Notes under the pieces: model-generated
Told to the model about the DNA's origin: nothing
Seen by the model: the letters and a program-made list of their open reading frames with translations, nothing else
Databases searched by the model: none
NCBI GenBank assembly: GCA_000002445.1
Contig: AE017150.2
Coordinates: forward strand, 448,001 to 512,000
Length of the DNA stretch: 64,000 nucleotides
Direction of reading: 5' to 3'
Origin: Trypanosoma brucei
Taxonomy: Eukaryota
Position numbers and translations under genes: made by a program
Shown here: one piece after another, positions 1 through 64,000 of the stretch
Numbering within the stretch: the stretch's first letter is position 1
How the letters are laid out: each line of letters starts with the position of its first letter

Positions 1-13
1 AGAAAAAGCACAA

Positions 14-32
14 ACACACACACACACACACA
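14..32. repeat. (CA)n dinucleotide microsatellite
   Basis: The run 'cacacacacacacacacaca' is directly visible at the window start. Confidence 0.9.
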
Positions 33-64
33 ATAATAATAGTAATAATAGTAATAATAATAAT
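33..64. repeat. (AAT/AGT)n trinucleotide microsatellite
   Basis: The repeat 'aataataatagtaataatagtaataataataat' is directly visible. Confidence 0.85.
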
Positions 65-97
65 TCGGAGGCTAATGAATGATGATTACTATTATTG

Positions 98-121
98 ATA
101 TATATATATATATATATATAT
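98..121. repeat. (TA)n microsatellite
   Basis: A 'tatatatatata...' run of about 12 units is directly visible. Confidence 0.9.
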
Positions 122-3100
122 CCTGTTCCTCGCCTTCTTATTCTTGTGTCTGTTTTAATCCTCACGTCACCTCAACTTTTTAATTTAACTTAATTTAATT
201 TCCCCCCCTGCCCCACAACAGCGGAAGCAGTGAGACCTGTCTCTAAAAAAAAAAAAGTAAGTTGTAGTTGTTGTTATTTGTTGTGGAAGATCGAATGAAG
301 AGAAAAAGAAGAAGAGAGAAAAAAAAAGGAAAATAAATAAATAAATAAATACATACATACATTTGTGAAAGTGAGAATGTGTGTTAAGATTTCAAAAATG
401 AAAATAACAACAACAGCAACAACAGAGGAATAAACGTTGACATATATGTATATATATATATTGTTTGAAAGAATAAACATGAGATCCAGAGTGGCAATTG
501 CTGTTGACTGGGATTTCATAATGATGAATTGCAGGGAATTTGATGATGGTACACAAAAACTCGAATTCACTGCGAAAAGTAAAGGAGGAGGAGGGGGGTG
601 CGGAAACACGCACACACAAAAAAAAAGAAAAAAAGGAAAAAAAAAAACGGTAGAAGCCGTTGCATAATTTGACAATGGAGAGTCACTAAATGTATCTTTT
701 TCTTTTTTTTGCTTCCGCTTTTGTCATTTTCTTCTGAAAAGCAGATGGTGAATATTAAAAATTAAAAAAAAAACAAAAACAGAAATAAAAATAAAAATAA
801 AAGAGACAAATTAACAATAATAAACAGCCAATAAAAAAGAAAAAAAAGGAACACAAAATAACACTGGAGAAATAAAAATTAAGAAGACACCCACCCAAAC
901 AGGCATTTTAGGGGAAATTGAAGGTAAAATAAAAAAGTAATAAAACGCAAAAAAAAAAAAAGCAAATCAAAACAAACAAAACAACATCAAATCAACAACA
1001 ACAACAACAGGAGGAAAAGAGAACCCAAAATCCGTTTCAAACATAAAAGAGGGTAATTTGTTAAAGCATAACAACCATTAAAAACAAAAAAACAAAAACA
1101 AAAACAAAACAAAAACAACAAAAACGAAAAAAAAAAATGTGCGATGCAACAAATTTTATAAGAGAGTTATAAAATGATCATTAATCCTTCACTGTCATCG
1201 CAATATTTGCTTCTCTGTTTCCTCCCTTTTTCTTTTCTTTTATTTGTTAACCCTAACGGATACATGACATCATATTTTACATTTTGTTGTTTTATTTCCA
1301 TCTCACACGTGTCACTGCCACTCTTTCTTTTTTTTTTTTGAAAAATCACACACACACACACACGAAAAAAAAAGGAAAAAAAAAAAGGAAAACACAACAA
1401 AACATAAAATATATGCAAATGCATATATGCGTAAAGTATATACGACGGAGTTTATACATGATGGATTAAGCAATGACGAAAATAAATAAATATAAATATA
1501 TATTAAAAAAGATAAGAAATGAAAAAGAAAAAAAAATGCTTTTTTTACAACAGAAGGAGAAAGAGGAAGAGGATTAAAACAAAAAACAAAAACAAAAAAC
1601 TTTTATTGCCCACCTTTATTTATTTATTTATCTATTTACTTGTTTATTGTTTTATATTTTTTTTTCTATCGCCTATTCCTCCCCTTCTCAAAAATATTTT
1701 TCCGTGTTGTTTCGTGCTGCTGCTTCATTTTTTTTTCCCCTCTTCTTTTCTCTTTATAATCCTAATCCTAATCTTAATCTTAATCTTTTAAAAAAAACTT
1801 TTCCACAGATTTGATATAACTCTTCATTTCCACTCCATTTATTTCCACCTCATATAAACTTACATTTTGTGTTTCTGTACGAAACAACACCGAATAAAAA
1901 TAAGACAAGAAAAAAAAAAGACAAAAAAAAAGAAAAAAAAAAGAAACAACAACAACAAAAGAGAGCACAGAATACAAAAACAAAGCAGTTAGAAATAAAC
2001 ATACAAATATAAATATCTAAATTAAAATATAAATACAAACACATGAATCCGTAAACAGGGTAAACATATATTTGCAGATGCATTTGTAAATGTAATTAAC
2101 CGCAAATAAGTGAATGAACCACCAAATGGAAAGAGGAATCCCGCATGTCCACTCGTATAATAATAGTGAAAATAATAATAATAATAATAATTATTATTAT
2201 TAAAATTATTAAACTTAAAAATTATTAATATTACCCATCGCACAAATCGGATGAAACACACACTTGCACGATCAGACACACGCCGTGTTTCATAATTGCA
2301 TGAAAACAACAAAATTTTTTTTTTCTAATTTTTATTTTAAATCCCTGCACACACCTGCTTCCCTTTTCCCCCTCCCTTGAGTGCGTTCGTATGCAAATTT
2401 CCTCAAAAATAACAAATTTTGAAGTTATGCACACCCACACCCACACGCACTCGATTCTTTTTCTTTTTTTTTTTTAAAAAAAAAACTTGACTATTCATTT
2501 CGTATCAAAACAACAGCAACAACAACAAAACCCATTTTGAAACGTGTTATGGCATCCGCCTGTTATACATATAAATATAAATAAATATAAATAAATATAT
2601 AAATATATATATAATGGTATATGTTCACACATTCACTTACTCGCAATCTTCCCTCCCCCCCATTTCCATATGAAATCATTTTCTTTCCCACCTCCTTTCT
2701 TTTATGTATTTATATTTATTTATTTATATTTACTACAAATATATATATTTTTAAAAATATACACATAAACACAAATATAAACACACATGTGCTCTTTTGT
2801 TTGTTTGTTTGTTTGTCTTTTTTTTTCTTTTTTATTTTTATTGAAAGCCTCACTAATGCAGAGGCCACCGTATGAAATAAAAACTTTTCATGAACGTAAA
2901 GCAATTAAAAAAAAAAAAGCGCTTGTCATTTGTCACTTCTCTTTTCTTTTCTTTTCTTTTCTTCCTTTTCCTTTTCCCTCTTTTTGCGAAGAGAAAATAC
3001 CTCGCCATTTCTCTTAACATTTATAAAAAAAATGATAATAATTTCCAGTCCACATAATAATGCAAAGAGGAGATATGAGAGGTGAGAGATGAGGGAATAC

Positions 3101-4559
3101 AAGAAAAAGAAAAAAAAACAGAAAAAAAAACAAAAAAAAAACAAAAAAAAACAACAAGAAGACAATATAAGATATAAAATATGGAAAAAATGAATTGTGG
3201 AGAAAAAAGAAAAGAAGAGGAGGAATTCAAGTAATTTCGAGGAATGTTGGTAAAAATCGTGTGGTGAACACAACTGCAAAACATAAACCAAAAAAAAAAG
3301 AAAAAAAACATGTTAATAATATACCCGTCACCACCATAAAATAAGAGAACATCGTCATCAACATCAACATCAACAACAACAAAAAAAGAAAAGAGGTTGA
3401 GGCCAATACAATGTAATGGATGGCGATAATTGGATGAATAAAGGGAGAAGGAGGAAAACACACGACACCCACCCACACATACAAACATATAAATAAATAT
3501 AAATATAAATATAACCACAGATAATCGGCGACAAAAAACAAACACACAAACAAACAAAGAAGGTGCGGAAGACAACCACTCTCCGCATCACATCTTAATA
3601 ATATTAATATTATTAATAATATATTATTGTTGTGATATTTTTTTTCAGAGGGTAAATTGAAACAATAACAAACAACAGACAACCACCACAATAACAAAAA
3701 AAAAAAAGGAAAGAACCAGTGGGTTCGTTTCCCTTCCCGTGTTTAATACCCTTTAGAAATATACCAACATCTCCCACATTATTAATTTATAATGCCCTCA
3801 AACAAACACGATGATCGATGCGAGTTGGAGGGCTTGAAAATATTTCTGTTATTTTTCTTAATTATTAAATTTTGAAGAAGAAGAAGGAGGAACAACATAT
3901 GAAAAACATTTAAGAAAGAGAAAGAAAAGAGCCTCCTCCCCCAAATAAAAAAACAAGAGGAAAAAAAAAACAACAACAAAGCAGAGTGGTAAAATTGTCA
4001 CATCGTTAGTTCCTATTCTTTGACATCTTATTCCCTCTTTTTTTCTTTTTCTTTTGTTTTTTTTCCTTTTTAAATACTTTTCTCCGCGTCTATTCATGCT
4101 GTTAAACTTCCTCTGACTTACGGCCACCACAACAACTTCACGCAACTTTCATATGCACACATTTCTATGAACTCAAATAAGTGTAACATTCAACTATTGG
4201 ATGAATATAACCCATCATTTATGTATACGCATGCATATATTTGTGCAGTGAATATGTGGTTAATGCTGCGACGTGGATGTGGACATGAAACGAAATATTG
4301 CCCAAATAATTGCCAAGGTTACGACATGAAGGTATCTCCCATCCACCCCTCCTCTATTTACATTCACACGCACCTAAACAAAAAAAAAAAAAAAGGACAA
4401 ATAAGAAAGAAACAACAACCTTCTCTTCCTCTCCCTATCCTTCTCTTTTTCCTTTTTTTTTCTCTCCATAAAAACAACAATAACGACAAGAAAAATTTCC
4501 TTGTTAATTTGGTTATTAACATGAGATGCCCTCTGATAATTTAATGTTCTCTAAGATTT

Positions 4560-7500
4560 TTATGTTGACACCGTCATTCCCCCATGTGCCGCTCCATCAG
4601 TGGCCCACTTGGGTACGGTATCTGTAATGATGGCGTCAACTTTCATTCCTTTTGACTGCGCTGCACGAAACCGTTCGCACATGTTCATTTCCCCCCACGT
4701 CCACACCTGCTGTCCCTTTCCATGGGCATAATTCACAATTGTCCTTCCACGAGAACAGTCAAAGTTGGACCAAAATTCATCCATTTTCCTCCCTGAGATC
4801 CCTACGTGGGCTCCATTATCATCATTATCATTATCATTATCTTCACCATCATGTGTGGTGTTCTCGCCTTTACCGTTCGGGTAACTAAAAGTACCTCCGC
4901 GTTCCCTTTCCGCCATGCCTTGGATTTCCTTTAGTTCACCCAACTGCTTGTCTGTGCACAGTGAGGGAGCATGAATAGAGATACCCGAGAGATTCATCAG
5001 TATAGAAAATTGCAATGCGCCTTCCACTCTGCCAAATGAGCGGTAATCCTTAAAGTCATCGCCCAGTTCCGTGTCACACAAATAAACGACATGGTAACGG
5101 CTTTGCTTTAACCTCAGCGCCAGACACACATCAGGTTCGAAGCTGCTGAATATTACATCCCTGAAGCGTTGCGTTTTCCCCCCTAGTCCGTCATCCACCG
5201 AATGTTGCTGATCGGCGAAAGCGAAAACGACCTGTAGAATATCATCCACGAATGCATTTACCTCAAAGGAGTCCGTTTGCAAAAAGAGATTAGCATCTGC
5301 TATTGGTTGGAAAGGAAATTTAACCTCCAGGTCAAAACGCAGGGAGGGCGCGGTGCCTTCGAAGAGGTCCTGCAGCGTGCAGATGCGATTCGTCACATTC
5401 TCCTCTTGGGATATGATACGTTTGTGCTTATTATACGCGCTGATGTAATCATCCACGCTGGGACAGTGATTATGGCACTTTTCGGTCGAGGAGTTGGATT
5501 TATCATCGCCACCGCTTTCTGAGTTGATGTCGGCACATCCCCTAATGGCATGATTACCACCAACGCTGCCGTGTTTTTCTGTGCATTCCTTTGTGCATGG
5601 GACGCAGGTTCCGAATCCTGCCGCTACTTCCACTACTTGATTCGCATGTTTGCACGCCAACTCCTCACGTACCCTATTTCGATAAACACGGAGAATTTGA
5701 TGCCAGTGCTGCAGAATCAAGTTACGCAGCCTGTTCCCTGCTTTAATATGTGTAAATGTTTCAGTGATTACAACATCCAGTTGGTTCTTAGTGAGTTGAT
5801 GCAGCGCGATTGGGACTGAGGAAAACTGTGGCGGATCGCGCATGAACATTTGATACTCTTTAAGTCTTAGCGATTTCCCCGAAGTACTGGCGCCTGCACA
5901 TATGGCGGATTCGAAGCCAGGAGGGGGTTGTAACATTGGGGAATCAGCGATAAAAGATGGGCTGACGCCAAAACCTACGGACTTCTCATCGGGTGGAGAG
6001 CCAAACGAGTTTACACGGCCATTGCGTGTGCCGGCTCCTCGCTTCCCCCGTGCCTGCAGTTGAATGAGCGGATCATGATAAACGATAGGAACGCGATCGC
6101 GGGTGAGCATCACATCGAATTCCACCATGTCACATCCACGACGGTGAGCTGCATTGAGTGACTCCAAACTGTTCTCCGCTAATTTAACCATTAGTTTTGG
6201 GACCTTTGCTCGCTGTCCTGCGCCGCGCTTCGTTGGGCTAGCTCCGTCGGCAACCACAGATTCTGCGTTGGAGGCGAAGGAGAAGTTTTCAACGGGCTCG
6301 ACCGGCCCTCGTGTGTATGTTTTTCCGAGACCGCGATGACCCACGAGTTTTTTTGTCGATAGTCGGCCGCGTGAAGCAACGGATCGGACAATCTCCAGCG
6401 TGTTACGTTCAGGGTTTGCAAAGGGATAGACGAGAAGGTACTGTAAGTAAAGAGTGTGCCAGTGCGCAGTGACGGTGGGTTGACCACTTACGCTATCCAC
6501 AGTAATTTCTGGAAAGCACACAGGCATAACAAGTGTGCCATTTGTACGTTGTTCGAATAGAGGGGGCTGCAGCATTACAAACCCCCTCAACCAACGAATA
6601 CCGGTAACCCCGGTGCTGCTTCCGCATTCAGTGACTTCTGATGCTGCAGGCGGTGTTTCCGTTGACGTTTCCGGTGTGTCGCCTGTTGCGGCGGCGCCTC
6701 TAGATTCAGTGTTCTCTCCTTTAGACTGCGCGTCATTTTTTTTTGACGCCGACTCGGATGGCTTCCTCACCGAAGTGCCACCGTTGCGTTCTTTTTCACC
6801 ATATATGGGTGTGGGCAACATTACTTCCACCTGCAACCCACAACCAGCGAGCAACGCAAGGTTTACAGTTGTGTGCCACATTCGCATTGTGTGTTGTGGA
6901 GCGCCACGAGTCATCGGAGCAACAGGGTCAGCAAGGCGAAGAGGTTCGACACACCAGCCACGCTGAGTGAAGGCGGTAACAGCAGTAACAACATCCTCCG
7001 TCAAACCTTCATCGCATGCAGAAGCACAAGATACAGAGGGTAGACTTGGATATTTTCGTAACGCTGCAACTGGTGTGTTCTGTGACGGTATAGATGGCGT
7101 GTTTCCCACAGTGGTTGACGTTGGTGCTGAAGCGTTTCCCCTCTCCGAGGCCCTCTGTAGGGATAATTGCTTCTTCACCATACGTATCTGCTGTTCCATT
7201 GGTGGCAATGAGGAGACATGGCCTTCACACCAACAGCAACCCTCAGATGGGACGGGATATACGTCACACACCTCAATAATAGTTGAGGGATTAACCACAT
7301 CCCCATTTTCTTGGTCTTCAGGGGAGTTGGAGCGACTTGTGTCCTTCCAACCATTTTCCTCCATGAAGAGTACCGCGTCTCGACTTTTTTTTGGTAAACT
7401 TTCCAGCCACCTTTTCCGATCATACCGCACTCGAGGATCGTTTCCATACATTGACAGTGAGAGATAAGGGGCCCCCCGTGGGTTTCCGTCAGTCGAATTC

Positions 7501-8183
7501 GGCCTGCGAAGCTGTGAAAGAAACGGGAATTGCCCCGATGCCCTCGCAAAGTGGAGGTTAAGTGACCTCAGGTCAATACGGGCCATGAACATGGGCACCT
7601 CCGAACCATCCTCTTCATAGTAGCCGGAATCACACCTGTTAACGCGGTTTACACGCCGGAGATCAGTCTTTGAAGGTTGCGTACGGGAATTCTCCACCGC
7701 CACAATCGCCGCACCGGGACATAACGAACTAATGGCAGCTGCTTGCAGAAGCAGTTCGTCAACAATAACAAGCCGGTAGCGCAATTGTGTGTTTTCCACA
7801 CATGAGGCTGGAACTTGAGCCGTTGCGGTTAGGAGAAGTGGCGTGTTATCATAATCTGCGTTGGAGCCTCCGCTAGTACTGTAAGTGCTTTCCTCACTGC
7901 TAAGATAAAAGGACGATACGGTTTCTTCAAGTACAAGTGGCGCTGAAAAGCCCCATGCGCCCATTTCTTCTGCATCACTCACAATTCCCAGCCTCAATTC
8001 ACTAATGGCGGGTGGGACGTAACGATGTTTTTGATGCTCGTGTGTGTGTAGTCCATATTCGGGAGACGTGAAACATTGGTGAAGTGCTGGCGTGGAAAAT
8101 CTTGACAGTTCCGTATTTAATGCACCTGCATTCAGCCCTGTAACTTCAAAAGTAACAGACACACGCTGCACTACGGCGGCCAT
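4560..8183 (-). CDS. Glycerophosphodiester phosphodiesterase (GDPD) domain protein, large, with low-complexity insertions
   Basis: 1207-aa ORF with ATG confirmed at 8181-8183 (plus 'cat'). The GDPD signature is split into an N-terminal part ('GHRGLGKT...VENFSFASNAE' followed by '...ENSLESLNAAHRRGCDMVEFDVMLTRDRVPIVYHD') and C-terminal motifs ('RFDLEVKFP', 'GMKVDAIITD'). A (DN)n run is encoded by an ATCATT hexamer repeat at 4805-4850. Confidence 0.7.
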   Translation of the reverse strand: MAAVVQRVSVTFEVTGLNAGALNTELSRFSTPALHQCFTSPEYGLHTHEHQKHRYVPPAISELRLGIVSDAEEMGAWGFSAPLVLEETVSSFYLSSEESTYSTSGGSNADYDNTPLLLTATAQVPASCVENTQLRYRLVIVDELLLQAAAISSLCPGAAIVAVENSRTQPSKTDLRRVNRVNRCDSGYYEEDGSEVPMFMARIDLRSLNLHFARASGQFPFLSQLRRPNSTDGNPRGAPYLSLSMYGNDPRVRYDRKRWLESLPKKSRDAVLFMEENGWKDTSRSNSPEDQENGDVVNPSTIIEVCDVYPVPSEGCCWCEGHVSSLPPMEQQIRMVKKQLSLQRASERGNASAPTSTTVGNTPSIPSQNTPVAALRKYPSLPSVSCASACDEGLTEDVVTAVTAFTQRGWCVEPLRLADPVAPMTRGAPQHTMRMWHTTVNLALLAGCGLQVEVMLPTPIYGEKERNGGTSVRKPSESASKKNDAQSKGENTESRGAAATGDTPETSTETPPAASEVTECGSSTGVTGIRWLRGFVMLQPPLFEQRTNGTLVMPVCFPEITVDSVSGQPTVTAHWHTLYLQYLLVYPFANPERNTLEIVRSVASRGRLSTKKLVGHRGLGKTYTRGPVEPVENFSFASNAESVVADGASPTKRGAGQRAKVPKLMVKLAENSLESLNAAHRRGCDMVEFDVMLTRDRVPIVYHDPLIQLQARGKRGAGTRNGRVNSFGSPPDEKSVGFGVSPSFIADSPMLQPPPGFESAICAGASTSGKSLRLKEYQMFMRDPPQFSSVPIALHQLTKNQLDVVITETFTHIKAGNRLRNLILQHWHQILRVYRNRVREELACKHANQVVEVAAGFGTCVPCTKECTEKHGSVGGNHAIRGCADINSESGGDDKSNSSTEKCHNHCPSVDDYISAYNKHKRIISQEENVTNRICTLQDLFEGTAPSLRFDLEVKFPFQPIADANLFLQTDSFEVNAFVDDILQVVFAFADQQHSVDDGLGGKTQRFRDVIFSSFEPDVCLALRLKQSRYHVVYLCDTELGDDFKDYRSFGRVEGALQFSILMNLSGISIHAPSLCTDKQLGELKEIQGMAERERGGTFSYPNGKGENTTHDGEDNDNDNDDNGAHVGISGRKMDEFWSNFDCSRGRTIVNYAHGKGQQVWTWGEMNMCERFRAAQSKGMKVDAIITDTVPKWATDGAAHGGMTVST

Positions 8184-8335
8184 GGATATGTGTTAAAGTG
8201 ATTGTAAAATAATGTCTGTTTCCCCCCCTCCAGCTGGCTTACTTGCTTTTTTTGTTGTTTCTGATACGTAATGAGTCTTAATCGCACAAGCAAGCAAGAT
8301 GTAATGTTTTTGGCGAGGTTATGTAAGTCGAATGA

Positions 8336-8349
8336 AAAAAAAAAGAAAC
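8336..8349 (-). promoter_or_regulatory. Polypyrimidine tract (on the minus strand) with the first downstream AG at about 8277; candidate spliced-leader acceptor region for the GDPD gene
   Basis: Plus-strand 'aaaaaaaaaagaaa' is 'tttctttttttttt' on the transcribed strand. The next AG on the minus strand lies about 60 nt downstream. Trypanosomatid trans-splicing uses a polyY tract followed by an AG. Confidence 0.35.
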
Positions 8350-9923
8350 TGATGCGACCAGTCCTTTCTTTTTTTTTTTTTGATTTTTGTCCGGTCCAGC
8401 TTCCTGACTTCACCCAATCTTGCCAGTTTTTGTTGGATGTTAGTTTTTCTCCCGCCTTTCTTTCCTTCTTTCCTTCTTTTTTTTTGTGTGCGGCAGATTA
8501 TTCCTATTAATACACTTTGGTGAAGTGAATGTGACTTACCGCCTGCTTCCCGCTTCCTTCCTTCTTTCCTTCCCACCTGGTGTATATCTGTGTATGTATT
8601 TGTAAAAATATTAAAGAACGGTTTCCTTCGCTACCCTAACAATGTGTACGCCCTGTGTTTTAATAATAAAAAACGGAAATTTGAGCGAGATGTCGAATAA
8701 TATACAAGTACAAATATACATATATACAAAAAGAATATTTGAGGTCAAATCATACGTTTCAGTCAACTTCGGCCTTCAACGCATTAAAAACTCCCGCTAT
8801 CGTTGCTTTGTTCATCATCGGCAACGCTGTTGTTGTTACCGACTGTCGTACACGCAACCTTGTAACAGTTTGAGTTAATTCAATCCAAAGTTAATTCCCT
8901 CCTTTCCCCTCCACTACATCATCACATTTTCCTGTTCAGCAATCAAACCGTAAAAAATAATAATAACAATAACAATAATAATAAGAAACTGAAAGACACT
9001 CGCGCTATTGACAGTCAGCAAAGGGATGCTGGAAGAAAGAATCAGAACCGAACTAAGAGCAAAAAAAAAAAAAAACGGGCACAAACACAAACACACACGA
9101 AAATAATACACGCACAAAAAACTTTTATTGCCTATATATTTATTTTTTTTTATTGTTTTGTTTCTTTTCCTCCTCTTCTCCTCTATTTTCTTTGTTTTTT
9201 CTTCCCCTACGTGGAACCATGCATGAGAGTAACATCCCCAGGGGGTTAGCACGATGTAGTAAAGACAAAAATGAAATTAACGGCAGAGAAAAAGAGGAGG
9301 AGACAAAAAAAAAAAACGAAATGAAAAAGAAAAATAAAGAAAAACAGGAACTACAGCAATAAGAAGGTGCAGCAACAAGAACAACAACAATAACAAAAAA
9401 AAAGAAAAGAGACGAAAAGAAATCATCCTTAGCAATACCCCCGAAAACAGGGTGAATTGGGAGATCACAAAAAAAAAAAACGGAGGGGCGTGGGGGTAAA
9501 AATCGCGACTGGAAGGCGAGGCCAAAATACACCGCAGGTGGAGAGCTGCGGTGCGGCATGTAAAACACCACAAAGCGGGAAAACTCTGCCCCCTTCCAAA
9601 CACCAACACCAACACTAGCAATGACAAAAATGATAATGCAGGAGGAAAGTAATGTTAATGCGAAACAGGCATTTCCTTAGTTTAATTTTCCGTCCCCTTT
9701 CTTTTTCTTTTTTTTTTTTTGCGCCCCCCCCCCCCATAAACCACAAACGCAGACGCCGCCGTGCGTGGTTGAAGCACGCGTCCCAATGCAACAACAACAA
9801 AGAAGGTGGGAGCGAAATCAGAAGGAAACAGCATTACGCTTCAAAAATACGTCACTGCGCACTTATGTTCACACGAATAAATATGCACACGATCCACTAA
9901 ATTCACAAACTCCACACGTTTCC

Positions 9924-11966
9924 TTACGTGTATATTTGCATCGCTTGCTCAACCACCACACGGCATATTGGACACAACATACCATCCATCTGCCTTTCAA
10001 TGTACGTCACGCTGCATGTACTGCACAGTGCCAAATGCCTGCAAGGAAGCAACAACACATCTTTTTCGGCATCTAAACACGTCACACACTTTGTGGATAA
10101 CTCTCGCTCCTTTACGTGCGTCTCTGCCGTAGAATGACCATGTGCTCGAACGTGCTGTGATGAACCACTTCCAGCGGCTATTGGCGAGAGAGCAGGAGTA
10201 ACAGCGCTATTCTCAGAAGGTTCAAAGGACCCGCCCGAACCACTTGCACTGTGAGCTGGTCCCGGGTTCTCTTTGCAGTACTTTACTATCAAATCCGTTG
10301 CCTTCTCCTGTACTTCCTTCAGCACCGCTTGCAGCGAGCCATGCGTTGACCAGTCCTGTATGGAAGTAAAGTTGCGCAAATCCAACTTCCCGCTAGTGCT
10401 GTCTTCAATGATGGGCTGAAGAGCCCGCCGCTCCGGTGAAGAGTCCAGCGCAGTGGGAAAGTACAACCGTGGGGCGTCGGTAAAATCCCCATTTGGGTCG
10501 AATTTTATGCGAAGGGGAAGTTTCATGACAACATCGCCTTCCAGCAGGTCCAACGGCGCTGCTTTGCTGATGCCACCAGAAGTGACGGTTGGCTCATGCA
10601 AATCCACTGAGGCAGACGAAAATGGAGAGACTTTGGTGATTGGAAGGTGTCCCTCCGCGGTACAAGTCACGGCATCATACGTAAAAGCATTATCGCAGAA
10701 CTGCGACAGGGCGCGAAGGACGCGAGTGGTGATCTCTCGCCTGTGAGAGAACGGATAAAACAGTGGTCCACTATTGTTCACCACCTTAGTGGACTCGTTT
10801 GAACGAGTGAGGGGCGCAATCAGAGAAAAGTTCGCCAAAATGACATCCGACACGTATTGTACCAACGACCGCACCTTAGCGTCCGCACTACTTGGGATGA
10901 TTGCTCCGCTTCTGGGATCGATATATGTGGCGCGGCGGTTAATGGACAGACCGGCGAGCGCCTTGATGTCAATTAACGCACGATACGGTGAACTGCGGAC
11001 ACCGCTGCTGTTATCCAAAACACAACTGCTGGTGAGCGCAGTGCGGTCCTTATCGGAAGTAGATGGATTAACACCAGACTCGCTACCAGATTTGTATCGA
11101 TCACCTGCGTGCGTCTTTGTCACAACCAATATGACCGGCGTATAGTACATCTCGCCATTATACTTGTAGGGTAACATCCCTTGAGCACGATAGTTTTGAC
11201 AGGTTTCGTAGAACTTAAACACCCCTTTGTATGCGCGGCGGAGTTCCTGCAAATCGTATGGCAGAGGTTTACTGCGATCAAGATGTCGCGTGTCTCGTGG
11301 CATTCCCTCGTACCATTTCTTAACGCGTTGTGCGCTCGGAAGTCCCCCAGGAGATGAAGCCGCTACCGAGTCCACAGCCAACCACTGCTTTTCTCGCTCC
11401 AAGAGATCAGAGTAATTAAACTCACCACCGCTCATTGGCGATTGATAAGCGGATGGCCTCAGCTGATCTGCACTTGACACCGGCTGAGTGATGCTCATGA
11501 ACGGATTGAATGTCTCGGTTGCGGAAGTTAACCCTTGCTTGTCAGGTTGTTCTTCAACCATCTGCAGCATAACTATGCAATTCTGTGCGCTAGGATGTCG
11601 CCCCAACTGCTGCCTGGCCAAATCAAGAGGCAGTTGGTTCAACGCGTTGCGCTTAGGCGGAATCCCAAACGATAGCAGAAACGACAAAATATCTTCGTTG
11701 CAGTGTTCAGCAGCAACGTGCAGACATGTGTTATCGATGGCTCCACATGGAACACTAATGTCTGCGTTAAATTCAGTGACAAGCATAGCGACTACACTCC
11801 CGCGGTCAGCGCAGGTGGCTGTGTAAAGCAGCGTATGCCTAGTGTTTGGGTTTGGAAGGTTAACACGCTCCCGGTTCGATTGCAGCCACGTGCGGAGAGC
11901 AGCTACATTTCCTTCCGAGGCATAAATAAACTCCGCAGGGGTTATATATGGATTCCCACTAAACAT
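9924..11966 (-). CDS. Ankyrin-repeat protein with C-terminal C3HC4 RING finger (putative E3 ubiquitin ligase)
   Basis: 680-aa ORF with ATG confirmed at 11964-11966. The N-terminus has ankyrin-like repeats ('NTRHTLLYTATCADRGSVVAMLV...DNTCLHVAAEHCNEDILSFLLSFG'). The C-terminus is 'CVTCLDAEKDVLLLPCRHLALCSTCSV...LCPICR', a C-x2-C...C-x-H-x2-C-x2-C...C-x2-C RING. Confidence 0.7.
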   Translation of the reverse strand: MFSGNPYITPAEFIYASEGNVAALRTWLQSNRERVNLPNPNTRHTLLYTATCADRGSVVAMLVTEFNADISVPCGAIDNTCLHVAAEHCNEDILSFLLSFGIPPKRNALNQLPLDLARQQLGRHPSAQNCIVMLQMVEEQPDKQGLTSATETFNPFMSITQPVSSADQLRPSAYQSPMSGGEFNYSDLLEREKQWLAVDSVAASSPGGLPSAQRVKKWYEGMPRDTRHLDRSKPLPYDLQELRRAYKGVFKFYETCQNYRAQGMLPYKYNGEMYYTPVILVVTKTHAGDRYKSGSESGVNPSTSDKDRTALTSSCVLDNSSGVRSSPYRALIDIKALAGLSINRRATYIDPRSGAIIPSSADAKVRSLVQYVSDVILANFSLIAPLTRSNESTKVVNNSGPLFYPFSHRREITTRVLRALSQFCDNAFTYDAVTCTAEGHLPITKVSPFSSASVDLHEPTVTSGGISKAAPLDLLEGDVVMKLPLRIKFDPNGDFTDAPRLYFPTALDSSPERRALQPIIEDSTSGKLDLRNFTSIQDWSTHGSLQAVLKEVQEKATDLIVKYCKENPGPAHSASGSGGSFEPSENSAVTPALSPIAAGSGSSQHVRAHGHSTAETHVKERELSTKCVTCLDAEKDVLLLPCRHLALCSTCSVTYIERQMDGMLCPICRVVVEQAMQIYT

Positions 11967-12654
11967 TATTTTTCTTCCCCCCCTTTACGGCGGTTAAAGG
12001 GGGAAGAGCTAATGGCAAAAGGTAACGGGTCTACACAATTTGCCACAACTTCTCTTTTTATCACACCCTCAACAAAATAAGCGTTGGGGTGTGCGTGCGT
12101 GTGGCCTTGGACCCTCAACACCAACTTCTACTACTACTACTACTATTGTTCACTTTTTACAGCGATTGAGCACTTCCCAGGTGTAACAAAGCAAACTAAA
12201 TCTTTTAGTGGCTCGAAACGCTCCCTGTAAAACGGGGAGAATGTGTGTGGATACGTAGAGTTACAACGGTGCCGATATGGCGGCTAAGTTCGGATGAAAC
12301 AGGTGAATTCGGTTAAAAGTAAAGGAAAAGGAAAAGAAAAAAAACAGGGGGGAAAAAGAGCTCCAGGGTCGGTGGTGGGTATAAAGAACACAAAGAAATA
12401 TTAGCAAGGAACGTGGTTAAACCATCCCTCAACAACGCAGTGATGTGAAACCCGAAAAAGAGTAAGGTAGGGCAGAAATGCAAGTAAAAAGAGAGAGAAA
12501 AAGCATGAACCACCATACCATCCGTCAACCTCACAATGACAGCGCAACGTCAGAACGCGGCTAGTTCAAAGTGACCAAGGGAATGCTCACGCATAAACAA
12601 CAATAGCAGCAGAACACTGCACTTTTCCGCACGAGCAGTACGCACACGTGTATG

Positions 12655-12682
12655 TATGTATGTGTGTGTGTGTGTGTGTGTG
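12655..12682. repeat. (TG)n microsatellite
   Basis: A 'tgtgtgtgtgtgtgtgtgtgtg' run is visible in the intergenic region. Confidence 0.9.
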
Positions 12683-12800
12683 CCGTAAATCAGTGTACGA
12701 GACAAACATTCCCTTGCGGCATCCATTTCCTTCAATCGCTCCCAACAAAATATCACGATTCACGTGCTGTCGCATTGGGGCGCGTATTAAACGTGCGCTA

Positions 12801-15800
12801 CTACCACAATGAGCCCATCCACCCCTTCACTTTGCCATCGAAACGGTTCGACGATGTCGGCTTGGAGGGACTCCCAAGTGCACTACCAACCAGTGCTCCA
12901 GTGCCCCTTTGAAGGGATGTCGCGCTCAACCCACCAATAATACCACTATCGCCTCTCACGCCCACAGCGACGCTACTACTTTTGTTAAAAGCAAACACGG
13001 CCGTCTTGGTTACACCACCATCCACGATATCTGATCCCAATACCTTCGACGGTGTGAATATCAACGGCAGTAGAGGAAAACGGGGCTTCTCTTTTGTGAT
13101 GCTAATGTCGCCGGCAACAGTCCGCTCCCCTTTCAGGGATGTCCGGCTGTCACCAGTTCCCTTTGCAGTCCAAACTTCCTCCAGAGCTTTGGGGTTCCAT
13201 GAGCCAAAAGAGAGAGCCGTCACGCGAAGCAAGCGGTCGCTTGCTTGCAGAAGTAGCGGTGAAATGACTAACCAAGAAGTGGGGTTTACCCAACCTTCAA
13301 TTGTGCGGAGAACGGCGGTAATGGACGGCGTCGGTGCCCGACTGTTGCCGTCGATGGAGAATAAACCTGAAATGTATAATGAATCAAAATAAACTTGAAA
13401 CAGCAGTTCGTCGTTATCACCAGCACTATCGCCACTCTTACCGGCATTTCCGCTTCTATTTACCGCCGCTATCTCTCTTATCCACGGAAGAACCGCGTTA
13501 AGCAGTGCTGACGAGGTTCCGTCAAGTAACTCATTTATGACCATCGGCAGCACCGTGGCACGTAGACGCTTGTTGACACCATTCTTGAACAACATATGCT
13601 GTACCTGGAAAATAAGTTCATTCACATGCGGGGTGACATGTGTCGGGTGCTTAGTAACTTTCTGTGACTCACATTGTACCCCATCAGGTGTGCTGCAGCT
13701 CCAGCAAGTTGCGTACTCGAGCATGAGCTGTTGTCCGTTGATACAAGATGTCCTCTTGTTGGGATCGAGGGTTGTAGCAGAGGAGTTCAGCGGCGTCTTT
13801 GATCTCGCGAAGAGATGCTCGGGCGCGAAAGCGCGGCGGTAGGCATGACGCACACCATCCTCCCACTCGCTGCGTAACAATTTCACCCACGGCGTATGAC
13901 ATGTTACAATGGCCTCACGTAGTTCCATGGGGAGTGTGCTCGCTACATTTCGTGGGGCTGCAACTTCCAGCACCTGCAACAGCACCTCCACCAGCATGGA
14001 AATGCGGTTGAGTGCTGCCATCACCGTCACCTTCGCCTCAAAGCAGTTGCCTTCCACATTCAGCTCCTCCCACTTCTGAAGTTGCCCCGTGTGGTGCTTT
14101 AACAGCTTACGCACCTGTTGCAGGATATTTGTAAACCACTCCCCTACGAGAACAGAGAGTGTGGGGTGCGAGTCAGACCAGGTTCGCTCCACCTCAAAGA
14201 TACGTTGCAACATGGAATACAGCGAGCCGAACTTCAGAGCAGCCGAGGAATCATCATCGACAGCATCGGTGACGCCCTTTTCTGATTTGTCACTTGCTTT
14301 CTCCATAGCCACTGTCCTTTCCTCCTCTCCTTCATCAACGGAGAACAAATTATCATCACTTCCTGCATCTGTCTCCACGGTTTGCATCACCCATCCACCC
14401 TTGTCTTTATTTACGTTCCCACCGGATGCCCGACAGCCCGCCTTAGAGCTAAGATTGGCCGGCAATCTTCCCTCCTTTGGGGTTGTTTTCGATTTTATTG
14501 CAGTGCACTGCATAATACCCCGAGCCAACGCGGCATTCAAATTCTCGCCCTTCTCCGCTGAAGCCACATTTCGTTTATTTTCATCGCCACCCCCAAAAGA
14601 GGAGCACGGGACCATGCACGTCATTTGGTCGGTGTGAAGCAGCCCAAAGGATGTACTTTCGCTGAAGAAGATGGACCGCTGAAGGACTTTCTGGGCAAAT
14701 GTTGTCACGCTGGGCGGTCCCTCTTGTTTCTGCTGTTGGGGTGGCTGCTCTTCGGCGGAGGCGACAACGGTGCTTTTATATCCTTTCCCCTCACTTATAT
14801 GCTTCAGTATAGCGCCGCAAACTCTATCTGCCCTCTTCAATGCCGCTCCAACAGTCTTCAGGAGTGCAGACTCCGTCGCCTGACGAACCGCTTCCCCCCA
14901 CTTGCGTGCGTCAAACAAGTTAACAGCAGCACCCCCAGAAACAGTTAAGTTACTTCCCTCCTGCGCAGATGAGAGCAACATATCCTGAAGCATTTTCCCC
15001 TGCTGGCGAGCAAGGTGCTGTTGAAGTGAAATCGTGCGCGGGTCGTTTAGCAGCCCGGCACCAGACACATGCAACAGCAACTGGAGCGCCAGCTCCTGTA
15101 CAGCTCGCAGTTGGTGTCCCACCTTGCTAAAAACCGCTGTCTCATCACCGCTAACCCCGCTGCACTTCGCAATCTTTTCATTTGAAGAGAAGGAAGAGAA
15201 TCCCCACTGCAATGGAAGAGGATCCAAGATCTGCATCCCGCAAACCTGCCGCATCACTTCGCAGAGATATAGTGTTCGGTGTCGAGACCGTCGCTCACCG
15301 TCTTGGTTCAATCCCACCATGGAAGAAGAGGCATCCAGTGACCCACATTTGGAATCCCCATCCTTTTTCTCACTATCATCTGTTGCCGAGGCAATTGACC
15401 CGCCGCGTTGCGACGCTGAAAGCGCTTCCCGCGCGAGACTCCCACTCATCCTAACAGACTTAGCGCGTCCTGTTCCGGAGGTCTCGTTATCTCCCTCTGT
15501 GTTTGACTCCTGGGAAGTAAGCTTTGAACGAAGCGCAAGAAGCCCCTGCAGTGCGTATCGCCGCCGCTGAGAATCCACGTAGGCGTCCAACTCCCCCGCA
15601 GAAACCTCGTCAGGTTGCTCTCCACCACGGGAACCGTTCGTTCCCCTTCCTTCCCTCGCTGGACCACTCGGTGAGTACAGCACAGAAGCAACGTATAGGA
15701 CAAGATGGGAGAAGAGGTGTTGTGCGCGCTGTACGATGTGCAGTGCCACGGTAGCTTCGCTTACGACCAACCGTGCGTTGACCCTTGCTTCAGTGCTGCT

Positions 15801-17000
15801 GTTTGCATCCTTCGCCAAAGCGGGGACCCTTGGGGCACTTGTTCCCTCGCTTCTTAAGTAAGGCGGAAGCTCCAGGGCTGCCCGCAGCCACTCCATTCTG
15901 CGAAGTGGGCGTAAACTTCTTCCATCGTCAGTGTTAGTGTCTACAGCCGCTGCCTGCGTAAATGACGTTCCCTTCAGTGCAGCCACGACGTGGTCAAGGT
16001 CAGTCTTAATCATATCGTGAATCGTATCGATAAGGAGTAACAGTGCGTCATTCACTGTTGCGTGCGAAAGCACTCCTAAGGCTTTGTGGACCTCCGTCAT
16101 GTGAGCCAGTGCTCGTGATAAATCACTTTTCCAACCTGTTGCCCTACCCATGAATTCAACACCACCTGATGATGTAAACATGTTTGTGGACGATGTCAAG
16201 GATAAGTCCCCACCACCGCTATCATTTCGATTGGCGTTAGCCACACTCAAAGCGCTTTGTGCGGCCTGTTCTGCATCTTCCCGAAGCAGCCCACGCACTG
16301 CACGTTTGAGACGATGTTCATAGGACTCAACAGCCAGCTTTTCATGAGGCTGTTTCCGTTCCCTTCTTATCTGCAAGAGCAGCGCAGCGGCGTCATAAAG
16401 CTTACGGGCACCCAACAATCCCTCCAGAGCCGCGCACTGCTGAGTGTAAATTAACACGTCTCGTTGTCTATCATCTGCCCCCTCACGCCCCCCTCTTGGC
16501 GTTTCTTCACACACACCCTTCAAAGTCGCGGTTGCCTCATGAGGCAACGGGGACCTCACCACCTCGGAAACCGGTGGCGAAGCACTGCTTGAGTGTCCCA
16601 TATGTCGACTCGTTTGAGTTTTCCCTTCTCCCACATTCTTCGCGCGCGGACTTTTACCTCCATGGGGGGATATGGTCCGCAAAACGGGTGACGAGACCCC
16701 CCTTGGGCTCTGCGGCATTGTCAGACGCGACTGTGAATATTGATTCTCCAACTGTTGCTGTTTTTTCTCCTCCTGCATTTGCTTTTGCAGACGCAGCAAC
16801 TTCCTGCATGCCTGTTCTACGACGACCACCTGGTCACAAGCGGCAACGAGGCCCCGGTAGCTTTGGCCGACAAGTTGTTTGAGTCTCTCATCACTTTCTT
16901 GAATGCCTGGTGTTATACGGCTCAGGTAGTCGCGGGCCTGATCCACGCTATTGTTGGTGAAAATGCGTCGCACTTCCTGAATGGCTTCCTCCGATGACAT
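12801..17000 (-). CDS. Large COG1/Vps51-family-like protein (putative conserved oligomeric Golgi complex subunit)
   Basis: The ORF-track start at 17081 is a TTG (plus 'caa'). The first ATG is at 16998-17000, giving 'MSSEEAIQEVRRIFTNNSVDQARDYL...ERLKQLVGQSYRGLVAACDQVV'. This resembles the N-terminal COG1/Vps51 motif (IF..............R..VG..YRDLI.AAD.I). The remaining ~1370 aa are helical and low-complexity. Confidence 0.5.
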   Translation of the reverse strand: MSSEEAIQEVRRIFTNNSVDQARDYLSRITPGIQESDERLKQLVGQSYRGLVAACDQVVVVEQACRKLLRLQKQMQEEKKQQQLENQYSQSRLTMPQSPRGVSSPVLRTISPHGGKSPRAKNVGEGKTQTSRHMGHSSSASPPVSEVVRSPLPHEATATLKGVCEETPRGGREGADDRQRDVLIYTQQCAALEGLLGARKLYDAAALLLQIRRERKQPHEKLAVESYEHRLKRAVRGLLREDAEQAAQSALSVANANRNDSGGGDLSLTSSTNMFTSSGGVEFMGRATGWKSDLSRALAHMTEVHKALGVLSHATVNDALLLLIDTIHDMIKTDLDHVVAALKGTSFTQAAAVDTNTDDGRSLRPLRRMEWLRAALELPPYLRSEGTSAPRVPALAKDANSSTEARVNARLVVSEATVALHIVQRAQHLFSHLVLYVASVLYSPSGPAREGRGTNGSRGGEQPDEVSAGELDAYVDSQRRRYALQGLLALRSKLTSQESNTEGDNETSGTGRAKSVRMSGSLAREALSASQRGGSIASATDDSEKKDGDSKCGSLDASSSMVGLNQDGERRSRHRTLYLCEVMRQVCGMQILDPLPLQWGFSSFSSNEKIAKCSGVSGDETAVFSKVGHQLRAVQELALQLLLHVSGAGLLNDPRTISLQQHLARQQGKMLQDMLLSSAQEGSNLTVSGGAAVNLFDARKWGEAVRQATESALLKTVGAALKRADRVCGAILKHISEGKGYKSTVVASAEEQPPQQQKQEGPPSVTTFAQKVLQRSIFFSESTSFGLLHTDQMTCMVPCSSFGGGDENKRNVASAEKGENLNAALARGIMQCTAIKSKTTPKEGRLPANLSSKAGCRASGGNVNKDKGGWVMQTVETDAGSDDNLFSVDEGEEERTVAMEKASDKSEKGVTDAVDDDSSAALKFGSLYSMLQRIFEVERTWSDSHPTLSVLVGEWFTNILQQVRKLLKHHTGQLQKWEELNVEGNCFEAKVTVMAALNRISMLVEVLLQVLEVAAPRNVASTLPMELREAIVTCHTPWVKLLRSEWEDGVRHAYRRAFAPEHLFARSKTPLNSSATTLDPNKRTSCINGQQLMLEYATCWSCSTPDGVQCESQKVTKHPTHVTPHVNELIFQVQHMLFKNGVNKRLRATVLPMVINELLDGTSSALLNAVLPWIREIAAVNRSGNAGKSGDSAGDNDELLFQVYFDSLYISGLFSIDGNSRAPTPSITAVLRTIEGWVNPTSWLVISPLLLQASDRLLRVTALSFGSWNPKALEEVWTAKGTGDSRTSLKGERTVAGDISITKEKPRFPLLPLIFTPSKVLGSDIVDGGVTKTAVFAFNKSSSVAVGVRGDSGIIGGLSATSLQRGTGALVGSALGSPSKPTSSNRFDGKVKGWMGSLW

Positions 17001-17829
17001 GGCGTGCCGAAAAGCGTGTTGAAAATTTCCTAAGCAACGTTCCCTACGGTTGTCTTGCCTCTTGCGTACTGTTCTTTTCAAACAAAAGAGAAGGACGGCG
17101 CCAGCGAAATATGGCCGATGGTGGAGTATTCCCTCGTTTTCTTCCCTTTTAAACTTGTTGATTTAACTCCCTTTTCTCCCGCAGCACCCGGTACGGGGAC
17201 TATCAGCGACTGTGTTCCTTTGGTCCCCTGCACGGTGTAAGGCCTCCTCTCAGCACTCCCGTTGCAAATCAGAAGCGAAAAGAGGTATGAAGAGGGTTGC
17301 AGTAAGTGATAATAAAGGAATAAGACAGCTAACACGTAAACGGAAGCACGTAGGGGAAGGGAGGAGGTGGGGGAATGAAATCGATGCACGGGTTCCATTT
17401 CGATAGAATTGCGAGAGGAAGTGTTATAGGGTAAAGAAAACAGGCTCTCTTTCAGAGAAAATGCCTGCAAAGGCCACTACGTGTAAAACATGAGAGCGGT
17501 GGAAAAACATTAAAAAAAAATCTTTGACGCAACAGCTGGACTTTTGGTTGCGCTATAAAATATCATACAACCGTGCTGACACCAGCTGGCACGAAGAAAT
17601 AATAGAGTATATGGAAACAAAGGAAGAAGAACCTGGCATGAGCACACACATGCACACGCATAGACACAGAATAGTACTTAAAAACAATAGAAGTATGGTT
17701 AAACAATGAGTGTATGCTTTTATAACTTCTATGCCTTGCGTGACCAGCATTGGTTTGCTAAGCATAAAAAAGAAATGGCATAGTTATCGACAATAAAAAC
17801 ACCACATATCTATATTCATCGTTACGCAG

Positions 17830-20454
17830 CTACAATCCACTGCACACTTCTCCACAGTGGTACCATTTCCAAGGGCTTTTGGCATTCTTTTGCACACAGC
17901 CGAAATCATCTTCTTGAGTGCATATCATTCTGCCACTGCGACTTGAGCGCAACCCAACATGCTGAAGAAACGACTCGCGAGAGCGGCGGGATCCGAGTCC
18001 ATATTTCTCCACGTGTTTAAGCGCCGCTTCCCCGTCACTTCTCAACCCCCGCGCAGCGTTGGATTGGCCAAATAGCACAAAGTTCAAGCGCACCAAACCC
18101 CGCAATCGCGCATCCCTCACTTTAGAGGACATGTTTGCGACTTTGTTATTACCGCTTGTTCCATTCCCGGCACCTTTTGCGTGGACGACAGCTGCAAAAG
18201 CAATGGGCTCAGTCGGGGCGTAAAAATCCCAGCCGTGCGTCCACAACCGCCCCGCAAGTAAAACGGCCTCTTCATCTGGTGTCAGGAAACCCATGTACGG
18301 GTCCAGTGGAACGTGATTCCCAGCATTGCCACTGCTACTATTATTGTGGCTATTTTGGTGGTCTGCTGCGTCATGCGAGAAATCAAAGAAGGCACCTGCG
18401 CGAGTGAAAAGGAAATCTGTGCTTAACCACGGTTGCGAAAGTGACGAAGGAAAGCTTTCCTGTCGCCTGCTTCCAAGGCACACCGCATCATTCTTCTCAT
18501 TACACCAATGGATGGGTAGAGGCTCCATATACCGCCGATCGCGCAGGACATATGTGAGGCGGCGCCTGGACTCATATCTCAATTTGAATTTTGCTCCCTC
18601 TCCCCCCGACACAGTGGCGCTAACGTCCTCCCCATTTTCCACGTTGCCACAACCACTGCTGCCGCCGTCGCTTTTCGCATCGCACACTTTCCGGCAACCT
18701 TCTTCGCTGTGCTGCATCTTTACTGCCACACCACATACGTAGGAGGTGGTGTTTTGTTCACTCATACTTGTCAGCAGTTTCTTACGAAGTGGTTCACGCA
18801 ATTTCTTCATCCAATACAATTGGGCACTATTTGGCATCCGGGTTCTCACATTTGGGATCGAGGCTCCGTTTCGCGGGTAGTTGAGAGGTTCTGCTCCAGA
18901 GGTTGCTTCACCGCCATCTTCCTCTGTGGGAAGTCGGAAAAGGAACTCCACAACATCTTCACTCCCGAATCCTCTGGCGCCTTCCGCAGCACTTTCGCCG
19001 TTTCCATCCCCCTTCTCTTTGTCCTCCATTCCATCGGAACTGTGTAAACGCAGTCCTTCAAGATCGTACAGAGCAGATCCACTCCTTTTCTTTGAAGGAT
19101 TTCTCTCGTGAGCTACGTTGAAGTAATCTTCCGTCCCTCCCCTTTCCTTTCCACGTTGGTCATCACGGAATTGTTGATCCCCATGATCCTTAACCCCTTC
19201 ATGTCTGTGACCTTCATTGCTTACGTGGCGGACCACAACTTCTTCCCATGCGCGATGCACCACATCTCGCTGTATGATGTTTGCCATCTGCGAGAGTATA
19301 GGCCGTCGTGACGGGAGCCTTAGTAGCATGAGCCGCGCTGTCACATCCCATGAGGGCACTAACAACACGCCTGCATTAAGAAACATCACGTATGTTTCGC
19401 CGCGATACAGGGCGAGCGTTGCATACCGCTGGGAGGCAATGGAGGTAAAGTCACTGAGCCCTCCACTTGCATCACTCCCACTTGAAGCATCCCCATCCCT
19501 GTAACCAGCATGCTCGTAGTCGTCCTCAGCTCTTCGACTGCGTGGATTTTCTTTTTTTTCACTCACCTTGACGTTACCTTCGCCTCCACCCATATTGCTT
19601 CCTTTGCTGTGCCTTCGTGACTTAGCCGACACACGCAGTTGCCGCAGCCGTATGTTGTCCCGTGGACAGAATCCATACCGTTCGGCGCACGTGTGAGACT
19701 GATAAGCAACAGGAATACATGGAGACGATGGTGGGAAAGGCCACCGGGACGAGTTGTGACCTCCGCGCCCACCCGATTCCTCAGCCGTCATTACGTCGGG
19801 GAGGAACTCAACGATACCGGTGAAAATAGCAACTGACCAAAGTGCCGATTCATATAAGTTGTGAACTGTCATAGCACACACACTCTCTAGAGAAACAGAC
19901 CTTCTCATACGAACCAGTGGCGTTTCATGGTGCAGAAGACCAACGAAGATACTACCCTCGAGCCCGTAGCCGCGGCGTGCGACATGAGTTGGACTCCAGT
20001 ACGTGTCGGAATGTGTGACATTCTTTATGGAGCCATTGTCCAACCTCTTTTCTAACTCATTGTTGAACTTAGGAAGCTGCGTTTCATAGTATTCCAGCAA
20101 AATGGCCGCGGGCGTTGCATTCGGGGGCAAACCAAACATATCCGTGGCTCCTCCAGCTGCCGCTACTGATGCAGGCATTCCATCAGTTTCCTGGTCCACG
20201 AATGCCGTCAATACTGACAGAAGTTTCGTGGTAAATGAAAAAACCGCTGGCGAGGCCCGCAAGTTTCCGACCCCTGGCAAACCACCCCGAACAGCATGGC
20301 TTCCTTCACCAATGTGGCCACCTCTCATTCTGTTTTTACGCTCGCGCGACATATTATTCCATAACAAGAAGGTAACCATGACTAAGGCTGGGAGCACCAT
20401 ATACATCGGGACGGTTATGCAACGCCGGCCCCGACGCCGTGTTTCTGAGCGCAT
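17830..20454 (-). CDS. Type II membrane GT-A-like glycosyltransferase family protein, paralog A, lacking the DxH motif; I recall this family as GT60-like (Skp1/polypeptide GlcNAc-transferase), but that is memory only
   Basis: The ORF-track start at 20505 is GTG (plus 'cac'). The first ATG at 20452-20454 gives 'MRSETRRRGRRCITVPMYMVLPALVMVTFLLWNN', a basic tail followed by a TM helix. It shares blocks with the ORF at 23226-25475 ('YRGETYVMFLNAGVLLVPSWD' vs 'YRGEDYVLILDSHTRFVYGWD'; 'LWTHGWDFYAPTEP' vs 'LWTHGYDIHSPNRT'). Confidence 0.6.
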   Translation of the reverse strand: MRSETRRRGRRCITVPMYMVLPALVMVTFLLWNNMSRERKNRMRGGHIGEGSHAVRGGLPGVGNLRASPAVFSFTTKLLSVLTAFVDQETDGMPASVAAAGGATDMFGLPPNATPAAILLEYYETQLPKFNNELEKRLDNGSIKNVTHSDTYWSPTHVARRGYGLEGSIFVGLLHHETPLVRMRRSVSLESVCAMTVHNLYESALWSVAIFTGIVEFLPDVMTAEESGGRGGHNSSRWPFPPSSPCIPVAYQSHTCAERYGFCPRDNIRLRQLRVSAKSRRHSKGSNMGGGEGNVKVSEKKENPRSRRAEDDYEHAGYRDGDASSGSDASGGLSDFTSIASQRYATLALYRGETYVMFLNAGVLLVPSWDVTARLMLLRLPSRRPILSQMANIIQRDVVHRAWEEVVVRHVSNEGHRHEGVKDHGDQQFRDDQRGKERGGTEDYFNVAHERNPSKKRSGSALYDLEGLRLHSSDGMEDKEKGDGNGESAAEGARGFGSEDVVEFLFRLPTEEDGGEATSGAEPLNYPRNGASIPNVRTRMPNSAQLYWMKKLREPLRKKLLTSMSEQNTTSYVCGVAVKMQHSEEGCRKVCDAKSDGGSSGCGNVENGEDVSATVSGGEGAKFKLRYESRRRLTYVLRDRRYMEPLPIHWCNEKNDAVCLGSRRQESFPSSLSQPWLSTDFLFTRAGAFFDFSHDAADHQNSHNNSSSGNAGNHVPLDPYMGFLTPDEEAVLLAGRLWTHGWDFYAPTEPIAFAAVVHAKGAGNGTSGNNKVANMSSKVRDARLRGLVRLNFVLFGQSNAARGLRSDGEAALKHVEKYGLGSRRSRESFLQHVGLRSSRSGRMICTQEDDFGCVQKNAKSPWKWYHCGEVCSGL

Positions 20455-21405
20455 GGGTTCGGCTACACTGTTTGAGGCGCTGCGAATTTTTGTGACGCGC
20501 TCCACCGAGCTTACGTCTCGGATTCTCGAGAACCCTTTCTTGCTATGCGCGCGCAGATCCTAGAACTAGGTAAATGAAATGGAAAATAATAATAATAATA
20601 ATAAAAAACGGGAGAAGAAGGTACGACCAAAGGAACAAGAAGGTAAGGAAAGTAAATGGAAAGCCGTTCGGCCGCAAAACAAGCCTAACACAATTTGGAG
20701 GCAGGAAATGATGAAATGCACAAGAAACAGTAGAAGTAAGTGCATCTGGGAGTTATAAATTGGATCATGACGACTTTTCTTTCTTTTCTACCATCTTACA
20801 GATACATGGGAAACACTATCCTAGAGCAGACGTAAAGCCTCGGCGTGTTGGCTCATCTACCCTAAGAACTCTTCATTTCCCCTCTCTCTGTTCCGTGTGC
20901 ACTTCGCCCCATGTCTTTAAAATCAGGAGAGGATCTGGGCTAGTTCCACGGCATTCATTTCCTTCCCTTTTCGTTATCCTCACTTCGTTCGGCGCATATG
21001 CACCTTCTTGACATTCTTCACTAACTATCGGCGCCTCTCCTAAACCACATCACCCTCACAAATGGAAGGAATGCACAACTCACCCTTCAATGCTTTCTAT
21101 CCGGCAACTCAAATTGTGTTTCGCCCCCCCAAATCGGTAAAAGGAAGAAAAGAGTTGGCTCAAACACTCACAAGAAGGAAAGAAAAAAAAGGCGATGATT
21201 AGAATCCTCTCCCCACTCAAAGACTTAACCACGCAAAACGGGGGGAACCGGTCAGGAGGACATAACAAAGAAGTCCACACAGTCAAGGGGAAAAGTGCAA
21301 GGAGAGAGAAAGAGAGCAGCGCATGAAGGTCGGGGAGGGCCGGGCCGCTTCCACACTGAAAGTCGACACGTGACGAATCGGGCGAAAAGCAAAAAAGTAC
21401 CGGAA

Positions 21406-21891
21406 CTATCGACGGCCACCCTTACGCTTTTTATTGCCGCCACCATGCTGCTGCTGCTGCTGCTGCTTCTGCGAGGTATTGCCTTTACCACCACCACTTT
21501 CTGCCGACTTCCCTCCAGATTTGTTGCCACCAGCAGGGACCGTACCATCAGTTTCCTTTCCAGAGGACTTCTGCCGTGGAGATGCGGCATTTATGTTAGG
21601 AACCCCCGTTCCTCCTCCTCCTCCTCCGGTGGCCGCTGAAGGCGGTGGGGCTGTGAGGGAGACGGTGCAGCGGGAGACGAAGTCATGGACGATTTCCTCC
21701 ACAATTTTGAGCTCCCCCTGATTTTTCACACGTGTTGTGAGGGTTGTGCGACCATCGGTGGACTTCAAAACAAACGTCTTGCGTCCGCTCGAAGGCCGCA
21801 CACGCAACATCAAACGCGACTTCTTCACGCCGCTCAGCTCAACCATACGGCGTGTAGCCTTGGCGAAGTCCTTCAGCGGCAGATTAACCAT
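21406..21891 (-). CDS. SRP14: Signal recognition particle 14 kDa protein (SRP14) homolog with polyQ/Gly-rich basic tail
   Basis: 'MVNLPLKDFAKATRRMVELSGVKKSRLMLRV...LKSTDGRTTLTTRVKNQGELKIVEEIV' aligns with SRP14 (MVLLESEQFLTELTRLF...LRATDGKKKISTVVSSKEVNKF). The ORF-track start is GTG. An upstream in-frame ATG (21922-21924) lies before the first AG after the polyY tract, so ATG 21889-21891 is favoured. A (CTG/CAG)n run at 21441-21470 encodes QQQQQQ. Confidence 0.6.
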   Translation of the reverse strand: MVNLPLKDFAKATRRMVELSGVKKSRLMLRVRPSSGRKTFVLKSTDGRTTLTTRVKNQGELKIVEEIVHDFVSRCTVSLTAPPPSAATGGGGGGTGVPNINAASPRQKSSGKETDGTVPAGGNKSGGKSAESGGGKGNTSQKQQQQQQHGGGNKKRKGGRR

Positions 21892-21931
21892 TTCCCCTTC
21901 CCGTGGTTGACTCTTCACCACCATCCAATCC

Positions 21932-21978
21932 AAAAAAAAAGAGAAAAAAGAAAAGGAGATAAAGGAGATAAAGAAAAG
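21932..21978 (-). promoter_or_regulatory. Polypyrimidine tract and candidate SL trans-splice acceptor region upstream of SRP14
   Basis: Plus 'aaaaaaaaagagaaaaaagaaaaggagataaaggagataaagaaaag' is a C/T-only run on the transcribed strand. The first downstream AGs lie at about 21905-21915. Confidence 0.4.
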
Positions 21979-23225
21979 TTGTAAGTGGTAAACGTCAAGG
22001 GCAGAAGCAGTCAGCGAATGTGAAAACGTGGTGTCAATCGTACACACAGCGCATCTTCTTTCCACTTTTTTCCTCTACTCACAGGTCACTCTCGAAATTT
22101 CCCTCCCCCAAACGTCCCGGGTACGCACAAAACGTGATACGGTGTAAAGCATGTGGGATCAGATTGTTCGCGAAATCGTGTTTGCATTTAAATACACACA
22201 CACACATATAAATATAAATATAAATATATATATATACAAGCATATATATTCGTTCGCAAAGTGTGCGTGCGCGTGTGGAAACTCCTTGTTGCTGAGGCCC
22301 TCGTGTGTCTGCCCAGTATAACTTCTGTAACCATTCAAATGAAAAGGAGGTGCACGAAATGACTATGGGTGACGGTGCGAAGACAGGTATCCGGCAACTG
22401 TTGTTGTGATTTTGCTGAGGCAGCAAAGTTTCCCGGTTCCATCCCTTTCATTCACCGGACTACTATTGCAGTAGGATAAAATATACAGTCAACTTCATAG
22501 CGTCCCACGCCAAGTAAATGAAATGATGAGGTGAAGGCCAGCGACTTCACAATGAGGCATAGACGACTGATTGTAGGAGAATACGAATAACAGCACAGCG
22601 GCTATTAAATATAAAAGGGAATAACTTTTTTTTTTTGAATTTGGGGGATAAATATAACACAATAAAACGCTTTTCAACACACCGACAAACTGCACCCAAA
22701 TGCAAGCATGCATACGGTACGAAGAGAGGGTTTCCATCTCGACTGGACTCCTGACCCGTTGTGCTAACGGTTTTCAATCCTTTTCGCCTCTTTTATTCAT
22801 TCATTCATTCGTCTCCTCTCCGATGCCTGTGTTTAGGATGAGTTACGCGGCACTCCTGCGTGTCAATAGGACGAACTGGAGCTGCAACACAAATTATGGG
22901 ATCAATGGCCACCGCAATGATTAAAAGGGGGACGAAGGCAAAGCAAAACAAAACAACAAAACGAGCTGCAAGAAGAAATAAACGCCGCAAACAAGTTCAA
23001 ACAATGTCCCTCAAACTTGTCTTCACCTTCACAACGGTTGTGGACAACTTTGTGTTCGAGCAAAGTGACAGGGAGCGAGCAGCTTCAAAAGTTAAAAAGA
23101 AAAAACTAAACTAATGGGTTTAGGAAAGTTGCACACAAAGGTAAAGTTCGATAAGCGTAAAATGGCGTAAACGATGAACAATGAAGCGTAGAGATGGAGG
23201 AGGAGTCCACCCTAATGGGACCACA

Positions 23226-25475
23226 TTAAATCTTACCTTTGCCACACCATCGGCCATCGAATGTGTAGCGCACAGGATCCAATCCAGCGAATCGGTACCA
23301 GTTCTCCACCGTTCGCACTCGTCCCATACCGTAGCGATCCACGTCGATTGTCACCGCCGGATCTGTCGTATTTACCGGGACTTTTGGTACCGTCTGCCCC
23401 TTTTCTCGTGTCTGTAGCAGACACTGGATGCGCTCCCTCGATCGCAAACGCAAACTGGACCAAAGAGGGTTGTTATTCCACACCTTCGGCTGATCATTAC
23501 GGGTGTACACATGATAACAGATAGTACGGTTGGGGGAGTGGATATCATAGCCATGAGTCCACAGCCGCACGGAATACAACACTTCTTCACCATCGAAGGT
23601 ATTGGGGAGATGAGGATCGAGGGGAACCTCACGCATAATAGAACCTCTAGCGAAGAGAAACCCACCCGCTGCCCATGGCTGTGGCAGCGGTCGACTGACA
23701 TCCGCGTCTGGTTTGCGACCGAAACCCTTAGCGGCATAGCGCAAAACCCGCCCTTGGTGGGAGAATTTGTTAACATTTTCTTCATTAACAAGAATGCCTC
23801 CTAGCCGAACATATCCATCTGATTCAATAAATGAAGCACGACAAAGGTAAACAGTGGTGGTCCGTTCATATGTGAAATTTGAGAGCTCCTTTTCAAATCC
23901 CTCAGGGTAGTGGGAAAGAACAATCCGTGGGTGGCGTAAGTACATATGCATAGCAACTACACGTGAGTCCCAGCCATAAACGAAACGTGTGTGCGAATCC
24001 AGTATAAGAACATAGTCCTCTCCACGGTACAGCAGCATCGTCATGTAACGACCATACGTTGGCCCTCGGGCTGCATCAGGTGCAATGTGCCTTAACCTAA
24101 TGTTGTCCATTGGGAAACACAACACATCACTGAAGGCAGCCCTTGCACTTGCCGTGTCGGATGCAATAGCGGCAGAAGGACAAAGTGTGGGCTGAAACAA
24201 ATCATATGACAGACACGGCGGGTCTGACTTGTTGTGTTGCTCTGCTATACCAACGTACGTACGAAACATGTTTGTCGCGCGGTGCACCACCTGCTGCAAC
24301 GTCGAGTGGCACTCCACGTCTCGAAAACTCGCTACACTCACAAATATGGAGGCTGTATGAGAAGGCGAGAAGGATACGGCGTGCTCTTTAATTTCAGGAT
24401 TCTCAGGACTGCTCCCGCTATGGTTAGACACTTGCGCACCTTCGTATGATTGCTGCAATGACGACTCGAATGGTTCCATCTCTTCTCCATAGTAATCAAG
24501 TGCCATGGTATCGAACCATGCAGCGACCGTGCTAATAGTATCAGGAGAAAAGGATTGCATCCGGTGAAAACGCCGTAGTGGGTAATAAAACCGGCCCTCC
24601 ATTACTGAGGGAGCTGAAATTCTCTTCCGCCTCCACCACAGACGATCAGCAGACGATATGGAACGCGTGGGTTCCTCCTTAGCGAAGAAGGAGAGAAGTT
24701 GCAGGTAGAGAATATCATCAAATGGCTCAAAGGCCTCTACTTCCCCCCTTTCGATATCGTGGCTCCCCGTACTGTCAATGCGCTGTGAGCGATCGTCGTT
24801 ACTTGCACCAAACTTTTCCTTAACAAAAAATGCAGCACGATCTAATCCAACGTCTGGGTCCAGCGTCATGATGTCTTGTATTGTCTCCCGTAAGTCGGCC
24901 AGCACCTCCGCGAAACTACGTTGAGACAGCGAGGTACCGTTGGAGACCCGCGGTTTCTCACTTGCATATTTGGACTTTCCCTGTGGTACCCCGGAGTCAC
25001 CAACATTACCGTTATCACCGGCATTCTCATCATCGCCATGGGTGCTCTTCGAGACGCGTGCTTCCATTGACCGTTGATACGTCGATAAAAATTCCAGTAA
25101 CGCCGTCGCTTCACGATCGGAACCAGTTCGCATTATTGTGTCGTACAACCTGCGTATCTCGAGAAGGGCAGATTTGTCAGGGTCCTCCACAATGTGCGTT
25201 TTTGAAGAGAATGCATCAATTGTTGACCACCCGTCACTTCTTAAGAGGATACACAAAAGCACCACGAACAATACTATGAACAGCAGTATGAGCAGAGCGA
25301 CAACAAAAAGTAAAGCATAAAGCAATGGACTCTCATTGTTGCGTTTCGTGAAGTCCCCAACGGCATCATTGACACCCCTGAAGCTCCGGGCTAAGACACG
25401 GAGGCGACCAGGTTTTTGGGCCGGTGGCAGACGCAACTGATTTTGCCGCCTTGCACCACGCGAGGCATAATGCAT
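23226..25475 (-). CDS. Type II membrane GT-A-like glycosyltransferase family protein, paralog B, retaining the D-S-H motif; I recall this family as GT60-like, from memory only
   Basis: 749-aa ORF with ATG confirmed at 25473-25475. The N-terminus has a hydrophobic TM segment ('LLYALLFVVALLILLFIVLFVVLLCILL'). It carries 'YVLILDSHTRFVYGWD', which I recall as the non-canonical DxH metal-binding motif of GT60-type GlcNAc-transferases (memory only). It also has 'GGFLFARGS...FDGEE...LWTHGYDIHSPN'. Confidence 0.6.
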   Translation of the reverse strand: MHYASRGARRQNQLRLPPAQKPGRLRVLARSFRGVNDAVGDFTKRNNESPLLYALLFVVALLILLFIVLFVVLLCILLRSDGWSTIDAFSSKTHIVEDPDKSALLEIRRLYDTIMRTGSDREATALLEFLSTYQRSMEARVSKSTHGDDENAGDNGNVGDSGVPQGKSKYASEKPRVSNGTSLSQRSFAEVLADLRETIQDIMTLDPDVGLDRAAFFVKEKFGASNDDRSQRIDSTGSHDIERGEVEAFEPFDDILYLQLLSFFAKEEPTRSISSADRLWWRRKRISAPSVMEGRFYYPLRRFHRMQSFSPDTISTVAAWFDTMALDYYGEEMEPFESSLQQSYEGAQVSNHSGSSPENPEIKEHAVSFSPSHTASIFVSVASFRDVECHSTLQQVVHRATNMFRTYVGIAEQHNKSDPPCLSYDLFQPTLCPSAAIASDTASARAAFSDVLCFPMDNIRLRHIAPDAARGPTYGRYMTMLLYRGEDYVLILDSHTRFVYGWDSRVVAMHMYLRHPRIVLSHYPEGFEKELSNFTYERTTTVYLCRASFIESDGYVRLGGILVNEENVNKFSHQGRVLRYAAKGFGRKPDADVSRPLPQPWAAGGFLFARGSIMREVPLDPHLPNTFDGEEVLYSVRLWTHGYDIHSPNRTICYHVYTRNDQPKVWNNNPLWSSLRLRSRERIQCLLQTREKGQTVPKVPVNTTDPAVTIDVDRYGMGRVRTVENWYRFAGLDPVRYTFDGRWCGKGKI

Positions 25476-25950
25476 ATCTTCAAAAGTAATGGGTTATTTT
25501 TTCCCCTTAATTCTCTTTTGCCTTCCTCCTTTTTCACGCGCTTGTTTGTCAGTATAGCCCGTAGAGAAGTGTTGATTTGTTCTTTTTGACGCCGCTGGAG
25601 GGACAACTGCGCTTCGCAGCTTCCACGGGTCGGGGTGATAAAAATAAAAATGTTTTTTTTTTGGACGCTTCACGCAAAGGAGTGATCAAAAAAAAAGTAT
25701 GGGATAAAAAAGTTACGGAGTGAAGAGCTGTATTGGTTTTAGGTGTCAAGTGGTCAGAAGAAAAAGTGCGTGCTGCTATGATGATTTAAAACCACTTAGA
25801 ACGCACCAAATGTACCCGAAGACATGTATCGCTGCAGCCGACTAGTGACCGACTATGTATAACTTTGTAGTGTTAAGCGGGGCGGAGAGTACCCCCAACA
25901 AACCAAAAATTGTGAAAACAAAACGGCAGTTCCCTGGCAGTTCCGATGAT

Positions 25951-28086
25951 TCACCTTCCCGCGAGAAGTGCACGGCTGCGCAGCCGCTTCATGCGCATGC
26001 CTGACGTCAACGAGTTCCTCAGCATTTCGTGCTCAACACCTGACAACTCCAATGCCCGCAGAACTCGCGCTGCGTCATTTTCGTGCAACCCTTCACCCAA
26101 CTCACACGCCCGTTCACCCAGTAATAAGTAAAAGTTTGTTTGCCCTTCCTGTCCTACACTACAGATACGACTCGGTGGGAATTTTGCGCCAATCGATTCG
26201 ACATGCCGTGTTAAGTCGCCATGGTACTTAAGCGTGGCGTAAGCAAGCAACACGCAACTCAGTTGGTGGCCTGAGAGTTCGTCAGCACGCAAAGCGCACA
26301 CAGTGGCGGCGCTCACAAGTACAGTCAGTGCTTCCATGGTGGTAATTTTATAGTACACGATAGCGCTGCAAAGAACGGCAAGTTCTTTCACACTGAAAGG
26401 CAACCTTTCTGGTAGTTGCGTGCCATTGGCATATTCAGAATAAGTCTGTTCCCTCCTTGATGTGCTGTGGTTAGAGGAGCCCGTACTGCTGGAAGAGACG
26501 GGGTGGGCAAAACATGCGAGAAGTGTCTGCGTGTATCCCTTTCCCACACCAAAAGGAATACGCAGTTCAGAAACGGGTGGGAGTGATGACACCGAAGTGT
26601 ACGAGTGCCGTTGTGAGGGTGAAAGCACAGGGGTCGAACAGACAGAGTGCATACACCACGATACGACACGAACTGCCCGAACGGATCCCAGTTCGCGTAA
26701 CGACCCCAATTTCGACGAAATACCGCGTGCGGACGATGTAGCGCCGTTACCTTCGCCATACAACTGTCGAACGCAGAACTCCTCCACGGACATGGGGGTT
26801 CCCGCGCTATTACACAACTGCAGTGTGTCCTCGGATGGCAGCGAAAGCATGACGCGCAAAAGTTTGAAGTAGTGGACTGGGTGAAAAGTTCCCTGCCGTG
26901 GTTCTGAGGACGAGGAGTAATGCGCTTTTGCCTCCCCACAAGAGCGTCTCACAAATGCAGAACTTCCTTCACCCATGCTTTGTATAAACAATGCCCGGAC
27001 TGCCTGCCTTACGACATAACCATGTGCAGTCATGGGCGTGTTACCGACCACTGTCACGATCCGACTGACGAGGTCAAGGAACTCCAACACGCAACTCTTC
27101 GGGACTTGTAGAAAGTGCGACGTAGTCAGCCGGCACGTGGCATCGCGTAGTTGGTGTAACCTTTGAAATCGCACGGCCTCAGACAACATCATTCGTCCAC
27201 CATTATCGTGCCCCCCACGACTTGCTCCATCACCGTCTTGATTTGGGCCATCACAACCGTCCTGAGCAGTTGCATGCCGCACCGCAGAGGCCCGAAGGGC
27301 GGCGAACACGTCACGGAGAGTTGACAGGGCCTGCCTGTACTCTTCACCCAACTGATTTTCTTTTGTAACTCTTATGCGCCGCTTAGCGCGCAATTGAAGG
27401 GAATGAAGGTCACGCTTACCACGTAAGTGAGGGTCATCAGCGTTCCTTCGTCCGTGACACTGTTGGTTTTCCCTGGAATTCCCGGTTTGGGCTCGACCAA
27501 ACGAGTTGCTGGGTTGCATACCACGTGCTGAGCCGCTATTTGTTTTCATCCCTTCCCTTCCACTTTGCCCATTCGCATCAGAGTTGCCACTCCCTTCCAG
27601 TGCGCATGGGACCGGTCGTACCTCAATGAGGTCTAACACATGACGTTTCTGTGCCGCGTTCACTTCGTTTTCTTCCCCTTGGCATTGTTGTCGCTGCTTT
27701 TGTTTTGTACAATCATTTGGATCGCAACCTGTGAAAGGGGCACTCTCCCGACGGATGAACTCCTGGAACTCTAAACGGCGCTGTTGATCCGCTGCATGGT
27801 GGAGACGCTGTTGGCTAACACTAAACGGTGAGAAAAGCCCATTGGAGGAGCAGTAAAATCCTCGTCGAAGGATGCTGCGACGGTGCACTACCATGTGCCT
27901 TCTCTCTGTTTTTTCTTCTGCCTCCTTCGCTTTATGAGGGTCGCCGTACAAACGTATCCAAAATGTGTATATCCTTTTGAATATAAGTGAAAAACAGAAG
28001 GGACTGTGTAGATCATCAACCGTTTCTGAAGGTAGGTGCAGAACAGTCAAGCGTTGTGCACATCCGGTCTTCACACACATGCACAT
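25951..28086 (-). CDS. Hypothetical protein (helical, no recognisable domain)
   Basis: 711-aa ORF on the transcribed strand with ATG at 28084-28086. The N-terminal ~60 aa are translated through a CA/TG-rich low-complexity stretch, so the real start may be an internal Met, e.g. 'MVVHRRSILRRG'. Confidence 0.5.
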   Translation of the reverse strand: MCMCVKTGCAQRLTVLHLPSETVDDLHSPFCFSLIFKRIYTFWIRLYGDPHKAKEAEEKTERRHMVVHRRSILRRGFYCSSNGLFSPFSVSQQRLHHAADQQRRLEFQEFIRRESAPFTGCDPNDCTKQKQRQQCQGEENEVNAAQKRHVLDLIEVRPVPCALEGSGNSDANGQSGREGMKTNSGSARGMQPSNSFGRAQTGNSRENQQCHGRRNADDPHLRGKRDLHSLQLRAKRRIRVTKENQLGEEYRQALSTLRDVFAALRASAVRHATAQDGCDGPNQDGDGASRGGHDNGGRMMLSEAVRFQRLHQLRDATCRLTTSHFLQVPKSCVLEFLDLVSRIVTVVGNTPMTAHGYVVRQAVRALFIQSMGEGSSAFVRRSCGEAKAHYSSSSEPRQGTFHPVHYFKLLRVMLSLPSEDTLQLCNSAGTPMSVEEFCVRQLYGEGNGATSSARGISSKLGSLRELGSVRAVRVVSWCMHSVCSTPVLSPSQRHSYTSVSSLPPVSELRIPFGVGKGYTQTLLACFAHPVSSSSTGSSNHSTSRREQTYSEYANGTQLPERLPFSVKELAVLCSAIVYYKITTMEALTVLVSAATVCALRADELSGHQLSCVLLAYATLKYHGDLTRHVESIGAKFPPSRICSVGQEGQTNFYLLLGERACELGEGLHENDAARVLRALELSGVEHEMLRNSLTSGMRMKRLRSRALLAGR

Positions 28087-28782
28087 ACACGTGTGTTTAT
28101 TTATTTATTTTTACATGAAAATGTATTCGTATGTACACCAACACGGCTAAAAGTAAGCGTGTCCGTGCGTGCGCGAAGCGGGACAGTATTCGGAATTACT
28201 AGCATAAAATATGCCTGTAGCACGCACCCGTACACGTACAGAAGCTATAGAGCACCACTCTGAGGTAATTGCAAAAAAAAAATTCCTTTACCCCAAGCCA
28301 TCTGTTGTGTGAGGGCAGTGGCCAATTGTTTGAGAGAGCCATTTATTTCCGTTTCCATCAATCCAGTCGCCGTTAACGCAGTCCACCCCATTTTGAATCA
28401 ACCTTCCCTTTTTCTTTCTTTCATCCATCCGACCTCCACCTTCCTTTTTTTTCTCCGGTCATTCCCCTTCCCATTTCATCCTTTCCTCATTTTGTTCACC
28501 TTCACCTTCCACTTGCACTTAACCCCTTTCCACCCAACAGGGCATTTTGTGCTCACCGTACCTAAATGTGGGGAAATTATATATTCGAACGAAAGGAGAA
28601 AAACAACATGGCCTTCGCTCCCGAAACAAACACATTTGTGAGTGCACACAAACACACATGGTATGTATGTATGTATGTATACGTGTTCGTGTTTATATTA
28701 TTCTTCCTTTGTTTTGAGGCATGAAATTGCCCTAGGGAAGTGAACTGAACTCATTATTTCCCCCCTTCCTTCCCCTTTCATC

Positions 28783-28783
<1 letters not shown>

Positions 28784-28818
<35 letters not shown>
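28784..28818. repeat. (TA)n microsatellite, about 17 units
   Basis: An 'atatatat...' run is directly visible. Confidence 0.9.
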
Positions 28819-28821
<3 letters not shown>

Positions 28822-30292
28822 CACACGCGAACACGCCCTCATCTCCTTTTCCTCCTCCTCCTTCTCTCTTTTTTTTTCTTCTGCGGTTTCAGTTCATTTT
28901 CCTTCTGAACGTAAATTTACGACCATCCTTTTATTTTTTCTTTTCAGGTGCGGTCGCAAGCGATAACTACTGCGCTCACAGGCAAGTACACTCAACTACA
29001 TGATAATGATGATAGACGTGACTGGTTATTGGCAAGACCGTATATTTAGGTTGGCGGAATATCATTGGATGGTGAAAAGGAAAAAAAAAGGGTGCGTTTA
29101 GGGGGAAAAACAAAAAACGTGCGCAGTATGCTAACAGATACAATTAAAAGAAATTTCAACAAACAAAAGGTACCTGAATGTGTAGGGCACCAGTCCGTCT
29201 GTGTGAGAAGAAATTAACTGTTCATACTCCATTCTTTTCTTTTTTTCTTTGCCTCTTTTTCTTCTTTTCTCATCACTCCTTAACTTCAATTGCACAACTT
29301 TCATCACCGCTGCATCTCCTCCACATATTGAGCTTTTGGCACAAGTTCCTGTTCTTATTTCTAAATCCATTTCACGCAATACAACAATGAGACGTGCCAT
29401 GGCAAAGTAATAAAAGAAATGATCACACATTTGAATAACGGCGGAAAGCGCATGAGACAAAAGAGGTAATCAACAAAACAAAACTGACACAAGCGTGCCA
29501 GTCACCAAAAAAGAACAACGACAACAACAACAACAACAAGAAAATCAAGGTAAGAATGGTGCAGCAATGAGGGCAAAAGAAAAAAAAAAAGAGACAAAAA
29601 ATATGATTGTTGCCGTTTCTCCTCTTTCCCTTCTTCTGTTTGCTGCGGTTCCGCCTCCTTCCTTTTTGCTTTTACTTGCATTTGACACCCTCAGTGGAAG
29701 GCATGAGGGGTAAAAAGGAATTGCTTATACATATTAGACATGTTAACATGTGGACAAACACTGAAAGAAAAAAAAAAAAGAACAGGGCTCGGAAAATAAC
29801 GAAAAACACACACCAGTCGAAGAAGATGATAGCGGCATATATATATATGTATATAAATAAATATTTATTTACATTTATTTATATATGTGTGTATTTCCTG
29901 ACCCCCTTGGAAAAGAAAGAAATCTGCCAGGTTCGGCTACAGAAGAACTACCGTGACGTTCCGGAACGTTACGGGGAACAGAGGGATAATAATAATGATA
30001 ATGATCATAAAAGATTGTGTGGGTGAATACGCCTGTGCGTAGAGAAGGTCACACGCACGAATAAAAAAAAAAAATGGAGGAAACAAAATGTTGCGGAAGA
30101 GAACTGGACTGCCGCCTCTCACTAGTGCGCGCAGCCCTTTCCTCCATTATTCGATCAAACAACAAGATAAGGGTATATAATTTAAACACTAAAACAAAGG
30201 ACGAAGAAAAAAAAAACAAGAACGCTAGCAGCCGAGGGAAAACAACCAAACAGCCAAACAAGCAGGGACATGGACGATCAAAGGCACTGCCA

Positions 30293-31411
30293 CTAACCTC
30301 TGCGCCTCGGGTACTGTTCCTGTGGGTCTCCCTGCAACACCTTGCGTACTGGATCAAAAAACGGGTGCTGCATTGCATCGTAGGCAAGAATTCGTTCCTG
30401 ATGATCGACCTGCAGCATTTTGTCAAGCAGGTCCAACCCATTTGCATCGCACCAATCTATGTTTCGGGTGGTGACGAATGATTTCCACGGCCTCTTTGGA
30501 TATTTTGTGGAAAGGGCCCTGTCAACCAGGTGTCGAGGGAGTGAAACATCATATTTTTGAACGTAGCGCATTATATCTTCTGTGCCGACTACGCTTGCTA
30601 TCTGATGCAGTTGGTCCTCATTATCTTCTCCACGGAAAAGAGGAAACACCCGGAAGAGTAACTCGGCAAGGACACAACCAACACTCCACATGTCCAAAGA
30701 GTAATCATAAAGCCGTATTCCCACAAGAAGCTCAGGACCTTTAAAATGTCGAGTCCCTACACCTAAGTTATACGCTTGGCCATGAATGTAATACTCTGCA
30801 AGGCCCCAGTCTACGATACGAAGCTTGCGGCGGCGGTGGTCAATGATGATGTTCTGCGGTTTGATGTCGCGATGAAATATTCCTCGACTGTGAGCGAAAT
30901 GCAGACAGCGCAGTATTTCATACATGTAATAGCGCATGTCAAAAGATGTGAGACTACCGCTGTTCATGAGAGTACGGAAGTTATCAGCTGGTTCTATGTT
31001 CTCTGTGACAAGCACAGGCGTATTCTCCTGTTCAACCATGACAACGTCAAGCAGCCTCACGACGTTTGGTCCCCCGCAGAGGTTTTGCAGGATAGTGATT
31101 TCCCTTCTTATTTTCTTTACCCTCACTGGTTTAAGGATCTTCAGCACACAAAGTTCCCCGTTGTGCCGGCTGCGCGCCCGAAACACCTCCGAGTATTTTC
31201 CACGACCAATTTTCTGCAGAAGCTCGTACGGCTCATCACTGTTGAACTCAAGTGTGGCATTCTCGTAGTCCCAATACTCCGGTGGCATCTGCGTATTAAC
31301 GTACCAAAAGGGATGGGCGTATCCGCTTTGGCCACTTGTCTCGGCCAGTTGACTGCTATTAGCATTCCCTAAACCCTTTTCAGTCGCCGCGCGACCACCG
31401 CTGCGGGACAT
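30293..31411 (-). CDS. CK2A2: Casein kinase II catalytic subunit alpha
   Basis: The ORF-track start is TTG. The first ATG is at 31409-31411. There is strong CK2-alpha identity throughout: 'IGRGKYSEVFRA', 'LKILKPVRVKKIRREITILQNLCGGPNVVRL', 'HSRGIFHRDIKPQNIIIDHRRRKLRIVDWGLAEYY', 'RHFKGPELLV...YDYSLDMWSVGCVLA'. The symbol CK2A2 rests on my recollection of the T. brucei chromosome-2 copy and is unverified. Confidence 0.85.
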   Translation of the reverse strand: MSRSGGRAATEKGLGNANSSQLAETSGQSGYAHPFWYVNTQMPPEYWDYENATLEFNSDEPYELLQKIGRGKYSEVFRARSRHNGELCVLKILKPVRVKKIRREITILQNLCGGPNVVRLLDVVMVEQENTPVLVTENIEPADNFRTLMNSGSLTSFDMRYYMYEILRCLHFAHSRGIFHRDIKPQNIIIDHRRRKLRIVDWGLAEYYIHGQAYNLGVGTRHFKGPELLVGIRLYDYSLDMWSVGCVLAELLFRVFPLFRGEDNEDQLHQIASVVGTEDIMRYVQKYDVSLPRHLVDRALSTKYPKRPWKSFVTTRNIDWCDANGLDLLDKMLQVDHQERILAYDAMQHPFFDPVRKVLQGDPQEQYPRRRG

Positions 31412-32608
31412 GACGGCGCACAACTTCGAACAAATACACGTATATATGTGTTTGTATTAATATACCCCAGAAAGTTATGCCAGTGTGGTATGCTTTCTTG
31501 CAGTTTCCCCCCGTTCCTTAACTTTTTGGTACTTTGGTTTGTTGAGCGGCTCTTGTTCGTTATAATTCCTTTCACCTGCCCTAATCTCTTCTGCCCTTCC
31601 CCTTTCTGTTGCTGCTACGTACTTCACCCTTTGTACAGAAGAGTATGTTTATATATACGTGTATGCACGGGTGCTGACAGAATACTAAACGTTAATTACC
31701 TTCCCTCCGAATGATGCCAAAAAATAACACGAACAAACAGGACGCAGCTGCGGTAAGCAAAAGGCAAATAGAATTTAGGTACTAAACGCCACACACAGCA
31801 AAACAAACGTAGTTCAAAGTGCATTTGTGTGCTGAGAAGCTCGCACAAATGTTTTCAAAGGGTATTGTTTAGGGACAATGTTTCCCCGCCATTTCATCTG
31901 ATTATTACTGTTATGGTTGCCGAAATCCTCCTGCATCCGCAAGTGAGCCCGACAATTCACAGAAACTAAACCCACTAGGCTCAAAACCGAAAGCACGCTG
32001 CGGTGAACTGCAGAGGGGCAACACCACATTCACATGTACGCACAAATATACAAAAAAATATATGTTTATTTATTCAAACATCCACCCACAACGCATCTAC
32101 AGGTAAGGGGGAGGAAATGTGACGGATAAGCGCTTTCAGTTAAATACAATTCCACTCCTATCCGCATTCATTCGGTGCTTGTCGCTGATGGTTACTGCGT
32201 TTCTACTGCGCGGCTCCGTCGCGTCCTCCCTCTTCCACTCCTCACGAAAGTATTCCGTGCATCCCGTGAGGTGTGTGTGTGTTTTAGTATGAAAAGCTGT
32301 AGGTAACTAATGCACTACAAACCTTAAAAAAACGACAACAACAAAAAAAAAGTCAAACGCTATGAAAGAAAGTTTCTCCTAGAAAAGTAAAAAAAACGTG
32401 GGAGAGAGCAGGTGGGGGATGACTTTGGCACAAAAGCCAAGATGCACCCGCAATTACACTCGCATTCGGGGGCAGTTTTTATATTAGTTCACGTCTTTCG
32501 ACACCAACTTCACCTAATCAGTAAATTGCAGCCTGATCCTGCGTTTCCTACACTCTCGTTCCTCCTCTGGACCATTTTGTGTGTTGTTTTGTTGGGTCGA
32601 GCCCTCCT

Positions 32609-34150
32609 TTATTCCTTCTTCGGCTCACTTTTCGGTTTTTTCCCGTCACCCTTCTCCGCTCCGCTCCCTGCCTCATCTTTCGCTTTCTTACCCTTCGCAT
32701 CCACCTGTTTGGCAGCAGTGCGCTTTGCCAAGTTCTCTTCCACAAGCGCGTCGAACTTACCATTTGCCTTGTCGAACAACGCCGTTACCAACTTATCGTA
32801 CTTTTCCAGTGCATCCAGCGCATCCTGATAAAGAGTCGTGGCGGATGTGACATCTCCACTTCCGCTGGTTCCGGTGCCACCACTATGGTATGCGCTGCTG
32901 TGGGAAACACCGTGAGACCCATCAGAAGTGCCATCTCCCTTCTGCTTGGCTTTTTCTCGCTTCGCGTCTTGTTCATCGAAAACTACCACGCACTGATGCT
33001 GCTGGTCCACGATCCCTGCCAGCTTCTTGTCAAGGATGAGCTGGGACACCTGTGACTCCACGGTTTCCACATCAAGCTTCAGAAGCTCCGCAAGATATGA
33101 TATCTGCACTCGGCTGTACGGCTCCAACAGCTTCAGCAGGTGTCCCTCAAGCAGACTCTTATACATCTCAGAGAGCTGACGCTGAAGCACTTCGTCCTCA
33201 AGAAATGGCGCGTTCTTATTTTCTTGCATGATGCGATTGAATAGGTGTGTGTCCTGGCTGTTGTATGCATCCGCGACGCCATGGAGAGCGACCATATCAG
33301 CTCCTTTGTATTCCAGCACATTCTTTGAGCTCAGCAGCGCAGAAAGCTCATCCGGGCTATTAGTGGCAATCTTAGCGAGAATCATATAATGTAGTGCTTT
33401 ACGTGCTTGCCGCGCTTGGTCACCTAACTGGTGGAAGCCCTCGAAAGCCTCATACAAGTAAGAAAAAGCCGTCTTCGCGTCATGCTCTTCGGCATGCAGG
33501 ACGCCACTTTGCAGGTCAATTTCCGCTTGAGCCAGCGGCGGGCAATATATGCTGTTCGCATTAGTTCGTGCCGCCACAAGGGCTGCACGAGCACGTGAAA
33601 TATTGCGAATGGAATAGTAGATGTGACTCTCTAGTAGGTGAATATCAAGCAGAAGAGCTCTGTCATCAAGACGACGGACCTCTCGCAGCAGCGCCTGAAG
33701 CGTCGTGAGAGCCTCCTGCCGTTCATTGCGCGCAAATTGCACTTCTGCAAGGCGGTGCTGGAGCCGCTGCCGGAGAAAAGTACGTTTCTCCTGACGGGCC
33801 CACGCGATCATGTCGCGGCACACTTCCATCTGCCGGTCAAGTGACGCTCCACTGTTGAGAATTAGATCGAACATCTTGCGCACCATGCGAGTTGCCTTCG
33901 CCTTGGGAAGCAGAGCAAAGAAAGACCGAATGGCAGACAAGAGTTGCACAAGCATGTCAGTTTGCTTCTCCACGCTAAGAATCTCCGCCAGGCGATAAAT
34001 CGCGCGCTCCTTTGCTCGGAGACCAATTGCGTCATCCGCCGTGACATCCGTCGAGACAATGTCTTCAAGCACTCCCCGTGCTTCCGTCCGCCGCCCGTCC
34101 GCAATAAAGTCCTCTGCTGTGTCCCAAAGTGAGTCCAAATCCTTTTCCAT
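32609..34150 (-). CDS. RPN6: 26S proteasome regulatory (lid) subunit RPN6/PSMD11, PCI domain, with an extended Lys/Glu-rich C-terminal tail
   Basis: ATG confirmed at 34148-34150. 'AFEGFHQLGDQARQARKALHYMILAKIATNSPDELSALLSSKNVLEYKGADMVALHGVADAYNSQDTHLFNRIM' matches the PSMD11 pattern (AFEGY...KYMLLCKIML.TPEDV.AL.SGK.AL.Y.G...AL..VA.A...R.L.DFE.AL). The PCI region is 'ISYLAELLKLDVETVESQVSQLILDKKLAGIVDQ'. Confidence 0.8.
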   Translation of the reverse strand: MEKDLDSLWDTAEDFIADGRRTEARGVLEDIVSTDVTADDAIGLRAKERAIYRLAEILSVEKQTDMLVQLLSAIRSFFALLPKAKATRMVRKMFDLILNSGASLDRQMEVCRDMIAWARQEKRTFLRQRLQHRLAEVQFARNERQEALTTLQALLREVRRLDDRALLLDIHLLESHIYYSIRNISRARAALVAARTNANSIYCPPLAQAEIDLQSGVLHAEEHDAKTAFSYLYEAFEGFHQLGDQARQARKALHYMILAKIATNSPDELSALLSSKNVLEYKGADMVALHGVADAYNSQDTHLFNRIMQENKNAPFLEDEVLQRQLSEMYKSLLEGHLLKLLEPYSRVQISYLAELLKLDVETVESQVSQLILDKKLAGIVDQQHQCVVVFDEQDAKREKAKQKGDGTSDGSHGVSHSSAYHSGGTGTSGSGDVTSATTLYQDALDALEKYDKLVTALFDKANGKFDALVEENLAKRTAAKQVDAKGKKAKDEAGSGAEKGDGKKPKSEPKKE

Positions 34151-34752
34151 CGTGACGCCGGTGATAACCCCCTAGTGGCTTTTCACTATGCGCGTTTTGA
34201 TCGCTTTATTGATCCTTTGAAAATTTCAGACTTTCTGTTCCTTTGTTTGCTGTTGTGCGCCTATCGCCGCGCAGGTTTGTTCTCCGTCCGTCGCGGTAGC
34301 AAGCTCTTACCTTTATCTACCGTTTCCACGCTTTCAGTTTCTTTACCTAATTCCAGTACTTCTTCACTTTGCTGTTTTCTTTTTTTTTTTTTTCAAAGGA
34401 TGTCCGCCAAGGGATTAGGAACAGGTTATAAGGACAAAGGAATCGGGTGAAAAATTGTGTGGTGCAAAACGAGAGAAAAAAAAAGCGTTGAGAAAATGAC
34501 TGACAAACGGAGATAGGGCGGTGAACAGGCAGCAACTCCTGATAACGAAAAAGAATACAGTTGAGGGAAAATACGGTGGGACGCGCGTGGTACGTTTAAT
34601 CAAAAATTCCACCGACACGAATGGAAGAGAATCAGTGGAGTAAACTTCGCAAGATATTCTTCCCCGCCCGGCCATTGCGATATGCCACCTACCAGTGTCG
34701 ACCACGACATGAGCCGCAATAAAAAAGTTGACAGCCCATTGCCATCCGTTTA

Positions 34753-36051
34753 TTATCCGACACGCTGCCGTTTTGTCCTTTCCTTCACCGCTTCAGATAT
34801 TGCTATATATGGCGCCTGCAGAGGTGGCTGAACGGGCGGCAGTACAACATCAGACTCACCACGGTCGTAGCACATATCAGCATCATAACCAGTCAAGTCT
34901 CCACAGGCCAGGAAAGGTACGATAACAGATTCTACTGCGTATGCCTCATCAACTATATCAGTAACACCACTATGATGCAATTCACCATTGTTAACATTGT
35001 CGGATGACATGCGCTGCGCATCCACAGCGGCTAAGTGCAGTGCTGGGGCAGCGGGTGTGAAGCAACTCGTTGTCTGCGTAAGTGGCCGCTCGAATGACGG
35101 CTGGTAGGATGCAGGCGGGTCGTAGTTTTGGCACACCATAAAAGCCTCCATCGAGGCGTTGCGCGATGACTTTGGTTTCGCGATGGTCACTTGACGGAAA
35201 AAAACTTCTGCTTTGGCGACAAGAAACGGCGTGTTGGGGCCGCGGAACATCTTTGTCACAAACGTACCGCCGCGCCGGAGCACAAATGTCGTGATGTTAA
35301 GTGCGGCGAGCAGCAGATGGTGCTGAAGATACTCGTCAAGCTCGTGCATACCGGTAACATCGGGAGCGCCGTCGCACACCACCAAATCCGCCTTTCGCCC
35401 GGCGACGGGTCGCGTCGAAGCGCCCGCATCCCCACCGTTCCTATCGTCGTTATTATTACTATTATTGTTATTGTTGTCACCATCCACACATTCAGAAGCA
35501 TTATTACGTTCATTCATGAGCCCTACACCGCAATCCGACCTCTGCTGACTACTCTTTCCCTCCTCGCTGACGTTATTGCCGCGACCGTTATTAAAATCAT
35601 TAATTGCGCCTGCTGTCGAGAGTGCCGTGGCGTCTGAGCATTCGGGAACAGAAGAGGAATCACCGTTAAGCAACCGAATGATTTCGCGCGCCGTCCACTC
35701 ACTCGTGATATCGCCTTGCAACAGCTGGACGCCGTCTATTGGCATCATCTCCTGCAGGTCCACCGCAACAATGCGAGGGCGCTGGGATGCTTCAGAGTTT
35801 ATGGCTTCGTCTCCTTCACACGCTTCTGCTGCACTTCCCGGTTGACTGCCGCACAGATGGTTGGAAAGCACTTGTGACCAGCTTCCTGGGGCTGCACACA
35901 GATCCACAACACCAGTACGTATTTCCTCACGCCGAAGAATCCCAAATTCTTCATGCAGTTGCAGCAACTTGTACGCGCTACGCGCTCGGTAACCTTCTTC
36001 TTTCGCTTTGCGATAGTAGATGTCCCGCTTGTCCTTTGAAGCACGACCCAT
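34753..36051 (-). CDS. FtsJ/TRM7-type tRNA/rRNA 2'-O-ribose methyltransferase with Asn-rich insertion
   Basis: ATG confirmed at 36049-36051. 'MGRASKDKRDIYYRKAKEEGYRARSAYKLLQLHEEFGI...DLCAAPGSWSQVL' matches the Trm7/FTSJ1 N-terminus (SKDKRD.YYRKAKE.GYRARSAFKL) and the SAM motif. The K-D-K-E tetrad residues appear present ('LVVCDGAPDVTG', 'FVTKMFRG'). 'NNNNNSNNNDDRNGG' is encoded by an AAT-rich repeat. Confidence 0.75.
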   Translation of the reverse strand: MGRASKDKRDIYYRKAKEEGYRARSAYKLLQLHEEFGILRREEIRTGVVDLCAAPGSWSQVLSNHLCGSQPGSAAEACEGDEAINSEASQRPRIVAVDLQEMMPIDGVQLLQGDITSEWTAREIIRLLNGDSSSVPECSDATALSTAGAINDFNNGRGNNVSEEGKSSQQRSDCGVGLMNERNNASECVDGDNNNNNSNNNDDRNGGDAGASTRPVAGRKADLVVCDGAPDVTGMHELDEYLQHHLLLAALNITTFVLRRGGTFVTKMFRGPNTPFLVAKAEVFFRQVTIAKPKSSRNASMEAFMVCQNYDPPASYQPSFERPLTQTTSCFTPAAPALHLAAVDAQRMSSDNVNNGELHHSGVTDIVDEAYAVESVIVPFLACGDLTGYDADMCYDRGESDVVLPPVQPPLQAPYIAISEAVKERTKRQRVG

Positions 36052-37140
36052 TGTTTTGCTACACGTGGAAGTATGCTAGTGTGTTAAATCGATTATTCTC
36101 GTCGTACCAACCCTCAGTACGCCCTGCTTTCGATATCTGTATATGTGTGTATGAGCTGAGATGCCACAATTTTTGGCGAAAACCCTTGCCGTTTTTTTTT
36201 TCTACTCTTCACGAAGATAACTACAACACCCCCACAGGTTTGAATTTCTTTCCCTTATTTTCCTTTCTTTTTTTTTATTTCTGTTGACGTTATCTTCACT
36301 TTCCGCCTTCCCTGTTCTTTTTTGGGGTACGGAACTAACCTCACCGTTCGAGGCTAAAATTTGGGGTAAAGGGGATGGAAAGAAATGAAAAAGAAGAGAA
36401 AAAACCTGCAGGTAAACGTTAAGACCAGTCCTCGCATGAATCAACCCGGTTGAACTTCTGCAATTCCTCTCTTGTGTGCAACTTGTGCACGTGGGTATAT
36501 TCCGGTTATCACCCCTCCAGATATAACAAGATTAAAAGGAAGAAAAAAAAGACGGAAAAAGAGGCTGGTAGGAATCTCACTTTGTGCCTTCCCGGCAGTT
36601 TGTAATAAACAACTCATAGTAATAATAATGATAATGATGATGATGATGATAAAAATAAAAATAATGGAGAAAATAAAGTTGAACCTCCACAGTAAGTTCA
36701 CCTCAGACTCAAGCCGCACATGCGAAAAGGATCCACTTGCGGCCAACACCACATCTTTGGCCTTTTCAAATCCCTTCACTTTCATTCCACCCCCACCCAT
36801 TCATTACTGCAACAACTCTTCCTTCTTCCATCTGTCCGTTATTTACGGTTAGCGCACAATCCCTCCTTACAAAAGGAGGCAACAACAACAAACAAACAAA
36901 AGGCAATAAGGCCTAACGGTGGTGCGCAGCATTACCGCAGGCGCATCGTGTCCGGCATCACATTTTCGCTTTCTCTTTTGCGCAACTGTTCCCCAACCCA
37001 CCACTCTTTGCTTTATATTTCTATACTCTCCATACACCTTCTGGTGTGGAGATATGTGTAGCACAATGTTTGTGGAAGGGAAGCGTGTCCAAATAAACTG
37101 AGGCCCCTTAGTGAAGTTCCTTTAATCTATTATTTATTAT

Positions 37141-37161
37141 TATATATATATATATATATAT
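37141..37161. repeat. (TA)n microsatellite
   Basis: The run 'tatatatatatatatatatat' is visible in the intergenic region. Confidence 0.9.
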
Positions 37162-38393
37162 TTCTCCTTCCCCCGTAATCTTGAAGCCACGTCATTGAGG
37201 CACAAGAATGAAGCAAGTTTGATATAAATGCAGTAGACTTAAACACAGTGAAGTGTGTCTGTGTGCGTAAGAAAGAGAAATAGAACAGAATTGGGTTCAT
37301 TTACTAGCACCATACCCTGCGCCTCCTCTCTTTTTTTCTCTTCTCACTTTCTCTCCTTTCACCACCGTTACAACACCCGCATATGAATATATGCACGAGG
37401 GACACACCGCACAAACGAAGAAAAAAGGAAGAAAATGCAAATGACCGTACGTGAATTATCAATACATAGGATATATGTGTACACACGTTTTACATAAGCA
37501 TATATATAAACTACGTGTGTGAAGGGGTCGCACCGTACCGCACATTTAATTACCCCCATTCCTCATCATAACACGTTGCACAGCTTCGTGACAAAACCTG
37601 CCCACCTAATTGCTGTTCAAACGAACAACCCAAATAAAACATAACCGAGATCAGCGCTGACGAACAAAGCCGCAGCCTTCACAATCAGTTGACAGTTATA
37701 AAAATAGAAGGATGGTGCAGGGTGGAAAATAGGCGGGCGAACTGTGACCTGCCACAAAAGAATGAAAGAAACAAAAGAAGAAAAAAAGGGAGAACACCAA
37801 ACAAGAATGACAATAGCAATCCTCCTTCAAACAGGTGCACACATCGTTATTTCCCCTTCCCATTCAACCACTCATCCCCTTCATTCCCATCAATATCCCA
37901 GAGGAAAAAGCAACAGGACCTCCAGGGCACGCACAAATAAAGGCCAGTCGTTACCTTCCCCTCCCTTAACATAGAAGAAAAAAAAATGAAGAAAACAAAA
38001 AGAAAAATAGAAAACCATTCCGGTGTTTTTGTTCCCCATCCTTGGAACCTTTGTTATCGTGCCACACGTTTCGACTCTTTCACTCCTAATAGTGCCCTTT
38101 CCCCCCTTTTCTTCATGTCATATCCTTCTTTCATTTTCTTGTCTCACGGCCCACAACTTGTTTGGACGCTTTCCCCCACTCTCGCCCGCCGAATGCTTTC
38201 CTCCTTCTTTCAGCACAACTCCCGCTCACACTATCACTTCGCGGTAGCTTGCATGTGAACCATACCTGATATCTTTGAACGCACAAATATAGAAAAACAC
38301 GCGCTTCCTTATTCTCTTTGTTTCTTCACCCTTCTAGCCTGCTAAGGTGAGTATTATAAAACTTTAAATGTGTTTATTAGTCAACGTGCTTGC

Positions 38394-38990
38394 TTATACC
38401 CGCTTCCGGTGGTGCTTCGCCACCTCCTGCCGCACGCGTTCTTCATACTCTTGACGATCACGCGTGTACACACGAAATGGCTCTTCCTGAGCGGGGTCGT
38501 TGATGTTTGGGTTGTCCAGGAGCTCCTGTATCGCCAGTAGTATTTGCTTAATTGTAATACTCGGCCGCCAGTCCTTCTCCTCGTTGAGAATGGAAAGACA
38601 TACCGTTCCACTCGGGTAGACGTTGGGGTGAAAAAGTACCGGGTTAAACACACATTTAGGCGGCTTTGTCGGGTAATCCTCTGAAAAGTGGAGAAAGAGA
38701 CGGAACTCACCACCTTCAAACGGAGTGCCTGGCTTCCCCGGTATTCCTGCTTCCCACTCAAGCAAGTCCAAGCCACCAGAGTTGTCGCCAGCAGTTTGGC
38801 TACTGCCACTCCCCTGATGCGTTTGGGGGGCCGCTGATGACTTGGCCAGCGCAGTAAGGACATTATTCGGTTGTTGATGCTGCACACTTTTGATTTCCCG
38901 CGGTTTCGCCCAAAAGCCAAAAGGTCGCTCCTTACGCCATGCTTTGCGCTCCTCTCGTAGGCGTGACTGAGCTAAAGATAGCCCGGACAT
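38394..38990 (-). CDS. UBC9: SUMO-conjugating enzyme E2 (UBC9) with ~40-aa low-complexity insertion after helix 1
   Basis: ATG confirmed at 38988-38990. '[21 protein letters not shown]' and '[23 protein letters not shown]...[66 protein letters not shown]' closely match UBC9, including the catalytic Cys in '[15 protein letters not shown]'. Confidence 0.85.
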
Positions 38991-39441
38991 GATACGTCAG
39001 ACTTATTCGCTTTGTGATATGCGGCTCTGCAAAGTGGCCCGCTTCGTCTGATGACCTGCGCCGCTTGAGCGATTTCCTCACCTTACCAACTGTTTCTTAG
39101 TTGCAGTGTAGAGTACGGTTCACGTAAAAAGGTTCAGCAACGAGAGGAGGATATTTAGAAATGGAAGTTAAGGTCGCATTGGGTTTCTTTAATCAACCAA
39201 AGAAGGGTGGGGGGGAGGGGAGGGGTTCCGAGTTACTCATTGAACGTAGATCCAGAGCTTTAGGAGATTCAATCCAACAACTGTGAGAGAATGCGTGTCA
39301 GCACCCCTTTCCCTCGTCGCCGCTCATCCATTCCATTCTCCCATCGTTTGCTTGCTTTCTATTTCGGTGCGACACTGGTATCCCCGCTGCCCTTTCCTTC
39401 ATTGTTTCATCTCCAACCCAAAGTTTCCGCCGAAACTCCTT

Positions 39442-41943
<2,502 letters not shown>

Positions 41944-43050
41944 CTAGGGCTGCGCGCCCCGGTAAATGTATTGCCCAGTGCTTTCAGCACCGCCTCCGCC
42001 TCCTCTCTTTCAAAGTGAAAATGTGTTACTGCTGCTTTTCCTTCATATGTTTCTCTTATCTACATTATTATTATTATATTCCATTTCTGTCACTCACAAA
42101 CGAATAGATGTGAAAAATTTTCTCATACTCTCCTTGCGCCCTGTTACTTTTCTTTCTTAGCACAAAATCCCACACCCGGCCCTCCCTCTTCCCTGCCGCT
42201 AAACGACAACAATAGCAACAGTAGCCACAACAATAGCAATCGCAATGATGATAATAACAAATGTGCAAACAAACAAAGAGATGCGCGGTACTGAAGTGTG
42301 CACGACAAATGGGAGCATCCACCGGTATTATTATCACCAACAAGGACACCAAGCGCAGCCATAATAAGACGAACGCACAAATGTGCGATCACACTCACTT
42401 ACTCAATTAAATACTTATTTACGTTTCCAACAGCGTTCATTTGCTCTCCCCAGTGTGTCACTCTGATGTGAAGAAAGACGATGGGGTCACGAGGGGGGAA
42501 AATAAAAAGGAACAAAGTCCGAAGAATTAAAAAGAAAAAGGGAGCATCTCTATGAGGTTGTTAACAGCGACTCGGTGAATAAATTTCCCTCCCACGTTAA
42601 CAGCTTCTTTCCATTACTCCCTGAACCAGCGGCAACCAATAAGGCGTACCGTGAAAAACCACGCACGAATGGCGACAACATATCATCCAACGAGTGGGAC
42701 AAATGAAATTCAAGAAAAAAAATCATCGTATATGAATACCTATGTACTTGTATAGAGACAAAAAAGGTAGTGGTCCATATTCCCTCTCCCTCTCTCTCTC
42801 TCTCACACAGCATATTTCGAAAAAAAAAACCCACTATATATGTGAAAAAGAAAAATAGTTAAATGCTTTTTCATTCACCTGCTACCGACCTCGTAGCTCT
42901 TTTCCTTTTTCTTCCATTATAATACTTCTCACCCATACCACAATTGCGCACATTTTTGAAATATTTAACGTATGATCAACCCGTGCATGCGTAAAAACAG
43001 CAATCAATAAAATACTTTTACTCCCTTCTACTACAACTCCCTAACGCCAT

Positions 43051-43881
43051 TTAATTGGTATTACGTGCTGCGGATTGTCCCATCTGCAACACTGCTTCAT
43101 TTGGCAGCTCTTCCTCTTTCCCTGTAACAGTCATAATCCAGAAGGAAATATCCTCTTTGGTCTTCATGAACACCACAACACATATTAGAAAGCCACCGAT
43201 GCCCACCATGATAATGGTTGAAATGGTACTTTCGTGGCAGAACTGACCAATACTGCAAGGAGGGTCCAGCCTCTTATACGGGACATTTTTCAAATTTTCC
43301 CCAATAAATATAGCCTGCGAGCTAAACGCAAGCATATCATTTCTTTTGGTGATGGGATGGAGCACTTCCGCAAGTGATACCATGCATTTAGTGGGAAACT
43401 TAATGGGGTCGTGTCTATTGTCAGAACTTCGCCTTCGGATTCTGTGTGCGTTTGTGTTCCACTCCATTGACGCACCAAAGTACAAACCGTATGCATAAAG
43501 GTTTTTGCGAAAGCTTATTTGCTCCTCTAGCAAGGAGATATCGCATTGCTTGTTGAGAGGACCACCATACGCGTCCCGTACGATCCAGAATTGTTTGCAG
43601 AAGCACCTTGAAAGATCCTCCAGTATGGCTTTGGTGATTTCATCCATGGTGCGTCTTGTAACCACTGCAAAATACCGTATTGAGGGACCCATAAGTATAA
43701 GTGAGGAATTAACACTGTCTTTTCTCTTTGCGCTTTCATCGCTGGTATTCGGTCCAGTTTCCGGTACAAGTCCCGAGTCTTCGGTTTCCTCCGCATCATC
43801 ATCTTCATCCGGCGGGTCAGCCGAAGTCACGCCCATGAGGTAAATTAGAACAATGGCCGCTGCGAAGTAGCGACTTGACAT
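43051..43881 (-). CDS. Hypothetical type I membrane protein (signal peptide, acidic N-terminal region, C-terminal TM)
   Basis: The ORF-track start is TTG. The first ATG at 43879-43881 gives 'MSSRYFAAAIVLIYLMGVTSA' (signal-peptide-like) followed by 'DPPDEDDDAEETEDSG'. The C-terminal 'TIIMVGIGGFLICVVVFM' is a TM helix. Confidence 0.5.
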   Translation of the reverse strand: MSSRYFAAAIVLIYLMGVTSADPPDEDDDAEETEDSGLVPETGPNTSDESAKRKDSVNSSLILMGPSIRYFAVVTRRTMDEITKAILEDLSRCFCKQFWIVRDAYGGPLNKQCDISLLEEQISFRKNLYAYGLYFGASMEWNTNAHRIRRRSSDNRHDPIKFPTKCMVSLAEVLHPITKRNDMLAFSSQAIFIGENLKNVPYKRLDPPCSIGQFCHESTISTIIMVGIGGFLICVVVFMKTKEDISFWIMTVTGKEEELPNEAVLQMGQSAARNTN

Positions 43882-44454
43882 GATATTGAGCACGAACCAA
43901 ACCAGAAATTCAGCAGAATACAAAGGTATACGGGTGGTAATGAATGCCGACCAAAATAACCTCCCGTCCCCGACTCACTTATCCCGTTGCTAAACCTTCC
44001 CACTGAGAATAATTTCTTTCGGAGCGAGCATAAAACAAAGTAACAATAACAACAACAACAACAGCAACAACAAAGAAAGTACAAGAAAGAAACCACAGGG
44101 AGAATTATTCTCTTTGTGCAGGAGTCAAATTGTATACAAAAAAAAGTACCTAAAAAGGCAATAAATATAAAACTAGAAAAAAAATAATTAACATTTCGAT
44201 CACTGGCCAACTTTCATCAACCTGTTAAATAACTCCCAAGCTTTCAGGGCAGGATTGGTAACTGCTTTTACAGATCAGTGTCCCCAAAGCCGCAATGAGG
44301 TTGCTTATCAGTTACGACATTAAAGAACAGATACACACGCCCACACACCACACGACGAAAGGAGAAAACAGAGGGCAAGTGATGCTTTCCCAATTTCATT
44401 CGGTTCATTCACCCCCTCCCCTCCGGTGTGGGTGTGTTGGATCGAAATACGGCG

Positions 44455-45300
44455 TTAAGTGTATAACGTGCGGCGAAAGCGGTGTCTTCGCCTGTGCTCC
44501 CGCCACCAACGCCATCCCAACCCCATTAAAACTCCAGCTCCTAAACCCCCCAAGTGGGCGGCGTGGCCAACAGTTTCGCCAGGTCCCCACCACCACCCCC
44601 ATCCCGTACCTGATGATCCCGATGTGGGTTTTCCCCCGAGTGTTGCGGTAGCGAGTTTGAAGACCTCCAAAGCAGCTGCCATCCACACAGTAATCCAAGT
44701 GCCCCTGTAGGCTGCTCCAAACCCATGAATCGCGTATCCACCAGCGCTGGCTCCACACATGAAGGATGTATCCACCCGGTGCTTTCCCACACTGTACGTT
44801 ACACTACCAACCCAACTGTCAAACTGTGACTTAAGGGTGGAGAAGATACCTTCCTCTTCTTCATGAAAGAAACCGATGAGACCCTTCACAGAGAACATTC
44901 CCTTCCATCTCTTCCACTTCAACTGCGCGTAGTCAAAAAGCAGCTGCCCAGCAACACCGCTGACGCCCCCAATAATGAGAACGGCGGTTGCGCCAGCGGC
45001 CTCCTTGATGCTTTTCCACATGCCGCGGTCCGCTACACCGATCTGAAAGCAATCTTCCCCGAGCTCTAAGAGTGTGCACAATAGCAGCATCACGTTTCCC
45101 ACAAAGTGTTCATCAGAAGCATGCACAAACATATGCGTTACGAGGACAAGCGGGTTACGCTTAAATGCCGAGACGGAAAAGCCATAGTCCTGCACACGTG
45201 CCAGGCACTGAAAAGGAGTTGGCCACTTTCCATCCGCAAAATGGACAAGCAAGCAAATCCATACGGGCGTCAGGCGGATTGCTATGCATGTGGGAATCAT
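44455..45300 (-). CDS. Rhomboid-like intramembrane serine protease family protein
   Basis: The ORF-track start is TTG. The first ATG is at 45298-45300. It has rhomboid hallmarks in order: TM2 'HASDEHFVGN' (HxxxN), TM4 'CGASAGGYAIHG' (GxSx catalytic Ser) and TM6 'AHLGGLGAGVLMG' (catalytic His). There is a Trp/Gly-rich segment 'GTGWGWWWGPG'. Confidence 0.65.
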   Translation of the reverse strand: MIPTCIAIRLTPVWICLLVHFADGKWPTPFQCLARVQDYGFSVSAFKRNPLVLVTHMFVHASDEHFVGNVMLLLCTLLELGEDCFQIGVADRGMWKSIKEAAGATAVLIIGGVSGVAGQLLFDYAQLKWKRWKGMFSVKGLIGFFHEEEEGIFSTLKSQFDSWVGSVTYSVGKHRVDTSFMCGASAGGYAIHGFGAAYRGTWITVWMAAALEVFKLATATLGGKPTSGSSGTGWGWWWGPGETVGHAAHLGGLGAGVLMGLGWRWWREHRRRHRFRRTLYT

Positions 45301-46284
45301 CACCGTCCCTGAGAAGTCACACAAATGCTCCCTCGCAACAATTCACGTCGTCTTCTTCCCGTGCGCCACTCGAGTCGGCGCAGCGCGACGAGTTCCTTTC
45401 ACTTGGCGTGCAATTTAGTAATGAAGCACACCCAAACCCCTAAAGGAACAACAACGGACCTGTTAGGGTAAATGTCCCAGCTCCGTCCCACTGCACGCCA
45501 CCGTTCCTAACCTTCGTTTCACAAAACCCCCTCTTTTTTCCCCCCTCACCAGTATTGAGGCAACTGGGAGACTGACGTAGCCGACAGCAGAGACGGCAAG
45601 AGCTGGTTAGTTGAAGCCTTCACACACGGGTTAACACTGCGCGATCATCAACAACTACAACCTAGTTTCCGTACAAGCACACGAGGCCCACAAAAACAAC
45701 CACCAGACGGTAAGCAAAAGTCAAAGAATGAGAAGAAGTTCGTACAAAGCACTCTGAACGTAGGAAAAAACATGGAAGGGAAGGCAGTAAAGCAAGAAAA
45801 AAAGTGCAAAATGCGGGCGGCCACGCTAGACCAAGTAATTGTGTCAACACACAGATGCTAAAGTGAACAATCAAAAGACACTAGAAGAAGTGTGGGATGT
45901 GTTCACAGGTAACAGTCGAACGACAGAGATGAAAGGAAAACAAACGGATCAAAGGATGAAAAGTGGAAAGGCGAGAGGCGAATAGGGATTGTTGGCTCCC
46001 TCTTCCCAGGTGGCGAAAACATGTTCACTTAAAGTCTTTTTGACTTTTTCTACACCGTACTAGAACCCCCTTTAACTTAACCAGTAGCCATATAAAGAAT
46101 CATATATTAAAATACCTACAATCTGCTACAGCCGAAGAGTGAAGCAGTACAACAGACACGATTATATTTATGTCCACGTGACCCAACGCAACAGCAGAAA
46201 AGGGGGAAAAGCTGCTTAAGTCGAGCAGTTAACGGTGCGCAAATTGACACAGGCACATCAACTGCAAAGATCAGCATGTTCGCT

Positions 46285-47097
46285 CTACGAATGGGTAATA
46301 AGGACACCGGGTTTGAGGCTCTTATCCACTGTCACCGCAACAGTCCAGTTATCAATGAGTTTCGCAATATACACTGCTGCCCATTCAAGTTTCTTGTTTA
46401 CACGCGCCTTGAGCACGTTGCCCTTCACCAGAACACAGTCTGCTTCCACACCAACAACACCTGTCCATGGCTGGCCACGTCCGCACACAACCTCAGCACC
46501 AACAACGACACGATGGGGGCACTTTGGCACACGAGCAGTGATACTGGTGGTGTATGTGTTGAGTTTATTTGTGCGGACGGCTGCCGTGTAACCGCAGCGC
46601 GCGTAGCGGCACGAAGCAGTCCAATCACAGTTGCCTTTTGCTCCCAAATTGTAGAGAGCACCGCAGCCAACGCTGCAGTATGGCCCGATAGCTGTACCAG
46701 CACCAACTTCCAACGTTTTTTTCGTCAGTTTTTCATGCAGGGAAAGGAGACCCTGAAAGTTTCCTTCATGGCTCACCTCGTAGTTCCCATTTTTGTTCAC
46801 CACACCCTCAATTTTGTGGCCTTTATAGTGGTACGTCACAGTTCCAGTGACATTTGAGGTAGATGTTGCGTACGTGCCCTTCAAGGCCGCACCGCACTGA
46901 CTGATCGTATATTCCAGATCTGTTGAAAATGCGCCATCGGATGTGACGGTGGGGTTCAGGATGAGTTTATCCTTGGGACCTTTGAACTTGGACTCCAGTT
47001 TCCACTTTTGCGCACTGCTGTAGTTCTTTGTCAGTAGGTCTTTCGCATCCTTGTGGTAGTCCTTATACAGGACGAGGGATTTTGCAGGTGCAAACAT
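46285..47097 (-). CDS. VDAC: Mitochondrial outer-membrane porin (VDAC)-like beta-barrel protein, tandem copy 1
   Basis: 270-aa ORF with ATG confirmed at 47095-47097. Alternating polar/hydrophobic beta-strand periodicity runs throughout ('GTVTYHYKGHKIEGVVNKNGNYEVSHEGNFQGLLSLHEK...'). The size fits VDAC. I recall a tandem VDAC pair in T. brucei. The protein is identical to the ORF at 47601-48413. Confidence 0.6.
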   Translation of the reverse strand: MFAPAKSLVLYKDYHKDAKDLLTKNYSSAQKWKLESKFKGPKDKLILNPTVTSDGAFSTDLEYTISQCGAALKGTYATSTSNVTGTVTYHYKGHKIEGVVNKNGNYEVSHEGNFQGLLSLHEKLTKKTLEVGAGTAIGPYCSVGCGALYNLGAKGNCDWTASCRYARCGYTAAVRTNKLNTYTTSITARVPKCPHRVVVGAEVVCGRGQPWTGVVGVEADCVLVKGNVLKARVNKKLEWAAVYIAKLIDNWTVAVTVDKSLKPGVLITHS

Positions 47098-47226
47098 CCT
47101 TGTAACGGAAAGTTGTTTGAATAATAAAGAATATTAGCTAGTGACGATAAGGGTGTGGTAAAATAGATGGAAAGGGGGAAACGAGAGGCTTGAGCGACAG
47201 GTCACACGACAGGTGTAAGAAGTCAT
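46286..47226. repeat. Tandem duplication unit 1 (CDS plus ~130 bp upstream), ~99-100% identical to 47602-48546
   Basis: The supplied ORF translations on both strands are identical for the two copies. Identity begins immediately adjacent to the stop codon and ends at '...caggtgtaagaagtcat' upstream of the ATG. The period is about 1316 bp. Confidence 0.85.
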
Positions 47227-47600
47227 GTGGAAATAATTTGTATTGCGTGTCCACATGTGTACCTTACGTAACTGTGGACCAACGTAGTCGTAATAAAGGG
47301 CTGAATTCCTAATTGCTAAGTTTGCACGGTAAATACAATGCGCGTTTATACATATAGATGCTGCTAAGTGTTTTTGCCCCCCGGGCTTCCATCCCCCCTG
47401 GCAGAGCTGCCGATACAATCCATCCTAACGCTCGATAAAACATAGGTGGAAGCTCGACGAATACCCACCCTATTATTGGCTCCGTTCTTGTCCATGTTAC
47501 CCAACTTTGGCGGTAAATTGCTGGTACACCGAAAACGAACAAACAAACAATAAAAAAATACGTTCAAAGAAAAAAAAAATAAAGTAATATAGTAAACGAT

Positions 47601-48413
47601 CTACGAATGGGTAATAAGGACACCGGGTTTGAGGCTCTTATCCACTGTCACCGCAACAGTCCAGTTATCAATGAGTTTCGCAATATACACTGCTGCCCAT
47701 TCAAGTTTCTTGTTTACACGCGCCTTGAGCACGTTGCCCTTCACCAGAACACAGTCTGCTTCCACACCAACAACACCTGTCCATGGCTGGCCACGTCCGC
47801 ACACAACCTCAGCACCAACAACGACACGATGGGGGCACTTTGGCACACGAGCAGTGATACTGGTGGTGTATGTGTTGAGTTTATTTGTGCGGACGGCTGC
47901 CGTGTAACCGCAGCGCGCGTAGCGGCACGAAGCAGTCCAATCACAGTTGCCTTTTGCTCCCAAATTGTAGAGAGCACCGCAGCCAACGCTGCAGTATGGC
48001 CCGATAGCTGTACCAGCACCAACTTCCAACGTTTTTTTCGTCAGTTTTTCATGCAGGGAAAGGAGACCCTGAAAGTTTCCTTCATGGCTCACCTCGTAGT
48101 TCCCATTTTTGTTCACCACACCCTCAATTTTGTGGCCTTTATAGTGGTACGTCACAGTTCCAGTGACATTTGAGGTAGATGTTGCGTACGTGCCCTTCAA
48201 GGCCGCACCGCACTGACTGATCGTATATTCCAGATCTGTTGAAAATGCGCCATCGGATGTGACGGTGGGGTTCAGGATGAGTTTATCCTTGGGACCTTTG
48301 AACTTGGACTCCAGTTTCCACTTTTGCGCACTGCTGTAGTTCTTTGTCAGTAGGTCTTTCGCATCCTTGTGGTAGTCCTTATACAGGACGAGGGATTTTG
48401 CAGGTGCAAACAT
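47601..48413 (-). CDS. VDAC: Mitochondrial outer-membrane porin (VDAC)-like beta-barrel protein, tandem copy 2
   Basis: ATG confirmed at 48411-48413. The 270-aa product is identical to copy 1. Confidence 0.6.
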   Translation of the reverse strand: MFAPAKSLVLYKDYHKDAKDLLTKNYSSAQKWKLESKFKGPKDKLILNPTVTSDGAFSTDLEYTISQCGAALKGTYATSTSNVTGTVTYHYKGHKIEGVVNKNGNYEVSHEGNFQGLLSLHEKLTKKTLEVGAGTAIGPYCSVGCGALYNLGAKGNCDWTASCRYARCGYTAAVRTNKLNTYTTSITARVPKCPHRVVVGAEVVCGRGQPWTGVVGVEADCVLVKGNVLKARVNKKLEWAAVYIAKLIDNWTVAVTVDKSLKPGVLITHS

Positions 48414-48546
48414 CCTTGTAACGGAAAGTTGTTTGAATAATAAAGAATATTAGCTAGTGACGATAAGGGTGTGGTAAAATAGATGAAAAGAAAGGGGGAA
48501 ACGAGAGGCTTGAGCGACAGGTCACACGACAGGTGTAAGAAGTCAT
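47602..48546. repeat. Tandem duplication unit 2
   Basis: Matches 46286-47226 except for a small indel ('aaag') near 48487-48492 in the upstream flank. Confidence 0.85.
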
Positions 48547-49928
48547 TATTTATGCAGTGTGACAATTTCCGTTGGCCGAACGGTCCCAACTGTTCTCGAC
48601 AAGCGTCCTCCGAGTGTTATCTGTTGAATGTACAAAGGTAATCTGGCACCGAATAGTTGATTGGCGAGTAGACGGCACTGCATTGCGTGATCTGGGAGCG
48701 CCGCACCGGAAGTGGGCTCAGGCACAAACTGCGAGGTGCCGCGGCACATTTTTGCTATTGCACCGATTTGAAAGGAACGAACTCATTGGGGGGGGGGCCG
48801 TCGAGAACCTTGCGATATAAGGTGGAGCTTTCGGGCGTAAAAGCTGCTAATGTGCAGTCACCCATACGAAAAAAAATAAAAAATAAACCACCCTTTTTGC
48901 CTCACAAGTATGTTCAAATCGGCAGAAAGTCGGGGACTAAACATGCACCACCGAAAGAACGCACACGATCTTCATAAAATCAGTGGTGTCATCATCCCAC
49001 CCATCTTTCTGCAGTACAAGTAATGGTGGTGGAAGAGATGATGGTAGCGTCACTTTAAAGTAGAAGCGCTATTTAGTTCCGTCGCGAGCTAGTGTGAAAG
49101 TAAAAATACAAAAGGATCATGTGAGTATTCAAGTCCCGACACTCACGTTGGGCACACATGTCTGCGGCATCTCCAGTACTTTTTCCCCATCAAAACAACA
49201 CCCATCTTCGTGCGCCGACGCGCGGGCGGAAGCACATCTAAGAACATCACGCGTTTGTGTGTTTGTACGCAATACGGCGTGCACGTGAGTGCCGAATGAA
49301 AGAAACTTCAGAAAGGATAAGGGGCACAAAGGAATCATTGCAGTGAATAAAACAAAAAAAAAGAGTAATGATGGCAGATGACATTTTGTGGGTGTGAGAC
49401 GAACAGGGCAAGAACTAAAAAAATAAAACGGGAAGGATCGTTACCCCCGCGTTGGAGTCGTATGGTGTGTATGTTTGCTCTTAATAATAAGTACCACAGC
49501 CGTTTGGACACTTACCCAAACAGTCACGGCCGCTGAACTTCCATGTAGTGAGACCATCACGCCTTCCTGTGGGTCCACTTCCCTTGTTGAAACCGTTCTT
49601 AATGTTAGTAGCCTGAATACATTCTAACGTGCGGGCACGCAAGAGCGAGAAAACAAAACATCTTCCGCGAAACAACGTTGCCCGCAGCTCGTGGTGCACC
49701 CGTAGCGCAAACCAACAAACAGTGCGCATTTAATAATTTGGACAATTGCCACATGCGCTAGTCAAGCATATACGTAAACAACCGCAGCATGAACCAATCA
49801 ACCATGCCTCTTGATGACTAAACACATGCGAAGCACTCGAGCAAGCAGTTTACCGGTCCTCGCGTATTCATTGAGGCAGTGCCGGGGCTGTGATCGATAC
49901 CGTTCTGATGAAACTTCAACTGTGAGCC

Positions 49929-52241
49929 TCACATAGGGTCCGAAACACCGTGCCTGCGGGATCTATGTACTGCAGCCTCTTGAAGTACCTGCCGAAGTAA
50001 CAGCAAACCGTAGGGAATCAAACGCGCCTCTCCTGCACCCGGCGCTGCGTGGGATGCCCTGTCACCCCCTAACGCATCAGGTTCCTCGCCGCCAGTTTCT
50101 TGTGCGTAGTTGGGCACTGAACCACTTAAGCCCGTGAGTGTCCTACTGCCCCTGGCGCCGGCAACATTCGTTGAAAAAGCAGGAGCATATATGTCTTCAG
50201 TTTTGTGCAGAAGTGGCTGCGGTTGAAACGCCGCCGTCACTTCATTTGTGGCCTTGCAGGTGCCGCCTTCAAATGGATGTTCGGTAAGTTCACCGGATGC
50301 TGGAAAGAGTCGTGCATAAGTCGGTGGCAACGGAGCAGCGGAACATGACGAGGGTGGCTGCTCCCGGCCACGATTACCGCTCTTGTCATCCGCATCATCG
50401 GCAGGGCCGCTTTGACCTCGACCTTCTCTGCCACGCTGCGTCGAGCCGCCTACTGAAATCGGGGGTGCCGTGTGCGCTTCCCACGGGTGTGAGGTGGTGC
50501 TCTCCCCGCTTTGCTTGCTCACCGAAGCGGGACCCGCGCTCGCTCCCGTGGCTTCTGTGAGCGTAGAGCCTCCACACGTTCCTATGTCATCATCGGTTAC
50601 TATGGTGCTTACGCCAGCAGCAAGTGGGCATGATGTGCGCGATGCCGCACCAGCGTAGGAGTCTTGCAGGGTGCTGGACTTCAAACCGGCGTGATCAGCA
50701 TTAATGGCGCCGGCACATTGACGCGTAGTGGGGGGGAGGGCCGTTATCTTGGACAACATCGAGCGGTTTAATGGACCGTCATCCTTTTGCCCTGTGAGCA
50801 TCGGCGACTTTGCACAACCAACGTCGACCATCTCGATTAGTTGGCTAGGGGCCTTCAATTCGCCTTCACTTTCATCCACCAAGTCCCCTCGAGTTACAGG
50901 TGAACTGGAAACCTCTTTGCCCAAGACTGGTGTCACGGGCGTAACGGTTGCACTAACGGACACGTGTGAGTGGGGTGCCTCCTCTACATCGTGCATACTT
51001 CTTTCCTCTTTACTGCAAAAGTCTGTCCCAGATATGGAAACGACACCGTCTTCAGTGCGAAAAAGACTTTCAACGGTGTCTTCTGCGGCCGCATTGGGTG
51101 AGGGTTCGTGCAGTGATGCTTCTAGCTTATCAGTCGGTAAACGGGGGCCGTTCAACACCTCCCCACGTGGCTGCTCGCGCTGTTTACCCCACCAACACTG
51201 CAGATCACCAACTTCACCGTTATGATAACGGTGAACATTTTTACTATTGCTATAGTCAGCACTTCTTCCAACGTCACTGCTGTCGGTTCTGTCGCCGCCC
51301 CTCCCGTTCTCATGTAATGCCATTTCGCCCGCCGTACTGCACAACGAAAAGGTGGTGCCATCAGCGGGAAGTTCTTCACTGCAATGGATAGGTTCTCTCT
51401 GCCCTTTACACCCTCCTTGTTGCACGTCTAAGCAAGGTGGGCTGTCAACCAGTTCAGTTTGCGTATCGCTTTCAGCAGCCTCGGGCACTTTCAAGTTATC
51501 CACTGTCTCGGAGGCGCTGACCTTCCCATTAGTGTCGTGACCTTTACTGAGAGCCATTTCATCCCCGCACGTTAGCGGCCGTCCTGTCTCTTCTCCTATT
51601 CTCCTGCCCGACATCAGCCCACTCGTGGCCCCGTCACTGTGTTCAATGTTGGTAGTCAATCTCCCTTTGTTCGTCTCGGGTCCGGCCGCAGGATAGCCGT
51701 CTTTACCCTTAGCCTCACCAAAGCCCTCGTCTCGTGCTGTTGGCGGTTCCTCCATGAGGGTTTCGTCATTCCATATAATTCCCCTCGTGCGATTTCTGGA
51801 GGGCGGGGCGCGTCCACCGGAGGGAGTAGATGATTTTTTAGGAGAGTTAGGAGTTGTGCAGTCCGTAACCTCCCCATGAAGACCCAGGAAACGAACCCGT
51901 CGGTGAACAGCACTTTCCAAATCAACCCACTGCGAGTCCGCTACGGAAACAACCGCGGATAGAATGATTTGTAAACACGCAACCTTTTCAGCTACTTGAT
52001 CATTGCACACGTTCACCTCTCCTCCTACACAGGGCGACGAAGCGCAGAGGGTGGCGAGAGAGTCAACCACACCAATGGCCCGTCGAACCGCTGCGAGAGC
52101 CTCTTCCGATGGATTACCAAAATCGCCGCTGTAAGGTCCTTCAATATGCGGCTCGGATGGAAGTGAAAGAGGAGCTGGGGATGAACCCGCCGCGGCGGTA
52201 CACTGTCTTTGATATCGTTCGTAGTGTGGTTGCCCTGACAT
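49929..52241 (-). CDS. Hypothetical low-complexity protein (Ser/Gly/Ala/Pro-rich)
   Basis: This is a long minus-strand ORF. The ORF-track start is GTG. An ATG follows at 52425-52427 but is translated through T-rich UTR-like sequence. A polyY tract (about 52310-52330 on minus) plus a downstream AG precede ATG 52239-52241 ('MSGQPHYERYQRQ'), which I chose as the start. The alternative upstream ATG at 52425-52427 is possible. Confidence 0.45.
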   Translation of the reverse strand: MSGQPHYERYQRQCTAAAGSSPAPLSLPSEPHIEGPYSGDFGNPSEEALAAVRRAIGVVDSLATLCASSPCVGGEVNVCNDQVAEKVACLQIILSAVVSVADSQWVDLESAVHRRVRFLGLHGEVTDCTTPNSPKKSSTPSGGRAPPSRNRTRGIIWNDETLMEEPPTARDEGFGEAKGKDGYPAAGPETNKGRLTTNIEHSDGATSGLMSGRRIGEETGRPLTCGDEMALSKGHDTNGKVSASETVDNLKVPEAAESDTQTELVDSPPCLDVQQGGCKGQREPIHCSEELPADGTTFSLCSTAGEMALHENGRGGDRTDSSDVGRSADYSNSKNVHRYHNGEVGDLQCWWGKQREQPRGEVLNGPRLPTDKLEASLHEPSPNAAAEDTVESLFRTEDGVVSISGTDFCSKEERSMHDVEEAPHSHVSVSATVTPVTPVLGKEVSSSPVTRGDLVDESEGELKAPSQLIEMVDVGCAKSPMLTGQKDDGPLNRSMLSKITALPPTTRQCAGAINADHAGLKSSTLQDSYAGAASRTSCPLAAGVSTIVTDDDIGTCGGSTLTEATGASAGPASVSKQSGESTTSHPWEAHTAPPISVGGSTQRGREGRGQSGPADDADDKSGNRGREQPPSSCSAAPLPPTYARLFPASGELTEHPFEGGTCKATNEVTAAFQPQPLLHKTEDIYAPAFSTNVAGARGSRTLTGLSGSVPNYAQETGGEEPDALGGDRASHAAPGAGEARLIPYGLLLLRQVLQEAAVHRSRRHGVSDPM

Positions 52242-52795
52242 GGTCTTTAGAACGATTCTTCCCCTCCTGTTTACACCAGAAACTGCCTTTACCAAGGGTA
52301 TCCACGTGCATGGGGGAAAAAGGAAATGAGTGGGCAAGCATAAGAAGAAACTCAACCGAGAGTCTTTGTGTGCCAGAGCATAAAATAAGTGTGTGAACAA
52401 CAAAGTGCGACACATACAAACGAGCATCACATACCAACAGTTTTATACGTCTGTTTATCAATAACTCGGACTTTAATCACAGCGACTGTGTCATACGCCA
52501 TAACCCAGCGGTAACGACGCTGGCAGGGGAGTTAGTAGAGTACTGCGCCGTGCTGCTCCGCAGCAACCTCTCCACGCCAATGACGACCCCCTTCCCCGTA
52601 AAGACCTACCCATGCACACTTACCAGTTTCGATCAGCGGAAAGGCCACATTACTTTGTAAAAGCGATGCGCACAATGACAACAACAGCAAAAAAGTGTGA
52701 ACTTACGGCAACAAGCTAAACTCGAAAGAGTCTTGTTCCTCGCCCCTCACCCACCTCTTTCCGTTTTACGACGTGCCACAAGGGTGCCACAATTG

Positions 52796-53335
52796 TCATT
52801 CCCTTTTAACCCTCCCTACATCCGGTGTCTGCGGCTGCAGGAAATCCATGGCAGTACTTAGATGCTCATCGATGGCAGTGAACGGGTCTGCTACAAAGGC
52901 AGGCATCTGTGTGACTTGATCAAAGAGGGCCAACTCCTCTCGTGCCGTATTCATGCGGTTTGTTGCCGCCGTGATCCGAGAATTCGACTCGATTACACGA
53001 GAGGCAACCCTCGCTGCCGCGCGGCGTGTCTGCGCCTGCGGGCTTCTCTTACCCCGTCGACTAGAGTTAGTTCCTGTGCCGTGAGACGGTCCAGATGGTT
53101 TACCACCTTCTTTCAGCACGACGGTGGATGCAGAAGTTGCAGCGACCTTATTAGCCTTGCCGGTACTTACTTTTTTCCCCTCACGTCGTTCCTTCTTTGC
53201 CCCGGTTGTGCCGCCGACTAGTCTTGACGGCTTCATTTTTTCGGTTACTGCAGTTTTGGAGCGGTCACCAACGGATTTATTGTCGGCTTGCTTTACCGCT
53301 GGCCTCCGGGGCCCCTGAGAACGAGGCTTCACCAT
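52796..53335 (-). CDS. Hypothetical small basic (Lys/Arg/Ser-rich) protein
   Basis: 179-aa ORF with ATG confirmed at 53333-53335. The composition is highly basic ('KKERREGKKVSTGKANK...SRRGKRSPQAQTRRAAARV'), suggestive of nucleic-acid-binding or nucleolar proteins. There is no specific motif. Confidence 0.45.
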   Translation of the reverse strand: MVKPRSQGPRRPAVKQADNKSVGDRSKTAVTEKMKPSRLVGGTTGAKKERREGKKVSTGKANKVAATSASTVVLKEGGKPSGPSHGTGTNSSRRGKRSPQAQTRRAAARVASRVIESNSRITAATNRMNTAREELALFDQVTQMPAFVADPFTAIDEHLSTAMDFLQPQTPDVGRVKRE

Positions 53336-53835
53336 TTGCTAAGAGTCTCATCAGATGTTTTGAGTAGGTAGGGACATGAGAGTGGAGAAAGGGGTTGAAA
53401 GCAAGTATGGGTTGTGACTGCTGCATGCTGCACATATGCACGAGAGAGCATCGAGTTCAGCATTAGTAGTGGTTGAACTCCAATCGTGTCCTTCCAGCCG
53501 TAGGAGCCGTGGGAAAGCGCTGTAGTCGGACCCACTTCACCTTTGGCCGTTCAAAGGAAACTTTAAACAAGTGAGCGTAGTTCAAATAAATCCAAAAGAT
53601 GAAAGGAAGTTACAAAGCGGCAACCAAGCTATACGGAGGCGACCCTGACGGAAAGTGGGTGTTTGTGAAGAAAGGCTAAAAGAGGGGTATTAAAATAAAA
53701 TATACATCCATCGGATGAAAAGGCTGTGAAGAACAAAGAAAAATAGGCAAACAGGGTACTGTGTCAACCTTGTCCACACCCTGCTGAGCCAAAAAAGGAA
53801 AGATAGGCGAGTGCCGTTGTTTCCGCCCTTTTCGC

Positions 53836-55563
53836 TCACCAAAAAACGCGGAGCAGGCCATATTTCATTGCTTCCGCTAGCGCTTGTGGTGACTCGGTTA
53901 CGCGACGCCCACGGAGTAGAAACGACGACCTCGGCAGCGGTGCCCACACCTCAGCCAGTTTGAGTACGCCATCAGAAGATTGCACCTCCCCGCTGTTCTG
54001 CAACTGTTTGCTATTTCTACTCTCTTTACGCTGCGACGCACCGCAGCTCAGGAAGCGGAGGTGATTCGTGTGAGGGTGGTCACGAGAGCCTTGCTGTGGC
54101 TGCATATTGGTTGTTTCTAGTAGCTGCTCAGCAACAACTAACTTCTCAGAAGCGGTTAATGCGGTGCCGGAAGCATAATAATATAAAATAGTGGAAAGTG
54201 ACCCCATTAGGGCGCCCTTTGCTTGACTTTGTGGGAAAAAATTAGCGCGCAACGTGCGACACAACGACTGCCGTGCCCACAAAAGGGGTGCAACAGCATC
54301 ACGTGCCGCGTCAGCGACACTGGTACGATGCCCTATTGTTGCTTCTTCAGTTTGTGGCCACAATGTGGTATGTGGCTTGCACAGCCACTCATGGTGATCC
54401 GTTCCTGTATTGAAGCGAAGCGCAAAAAATGTGCTCTCACAGCAAGGGCGGATGATCCACACGCCCACACCCACACTATCGCTGGATGCGAACCTTGGTT
54501 CCCTTTCTGCCTCATCAGCGCCAGATGAAAAGTTATCCCCGCCTTTGTGAGTCCTAAACGGGGTGTCAGCAGCGGAGTTTTGGTGCGATAGGCAGTGTGG
54601 ACACGACAGCTCACCGTTTCTTTGCTGTCGACGGATGTGAGAAGCAAAGTCTTTCAAGTTCAACGTCTCCGTGCCGGGATCGGTCAACCCCGGAATGTGG
54701 TGCAGCACCGCAACATGTTGAAGCCATACGGGGTGGTTTGACATCTTCTTTTCCTTCTCGGAATGGCGCTTGGTGCTGTTACTCTTGTTGCGGCTGGCGA
54801 TGATGCCGCCGCGGTGAGGCCACCCTTTATCAGAGCGGCGGAAACCACCGAACTCCCGCAGGAAGCCGCCGTCTTCCATGACAGCACGTGCCATACCCGT
54901 TTGGCATCTTCTCGTCATTTGGCTGTCCGGAAGAAGGAAACGTGGTGGAATGAAAATATTGTACACGGCGGGGGTAACAAATATCTTTGGAACGCCATTC
55001 GACCCCCCAGTGATCCTACTGTTGAAATCGCTGACCTTCTTTTCTCCACATTCCGCTTGAATGGAGGTGCTAACTCTTTGCAACTGGACGCGCTCCCACG
55101 GGATCGGTTGGCAGCACGCGCGCAGTCGGCCAACCGTAATAAATGCATGGCTTCGTGCACTGTCACGAGTACCTAACGGGATCGGGCCCCTCTTATTGAT
55201 ATCATCGGCGTTGTGGACGGCACGGGCTACTTTTACTTCTTCCGCTGCTCGTTTTGGGGGAAATATTATCTCCAACCGCTCTAATATAGTGGAGGGTGTA
55301 AGAACTATTTCACTGCAGCGCCTCTCGCCGCGAACTGCAAGACGTGGCGGCAAGGTATATGTGTTGACCGTTTCACGCATCTCGGCTTTGACGGTGTGGT
55401 CGGTTTTTGAAGTCGGTACCTTCCCGCGGTCGTTGGGCGGCGGCTTTGAGTCCAACAATGTGAAGGAGTGGAGCGGTACCACGCGCAGATGTGAAAATAT
55501 CGATTTCAGCAGAGCGGTGGAGCGCTGCAAGAACAGTGGCGGCGAGCGCAAAAGGCCACACAT
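53836..55563 (-). CDS. Hypothetical protein
   Basis: 575-aa ORF with ATG confirmed at 55561-55563. It is on the transcribed strand with complex, non-repetitive composition. No domain is recognisable by eye. Confidence 0.5.
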   Translation of the reverse strand: MCGLLRSPPLFLQRSTALLKSIFSHLRVVPLHSFTLLDSKPPPNDRGKVPTSKTDHTVKAEMRETVNTYTLPPRLAVRGERRCSEIVLTPSTILERLEIIFPPKRAAEEVKVARAVHNADDINKRGPIPLGTRDSARSHAFITVGRLRACCQPIPWERVQLQRVSTSIQAECGEKKVSDFNSRITGGSNGVPKIFVTPAVYNIFIPPRFLLPDSQMTRRCQTGMARAVMEDGGFLREFGGFRRSDKGWPHRGGIIASRNKSNSTKRHSEKEKKMSNHPVWLQHVAVLHHIPGLTDPGTETLNLKDFASHIRRQQRNGELSCPHCLSHQNSAADTPFRTHKGGDNFSSGADEAEREPRFASSDSVGVGVWIIRPCCESTFFALRFNTGTDHHEWLCKPHTTLWPQTEEATIGHRTSVADAARDAVAPLLWARQSLCRTLRANFFPQSQAKGALMGSLSTILYYYASGTALTASEKLVVAEQLLETTNMQPQQGSRDHPHTNHLRFLSCGASQRKESRNSKQLQNSGEVQSSDGVLKLAEVWAPLPRSSFLLRGRRVTESPQALAEAMKYGLLRVFW

Positions 55564-56176
55564 GAGAGGGCGACAGAAATGCCGTTCCCCTGCTACTCAA
55601 GCACTTGTCTTAAGCACGTGGGAAAGAAGAGTTTGGTTTTGCATGGATGTGTCGTAATGGAAAATAAGTATGGTAGAAGCAATCGTGTGAACAGGTTACT
55701 AATCGAATAAGCATGAGGGTTCACTTGATGAGTCTACATAGTTGGACTGAGTTATACAGAAAAAAAGGGAAGGAAGAAAAAAAGATACACTCACTGCACT
55801 AACTACAATGTGTGTCATCCATCCGTACCAAAATACACTGCCACTCACATGAAAGCATGATTGCCGTAAGATGGTGACACGCATATCCCAGCCCCTTAAA
55901 CCCCTTAAATGCCTATGGGAAAGGGAGACCGCGGCAGTCTTATTGACCAAAGATAGACGTACGATAGATGTCAACGGCCCCCTTTGAAGCAGCCAAGCAA
56001 GCAACTGGACAATGATGACGATCGGCTACCGCGCAGTGAACGCTGTAAAAACAACACTCTGGGGACCCGCCGCATAAAATAGGTACGAAACGAATAGGTA
56101 ACAGAACCAAAGGTGTAGACGACGTTGAGAACTGCGATAAAATGACAGAGGGGGGGGGGTAAGGAAAGGGCTACCA

Positions 56177-56677
56177 TTATTCGTCATCGTCATCAGCAGA
56201 GTTGTTCTTCTCCCCGTTGCTCCAAAGATCTGTGCTTACCCCTTGGCGACGGACCAGTTCTTCGACATACTCTGATGAAGGAATTTCATCCCTTAACTGA
56301 TTGAGCGAGGGCAAAATGCGATCCAATTGTGATGCACTCGGTGGATCCAAATCTGCGGGGAAGCACTCCGAGTTGCTATCACTAAATAAAGCGCGGCCCT
56401 TTGTTTCTGCGGCATCGGGTGTGATGTTCCTCCCATGAGGTGAAGGGAGTGTCTTTTTGTTTTGAAAAACTGACCGCCGGGAATCAGTAAATGCGACAGC
56501 CTGGATATTTGCTATCATTGCCATGGCAGCGAGGGGTCGGTATGAGGGACCTCCAGCCCCACCACATGTCGAAAATTCCACTACTCCATTGCAAGAGGAA
56601 GAGGCAGTTGAGGATGAACGTATTCGGAGGCGGCGCACGCCTAAGGCAAGAATCCTTTCAGAGGTACGCGGAGACAT
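56177..56677 (-). CDS. Hypothetical small protein with Arg/Ser-rich N-terminus and acidic C-terminus
   Basis: The ORF-track start is TTG. The first ATG at 56675-56677 gives 'MSPRTSERILALGVRRLRIRSSSTASSS' (presequence-like) and a C-terminal '...NNSADDDDE'. Confidence 0.4.
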   Translation of the reverse strand: MSPRTSERILALGVRRLRIRSSSTASSSCNGVVEFSTCGGAGGPSYRPLAAMAMIANIQAVAFTDSRRSVFQNKKTLPSPHGRNITPDAAETKGRALFSDSNSECFPADLDPPSASQLDRILPSLNQLRDEIPSSEYVEELVRRQGVSTDLWSNGEKNNSADDDDE

Positions 56678-59089
56678 CGCGAAAGAGGGTCGCCCGCGGT
56701 TGCAAACCAAAGCTTAACTTCTAAAGGCAGGTGTCTTCGTTCTGCACACACAAAAACAAATGGCACCGCACGCCTAAGTCAGTTACCACCAAACAGCTGA
56801 TGTGTGACCACAATTTTTGTATCTACCTCACCCCACTTCCCACCTACGGACGAATTACCACAAAAATGTCACCTACGACTTTGGGTTCGAGAGGGTCAGT
56901 CTGAAAAAGGAAGACAAACGAGTAAAAATAAGAGAGAAGTGATGGAAACAAGGAAGAAAAGCGATTAAAAGGTAGTGGCTCCGAAGTGCACTTTACTCAT
57001 GCACATCTCAGGCCATTTCCCCTATTTACTGCCCCCAGAAATGCAAAGTCACGCTCCCAGAGCTCCCAGAGAACCCGAGTCTCTGGAATAAACAACGGCA
57101 CGCATACCAGAACACGGGATAACCATCGACCATTCGTTACTGCTCGCAGAAGCAACAAGCACCACTTCCCCACTCGTTACTGTGACCCATCCACTTCACT
57201 GACATTTGTACCAGTGAGGATTGCCGCTTTTAACAAAAGTGGCAAGGATACCGTACCGCACTGAGGACGTTGCCACACATAACCGAACTCCGAAGAGCTT
57301 TTTCCTTTTAATTATTCCTGACCGCAGTGACGACTGTGGCAAATACAATCGTACTTCATACAACAGAGGCGGCAAAGCGGGGCGCTGGGTTTTGGCAGAC
57401 TCCCGTTCGGGCAGTCAGTAGCCGTGCTGGTTTGCGTAACACCGGCACGCACGCGGATAAAACAAAAGCCGAGCATGCATAAAGAAGTGGTTGCAAGCCT
57501 TGCACGGCCGCATGCCTCTAAGAACCTGACGATATGGGAGTTTTTTCAGAGGACCCCATCCAATGAGCTCTCTCAGGTGTTGATGTGAAGTTTCCCCCTA
57601 TTATTCCTGTTCCTGTTCGTGTTCCCACTCTTTCCCACATTTTCCATCTGGCTTTGCGCATGAATTCAAGAAAGTGTACACGTATCAATGCGCCGCAGAG
57701 CCGCAACCGCACGGGACCTCACGCAACTGGCACACTGCGGGCATTAGCGCACAAAAGACAACACATCCCCTTCTCGACGTGAACCGCCTCGTCTCACCAA
57801 ACATATGTTAAAACCTTTTTTTTTAACAAAAAGAAAATACGTCGCAGGAGGTGTTCTGAAAAGAATGAGGGAAACAAATATTTCCCTGCTGTATTGCCCA
57901 TTTAGCGACTTCCGCAGAGTTGGTGGGTGCAACAGTAAATCAAGCAAAGATGCGCACGCAGATGTGCGTTGTCCTTGCTGCACACTTCATTGGGGAGATG
58001 CCCATTACAACAACCTGTTTCGTTTAGCTGGGTATATCGATGGCAAGATTTATGATTCTCTCTTGTTCCTTTCCATATTCTTACATCAGAGCAACAAGAG
58101 ATCAGACTGCTAAGAAGAGGGAGTCATGACGGAAAAGTAAGGCATTTATTAGTAACGATAAGGGAGAATACGGGAACATGTCTTACGAGGCAATGCCATA
58201 ACGATCGTCAAGTGACAGTGACAGTGGCACAACGTGTTAGGGAAGGGGGAAACAATCCGTTAATTTGCAGAAATAGCGGACGCCTAACAGGAATACAATC
58301 AACAACAAGTGGGGCCGGGTGGGGAAAGAAATAGTAAAGCGAGCGAAGGGAAAGAAAATAGAAGGGTACACGATTAATAACAAAAGGAAAAAAAAACACC
58401 AACAACTCGAAAATAGAAAGGTGTAAGTGAAAAAAAAGGTAAAACACTAGTTCGCCAACAAGTACAAGCAACACACGGGTAGAGGAGGGGGGGGGGGGTA
58501 AACGAACGAACACTTCACACCATACTTGTACTTACATAAGGAAGCACGGCAACCCTTTTGATGGTTTCCACCTGCCAAAACTTTCCCCCAGCACCTACAC
58601 ATTTTTCCCCCTCCCACGCTCCCAGTATCACACTGCATCTCGCCCTTCTCTCCCCTGTGTTCATTCCCATTGCTACAATAGGTGACGGGAAATACATTAG
58701 TAGAGGAGGGGGGGGGGGGGAGGAGGAAGCACACCAAACAAGCAAAACAAACACGGATGGAAGATCAAGGAACAAATTACCCAAGCACACTATTGGGATA
58801 AGTTAGCAAATTAACAAAAAACAAATTTAAGAAGAGATCAAAACTTTTTTAACGGTTAGTTTCACCCACTTTTCTCGAGTCCTTCAGTTCCTTCCCTCAT
58901 TATTCTTTCATAAGCCTGCCTTTTGCTTCCCTACGCTCTTGTCATCATTATCCAATCGCCATTCTCTCCGCTGTTTTGCCCCCTGTTACTTTAATACCGC
59001 TTCAACACATGAATGCACAATATTAACCGCGCTAGCCACAAAAAAAAAAAGTATCCCTAGGAACCTCATGTAAAGGGCACGGGCACTCA

Positions 59090-62000
59090 CTACGATTGCG
59101 CGCTTGGTGAGCCTCTTATGCTGAGGGGTGAAACTTCGCGAGGGCCGGCGCGAGTTGTCGCTTGATGCTGTTCCATACAGCTTAACACGGAAAGTTGCAT
59201 TGACTTGCCGCAGGTACGCGAGCCTATTCCTGTAGCTTGCGACTGGAAGAACGCTGCACCACCACTACCACTGGAGGGTGACGGGCCGGCGACATTGCCT
59301 CCTGGTGCGACGTTTCTAGGCCGTGTGGTTTGGAAGCAACCTGACGAACGCTTGTTGGCGGTTGCTAACACTCCAGCCGTCGCCGACGATGACTGGAAGT
59401 TGGAGCTGCAAGTTGTTGTCCGGTAACGTCTGCCACATACAGGTCGGGCGGTCATTGGTGTAGCAGACTGAGTCGTAGTAACATTACCATTACATCCACC
59501 GCTTACGGCGAGGCGAATTCCAACTTTTGTTGCTTGACCTACAAGGGCAAACGTTAATGATTGCGACGGCTTTGTCCCTGACTCGCCACGGGATGGTGAG
59601 AAGTGACAACCATCGCGCCGTCTGTCCTTCCCCCGTTCGTGAACGGGCGTGTTACGGGGGACATGTTTCTCTGTGGACTTCTCCACGTGAGGCGTGGCTG
59701 CATAAGTGACGGGTGCCCCGGGGGACACGATGGTTGTCGTGGGTGCTTCAAGTGGAACACTCGCGGGAACTGGCACACGTCCGGCTGTTTTTACACACGC
59801 AACTACCGGAGCAGCTGCTCCATTGGAATTGTTCACCTTCCGCGACACAGTAGCAAGGTTCTTCGTGCGATCTTTCCACCGTGCAAATTGCCGACGCCGT
59901 CCACGTTTTTGCTGCTCATTTTGTTTTGAGGGTGAGGTTAATTCCTTACTATCTGCTAAGCCAAGCGTACTATGGCTTTGATTTAGCTTTATGGAGATCT
60001 TCCCGGAATCCTGGACCATGAGCTTTTGGAGTAGCGACGCCACCACACTCGTCGTGCGATGATAAGAAAGCGTTGTCGAGCGTGGGGTTCGTTTAAGAAG
60101 CACGTGAGGTGCAGATCGTGTCCCTTTGCTTGATCCCCACGAACGGCGGCAGCTACCCCCGCTGTTGGGTAGATGGTCTTCGGGTTCAATCGAGCCGAGT
60201 GCTGGTAGCAGCATCTTGTGATCATCGTTGTATCTGTCATCATCAGGGCTTGCCTCACCGGTAGTTCCTCTGTTTGAAGAATCACAGTAGCTGACAATAC
60301 TGTATTCGTTCACATCATTCAGTTCCCCAGTCGGCTCGCATGCAGCTCGTTCACCGTCACTGGAAACCTTACCGCTTTCCTTGACGATATTGTTATCTAA
60401 CGTCCTGCTACTGCTAGGGGTGGACAGAGACCGAAGTGATCTTCCTGTTTGATTCCCTACGCGGGGTGTAATGGTGAGGTCAACTTCAGCTGCAGTACGG
60501 GATCTCTTGGACTTCTCAACGTTAGGGCTCATACTGGCCGGACTATAGGCTGTGCAATCGTCATTGGTGCTACTGCCGCTCCCACTGGTAGCGTGTGGAG
60601 CCCTCCTTGGCTTGTGCTTCTCCGCGCGCGCATCCCCCGTGCCCGTTGCTGCGCTTTGCTGGTTCTGCTGGTGCTGCTTCCGCTCTTCAAGCGCCTCAAA
60701 GTTAGTAACACGGATCTGCTCGAGTTGCTCGAGCCGTTCAGCCAAGTTCCAACCATCACCCGCAGCGCTACTGCCCCCGGCTAAACGCTTTGACCGCTTG
60801 TATGAACTTCTCGAAGCACAGCGCCGTGAAGTACGCCATCTAGACATGAGTGGGGCAAAGAGCCGCTGTCGGTGCTGCATTGAGTGGTGCGACTGGAACC
60901 GGCTATCGGGCTCACCAAAGTCATCACCACTACCCTCTCCATCGTCTGCGAAATCGTTGAAGTCTTCGTAAAAATCATCACTGCCTTCACCTCCGCTGCT
61001 CAGAGCGACATCTTCATAGTTTCTCTTCAGCGTACGATTTGGCACCGTGGGTGGCCTGTGCATAATTTGAACCGGTGGGGCACTGGGTGCTTTCACATCG
61101 TCAAGTAGCGGTTGTGTATCACGCGGAGAAGACCTATTTAGGGAGGCTAAATTGCCCTTCAGCGAAGGGTCACGTCCCTTTTCGACACGTATGTCCGAAT
61201 CCATGCTCTCCGATGGGTGCGGAAATATATCGCTTTCACCACTTCCCACCCTCGCATGAGTTGAAAGACTCCGCTGCTGTTGGATACAAGCCAACGAGTC
61301 TACGCTATGCATCGAGGATGTGCCATGCTCCTTCCCTCCATCAAGCACCCCGGAGCTGTTCCACGTGAAAGTCGAGACCGTTAATTCTCTAGCCTCATCA
61401 CGGCTTCGCGTTAGGGGAAAGTGCTGTTGGTACGTGGTCGGTGAATTTGACATCCTCGACAGATGCTGTGGTGGCGCACTACTGCGTGTTGAGGATCCAC
61501 GTACGGAGATACAAGTTGACGACGGGGTCTCCAGAGCAAGAGACAATGGTCGTGAGAGAGGGGACAATACAACGCTAACTTGACTCCCAGCCCGCTCGCA
61601 GGACGCTGCTCGGTTGGAAACCAGTGGTGTTGCAGACACCAAAGCACCTAATGCAACAGGCGATAACCTAGGTGACGTCGAATTTGAAGCAAATGCGGAA
61701 ACGTACTGTGAGACAGTAATGCCCGTGTCCTGGGTGAGAAAAGTATTGACTCCATCAACTGTTACACTTTCCTGTGAATTAAGCGGCAATTGCTCTTCGC
61801 CTTGTCGGTAGGACTCCTCTGTTCCATTGAAGTCGTGCGACACCGTTTTTTCCCCGTCGTATTTCATCTCGCGATACCGCGAGACCTGATCGACACATGG
61901 GTATGTGAAACTGACGTTACCTATCTGGTGCAGCGAAAGTGATGTCGTGTTGTTCGCAGATGAGTCACCATCCCCTTCCATAAGGTCCAGCAAGTTTTCG

Positions 62001-62263
62001 GTTCCTTTCCGCTTTCCTGTAGCGGCTGCTGGCTCTACCCCCATGGCAGATGACTCAGCACCTGATTTAGCTGGTTCCTCTCCCTCGTGTTCTAAGAGGG
62101 AGTGAAAGCGAGGGCCAGCGTCTGATTTGGGCGACGAAACGTGCCCTACGTTAGTCCCGACATACAAATCAAACGCCAACTGGGGATCACCTTCCGTAGA
62201 AACCCTGTCAATTAGAGGATGTTCTTTGTCATTCGCAGAGGACGGATTCCTCTTTCGAGGCAT
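59090..62263 (-). CDS. Hypothetical large Ser/Thr-rich low-complexity protein
   Basis: The ORF-track start is TTG. The first ATG is at 62261-62263 ('MPRKRNPSSANDKEHPLIDRV'), giving about 1057 aa of mostly disordered S/T/P/G-rich sequence. Confidence 0.5.
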   Translation of the reverse strand: MPRKRNPSSANDKEHPLIDRVSTEGDPQLAFDLYVGTNVGHVSSPKSDAGPRFHSLLEHEGEEPAKSGAESSAMGVEPAAATGKRKGTENLLDLMEGDGDSSANNTTSLSLHQIGNVSFTYPCVDQVSRYREMKYDGEKTVSHDFNGTEESYRQGEEQLPLNSQESVTVDGVNTFLTQDTGITVSQYVSAFASNSTSPRLSPVALGALVSATPLVSNRAASCERAGSQVSVVLSPLSRPLSLALETPSSTCISVRGSSTRSSAPPQHLSRMSNSPTTYQQHFPLTRSRDEARELTVSTFTWNSSGVLDGGKEHGTSSMHSVDSLACIQQQRSLSTHARVGSGESDIFPHPSESMDSDIRVEKGRDPSLKGNLASLNRSSPRDTQPLLDDVKAPSAPPVQIMHRPPTVPNRTLKRNYEDVALSSGGEGSDDFYEDFNDFADDGEGSGDDFGEPDSRFQSHHSMQHRQRLFAPLMSRWRTSRRCASRSSYKRSKRLAGGSSAAGDGWNLAERLEQLEQIRVTNFEALEERKQHQQNQQSAATGTGDARAEKHKPRRAPHATSGSGSSTNDDCTAYSPASMSPNVEKSKRSRTAAEVDLTITPRVGNQTGRSLRSLSTPSSSRTLDNNIVKESGKVSSDGERAACEPTGELNDVNEYSIVSYCDSSNRGTTGEASPDDDRYNDDHKMLLPALGSIEPEDHLPNSGGSCRRSWGSSKGTRSAPHVLLKRTPRSTTLSYHRTTSVVASLLQKLMVQDSGKISIKLNQSHSTLGLADSKELTSPSKQNEQQKRGRRRQFARWKDRTKNLATVSRKVNNSNGAAAPVVACVKTAGRVPVPASVPLEAPTTTIVSPGAPVTYAATPHVEKSTEKHVPRNTPVHERGKDRRRDGCHFSPSRGESGTKPSQSLTFALVGQATKVGIRLAVSGGCNGNVTTTQSATPMTARPVCGRRYRTTTCSSNFQSSSATAGVLATANKRSSGCFQTTRPRNVAPGGNVAGPSPSSGSGGAAFFQSQATGIGSRTCGKSMQLSVLSCMEQHQATTRAGPREVSPLSIRGSPSAQS

Positions 62264-63040
62264 GTGACTGTACAAATAATAAGGGACAACCTCTTGCCGG
62301 AGGTGGCAGCAACAACACTATAATCGCTTTTCTTCCTGTCTATTAAGGTACACCAAAGAAATCTGTCGCAACACAGCCTAATTTGAACGTAGAACCGGAG
62401 GCTTACCACCCAACGTCACGCGCTTCCGTATATATATTTTGTGCCGTATACGAGGGTGGTAAAAGGGTGAAGGGGATCAAATCAGCGACAGTGACTGTAA
62501 TATACAATATCTTGTTACCCCTAGAACCCACTCCCCCCTCCTTCAGGCCTGCAAGTACAAATGCTTAAACTTTGCGCTTTACAAACGCTTAGCTGGATCC
62601 GAGATCCTCTTCCCTTAATACCTCCTACGCTATACAAAAGCTATAGGGTGCAAAACTTACGACTTTTTGCTGCTGACGTGTTGAACAAAAAATGAAAGGT
62701 GCATAGAGAAGACATCGACTTGCAGTGTTCGAAGAAAGATATTGTTAAAAAACAGTTGACTCATTTTATATTTTAGAATACTCCCCACGTGCATATTCTG
62801 CGCTCTTGCCAGTGCGGTGATACGACCAAAAACCCACAATAAGTCACAACACAGACCATCTGATGTGACGAGACATCAATGTCCTGACCCTGTGTAGAAA
62901 CAACAGGGTCGGGTGTTTGACCACTAGTCTCTCAAAACTCCTCCAAGCAATGACACGGAACACAAATGAACAGTTGGAACGGTTGAACACATCAGCTCTT
63001 CTACCCAACATATATTTCATATGAGCAAGTGTCCAGTAAT

Positions 63041-63358
63041 TCACTCAGTAGTTAGGCCGCGGCTGTTGAGACGAAAGAGCTCCTTATCCAACCGATCGTT
63101 CCGTTGATAAAGAGGAAACATTCTACCTTGAGATGCCGCTAGTGATCCTGGTCGGCTGGGACGCCCCTTTTGCGCAGGATATAGTTGACCCCTTATATGG
63201 AATGTATAGTTCAACGGCCGGTAAAGAGCAGCGGCATACGCAGGATTCAATTGAAGCGCAGCCGCTGCCTCATCCATATTGAAGCGACCTCGACGGTCAC
63301 GCGAGCCTAGAGGGTAGTCACGCCAGCTGCTCCACAAAAATCGTGTCCTCTGGTACAT
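63041..63358 (-). CDS. Hypothetical small protein (105 aa)
   Basis: ATG confirmed at 63356-63358. It is on the transcribed strand. Coding status is uncertain. Confidence 0.3.
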   Translation of the reverse strand: MYQRTRFLWSSWRDYPLGSRDRRGRFNMDEAAAALQLNPAYAAALYRPLNYTFHIRGQLYPAQKGRPSRPGSLAASQGRMFPLYQRNDRLDKELFRLNSRGLTTE

Positions 63359-64000
63359 TTAACTAAGCTAGCGCAGACGTTAGGATATTTGAGCGACACC
63401 CCTTACGATGTACAGTCCGTCAGGGAAACCCAATTCTATTACACTTCCCTGGATTTACCAAGTACACGACACCTATGTTCACCCTAAGAGTCCCAGAGAA
63501 GTACAGAGCACAGTGGAAGGACTTGTTAAATGTTAAGAACAGTAAGAAGACCGTCGTATCGTCATCAAGCGGAACGCACGTGGGGTAATGCAAAGACCAG
63601 GGTAAGGGTAAACAGAGCCTGAACAGCTATTTCGAGACAGCTTTTCAACTCAATAACAATACATCGACGTACAGACACCACCAATGGCCCCCCCTGGTAG
63701 CAGAGTCACGACTGCAAACAACAGGAGAAGTTCCAACACTGTCAATCATTAGGGGAGAGGGCAAGTAGACCGACCGTAAAATCTACAGCATGTAACGCCG
63801 TACGGTCGATGCAACGTATCGTTCACACTAGGAAGAGGATCTGAATCCAATGAGGAACACCCGCCAACAGCATCACGCGGGGTAAAGCCCATCAAACCAT
63901 AGTCCAAGATGGCAATGATGCCAGCGCCAGCAGAGACGCGCAAGCCAACCACACACTTGATTAGTTTCAGAGAAGTCAGGTCTTCCAAAGGCATGTTACA

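Follow-up and report, generated by a model that had tools for sequence, protein, structure and literature searches.

The window analyzed here, a stretch of 64,000 nucleotides from chromosome 2 of Trypanosoma brucei TREU927, carries two paralogous genes of the GT60 glycosyltransferase family, designated copy A and copy B. Copy A encodes a GT60-like protein of 874 amino acids (positions 17830–20454, minus strand; XP_951541.1 / Q586L1), which is best explained, with a probability of roughly 0.6, as a conserved pseudo-glycosyltransferase, orthologous to TcOGNTL of T. cruzi and kept for some function other than catalysis within the secretory pathway. Copy B encodes a type II membrane GT60 glycosyltransferase of 749 amino acids (23226–25475, minus strand; XP_951543.1 / Q586L3) and is probably an active UDP-sugar:polypeptide transferase, since its sequence keeps both the DxH motif and a histidine further downstream. 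Copy A is most likely inactive, because the aspartate and histidine of this motif, the downstream histidine, and other near-invariant positions have been lost. Paralogy to a GT60 enzyme, loss of the catalytic motif, and purifying selection are all found in copy A. The sequence is best read as the initial annotation suggested, with one probably active enzyme and a paralog that is dead or re-purposed.

Organization of the locus and the intervening gene

Both copies lie on the minus strand, head to tail and in one polycistron, and the ORF coordinates originally assigned to them are correct; the start codon of copy A is found at 20454–20452 and its stop codon at 17832–17830. The pair had been described as divergent, a wording that fits the divergence of the two sequences but not the direction of transcription, as both genes are read from the same strand. 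It had also been held that the copies are separated only by SRP14. A single ORF does lie between them (21406–21891, minus strand), whereas its identity as SRP14 was not confirmed. The order of copy B, the small ORF, copy A, and a Vps51/Exo84_N gene is kept in T. brucei, T. cruzi, T. conorhini, T. rangeli, and T. vivax. In Porcisia, the A-like gene adjoins the B-like gene and is placed directly upstream of it, an order different from that of Trypanosoma (B, small ORF, A).

In every examined genome that has an A-clade gene, a B-type gene adjoins it or lies near it. Trypanosomatid genes are transcribed as polycistrons, so that linkage is uninformative about function. Consequently, the adjacency of copies A and B is weak evidence and does not imply a functional link. 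These observations also bear on an alternative explanation, in which copy A is inactive and serves a function unrelated to copy B, such as a lectin-like or a structural function within the secretory pathway, the adjacency being a leftover of tandem duplication. The different orders in Trypanosoma and Porcisia are in line with this alternative, since no fixed arrangement seems to be required, and so is the polycistronic mode of transcription. The constant proximity of a B-type gene speaks against it, although not decisively.

The intervening gene encodes a protein of 161 amino acids with a conserved N-terminal domain of 76 residues (21664–21891), a tail rich in Gly and Gln, and a C-terminal KKRKGGRR that does not vary. 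Conservation of the gene across Trypanosoma is high, and Porcisia also carries an ortholog. Its predicted fold looks like the SRP9/14 type, with SRP9 as the best match, and is not demonstrably that of SRP14. No Pfam family, including SRP14 (PF02290), was matched at E up to 10, and neither phmmer nor a profile search retrieved an SRP14 chain from the PDB at E up to 10. BLASTP against an approximate sequence of human SRP14 gave 11/25 identities (E 0.019). With Pfam, PDB, and BLASTP results negative or marginal, the SRP14 label was rejected as stated. SRP9 and SRP14, whose superfamily is defined by an alpha-beta-beta-beta-alpha fold, are the Alu-domain proteins of the eukaryotic SRP. The trypanosome SRP has been reported to lack SRP9/14 (PMC8230904, PMC2800229, PMC4231752). 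An SRP9/14-type fold in a conserved gene would be at odds with the textbook picture of a trypanosome SRP without Alu-domain proteins, and this gene may interest a different community more.

Copy B and the conserved positions of the GT60 domain

The catalytic domain of copy B (amino acids 376–735; 23271–24350, minus strand, according to the Pfam limits) matches the Pfam family PF11397 ('GlcNAc') with 478 bits and an E-value of 2.6e-143 over profile positions 1–351 of 352, the cut-off of this family being 21 bits. The exact copy B sequence is contained in T. b. brucei TREU927. Its orthologs across Trypanosoma share 45–47% identity with it, and several of them are named UDP-GlcNAc:polypeptide N-acetylglucosaminyltransferase, including a T. 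cruzi protein with 45% identity. The GT60 family of T. cruzi consists of TcOGNT1, TcOGNT2, and TcOGNTL (PMC9472816). TcOGNT1 and TcOGNT2 share with copy B the full-length match to the same Pfam family, the same D-S-H, and the type II architecture; in the copy B search T. cruzi was represented by a single cluster, and copy B may correspond to either of the two. Both are Golgi UDP-GlcNAc:polypeptide alpha-N-acetylglucosaminyltransferases, whereas no mucin-type O-GlcNAc is known in T. brucei and the role of its GT60 gene is an open question (PMC9472816). The T. brucei gene product is discussed in that review as TbOGNT1, the sole T. brucei GT60 name given there (PMC9472816). The activity ascribed to GT60 enzymes of this kind is the transfer of alpha-GlcNAc from UDP-GlcNAc to Thr or hydroxyproline of a polypeptide.

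The type II membrane topology proposed for both proteins is supported by hydropathy: each copy has a lone N-terminal hydrophobic segment preceded by basic residues, which fits a signal anchor. In copy B, the hydrophobic region (25218–25340, minus strand) reads LLYALLFVVALLILLFIVLFVVLLCILL and extends over approximately amino acids 46–86, with 23 overlapping windows of 19 residues, starting at amino acids 46–68, that exceed a Kyte–Doolittle value of 1.6. The corresponding region of copy A covers amino acids 11–33 (20356–20424, minus strand), where hydropathy peaks after MRSETRRRGRR.

The DxH motif of copy B, equivalent to the DxD motif, is D493-S494-H495 (23991–23999, minus strand; the codons translate to DSH). 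At these columns, D occurs in 32/33, S in 31/33, and H in 32/33 diverse GT60 domains, and all three residues are invariant in 15/15 copy B relatives. A DxH in place of DxD has been reported for GT27 and GT60 (Taujale et al. 2020, PMC7185993), which, together with this near-invariance, upholds the assignment of D-S-H as a GT60-type motif. The candidate for the C-terminal histidine and third metal ligand is H655 in ICYHVYTR (23511–23513, minus strand), present in 15/15 copy B relatives and in 29/33 diverse GT60 domains; its position and conservation suggest that it corresponds to the 'C-His' of GT-A enzymes. Conservation and the analogy to GT27 likewise point to D493, H495, and H655 as putative metal ligands. 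The R385–D386 pair, which follows the first beta-strand and is found in 32/33 (R385) and 33/33 (D386) GT60 domains, may take part in nucleotide binding. R385, D386, G629, E631, Y657, and R659 are each kept in 29 to 33 of the 33 domains. Copy B is best explained as a Golgi-type, type II membrane, retaining GT-A enzyme of CAZy family GT60, in which the DxH and the downstream histidine would hold Mn2+ and the diphosphate of the UDP-sugar.

The AF2 model of copy B, based on an alignment of 15 sequences, is poor (pLDDT 48.8). Its N-terminal half consists of alternating strands and helices, and D-S-H directly follows a predicted beta-strand (488–493) that ends at the aspartate. The top PDB matches of this poor model in Foldseek are all GT-A enzymes, with E about 1e-3 and TM-scores of 0.13–0.18 (query-normalized) and 0.15–0.47 (target-normalized); these weak matches include GalNAc-T1 (1xhb), GalNAc-T4, and T. 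gondii GalNAc-T3. Searches of the PDB by sequence with copy B alone, with a 15-sequence profile, and, at E up to 10, with a 33-sequence profile of the catalytic domain yielded no glycosyltransferase match. Sequence matching therefore offers no solved structure on which to locate the DxH and C-His residues. The GT27 polypeptide GalNAc-transferases, such as GalNAc-T1, resemble the GT60 enzymes in that both are retaining GT-A enzymes in which DxH replaces DxD. However, the searches with copy B and its profiles matched no PDB chain at the sequence level, and neither copy A nor copy B matches a Pfam lectin domain.

Motif loss and conservation of copy A

Copy A is a true but divergent member of the same family. 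It matches PF11397 with 79.2 bits (E 5e-22), above the cut-off of 21, in two partial stretches, and BLASTP aligns it with copy B in three collinear matches (E 3e-12, 2e-7, and 1e-3). When the A-clade profile is compared by hhalign with a profile of diverse GT60 domains, 320 columns across the whole domain are aligned with a probability of 99.95% and E 3e-38. These results agree with the proposed paralogy, and profile searches place both copies within GT60/PF11397. The shared blocks quoted in the initial annotation were all found and aligned: YRGEDYVLILDSHTRFVYGWD of copy B with YRGETYVMFLNAGVLLVPSWD of copy A, GGFLFARG with DFLFTRAG, and LWTHGYD with LWTHGWD. The long inserts ascribed to copy A were also seen, as two low-complexity stretches, one at approximately amino acids 283–337 and a much larger one separating the DxH region from the 'PQPW' block, with approximately 300 amino acids against approximately 100 in copy B.

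Opposite the D-S-H of copy B, copy A has N360-A361-G362 (19369–19377, minus strand). This substitution, already noted in the initial annotation, is borne out by the alignment, by the codons, which translate to NAG, and by hhalign, where the A-clade consensus r-a-G stands opposite D-S-H. The residue aligned with H655 is A754 (18193–18195, minus strand; coordinates checked), in a column that reads A, F, I, I, V, T, and V in the Trypanosoma A clade and is variable in the A-clade profile. R385, D386, G629, E631, Y657, R659, and the FH.Y.R block are all replaced in the A clade, which has E or Q followed by E at R385–D386. The search for a conserved DxD or DxH elsewhere in copy A returned only D320-G-D322, which lies inside a T. 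brucei-specific insert, and a hidden alternative motif was rejected on this ground. Retained in copy A are E630, D620, R637, T640, H641, G642, and the W502–D503 pair (copy B numbering).

Seven Trypanosoma genomes contain an ortholog of copy A, and Leishmania, Porcisia, and Strigomonas contain relatives; the members beyond Trypanosoma came from a full HMM scan, and a word-indexed profile search added nothing new. Neither DxH nor DxD occurs at the aligned triple in any of the copy A relatives examined from these genera. The triples of the other A-clade proteins are RDG, RAG, TAG, AAG, NDG, HAD, HSG, KAG, RSG, TSG, NPG, RPR, RTG, and RPG, the H-A-D belonging to one Strigomonas protein, and where the histidine was lost, all Trypanosoma members of the clade have Gly. 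Because every A-clade relative examined lacks the DxH, the sequences date its loss to before the diversification of the trypanosomatids; it is not a T. brucei event. In T. cruzi, the ortholog of copy A is P0004 (814 amino acids, 34% identity), the divergent PF11397 protein of that genome, whose gene lies beside that of OGNT in an arrangement matching the T. brucei one. These features suggest that P0004 is TcOGNTL and copy A its ortholog. The loss of the DxH in TcOGNTL may already have been published.

The A clade also possesses a near-invariant block of its own, RRGYGLEGSIFV (19942–19977, minus strand), made up of the first beta-strand of the domain and the residues directly preceding it. At R160, R161, G162, Y163, G164, S168, I169, F170, and V171, the same residue is found in all of 14 A-clade sequences, which range from Trypanosoma to Leishmania and Strigomonas, and nothing in copy B corresponds to RRGYG in the profile alignment. 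In total, 35 columns are invariant across 14 distant A-clade members. Both this block and the very large lineage-specific inserts would also fit a function of copy A unrelated to copy B.

Between T. cruzi and T. c. marinkellei, the copy A gene shows dS 0.30, dN 0.076, and dN/dS 0.26, with dN/dS values of 0.06–0.15 in the C-terminal conserved blocks, and is thus under purifying selection. Intact ORFs of 789–874 amino acids are present in T. brucei, T. b. gambiense, T. cruzi, T. c. marinkellei, T. grayi, T. conorhini, and two T. rangeli strains, and the A-clade ORFs of other trypanosomatids comprise 700–1170 amino acids. Copy A might still be regarded as a decaying pseudogene or an annotation artefact whose resemblance to copy B is a remnant, given the weak and partial Pfam match (79 bits), the long low-complexity inserts, the homologs of T. 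vivax and T. melophagium, in which the reading frame changes mid-gene, and the A-like gene of Porcisia, which has a stop codon in frame close to its 5' end. The frame changes could stem from assembly errors or from a dispensable gene. However, the dN/dS of 0.26, the conserved ORFs, and the invariant columns effectively refute this explanation, which is highly improbable.

Possible functions of copy A and their implications

The loss of the motif does not in itself prove inactivity, since GT14 and bacterial GT6 are GT-A families that work without DxD or metal (PMC7185993). In GT14, basic side chains take the place of the DxD and the metal, and the bacterial GT6 enzymes, from which the DxD has been lost, can do without a metal ion (PMC7185993). 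Copy A could still be an active glycosyltransferase of a similar kind, as purifying selection is strong, above all in the C-terminal half of the domain, E630, D620, R637, T640, H641, G642, and the W502–D503 pair are kept, basic residues (R, K, N, or H) are frequent at the former Asp position, and one Strigomonas protein has H-A-D at the site. In addition, orphan O-linkages of T. brucei are still without an assigned transferase (PMC9472816). However, the former Asp position varies within the clade (N, R, T, A, H, K), which would be unexpected for a new catalytic device, the former His has become an invariant Gly in Trypanosoma, and R385, D386, and the FH.Y.R block have been replaced. Metal-independent retaining GT-A enzymes are also rare. 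The best-conserved half of the copy A domain is presumably the one that provides sugar and acceptor contacts, as in GT27 structures, and by analogy the same conservation pattern would be expected of an active enzyme with altered donor chemistry. On balance, catalytic activity of copy A is quite unlikely.

The preferred explanation, that of a conserved pseudo-glycosyltransferase, would start from an old duplication of the same gene that gave rise to copy A before the sampled trypanosomatid lineages diverged. Copy A would then have lost the D, the H, the downstream His, and several near-invariant positions in the nucleotide-binding half, while keeping the C-terminal half of the domain with its FLF.RAEAFF, LDP, DEE, and LWTHGW blocks and gaining the invariant RRGYG.EGSIFV block. 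Most likely, it would assist the active OGNT in the lumen as a partner, scaffold, or chaperone, or it would serve as a module for the binding of substrate or glycan. According to a review, the effect of TcOGNT2 overexpression on metacyclogenesis is independent of catalysis (PMC10778605), which indicates that non-catalytic roles exist in the GT60 family.

COSMC (C1GALT1C1, GT31) offers a precedent for a possible partner or chaperone role. This pseudo-GT-A protein has lost its metal motif and plays a non-catalytic role as the chaperone of its active paralog T-synthase, a GT-A enzyme that initiates or extends mucin-type O-glycans (PMC7185993). COSMC belongs to another family and is of independent origin, and a partnership of copies A and B is proposed by analogy. 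Of the two motifs DxD and xED, neither survives in COSMC; in the D-E-E block of the alignment, E630 is still present in copy A. That the best-known pseudo-glycosyltransferases, as exemplified by COSMC, act on active paralogs (PMC7185993) also counts against a function unrelated to copy B, again without being decisive, and such a function appears rather unlikely. More tentatively, a specific form of the partner role can be put forward, in which OGNT, the polypeptide O-glycosyltransferase of trypanosomatids, would strictly require TbOGNTL as a non-catalytic subunit or chaperone. TbOGNTL would then be a COSMC-like protein that evolved independently and has been conserved from a time before Trypanosoma and Leishmania split.

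GT60 enzymes initiate mucin-type O-glycosylation in T. cruzi, whose mucin coat matters for infection. The copy A paralog is not a discovery in itself, as the T. cruzi family has already been named as TcOGNT1, TcOGNT2, and TcOGNTL (PMC9472816), and the gain is incremental because both the GT60 family and its 'L' paralog were already named. If copy A is a dead relative common to all trypanosomatids, orphan linkages should not be assigned to it as though it were a further candidate transferase, and it would instead become a specific candidate for a partner or regulator of OGNT, with the A-clade-specific block as a handle for mutagenesis. Should the obligatory-subunit proposal be true, the initiation of O-glycans in trypanosomatids would depend on a two-protein pair of enzyme and pseudoenzyme.

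The paralogous pair and the motif of copy B

Both glycosyltransferase genes lie on the minus strand, copy A at 17830-20454 (874 aa; the mechanical ORF reaches a GTG at 20505) and copy B at 23226-25475 (749 aa). Every residue of their products is identical to XP_951541.1 (Q586L1) and XP_951543.1 (Q586L3), respectively, of T. brucei brucei TREU927. Both proteins are named 'Glycosyltransferase (GlcNAc)' in UniRef and 'hypothetical protein, conserved' at NCBI. Copy B matches the entire PF11397 profile (Glycosyltransferase (GlcNAc), GT60) with 478 bits, and copy A matches it in two pieces with 79 bits, far over the 21-bit cut-off. A direct comparison of the two copies gives three collinear BLASTP matches (E 3e-12, 2e-7 and 1e-3). 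The initial annotation described the genes as paralogs with common blocks, and BLASTP and the alignments recover and align all of these blocks, including 'ILDSHTRF' of copy B opposite 'FLNAGVLL' of copy A. The type II membrane layout is likewise consistent with one N-terminal hydrophobic segment after basic residues in each copy, and the long inserts of copy A are present and of low complexity. The term 'divergent', also applied to the pair, holds for sequence and not for orientation, because both genes are arranged in tandem on one strand.

The D-S-H motif of copy B (D493, S494 and H495) is invariant in 15 copy-B relatives, which include Trypanosoma and Leishmaniinae sequences and three distant non-kinetoplastid-size proteins. 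Scanning 1.8 billion representative proteins supplied 33 diverse GT60 domains, of which 32 have the Asp, 31 the Ser and 32 the His. The AF2 model of copy B is otherwise poor, but in it the motif comes directly after a predicted beta-strand (488-493) whose last residue is the Asp. This is the usual location of the DxD in GT-A enzymes. The Foldseek matches of this model, GalNAc-T1 among them, are all GT-A enzymes but weak. GT27 and GT60 have been reported to carry DxH instead of DxD and are placed together (Taujale et al. 2020, PMC7185993). A second conserved histidine, H655 in 'ICYHVYTR', occurs in 15/15 relatives and 29/33 diverse GT60 domains. This residue is the obvious choice as the C-His metal ligand, an assignment that stays at the level of a candidate because the sequence searches reached no solved GT60 structure for copy B. 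On these sequence features, copy B is probably an active GT60 transferase. A few otherwise typical GT60 domains of about 400-450 aa (P0057, P0091, P0106 and P0107 in alignment A6) singly lack the DSH histidine or the candidate C-His, with DSN and with ESH lacking the C-His as examples. Motif loss may have occurred in GT60 on more than one occasion.

Loss and conservation in the A clade

The core residues of copy A were assessed by a joint alignment and by a profile-profile alignment of 14 A-clade sequences (copy A and its relatives) against the 33 GT60 domains. These two independent comparisons agree, and the latter gives a probability of 99.95% and E 3e-38 over 320 columns. Copy A has N-A-G at the D-S-H position, Ala at the position of H655, E-E at R385-D386, and E and A at G629 and E631. 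Y657, R659, K664, W666 and W672 (copy-B numbering) are also all replaced. The retained positions are F378, G409, R476, L482, E486, W502-D503, F606, D620, E630, R637, T640-H641-G642, G716, G718 and R721. Copy A was further searched for a DxD or DxH elsewhere; the sole case, D320-G-D322, lies inside an insert that other species lack and thus does not contradict the proposal that copy A has no substitute for D-S-H. Copy A is best read from its sequence as a pseudo-glycosyltransferase with a retained non-catalytic function.

Orthologs of copy A are found in T. b. gambiense, T. congolense, T. grayi, T. cruzi, T. c. marinkellei, T. conorhini and two T. rangeli strains. At the D-S-H position, these Trypanosoma proteins have NDG, RDG, RAG, TAG or AAG, with the Gly invariant. 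Searching 1.8 billion representatives with a profile adds further A-clade members, among them proteins of Strigomonas culicis and Leishmania martiniquensis and a Porcisia hertigi gene of 950-973 aa. The triplets of these additional members are HAD, HSG, KAG, RSG, TSG, NPG, RPR, RTG and RPG, and none of them has DxH at this position. The main rival interpretation sees copy A as an active enzyme whose chemistry needs no metal, given that some GT-A families dispense with the DxD (PMC7185993). However, the residues that substitute for D-S-H vary within the A clade, and such variation would not be expected of a new catalytic device. In the S. culicis protein P0027 (EPY18132.1), the motif 'YVMTVHADTMLV' places H-A-D where GT60 enzymes have D-S-H; judged by sequence, this reversed His/Asp pair could conceivably still bind metal.

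All A-clade proteins found have in common a nearly invariant, A-clade-specific RRGYG.EGSIFV block. For the copy-A gene, a comparison of T. cruzi with T. c. marinkellei gives dS 0.30, dN 0.076 and dN/dS 0.26, and dN/dS drops to 0.06-0.15 across the C-terminal conserved blocks. These ratios effectively rule out that copy A is a decaying pseudogene.

Some reading frames of A-clade genes are interrupted. The copy-A homologs of T. vivax (locus L006, 12116-14553) and T. melophagium (locus L007, 12968-15509) change frame within their variable central part; the called ORFs are split in T. vivax (375 + 408 aa) and only 275 aa long in T. melophagium. These frame changes could be long-read assembly errors or lineage-specific decay. 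In Porcisia hertigi (locus L002, 5387-6298 and 6305-9226), an in-frame stop parts the N-terminal membrane-anchor ORF from the rest of the gene, which continues in the same frame. This stop could stem from the assembly or from a wrong gene model, or the gene could really be truncated.

Gene order and the intervening gene

The minus strand carries all long ORFs of the window, as in a trypanosomatid polycistron. The neighbours are of housekeeping type and include a GDPD-domain protein, an ankyrin/RING protein, a Vps51/Exo84/COG1-N protein, a kinase, RPN6, an FtsJ methyltransferase and porins. The Vps51/Exo84/COG1 N-terminal-domain gene (12801-17081, minus strand, ~1400 aa) is immediately downstream of copy A and encodes a domain typical of vesicle-tethering complexes. 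It also lies beside the copy-A gene in T. cruzi, T. rangeli, T. grayi and T. vivax. T. brucei, T. cruzi, T. conorhini, T. rangeli and T. vivax share the gene order copy B, small intervening ORF, copy A, Vps51/Exo84_N gene. The order in Porcisia is unlike that in Trypanosoma: the A-like gene immediately precedes the B-like gene on its upstream side, and the small-ORF ortholog lies ~5 kb farther upstream. Two tandem eukaryotic porin genes (VDAC-like, PF01459; 46285-47097 and 47601-48413, minus strand) encode 100% identical proteins of 270 aa. Positions 1-4000 have a GC content of 0.28-0.30 versus ~0.5 elsewhere, a strong skew towards A over T and numerous short tandem repeats rich in A, and no long ORF was found there.

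The intervening gene (21406-21891, minus strand) encodes 161 aa. Its conserved N-terminal 76 residues have 88% mean column identity across six Trypanosoma species, far above the conservation of either glycosyltransferase, and are followed by a Gly/Gln-rich tail with an invariant KKRKGGRR at the end. The gene had been labelled SRP14. No Pfam family was found for the protein at E up to 10, and no PDB chain by phmmer or profile search; BLASTP against human SRP14 is marginal (E 0.019 over 25 residues). The T. cruzi ortholog is named 'SRP9 domain-containing protein' in UniRef, and an hhalign comparison with human SRP9 pairs 57 collinear columns with 26% identity, although E is only 0.039. The SRP14 label is therefore unconfirmed, since the sequence tests are negative or marginal and the best leads point to SRP9. 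A fold of the SRP9/14 type, nearest to that of SRP9, is a tentative though reasonable assignment. The gene deserves attention because the trypanosome SRP is stated to have a tRNA-like RNA in place of SRP9/14 (PMC8230904, PMC2800229, PMC4231752).

Relation to the OGNT genes and significance

In the review by Duncan and Ferguson (PMC9472816), the product of the GT60 gene of T. brucei is called TbOGNT1, and TcOGNTL is listed as the third GT60 gene of T. cruzi. The most plausible reading makes copy A the ortholog of TcOGNTL. All three predicted metal ligands would have been lost before the sampled trypanosomatid lineages diverged, and copy A may since serve as a partner, chaperone or binding protein connected with OGNT. 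We favour such a role by inference because of the analogy with COSMC and T-synthase (PMC7185993). According to a review, overexpression of TcOGNT2 inhibits metacyclogenesis independently of catalysis (PMC10778605). Leishmania tarentolae reportedly served to express TcOGNT2.

Annotations exist for both genes, work in T. cruzi has characterised the family, and the 'L' paralog already carries a name. A pseudo-GT-A protein beside an active paralog is of a known kind. Copy A is of moderate-to-low surprise for a specialist. What is added is the placement of copy A of T. brucei in a clade that lacks DxH and is spread across trypanosomatids. This clade has also lost the candidate C-His together with further core residues, is under purifying selection and has a motif of its own.

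Follow-up and report, generated by a model that had tools for sequence, protein, structure and literature searches.

The question raised by this locus is why two neighbouring genes for one protein are the same up to the stop codon and unlike almost immediately beyond it, and whether this difference affects how the two copies are expressed. The DNA analysed (the window, 64 kb) corresponds to positions 448001-512000 of chromosome 2 of Trypanosoma brucei TREU927, and the gene pair, already known and annotated, is the two-copy tandem array for the mitochondrial outer-membrane porin VDAC. The reading that we prefer, with a probability of about 80%, is that of an old array in which the repeated block has been homogenised, the 3′ flanks have stayed outside the homogenised tract, and the benefit is chiefly one of gene dosage.

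Locus and Gene Identities

The upstream, first-transcribed copy is Tb927.2.2520 and the downstream copy is Tb927.2.2510. These identifiers were assigned through the coordinates in Table S4 of Kolev 2010, which agree to the base once the window offset of 448000 is applied, and both are entered as VDAC in PMC6027440, PMC9799330, and PMC6648352. The genes and their downstream neighbour are as follows:

47601 to 48413, minus strand: coding sequence of Tb927.2.2520, 270 aa (open reading frame, Porin_3 match, 100% identity to annotated VDAC, Kolev Table S4)
46285 to 47097, minus strand: coding sequence of Tb927.2.2510, 270 aa (open reading frame, DNA equal to 47601-48413, Kolev 2010)
44455 to 45324, minus strand: rhomboid-like gene Tb927.2.2500, next gene downstream of the array (weak Rhomboid match, Kolev Table S4, synteny)

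The array is arranged head-to-tail on a single strand, the large open reading frames of the window are all on the minus strand, and the VDAC copies lie inside one minus-strand polycistronic unit of chromosome 2. An earlier note on this DNA, written from the sequence, had put the pair forward as a discovery; the structure that it described stands, but the novelty does not, since the genes are annotated as VDAC1/VDAC2 and their UTRs were mapped by Kolev 2010. The published locus is structurally the same, and the literature examined treats "Tb927.2.2510-2520" as a unit, with no discussion of copy-specific 3′UTRs. The locus in itself adds little, being annotated, with its UTRs already mapped in print, in a parasite that has been studied thoroughly.

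Protein Family and Fold

The assignment to the VDAC-like porins is upheld by three lines of evidence, namely the Pfam match, 100% identity to the annotated VDAC of T. brucei/T. equiperdum, and a 19-strand barrel. The match to PF01459 (Porin_3, residues 10-255, E 1e-6) exceeds the cut-off by a small margin (28.9 bits versus 28.4). The AF2 model (pLDDT 86.5) contains an N-terminal helix at residues 16-23 and 19 strands, and a Foldseek search with it returned human and mouse VDAC1 at TM 0.84-0.85 and rmsd 2.4-2.7 Å (human, TM 0.85 and 2.4 Å). Tom40 was matched as well, with a TM of about 0.8, so that the fold alone cannot tell VDAC from Tom40, and neither the protein nor a profile built from 15 sequences matched anything in searches of PDB sequences. 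Pusnik 2009 and Singha 2009 reported from experiments that the protein acts as a metabolite channel of the mitochondrial outer membrane (summary in PMC9799330).

Extent and Boundaries of the Repeated Block

The two 813-bp minus-strand coding sequences are 100% identical in DNA and give the same 270-aa translation, as the note had reported. Its observation that the antisense open reading frames are also identical is true but trivial, since it follows from the identity of the DNA and is no independent evidence. Base-by-base comparison at an offset of 1316 showed unbroken identity between 46284-47169 and 47600-48485; beyond an indel of 4 nt, the offset becomes 1320, and 47170-47226 matches 48490-48546 exactly. 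The repeated block of Tb927.2.2510 thus measures 943 nt and that of Tb927.2.2520 947 nt; they comprise 129 and 133 nt of 5′ flank, respectively, the coding sequence, and 1 nt past the stop codon. Judged by sequence comparison, 943 identical bases are beyond chance. The description "perfectly homogenised" is accurate for the coding sequence and the 40-nt 5′UTR, but not for the 5′ flank, where TTTT at 48486-48489, inside the polypyrimidine tract, is present in the upstream copy only. The edge of identity at the stop codon was confirmed, one base past the stop, while the spacer, previously given as 375 bp, is 373 nt by comparison (unique spacer 47227-47599). Tandem Repeats Finder reported nothing relevant near the VDAC locus.

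48454 to 48546, minus strand: 5′-flank part of the repeat in Tb927.2.2520, with polypyrimidine tract and the extra TTTT at 48486-48489 (sequence comparison)
47138 to 47226, minus strand: 5′-flank part of the repeat in Tb927.2.2510, with a polypyrimidine tract but no TTTT (sequence comparison, Kolev 2010)
47489 to 47505, minus strand: 17-nt patch GTTGGGTAACATGGACA, 96 nt past the stop of Tb927.2.2520 (alignment, shuffle test)
46171 to 46187, minus strand: 17-nt patch GTTGGGTCACGTGGACA, counterpart of GTTGGGTAACATGGACA, 98 nt past the stop of Tb927.2.2510 (alignment, shuffle test)

The 3′ flanks are indeed non-identical, being unalignable except for this one 17-nt patch. In a shuffle test on the stop-anchored diagonal, which was picked after the patch had been seen, the patch was equalled in 3/5000 shuffles; when the two T. 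brucei 3′UTRs were aligned locally with no such anchor, the result was not significant (66/1000 shuffles). The presence of the patch at matching distances from the stop in both 3′UTRs hints that the 3′ flanks may once have been duplicated too.

Mapped Transcript Ends

According to Kolev 2010, both copies have an identical 40-nt 5′UTR and distinct 3′UTRs of 293 nt (Tb927.2.2520) and 472 nt (Tb927.2.2510).

48414 to 48453, minus strand: 5′UTR of Tb927.2.2520, 40 nt, major trans-splice acceptor at 48453 (chr2 496453; Kolev 2010 Tables S4 and S12)
47308 to 47600, minus strand: 3′UTR of Tb927.2.2520, 293 nt, unique, major poly(A) site at 47308 (chr2 495308; Kolev Table S13)
47227 to 47307, minus strand: unique intergenic stretch from the Tb927.2.2520 poly(A) site to the repeated 5′ flank of Tb927.2.2510 (comparison, Kolev 2010)
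47098 to 47137, minus strand: 5′UTR of Tb927.2.2510, 40 nt, same as that of Tb927.2.2520, acceptor at 47137 (chr2 495137; Kolev 2010 Tables S4 and S12)
45813 to 46284, minus strand: 3′UTR of Tb927.2.2510, 472 nt, unique, major poly(A) site at 45813 (chr2 493813; Kolev Table S13)

Both VDAC mRNAs are trans-spliced at the same relative site, and an AG lies directly upstream of the Tb927.2.2520 acceptor (48453) in the sequence. Each VDAC poly(A) site is located 126-171 nt upstream of the trans-splice site of the next gene (Kolev 2010 sites). For Tb927.2.2520, this next acceptor is that of its own paralogue, and the splice signal in the flank at 47138-47226 sets its poly(A) site; for Tb927.2.2510, it is that of the rhomboid-like gene, with the major acceptor of Tb927.2.2500 at 45687, 126 nt downstream of the Tb927.2.2510 poly(A) site. 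Since polyadenylation is placed upstream of the next acceptor, position in the array alone gives identical proteins different 3′UTRs. The Kolev 2010 map thereby bears out the proposal of identical proteins with 3′UTRs of different length and unrelated sequence, and instead of a shared downstream polyadenylation region it places the two poly(A) sites in separate unique flanks. The 1375 versus 62 splice-site reads in Kolev Table S4 were considered as a sign of unequal expression and rejected because the reads fall in sequence identical between the copies.

Copy Number and Soundness of the Assembly

Several observations indicate that short reads assemble this locus poorly: for T. equiperdum OVI, the assembly contains one chimeric VDAC copy, the T. 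grayi contig ends within its second copy, and a Logan assembly includes a stand-alone VDAC contig of 959 bp. These would be expected if the array were mis-assembled and the true copy number were one or far above two. Against this, T. b. gambiense, represented by an independent assembly colinear with the window at 98.98% identity, has two copies whose block boundaries and copy-specific 3′ flanks match those of T. b. brucei. Only 2 synonymous differences separate the T. b. gambiense copies, one private SNP in each, and one Logan contig has both variants on it. Read depth in Lister 427 2T1 corresponds to 2.51 copies, separate poly(A) sites have been mapped, one for each unique 3′ flank, and three T. 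cruzi assemblies resolve four-copy arrays in contigs of 196-575 kb. Mis-assembly is thus largely refuted and is the least probable of the explanations considered, very unlikely indeed, while three copies on some haplotypes are possible. The VDAC count is 2 to 2.5 for T. brucei, 4 for T. cruzi, and 1 in the T. equiperdum assembly; this spread and the differing distribution of the two synonymous variants are suggestive of conversion or unequal exchange, although assembly effects may contribute. The odd 5′ flank of a Logan record (contig L003) had no counterpart in the 64-kb window.

Age and Probable Homogenisation of the Array

Related species carry comparable arrays. In T. cruzi, four VDAC copies with a period of about 1311 nt were found in three assemblies, followed by a rhomboid-like gene; T. 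rangeli has two copies, differing at 18 nt/12 aa; and T. grayi has at least two, the second lying at the contig end past a 364-nt spacer. Spacer length in these three species is 364-504 nt, and by synteny the rhomboid-like gene is likewise the next one after the VDAC array of T. cruzi and that of T. rangeli. The repeat-spacer-repeat architecture and the neighbour shared with T. cruzi and T. rangeli, together with the second copy of T. grayi, give good support to an array that would be old. This ancestral pair is reconstructed from architecture and synteny rather than from orthologous spacers, as sensitive blastn searches for homology of the spacer and terminal 3′ flank among T. brucei, T. cruzi, T. 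rangeli, T. theileri, and T. grayi gave low-complexity matches only.

VDAC paralogues are 96-100% identical within species versus 59-72% between species, a pattern that indicates concerted evolution and of which homogenisation, as claimed in the note, is the best reading. Gene conversion or unequal crossing-over would keep the repeated block alike within each species, with the 3′ flanks remaining outside the tract. How far identity extends past the stop varies by species (1, 45, and 77 nt), which would fit drifting ends of conversion tracts better than a fixed duplication breakpoint. To call the conversion "ongoing" was an overstatement in view of the 2 synonymous differences in T. b. gambiense and the 18 nt/12 aa in T. 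rangeli. In addition, the TREU927 copies show 0/943 differences, barely below the 1/813 that separates the orthologues of T. b. brucei and T. b. gambiense, so the perfect identity in TREU927 alone cannot date the last homogenisation. No conversion event was seen directly, and conversion is read from the identity pattern.

A recent duplication that copied about 945 nt of 5′ flank and coding sequence into the upstream intergenic region would account for the same locus with no gene conversion, the copies being identical by youth alone and the spacer being old upstream intergenic DNA. The sharp edges on both sides of the block, with unalignable sequence outside, and the absence of coding differences in TREU927 are what such an event would leave. 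It is nevertheless most unlikely, since the architecture, similar spacer length, and downstream neighbour are shared with T. cruzi, T. rangeli, and T. grayi, whose VDACs are only 59-72% identical to one another or to that of T. brucei, and at least four independent, equivalent duplications would be needed. The shift of the 3′ boundary among species and the 17-nt patch at the same stop distance in both 3′UTRs also speak against it, as does the pair itself, which by these comparisons was already present before T. b. brucei and T. b. gambiense separated. An old, homogenised array is thus preferred.

Similar cases have been described. In the arrays surveyed by Jackson 2007 (PMC1855330), head-to-tail genes within a polycistron have (near-)invariant coding sequences, cluster by species, and carry a terminal UTR that is curtailed or entirely different, all of which applies to VDAC. 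However, in the invariant arrays of that survey, the terminal UTR is generally the internal spacer in shortened form, whereas the VDAC identity stops 1 nt past the stop. According to PMC2854126, the survey comprised arrays of >3 copies, which leaves the VDAC pair outside it. A further parallel is TCTP1/TCTP2 (Jojic et al. 2018, PMC5992589), a tandem T. brucei pair conserved across trypanosomatids in which, as for VDAC, paralogues are closer than orthologues and a common 5′UTR and open reading frame are combined with different mapped 3′UTRs; the TCTP open reading frames differ at 10 nt/5 aa, whereas those of VDAC are identical.

Dosage and Possible Copy-Specific Regulation

The chief benefit of the old, homogenised array would be dosage of a very abundant mRNA, present at 63 RNAs per cell in procyclics and among the most abundant (Kolev 2010 Table S6). 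In T. cruzi, one 3′UTR is common to 3/4 copies, which points to dosage, and not UTR diversification, as the main driver. In its strictest form, this explanation takes the array as serving only to double the yield of a strongly expressed gene, the genome having no gene-specific promoters; both mRNAs would behave alike, and the last copy would end in another 3′ flank simply because every array has an edge, with no consequence for regulation. The arrays of Jackson 2007, presumed to serve dosage, routinely have different UTRs on their terminal copies, and bulk studies handle both VDAC genes as one. For this strict form, the chances appear evenly balanced. Three observations are difficult to accommodate: an asymmetry of motifs between the two 3′UTRs, a different behaviour of the copies in single-cell data, and the TCTP1/2 precedent for functional use of the same arrangement.

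The first of these concerns the UA(U)6 motif of the RBP10 type (UAUUUUUU), which occurs twice in the 3′UTR of Tb927.2.2520 (47581-47574 and 47560-47553), in both cases conserved in T. b. gambiense, and which was absent from a scan of the Tb927.2.2510 3′UTR (45813-46284); only 10 such motifs exist on the sense strand of the window. In the RBP10 pull-down of Mugo & Clayton 2017 (S2 Table, PMC5568443), VDAC mRNA was enriched 3.16- and 2.88-fold, counted on the shared coding sequence with both copies pooled, and it is marked as up in procyclic polysomes. VDAC thus resembles the RBP10 regulon of that study in the motif carried by Tb927.2.2520, the 2.9-3.2x enrichment, and the higher procyclic polysome signal; it differs in that the enrichment is modest and just under the cut-off (≥3-fold in both replicates), the Tb927.2.2510 UTR has no motif, and the pull-down signal is pooled over the copies.

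The second comes from the 10x 3′-end scRNA-seq of Briggs 2021, limited to unique reads. In the available tables, Tb927.2.2520 belongs to module G (p 3.7e-7), described as a late rise in slender-to-stumpy differentiation, and a companion table lists a Wald value of 24.9 (p 0.0016) for Tb927.2.2520 versus 0.90 (p 0.999) for Tb927.2.2510, where the columns are interpreted by tradeSeq conventions and the low Tb927.2.2510 value may reflect low counts. This is a single dataset, and its authors made no comment on the difference. As regards the third, northern blots and CAT reporters showed that the TCTP 3′UTRs suffice for exclusive procyclic or bloodstream expression (PMC5992589), whereas the VDAC 3′UTRs are known as mapped sequence; the principle of the same protein with different 3′UTRs has already been demonstrated experimentally in T. 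brucei for that pair.

The suggestion in the earlier note that the 3′UTRs allow differential life-stage regulation holds as far as the 3′UTRs do differ, but their use by stage is no more than plausible, with the motif difference and one scRNA-seq set pointing in that direction. That Tb927.2.2520 and Tb927.2.2510 are regulated differently is possible, at slightly below even chances. More tentative still, and inclining to the doubtful, is a specific division of labour, in which the two UA(U)6 motifs, within the first 50 nt of the 293-nt 3′UTR, would bind RBP10, a repressor of procyclic-type mRNAs in bloodstream forms. Tb927.2.2520 would then be the developmentally induced copy, repressed in slender bloodstream forms and induced in stumpy and procyclic forms along with activation of the mitochondrion, and Tb927.2.2510, with its motif-free 472-nt 3′UTR, would be the more constant copy that supplies a baseline. 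If so, conversion halting at the stop codon would keep one protein under two regulatory programmes.

Neither the motif asymmetry nor the stumpy rise restricted to Tb927.2.2520 was found in the literature examined. Bulk transcriptome tables merge Tb927.2.2510/2520 or show "#N/A", and transcriptomics based on coding sequences is blind to the separate copies, so that any difference in how the two genes for the main mitochondrial metabolite channel are regulated would be overlooked. Copy-specific expression can be read from existing data through the two unique 3′UTR windows. According to Singha 2009, as cited in the review PMC9799330, the level of VDAC protein rises about 5-fold in procyclics, and the two copies provide a clean test by nature of the share of an RBP10-type element in this up-regulation.

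Structure and Identity of the Tandem VDAC Genes

An ORF search recovered the two minus-strand genes with identical proteins that the earlier note had described as tandem porins.

46285-47097, minus strand: CDS of Tb927.2.2510, 270 aa, the downstream copy
47227-47599: unique spacer between the repeats
47601-48413, minus strand: CDS of Tb927.2.2520, 270 aa, the upstream (first transcribed) copy

Position-by-position comparison showed unbroken identity of 46284-47169 with 47600-48485 at an offset of 1316 and, beyond a 4-nt indel, of 47170-47226 with 48490-48546 at an offset of 1320. In gene orientation, each block therefore starts with 5' flank (129 or 133 nt), runs through the 813-nt CDS, and ends one base past the stop codon, beyond which the 3' flanks of the two copies gave no alignment with each other. 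The sole difference between the blocks is a TTTT at 48486-48489, present only in the upstream copy and lying inside a polypyrimidine tract; the perfect homogenisation claimed in the earlier note thus holds for the CDSs and the 40-nt 5'UTRs but not for the whole 5' flanks. The antisense ORFs of the copies are also identical, a trivial consequence of the identical DNA.

Splice acceptors have been mapped to chr2 495137 for Tb927.2.2510 and 496453 for Tb927.2.2520, each with a 5'UTR of 40 nt (Kolev et al. 2010, PMC2936537), and these coordinates identify the downstream and upstream copies, respectively, and place the window at chr2 448001-512000 of TREU927. Both IDs are labelled as VDAC, the mitochondrial outer-membrane porin, in publications that include reviews (PMC6027440, PMC9799330, PMC6648352), and one study uses "Tb927.2.2510-2520" as a name. 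T. brucei and T. equiperdum proteins with a VDAC annotation match the encoded protein at 100% identity, and its score against Pfam Porin_3 is barely above threshold (28.9 bits, cut-off 28.4). Sequence searches of the PDB with it gave no match. An AlphaFold model (15 homologues; pLDDT 86.5) has 19 strands and an N-terminal helix and superimposes on human VDAC1 with a TM of 0.85 and an rmsd of 2.4 Å, Tom40 following closely in the ranking. The gene pair had thus been annotated and characterised before, and its kind is known. All of the window's ORFs of 200 aa or more share the minus strand, an indication of a single polycistronic unit.

Transcript Ends and 3'UTRs

Major poly(A) sites of the two copies (Kolev Table S13, PMC2936537)
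Tb927.2.2510: chr2 493813, window 45813; 3'UTR of 472 nt
Tb927.2.2520: chr2 495308, window 47308; 3'UTR of 293 nt

Both 3'UTRs fall entirely within unique sequence; the prediction of different 3'UTRs is borne out by separate published sites (45813 vs 47308), and a shared downstream polyadenylation region is not the case. The Tb927.2.2510 splice acceptor (47137) lies 171 nt downstream of the Tb927.2.2520 poly(A) site; the Tb927.2.2510 poly(A) site in turn precedes by 126 nt the major acceptor (45687) of the gene that follows, Tb927.2.2500. Polyadenylation in trypanosomes is coupled to downstream trans-splicing, and these spacings are as expected from such coupling. The two different 3'UTRs are dictated by array position alone. 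Splice-site read counts (1375 vs 62) were rejected as a measure of copy-specific expression, the reads falling in sequence common to both copies.

A 17-nt patch, GTTGGGTnACnTGGACA, is found in both otherwise unalignable 3'UTRs, at +96 nt from the stop in Tb927.2.2520 (47489-47505) and +98 nt in Tb927.2.2510 (46171-46187); its score was reached in 3 of 5000 shuffles in a stop-anchored test chosen post hoc. This is a hint of a former duplication that took in the 3' flanks as well; the patch may be either a remnant of a common ancestral UTR or a joint regulatory element.

Copy Number

The chr2 locus of T. b. gambiense DAL972 is colinear with that of the window (98.98% over 12.4 kb) and carries two VDAC copies, each with one private synonymous change, whose block boundaries and copy-specific 3' flanks match those of TREU927. 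Read depth in Lister 427 2T1 gave a copy number of 2.51 (Antwi 2016 Table S1). On these two grounds, the copy-number check proposed in the earlier note comes out in favour of the array, which is no assembly artefact in T. brucei; haplotypes with three copies are possible. The T. equiperdum OVI contig (L002, 5872-6814) has a single copy joining the Tb927.2.2520 upstream flank to the Tb927.2.2510 downstream flank, either a collapsed assembly or a genuine product of unequal exchange. Short-read assemblies handle the array badly, as seen in this chimera and in a T. grayi contig that stops in copy 2.

A 959-bp Logan contig (L003, ERR7929164) carries a VDAC CDS that matches the window copies at 99.6% identity, followed by a Tb927.2.2520-type 3' flank. 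Upstream of -36, a point that the mapped splice acceptor precedes by 5 nt, the flank (1-115) consists of unrelated T-rich DNA with an AAGCTT in it, and a search of the window for this DNA found no match; it could stem from a construct, a different strain, or a different genomic context.

Origin of the Array in Trypanosomes

VDAC genes in other trypanosomes
T. cruzi: 4 copies (three assemblies, contigs of 196-575 kb); block of 117 nt of 5' flank, CDS, and 45 nt of 3' sequence; period of about 1311 nt
T. rangeli: 2 copies; block of 128 nt of 5' flank, CDS, and 77 nt of 3' sequence; 97.8% identical
T. grayi: at least 2 copies; block with about 65 nt of 5' flank; copy 2 identical, after a 364-nt spacer, over the 62 nt before the contig end (L010, 7178-7239)
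T. theileri: 1 copy, and a partial copy on a separate contig

Across species the arrays are alike in architecture, in spacer length, and in the gene downstream, while identity past the stop codon ends after 1, 45, and 77 nt in T. brucei, T. cruzi, and T. rangeli, respectively; this combination favours, over four independent duplications, an old array whose copies gene conversion or unequal crossing-over would have homogenised. The same rhomboid-like gene follows the array in T. cruzi and T. rangeli, a conserved VDAC-rhomboid synteny. Paralogues within a species share 96-100% protein identity and species 59-72%, so that the homogenisation in the earlier note's "ongoing gene conversion" is well supported, but "ongoing" is only inferred: CDS identity is perfect in TREU927, with 2 synonymous differences in T. 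b. gambiense and imperfect identity also in T. rangeli. A direct search for UTR orthology between trypanosome species detected none.

The T. rangeli CDSs (L009, 4675-5496 and 6001-6822) differ at 18 nt and 12 aa, clustered at residues 73-80 and 150-199, reflecting either functional divergence or homogenisation much weaker than that of the T. brucei and T. cruzi copies. In the window, Tb927.2.2500 (44455-45324; weak Pfam Rhomboid match, E 0.012) stands directly after the array.

Dosage and Copy-Specific Regulation

Dosage is the default explanation of the array. It agrees with the very high abundance of VDAC mRNA, at about 63 per procyclic cell (Kolev et al. 2010, PMC2936537), with the view that arrays boost dosage and that UTRs are usually different or cut short in their terminal copies (Jackson 2007, PMC1855330), and with the T. 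cruzi array, a plain multiplication of an internal unit with similar internal spacers, a differing terminal 3' flank, and then the rhomboid-like gene. That the two T. brucei copies are also differently regulated is plausible from motifs, RBP10 pull-down, and single-cell data. A motif scan found two UAUUUUUU in the Tb927.2.2520 3'UTR (+20, +41) and none in that of Tb927.2.2510, a pattern identical in T. b. gambiense; only 10 occur on the sense strand anywhere in the window, and the Poisson estimate for at least two in 293 nt is 0.001-0.006, in a test picked after the motifs were noticed. In procyclic-type mRNAs, which are repressed in bloodstream forms, the RBP10 motif is UA(U)6 (PMC6648352). 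With copies pooled, VDAC mRNA was enriched 3.16x and 2.88x in RBP10 pull-downs and marked as raised in procyclic polysomes (Mugo & Clayton 2017, PMC5568443), and a review (PMC9799330) cites Singha 2009 for about 5-fold higher VDAC in procyclics, again pooled.

Copy-specific information comes from 10x 3'-end scRNA-seq, with unique reads counted over extended 3'UTRs (Briggs 2021). Among the rows listed, Tb927.2.2520 stands in module G (p 3.7e-7), one of the modules F-I, which reach their peak at a late stage of slender-to-stumpy differentiation. In the rows listed of the WT/ZC3H20-KO table, the lineage Wald values appear to be 24.9 (p 0.0016) for Tb927.2.2520 and 0.90 (p 0.999) for Tb927.2.2510, taking column meanings from tradeSeq conventions, and the low value may reflect lower counts. 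The copy-specific RBP10-type motif pair, together with this copy-specific behaviour, is the only new lead, and it is testable with existing data. Among known systems, TCTP1/TCTP2 is the nearest functional parallel: these tandem genes have the same 5'UTR and almost the same ORF but differ drastically in their 3'UTRs, which were demonstrated to be sufficient for stage-specific expression (PMC5992589). The VDAC pair resembles it in structure and may do so in function.

Other Features of the Window

The 1.4-kb gap upstream of the array (48547-49928) contains the splice acceptor of a novel transcript, Tb2.NT.17 (chr2 497305, window 49305; Kolev 2010, PMC2936537), and 3 of the 10 sense-strand UAUUUUUU motifs of the window (49425, 48885, 48878). 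Positions 1-4000, downstream of the last large ORF along the direction of transcription, have an unusually low GC of 28-30%. The plus strand is A-rich there, and short tandem repeats, likewise A-rich, occupy 1080-1137 and 3104-3165.
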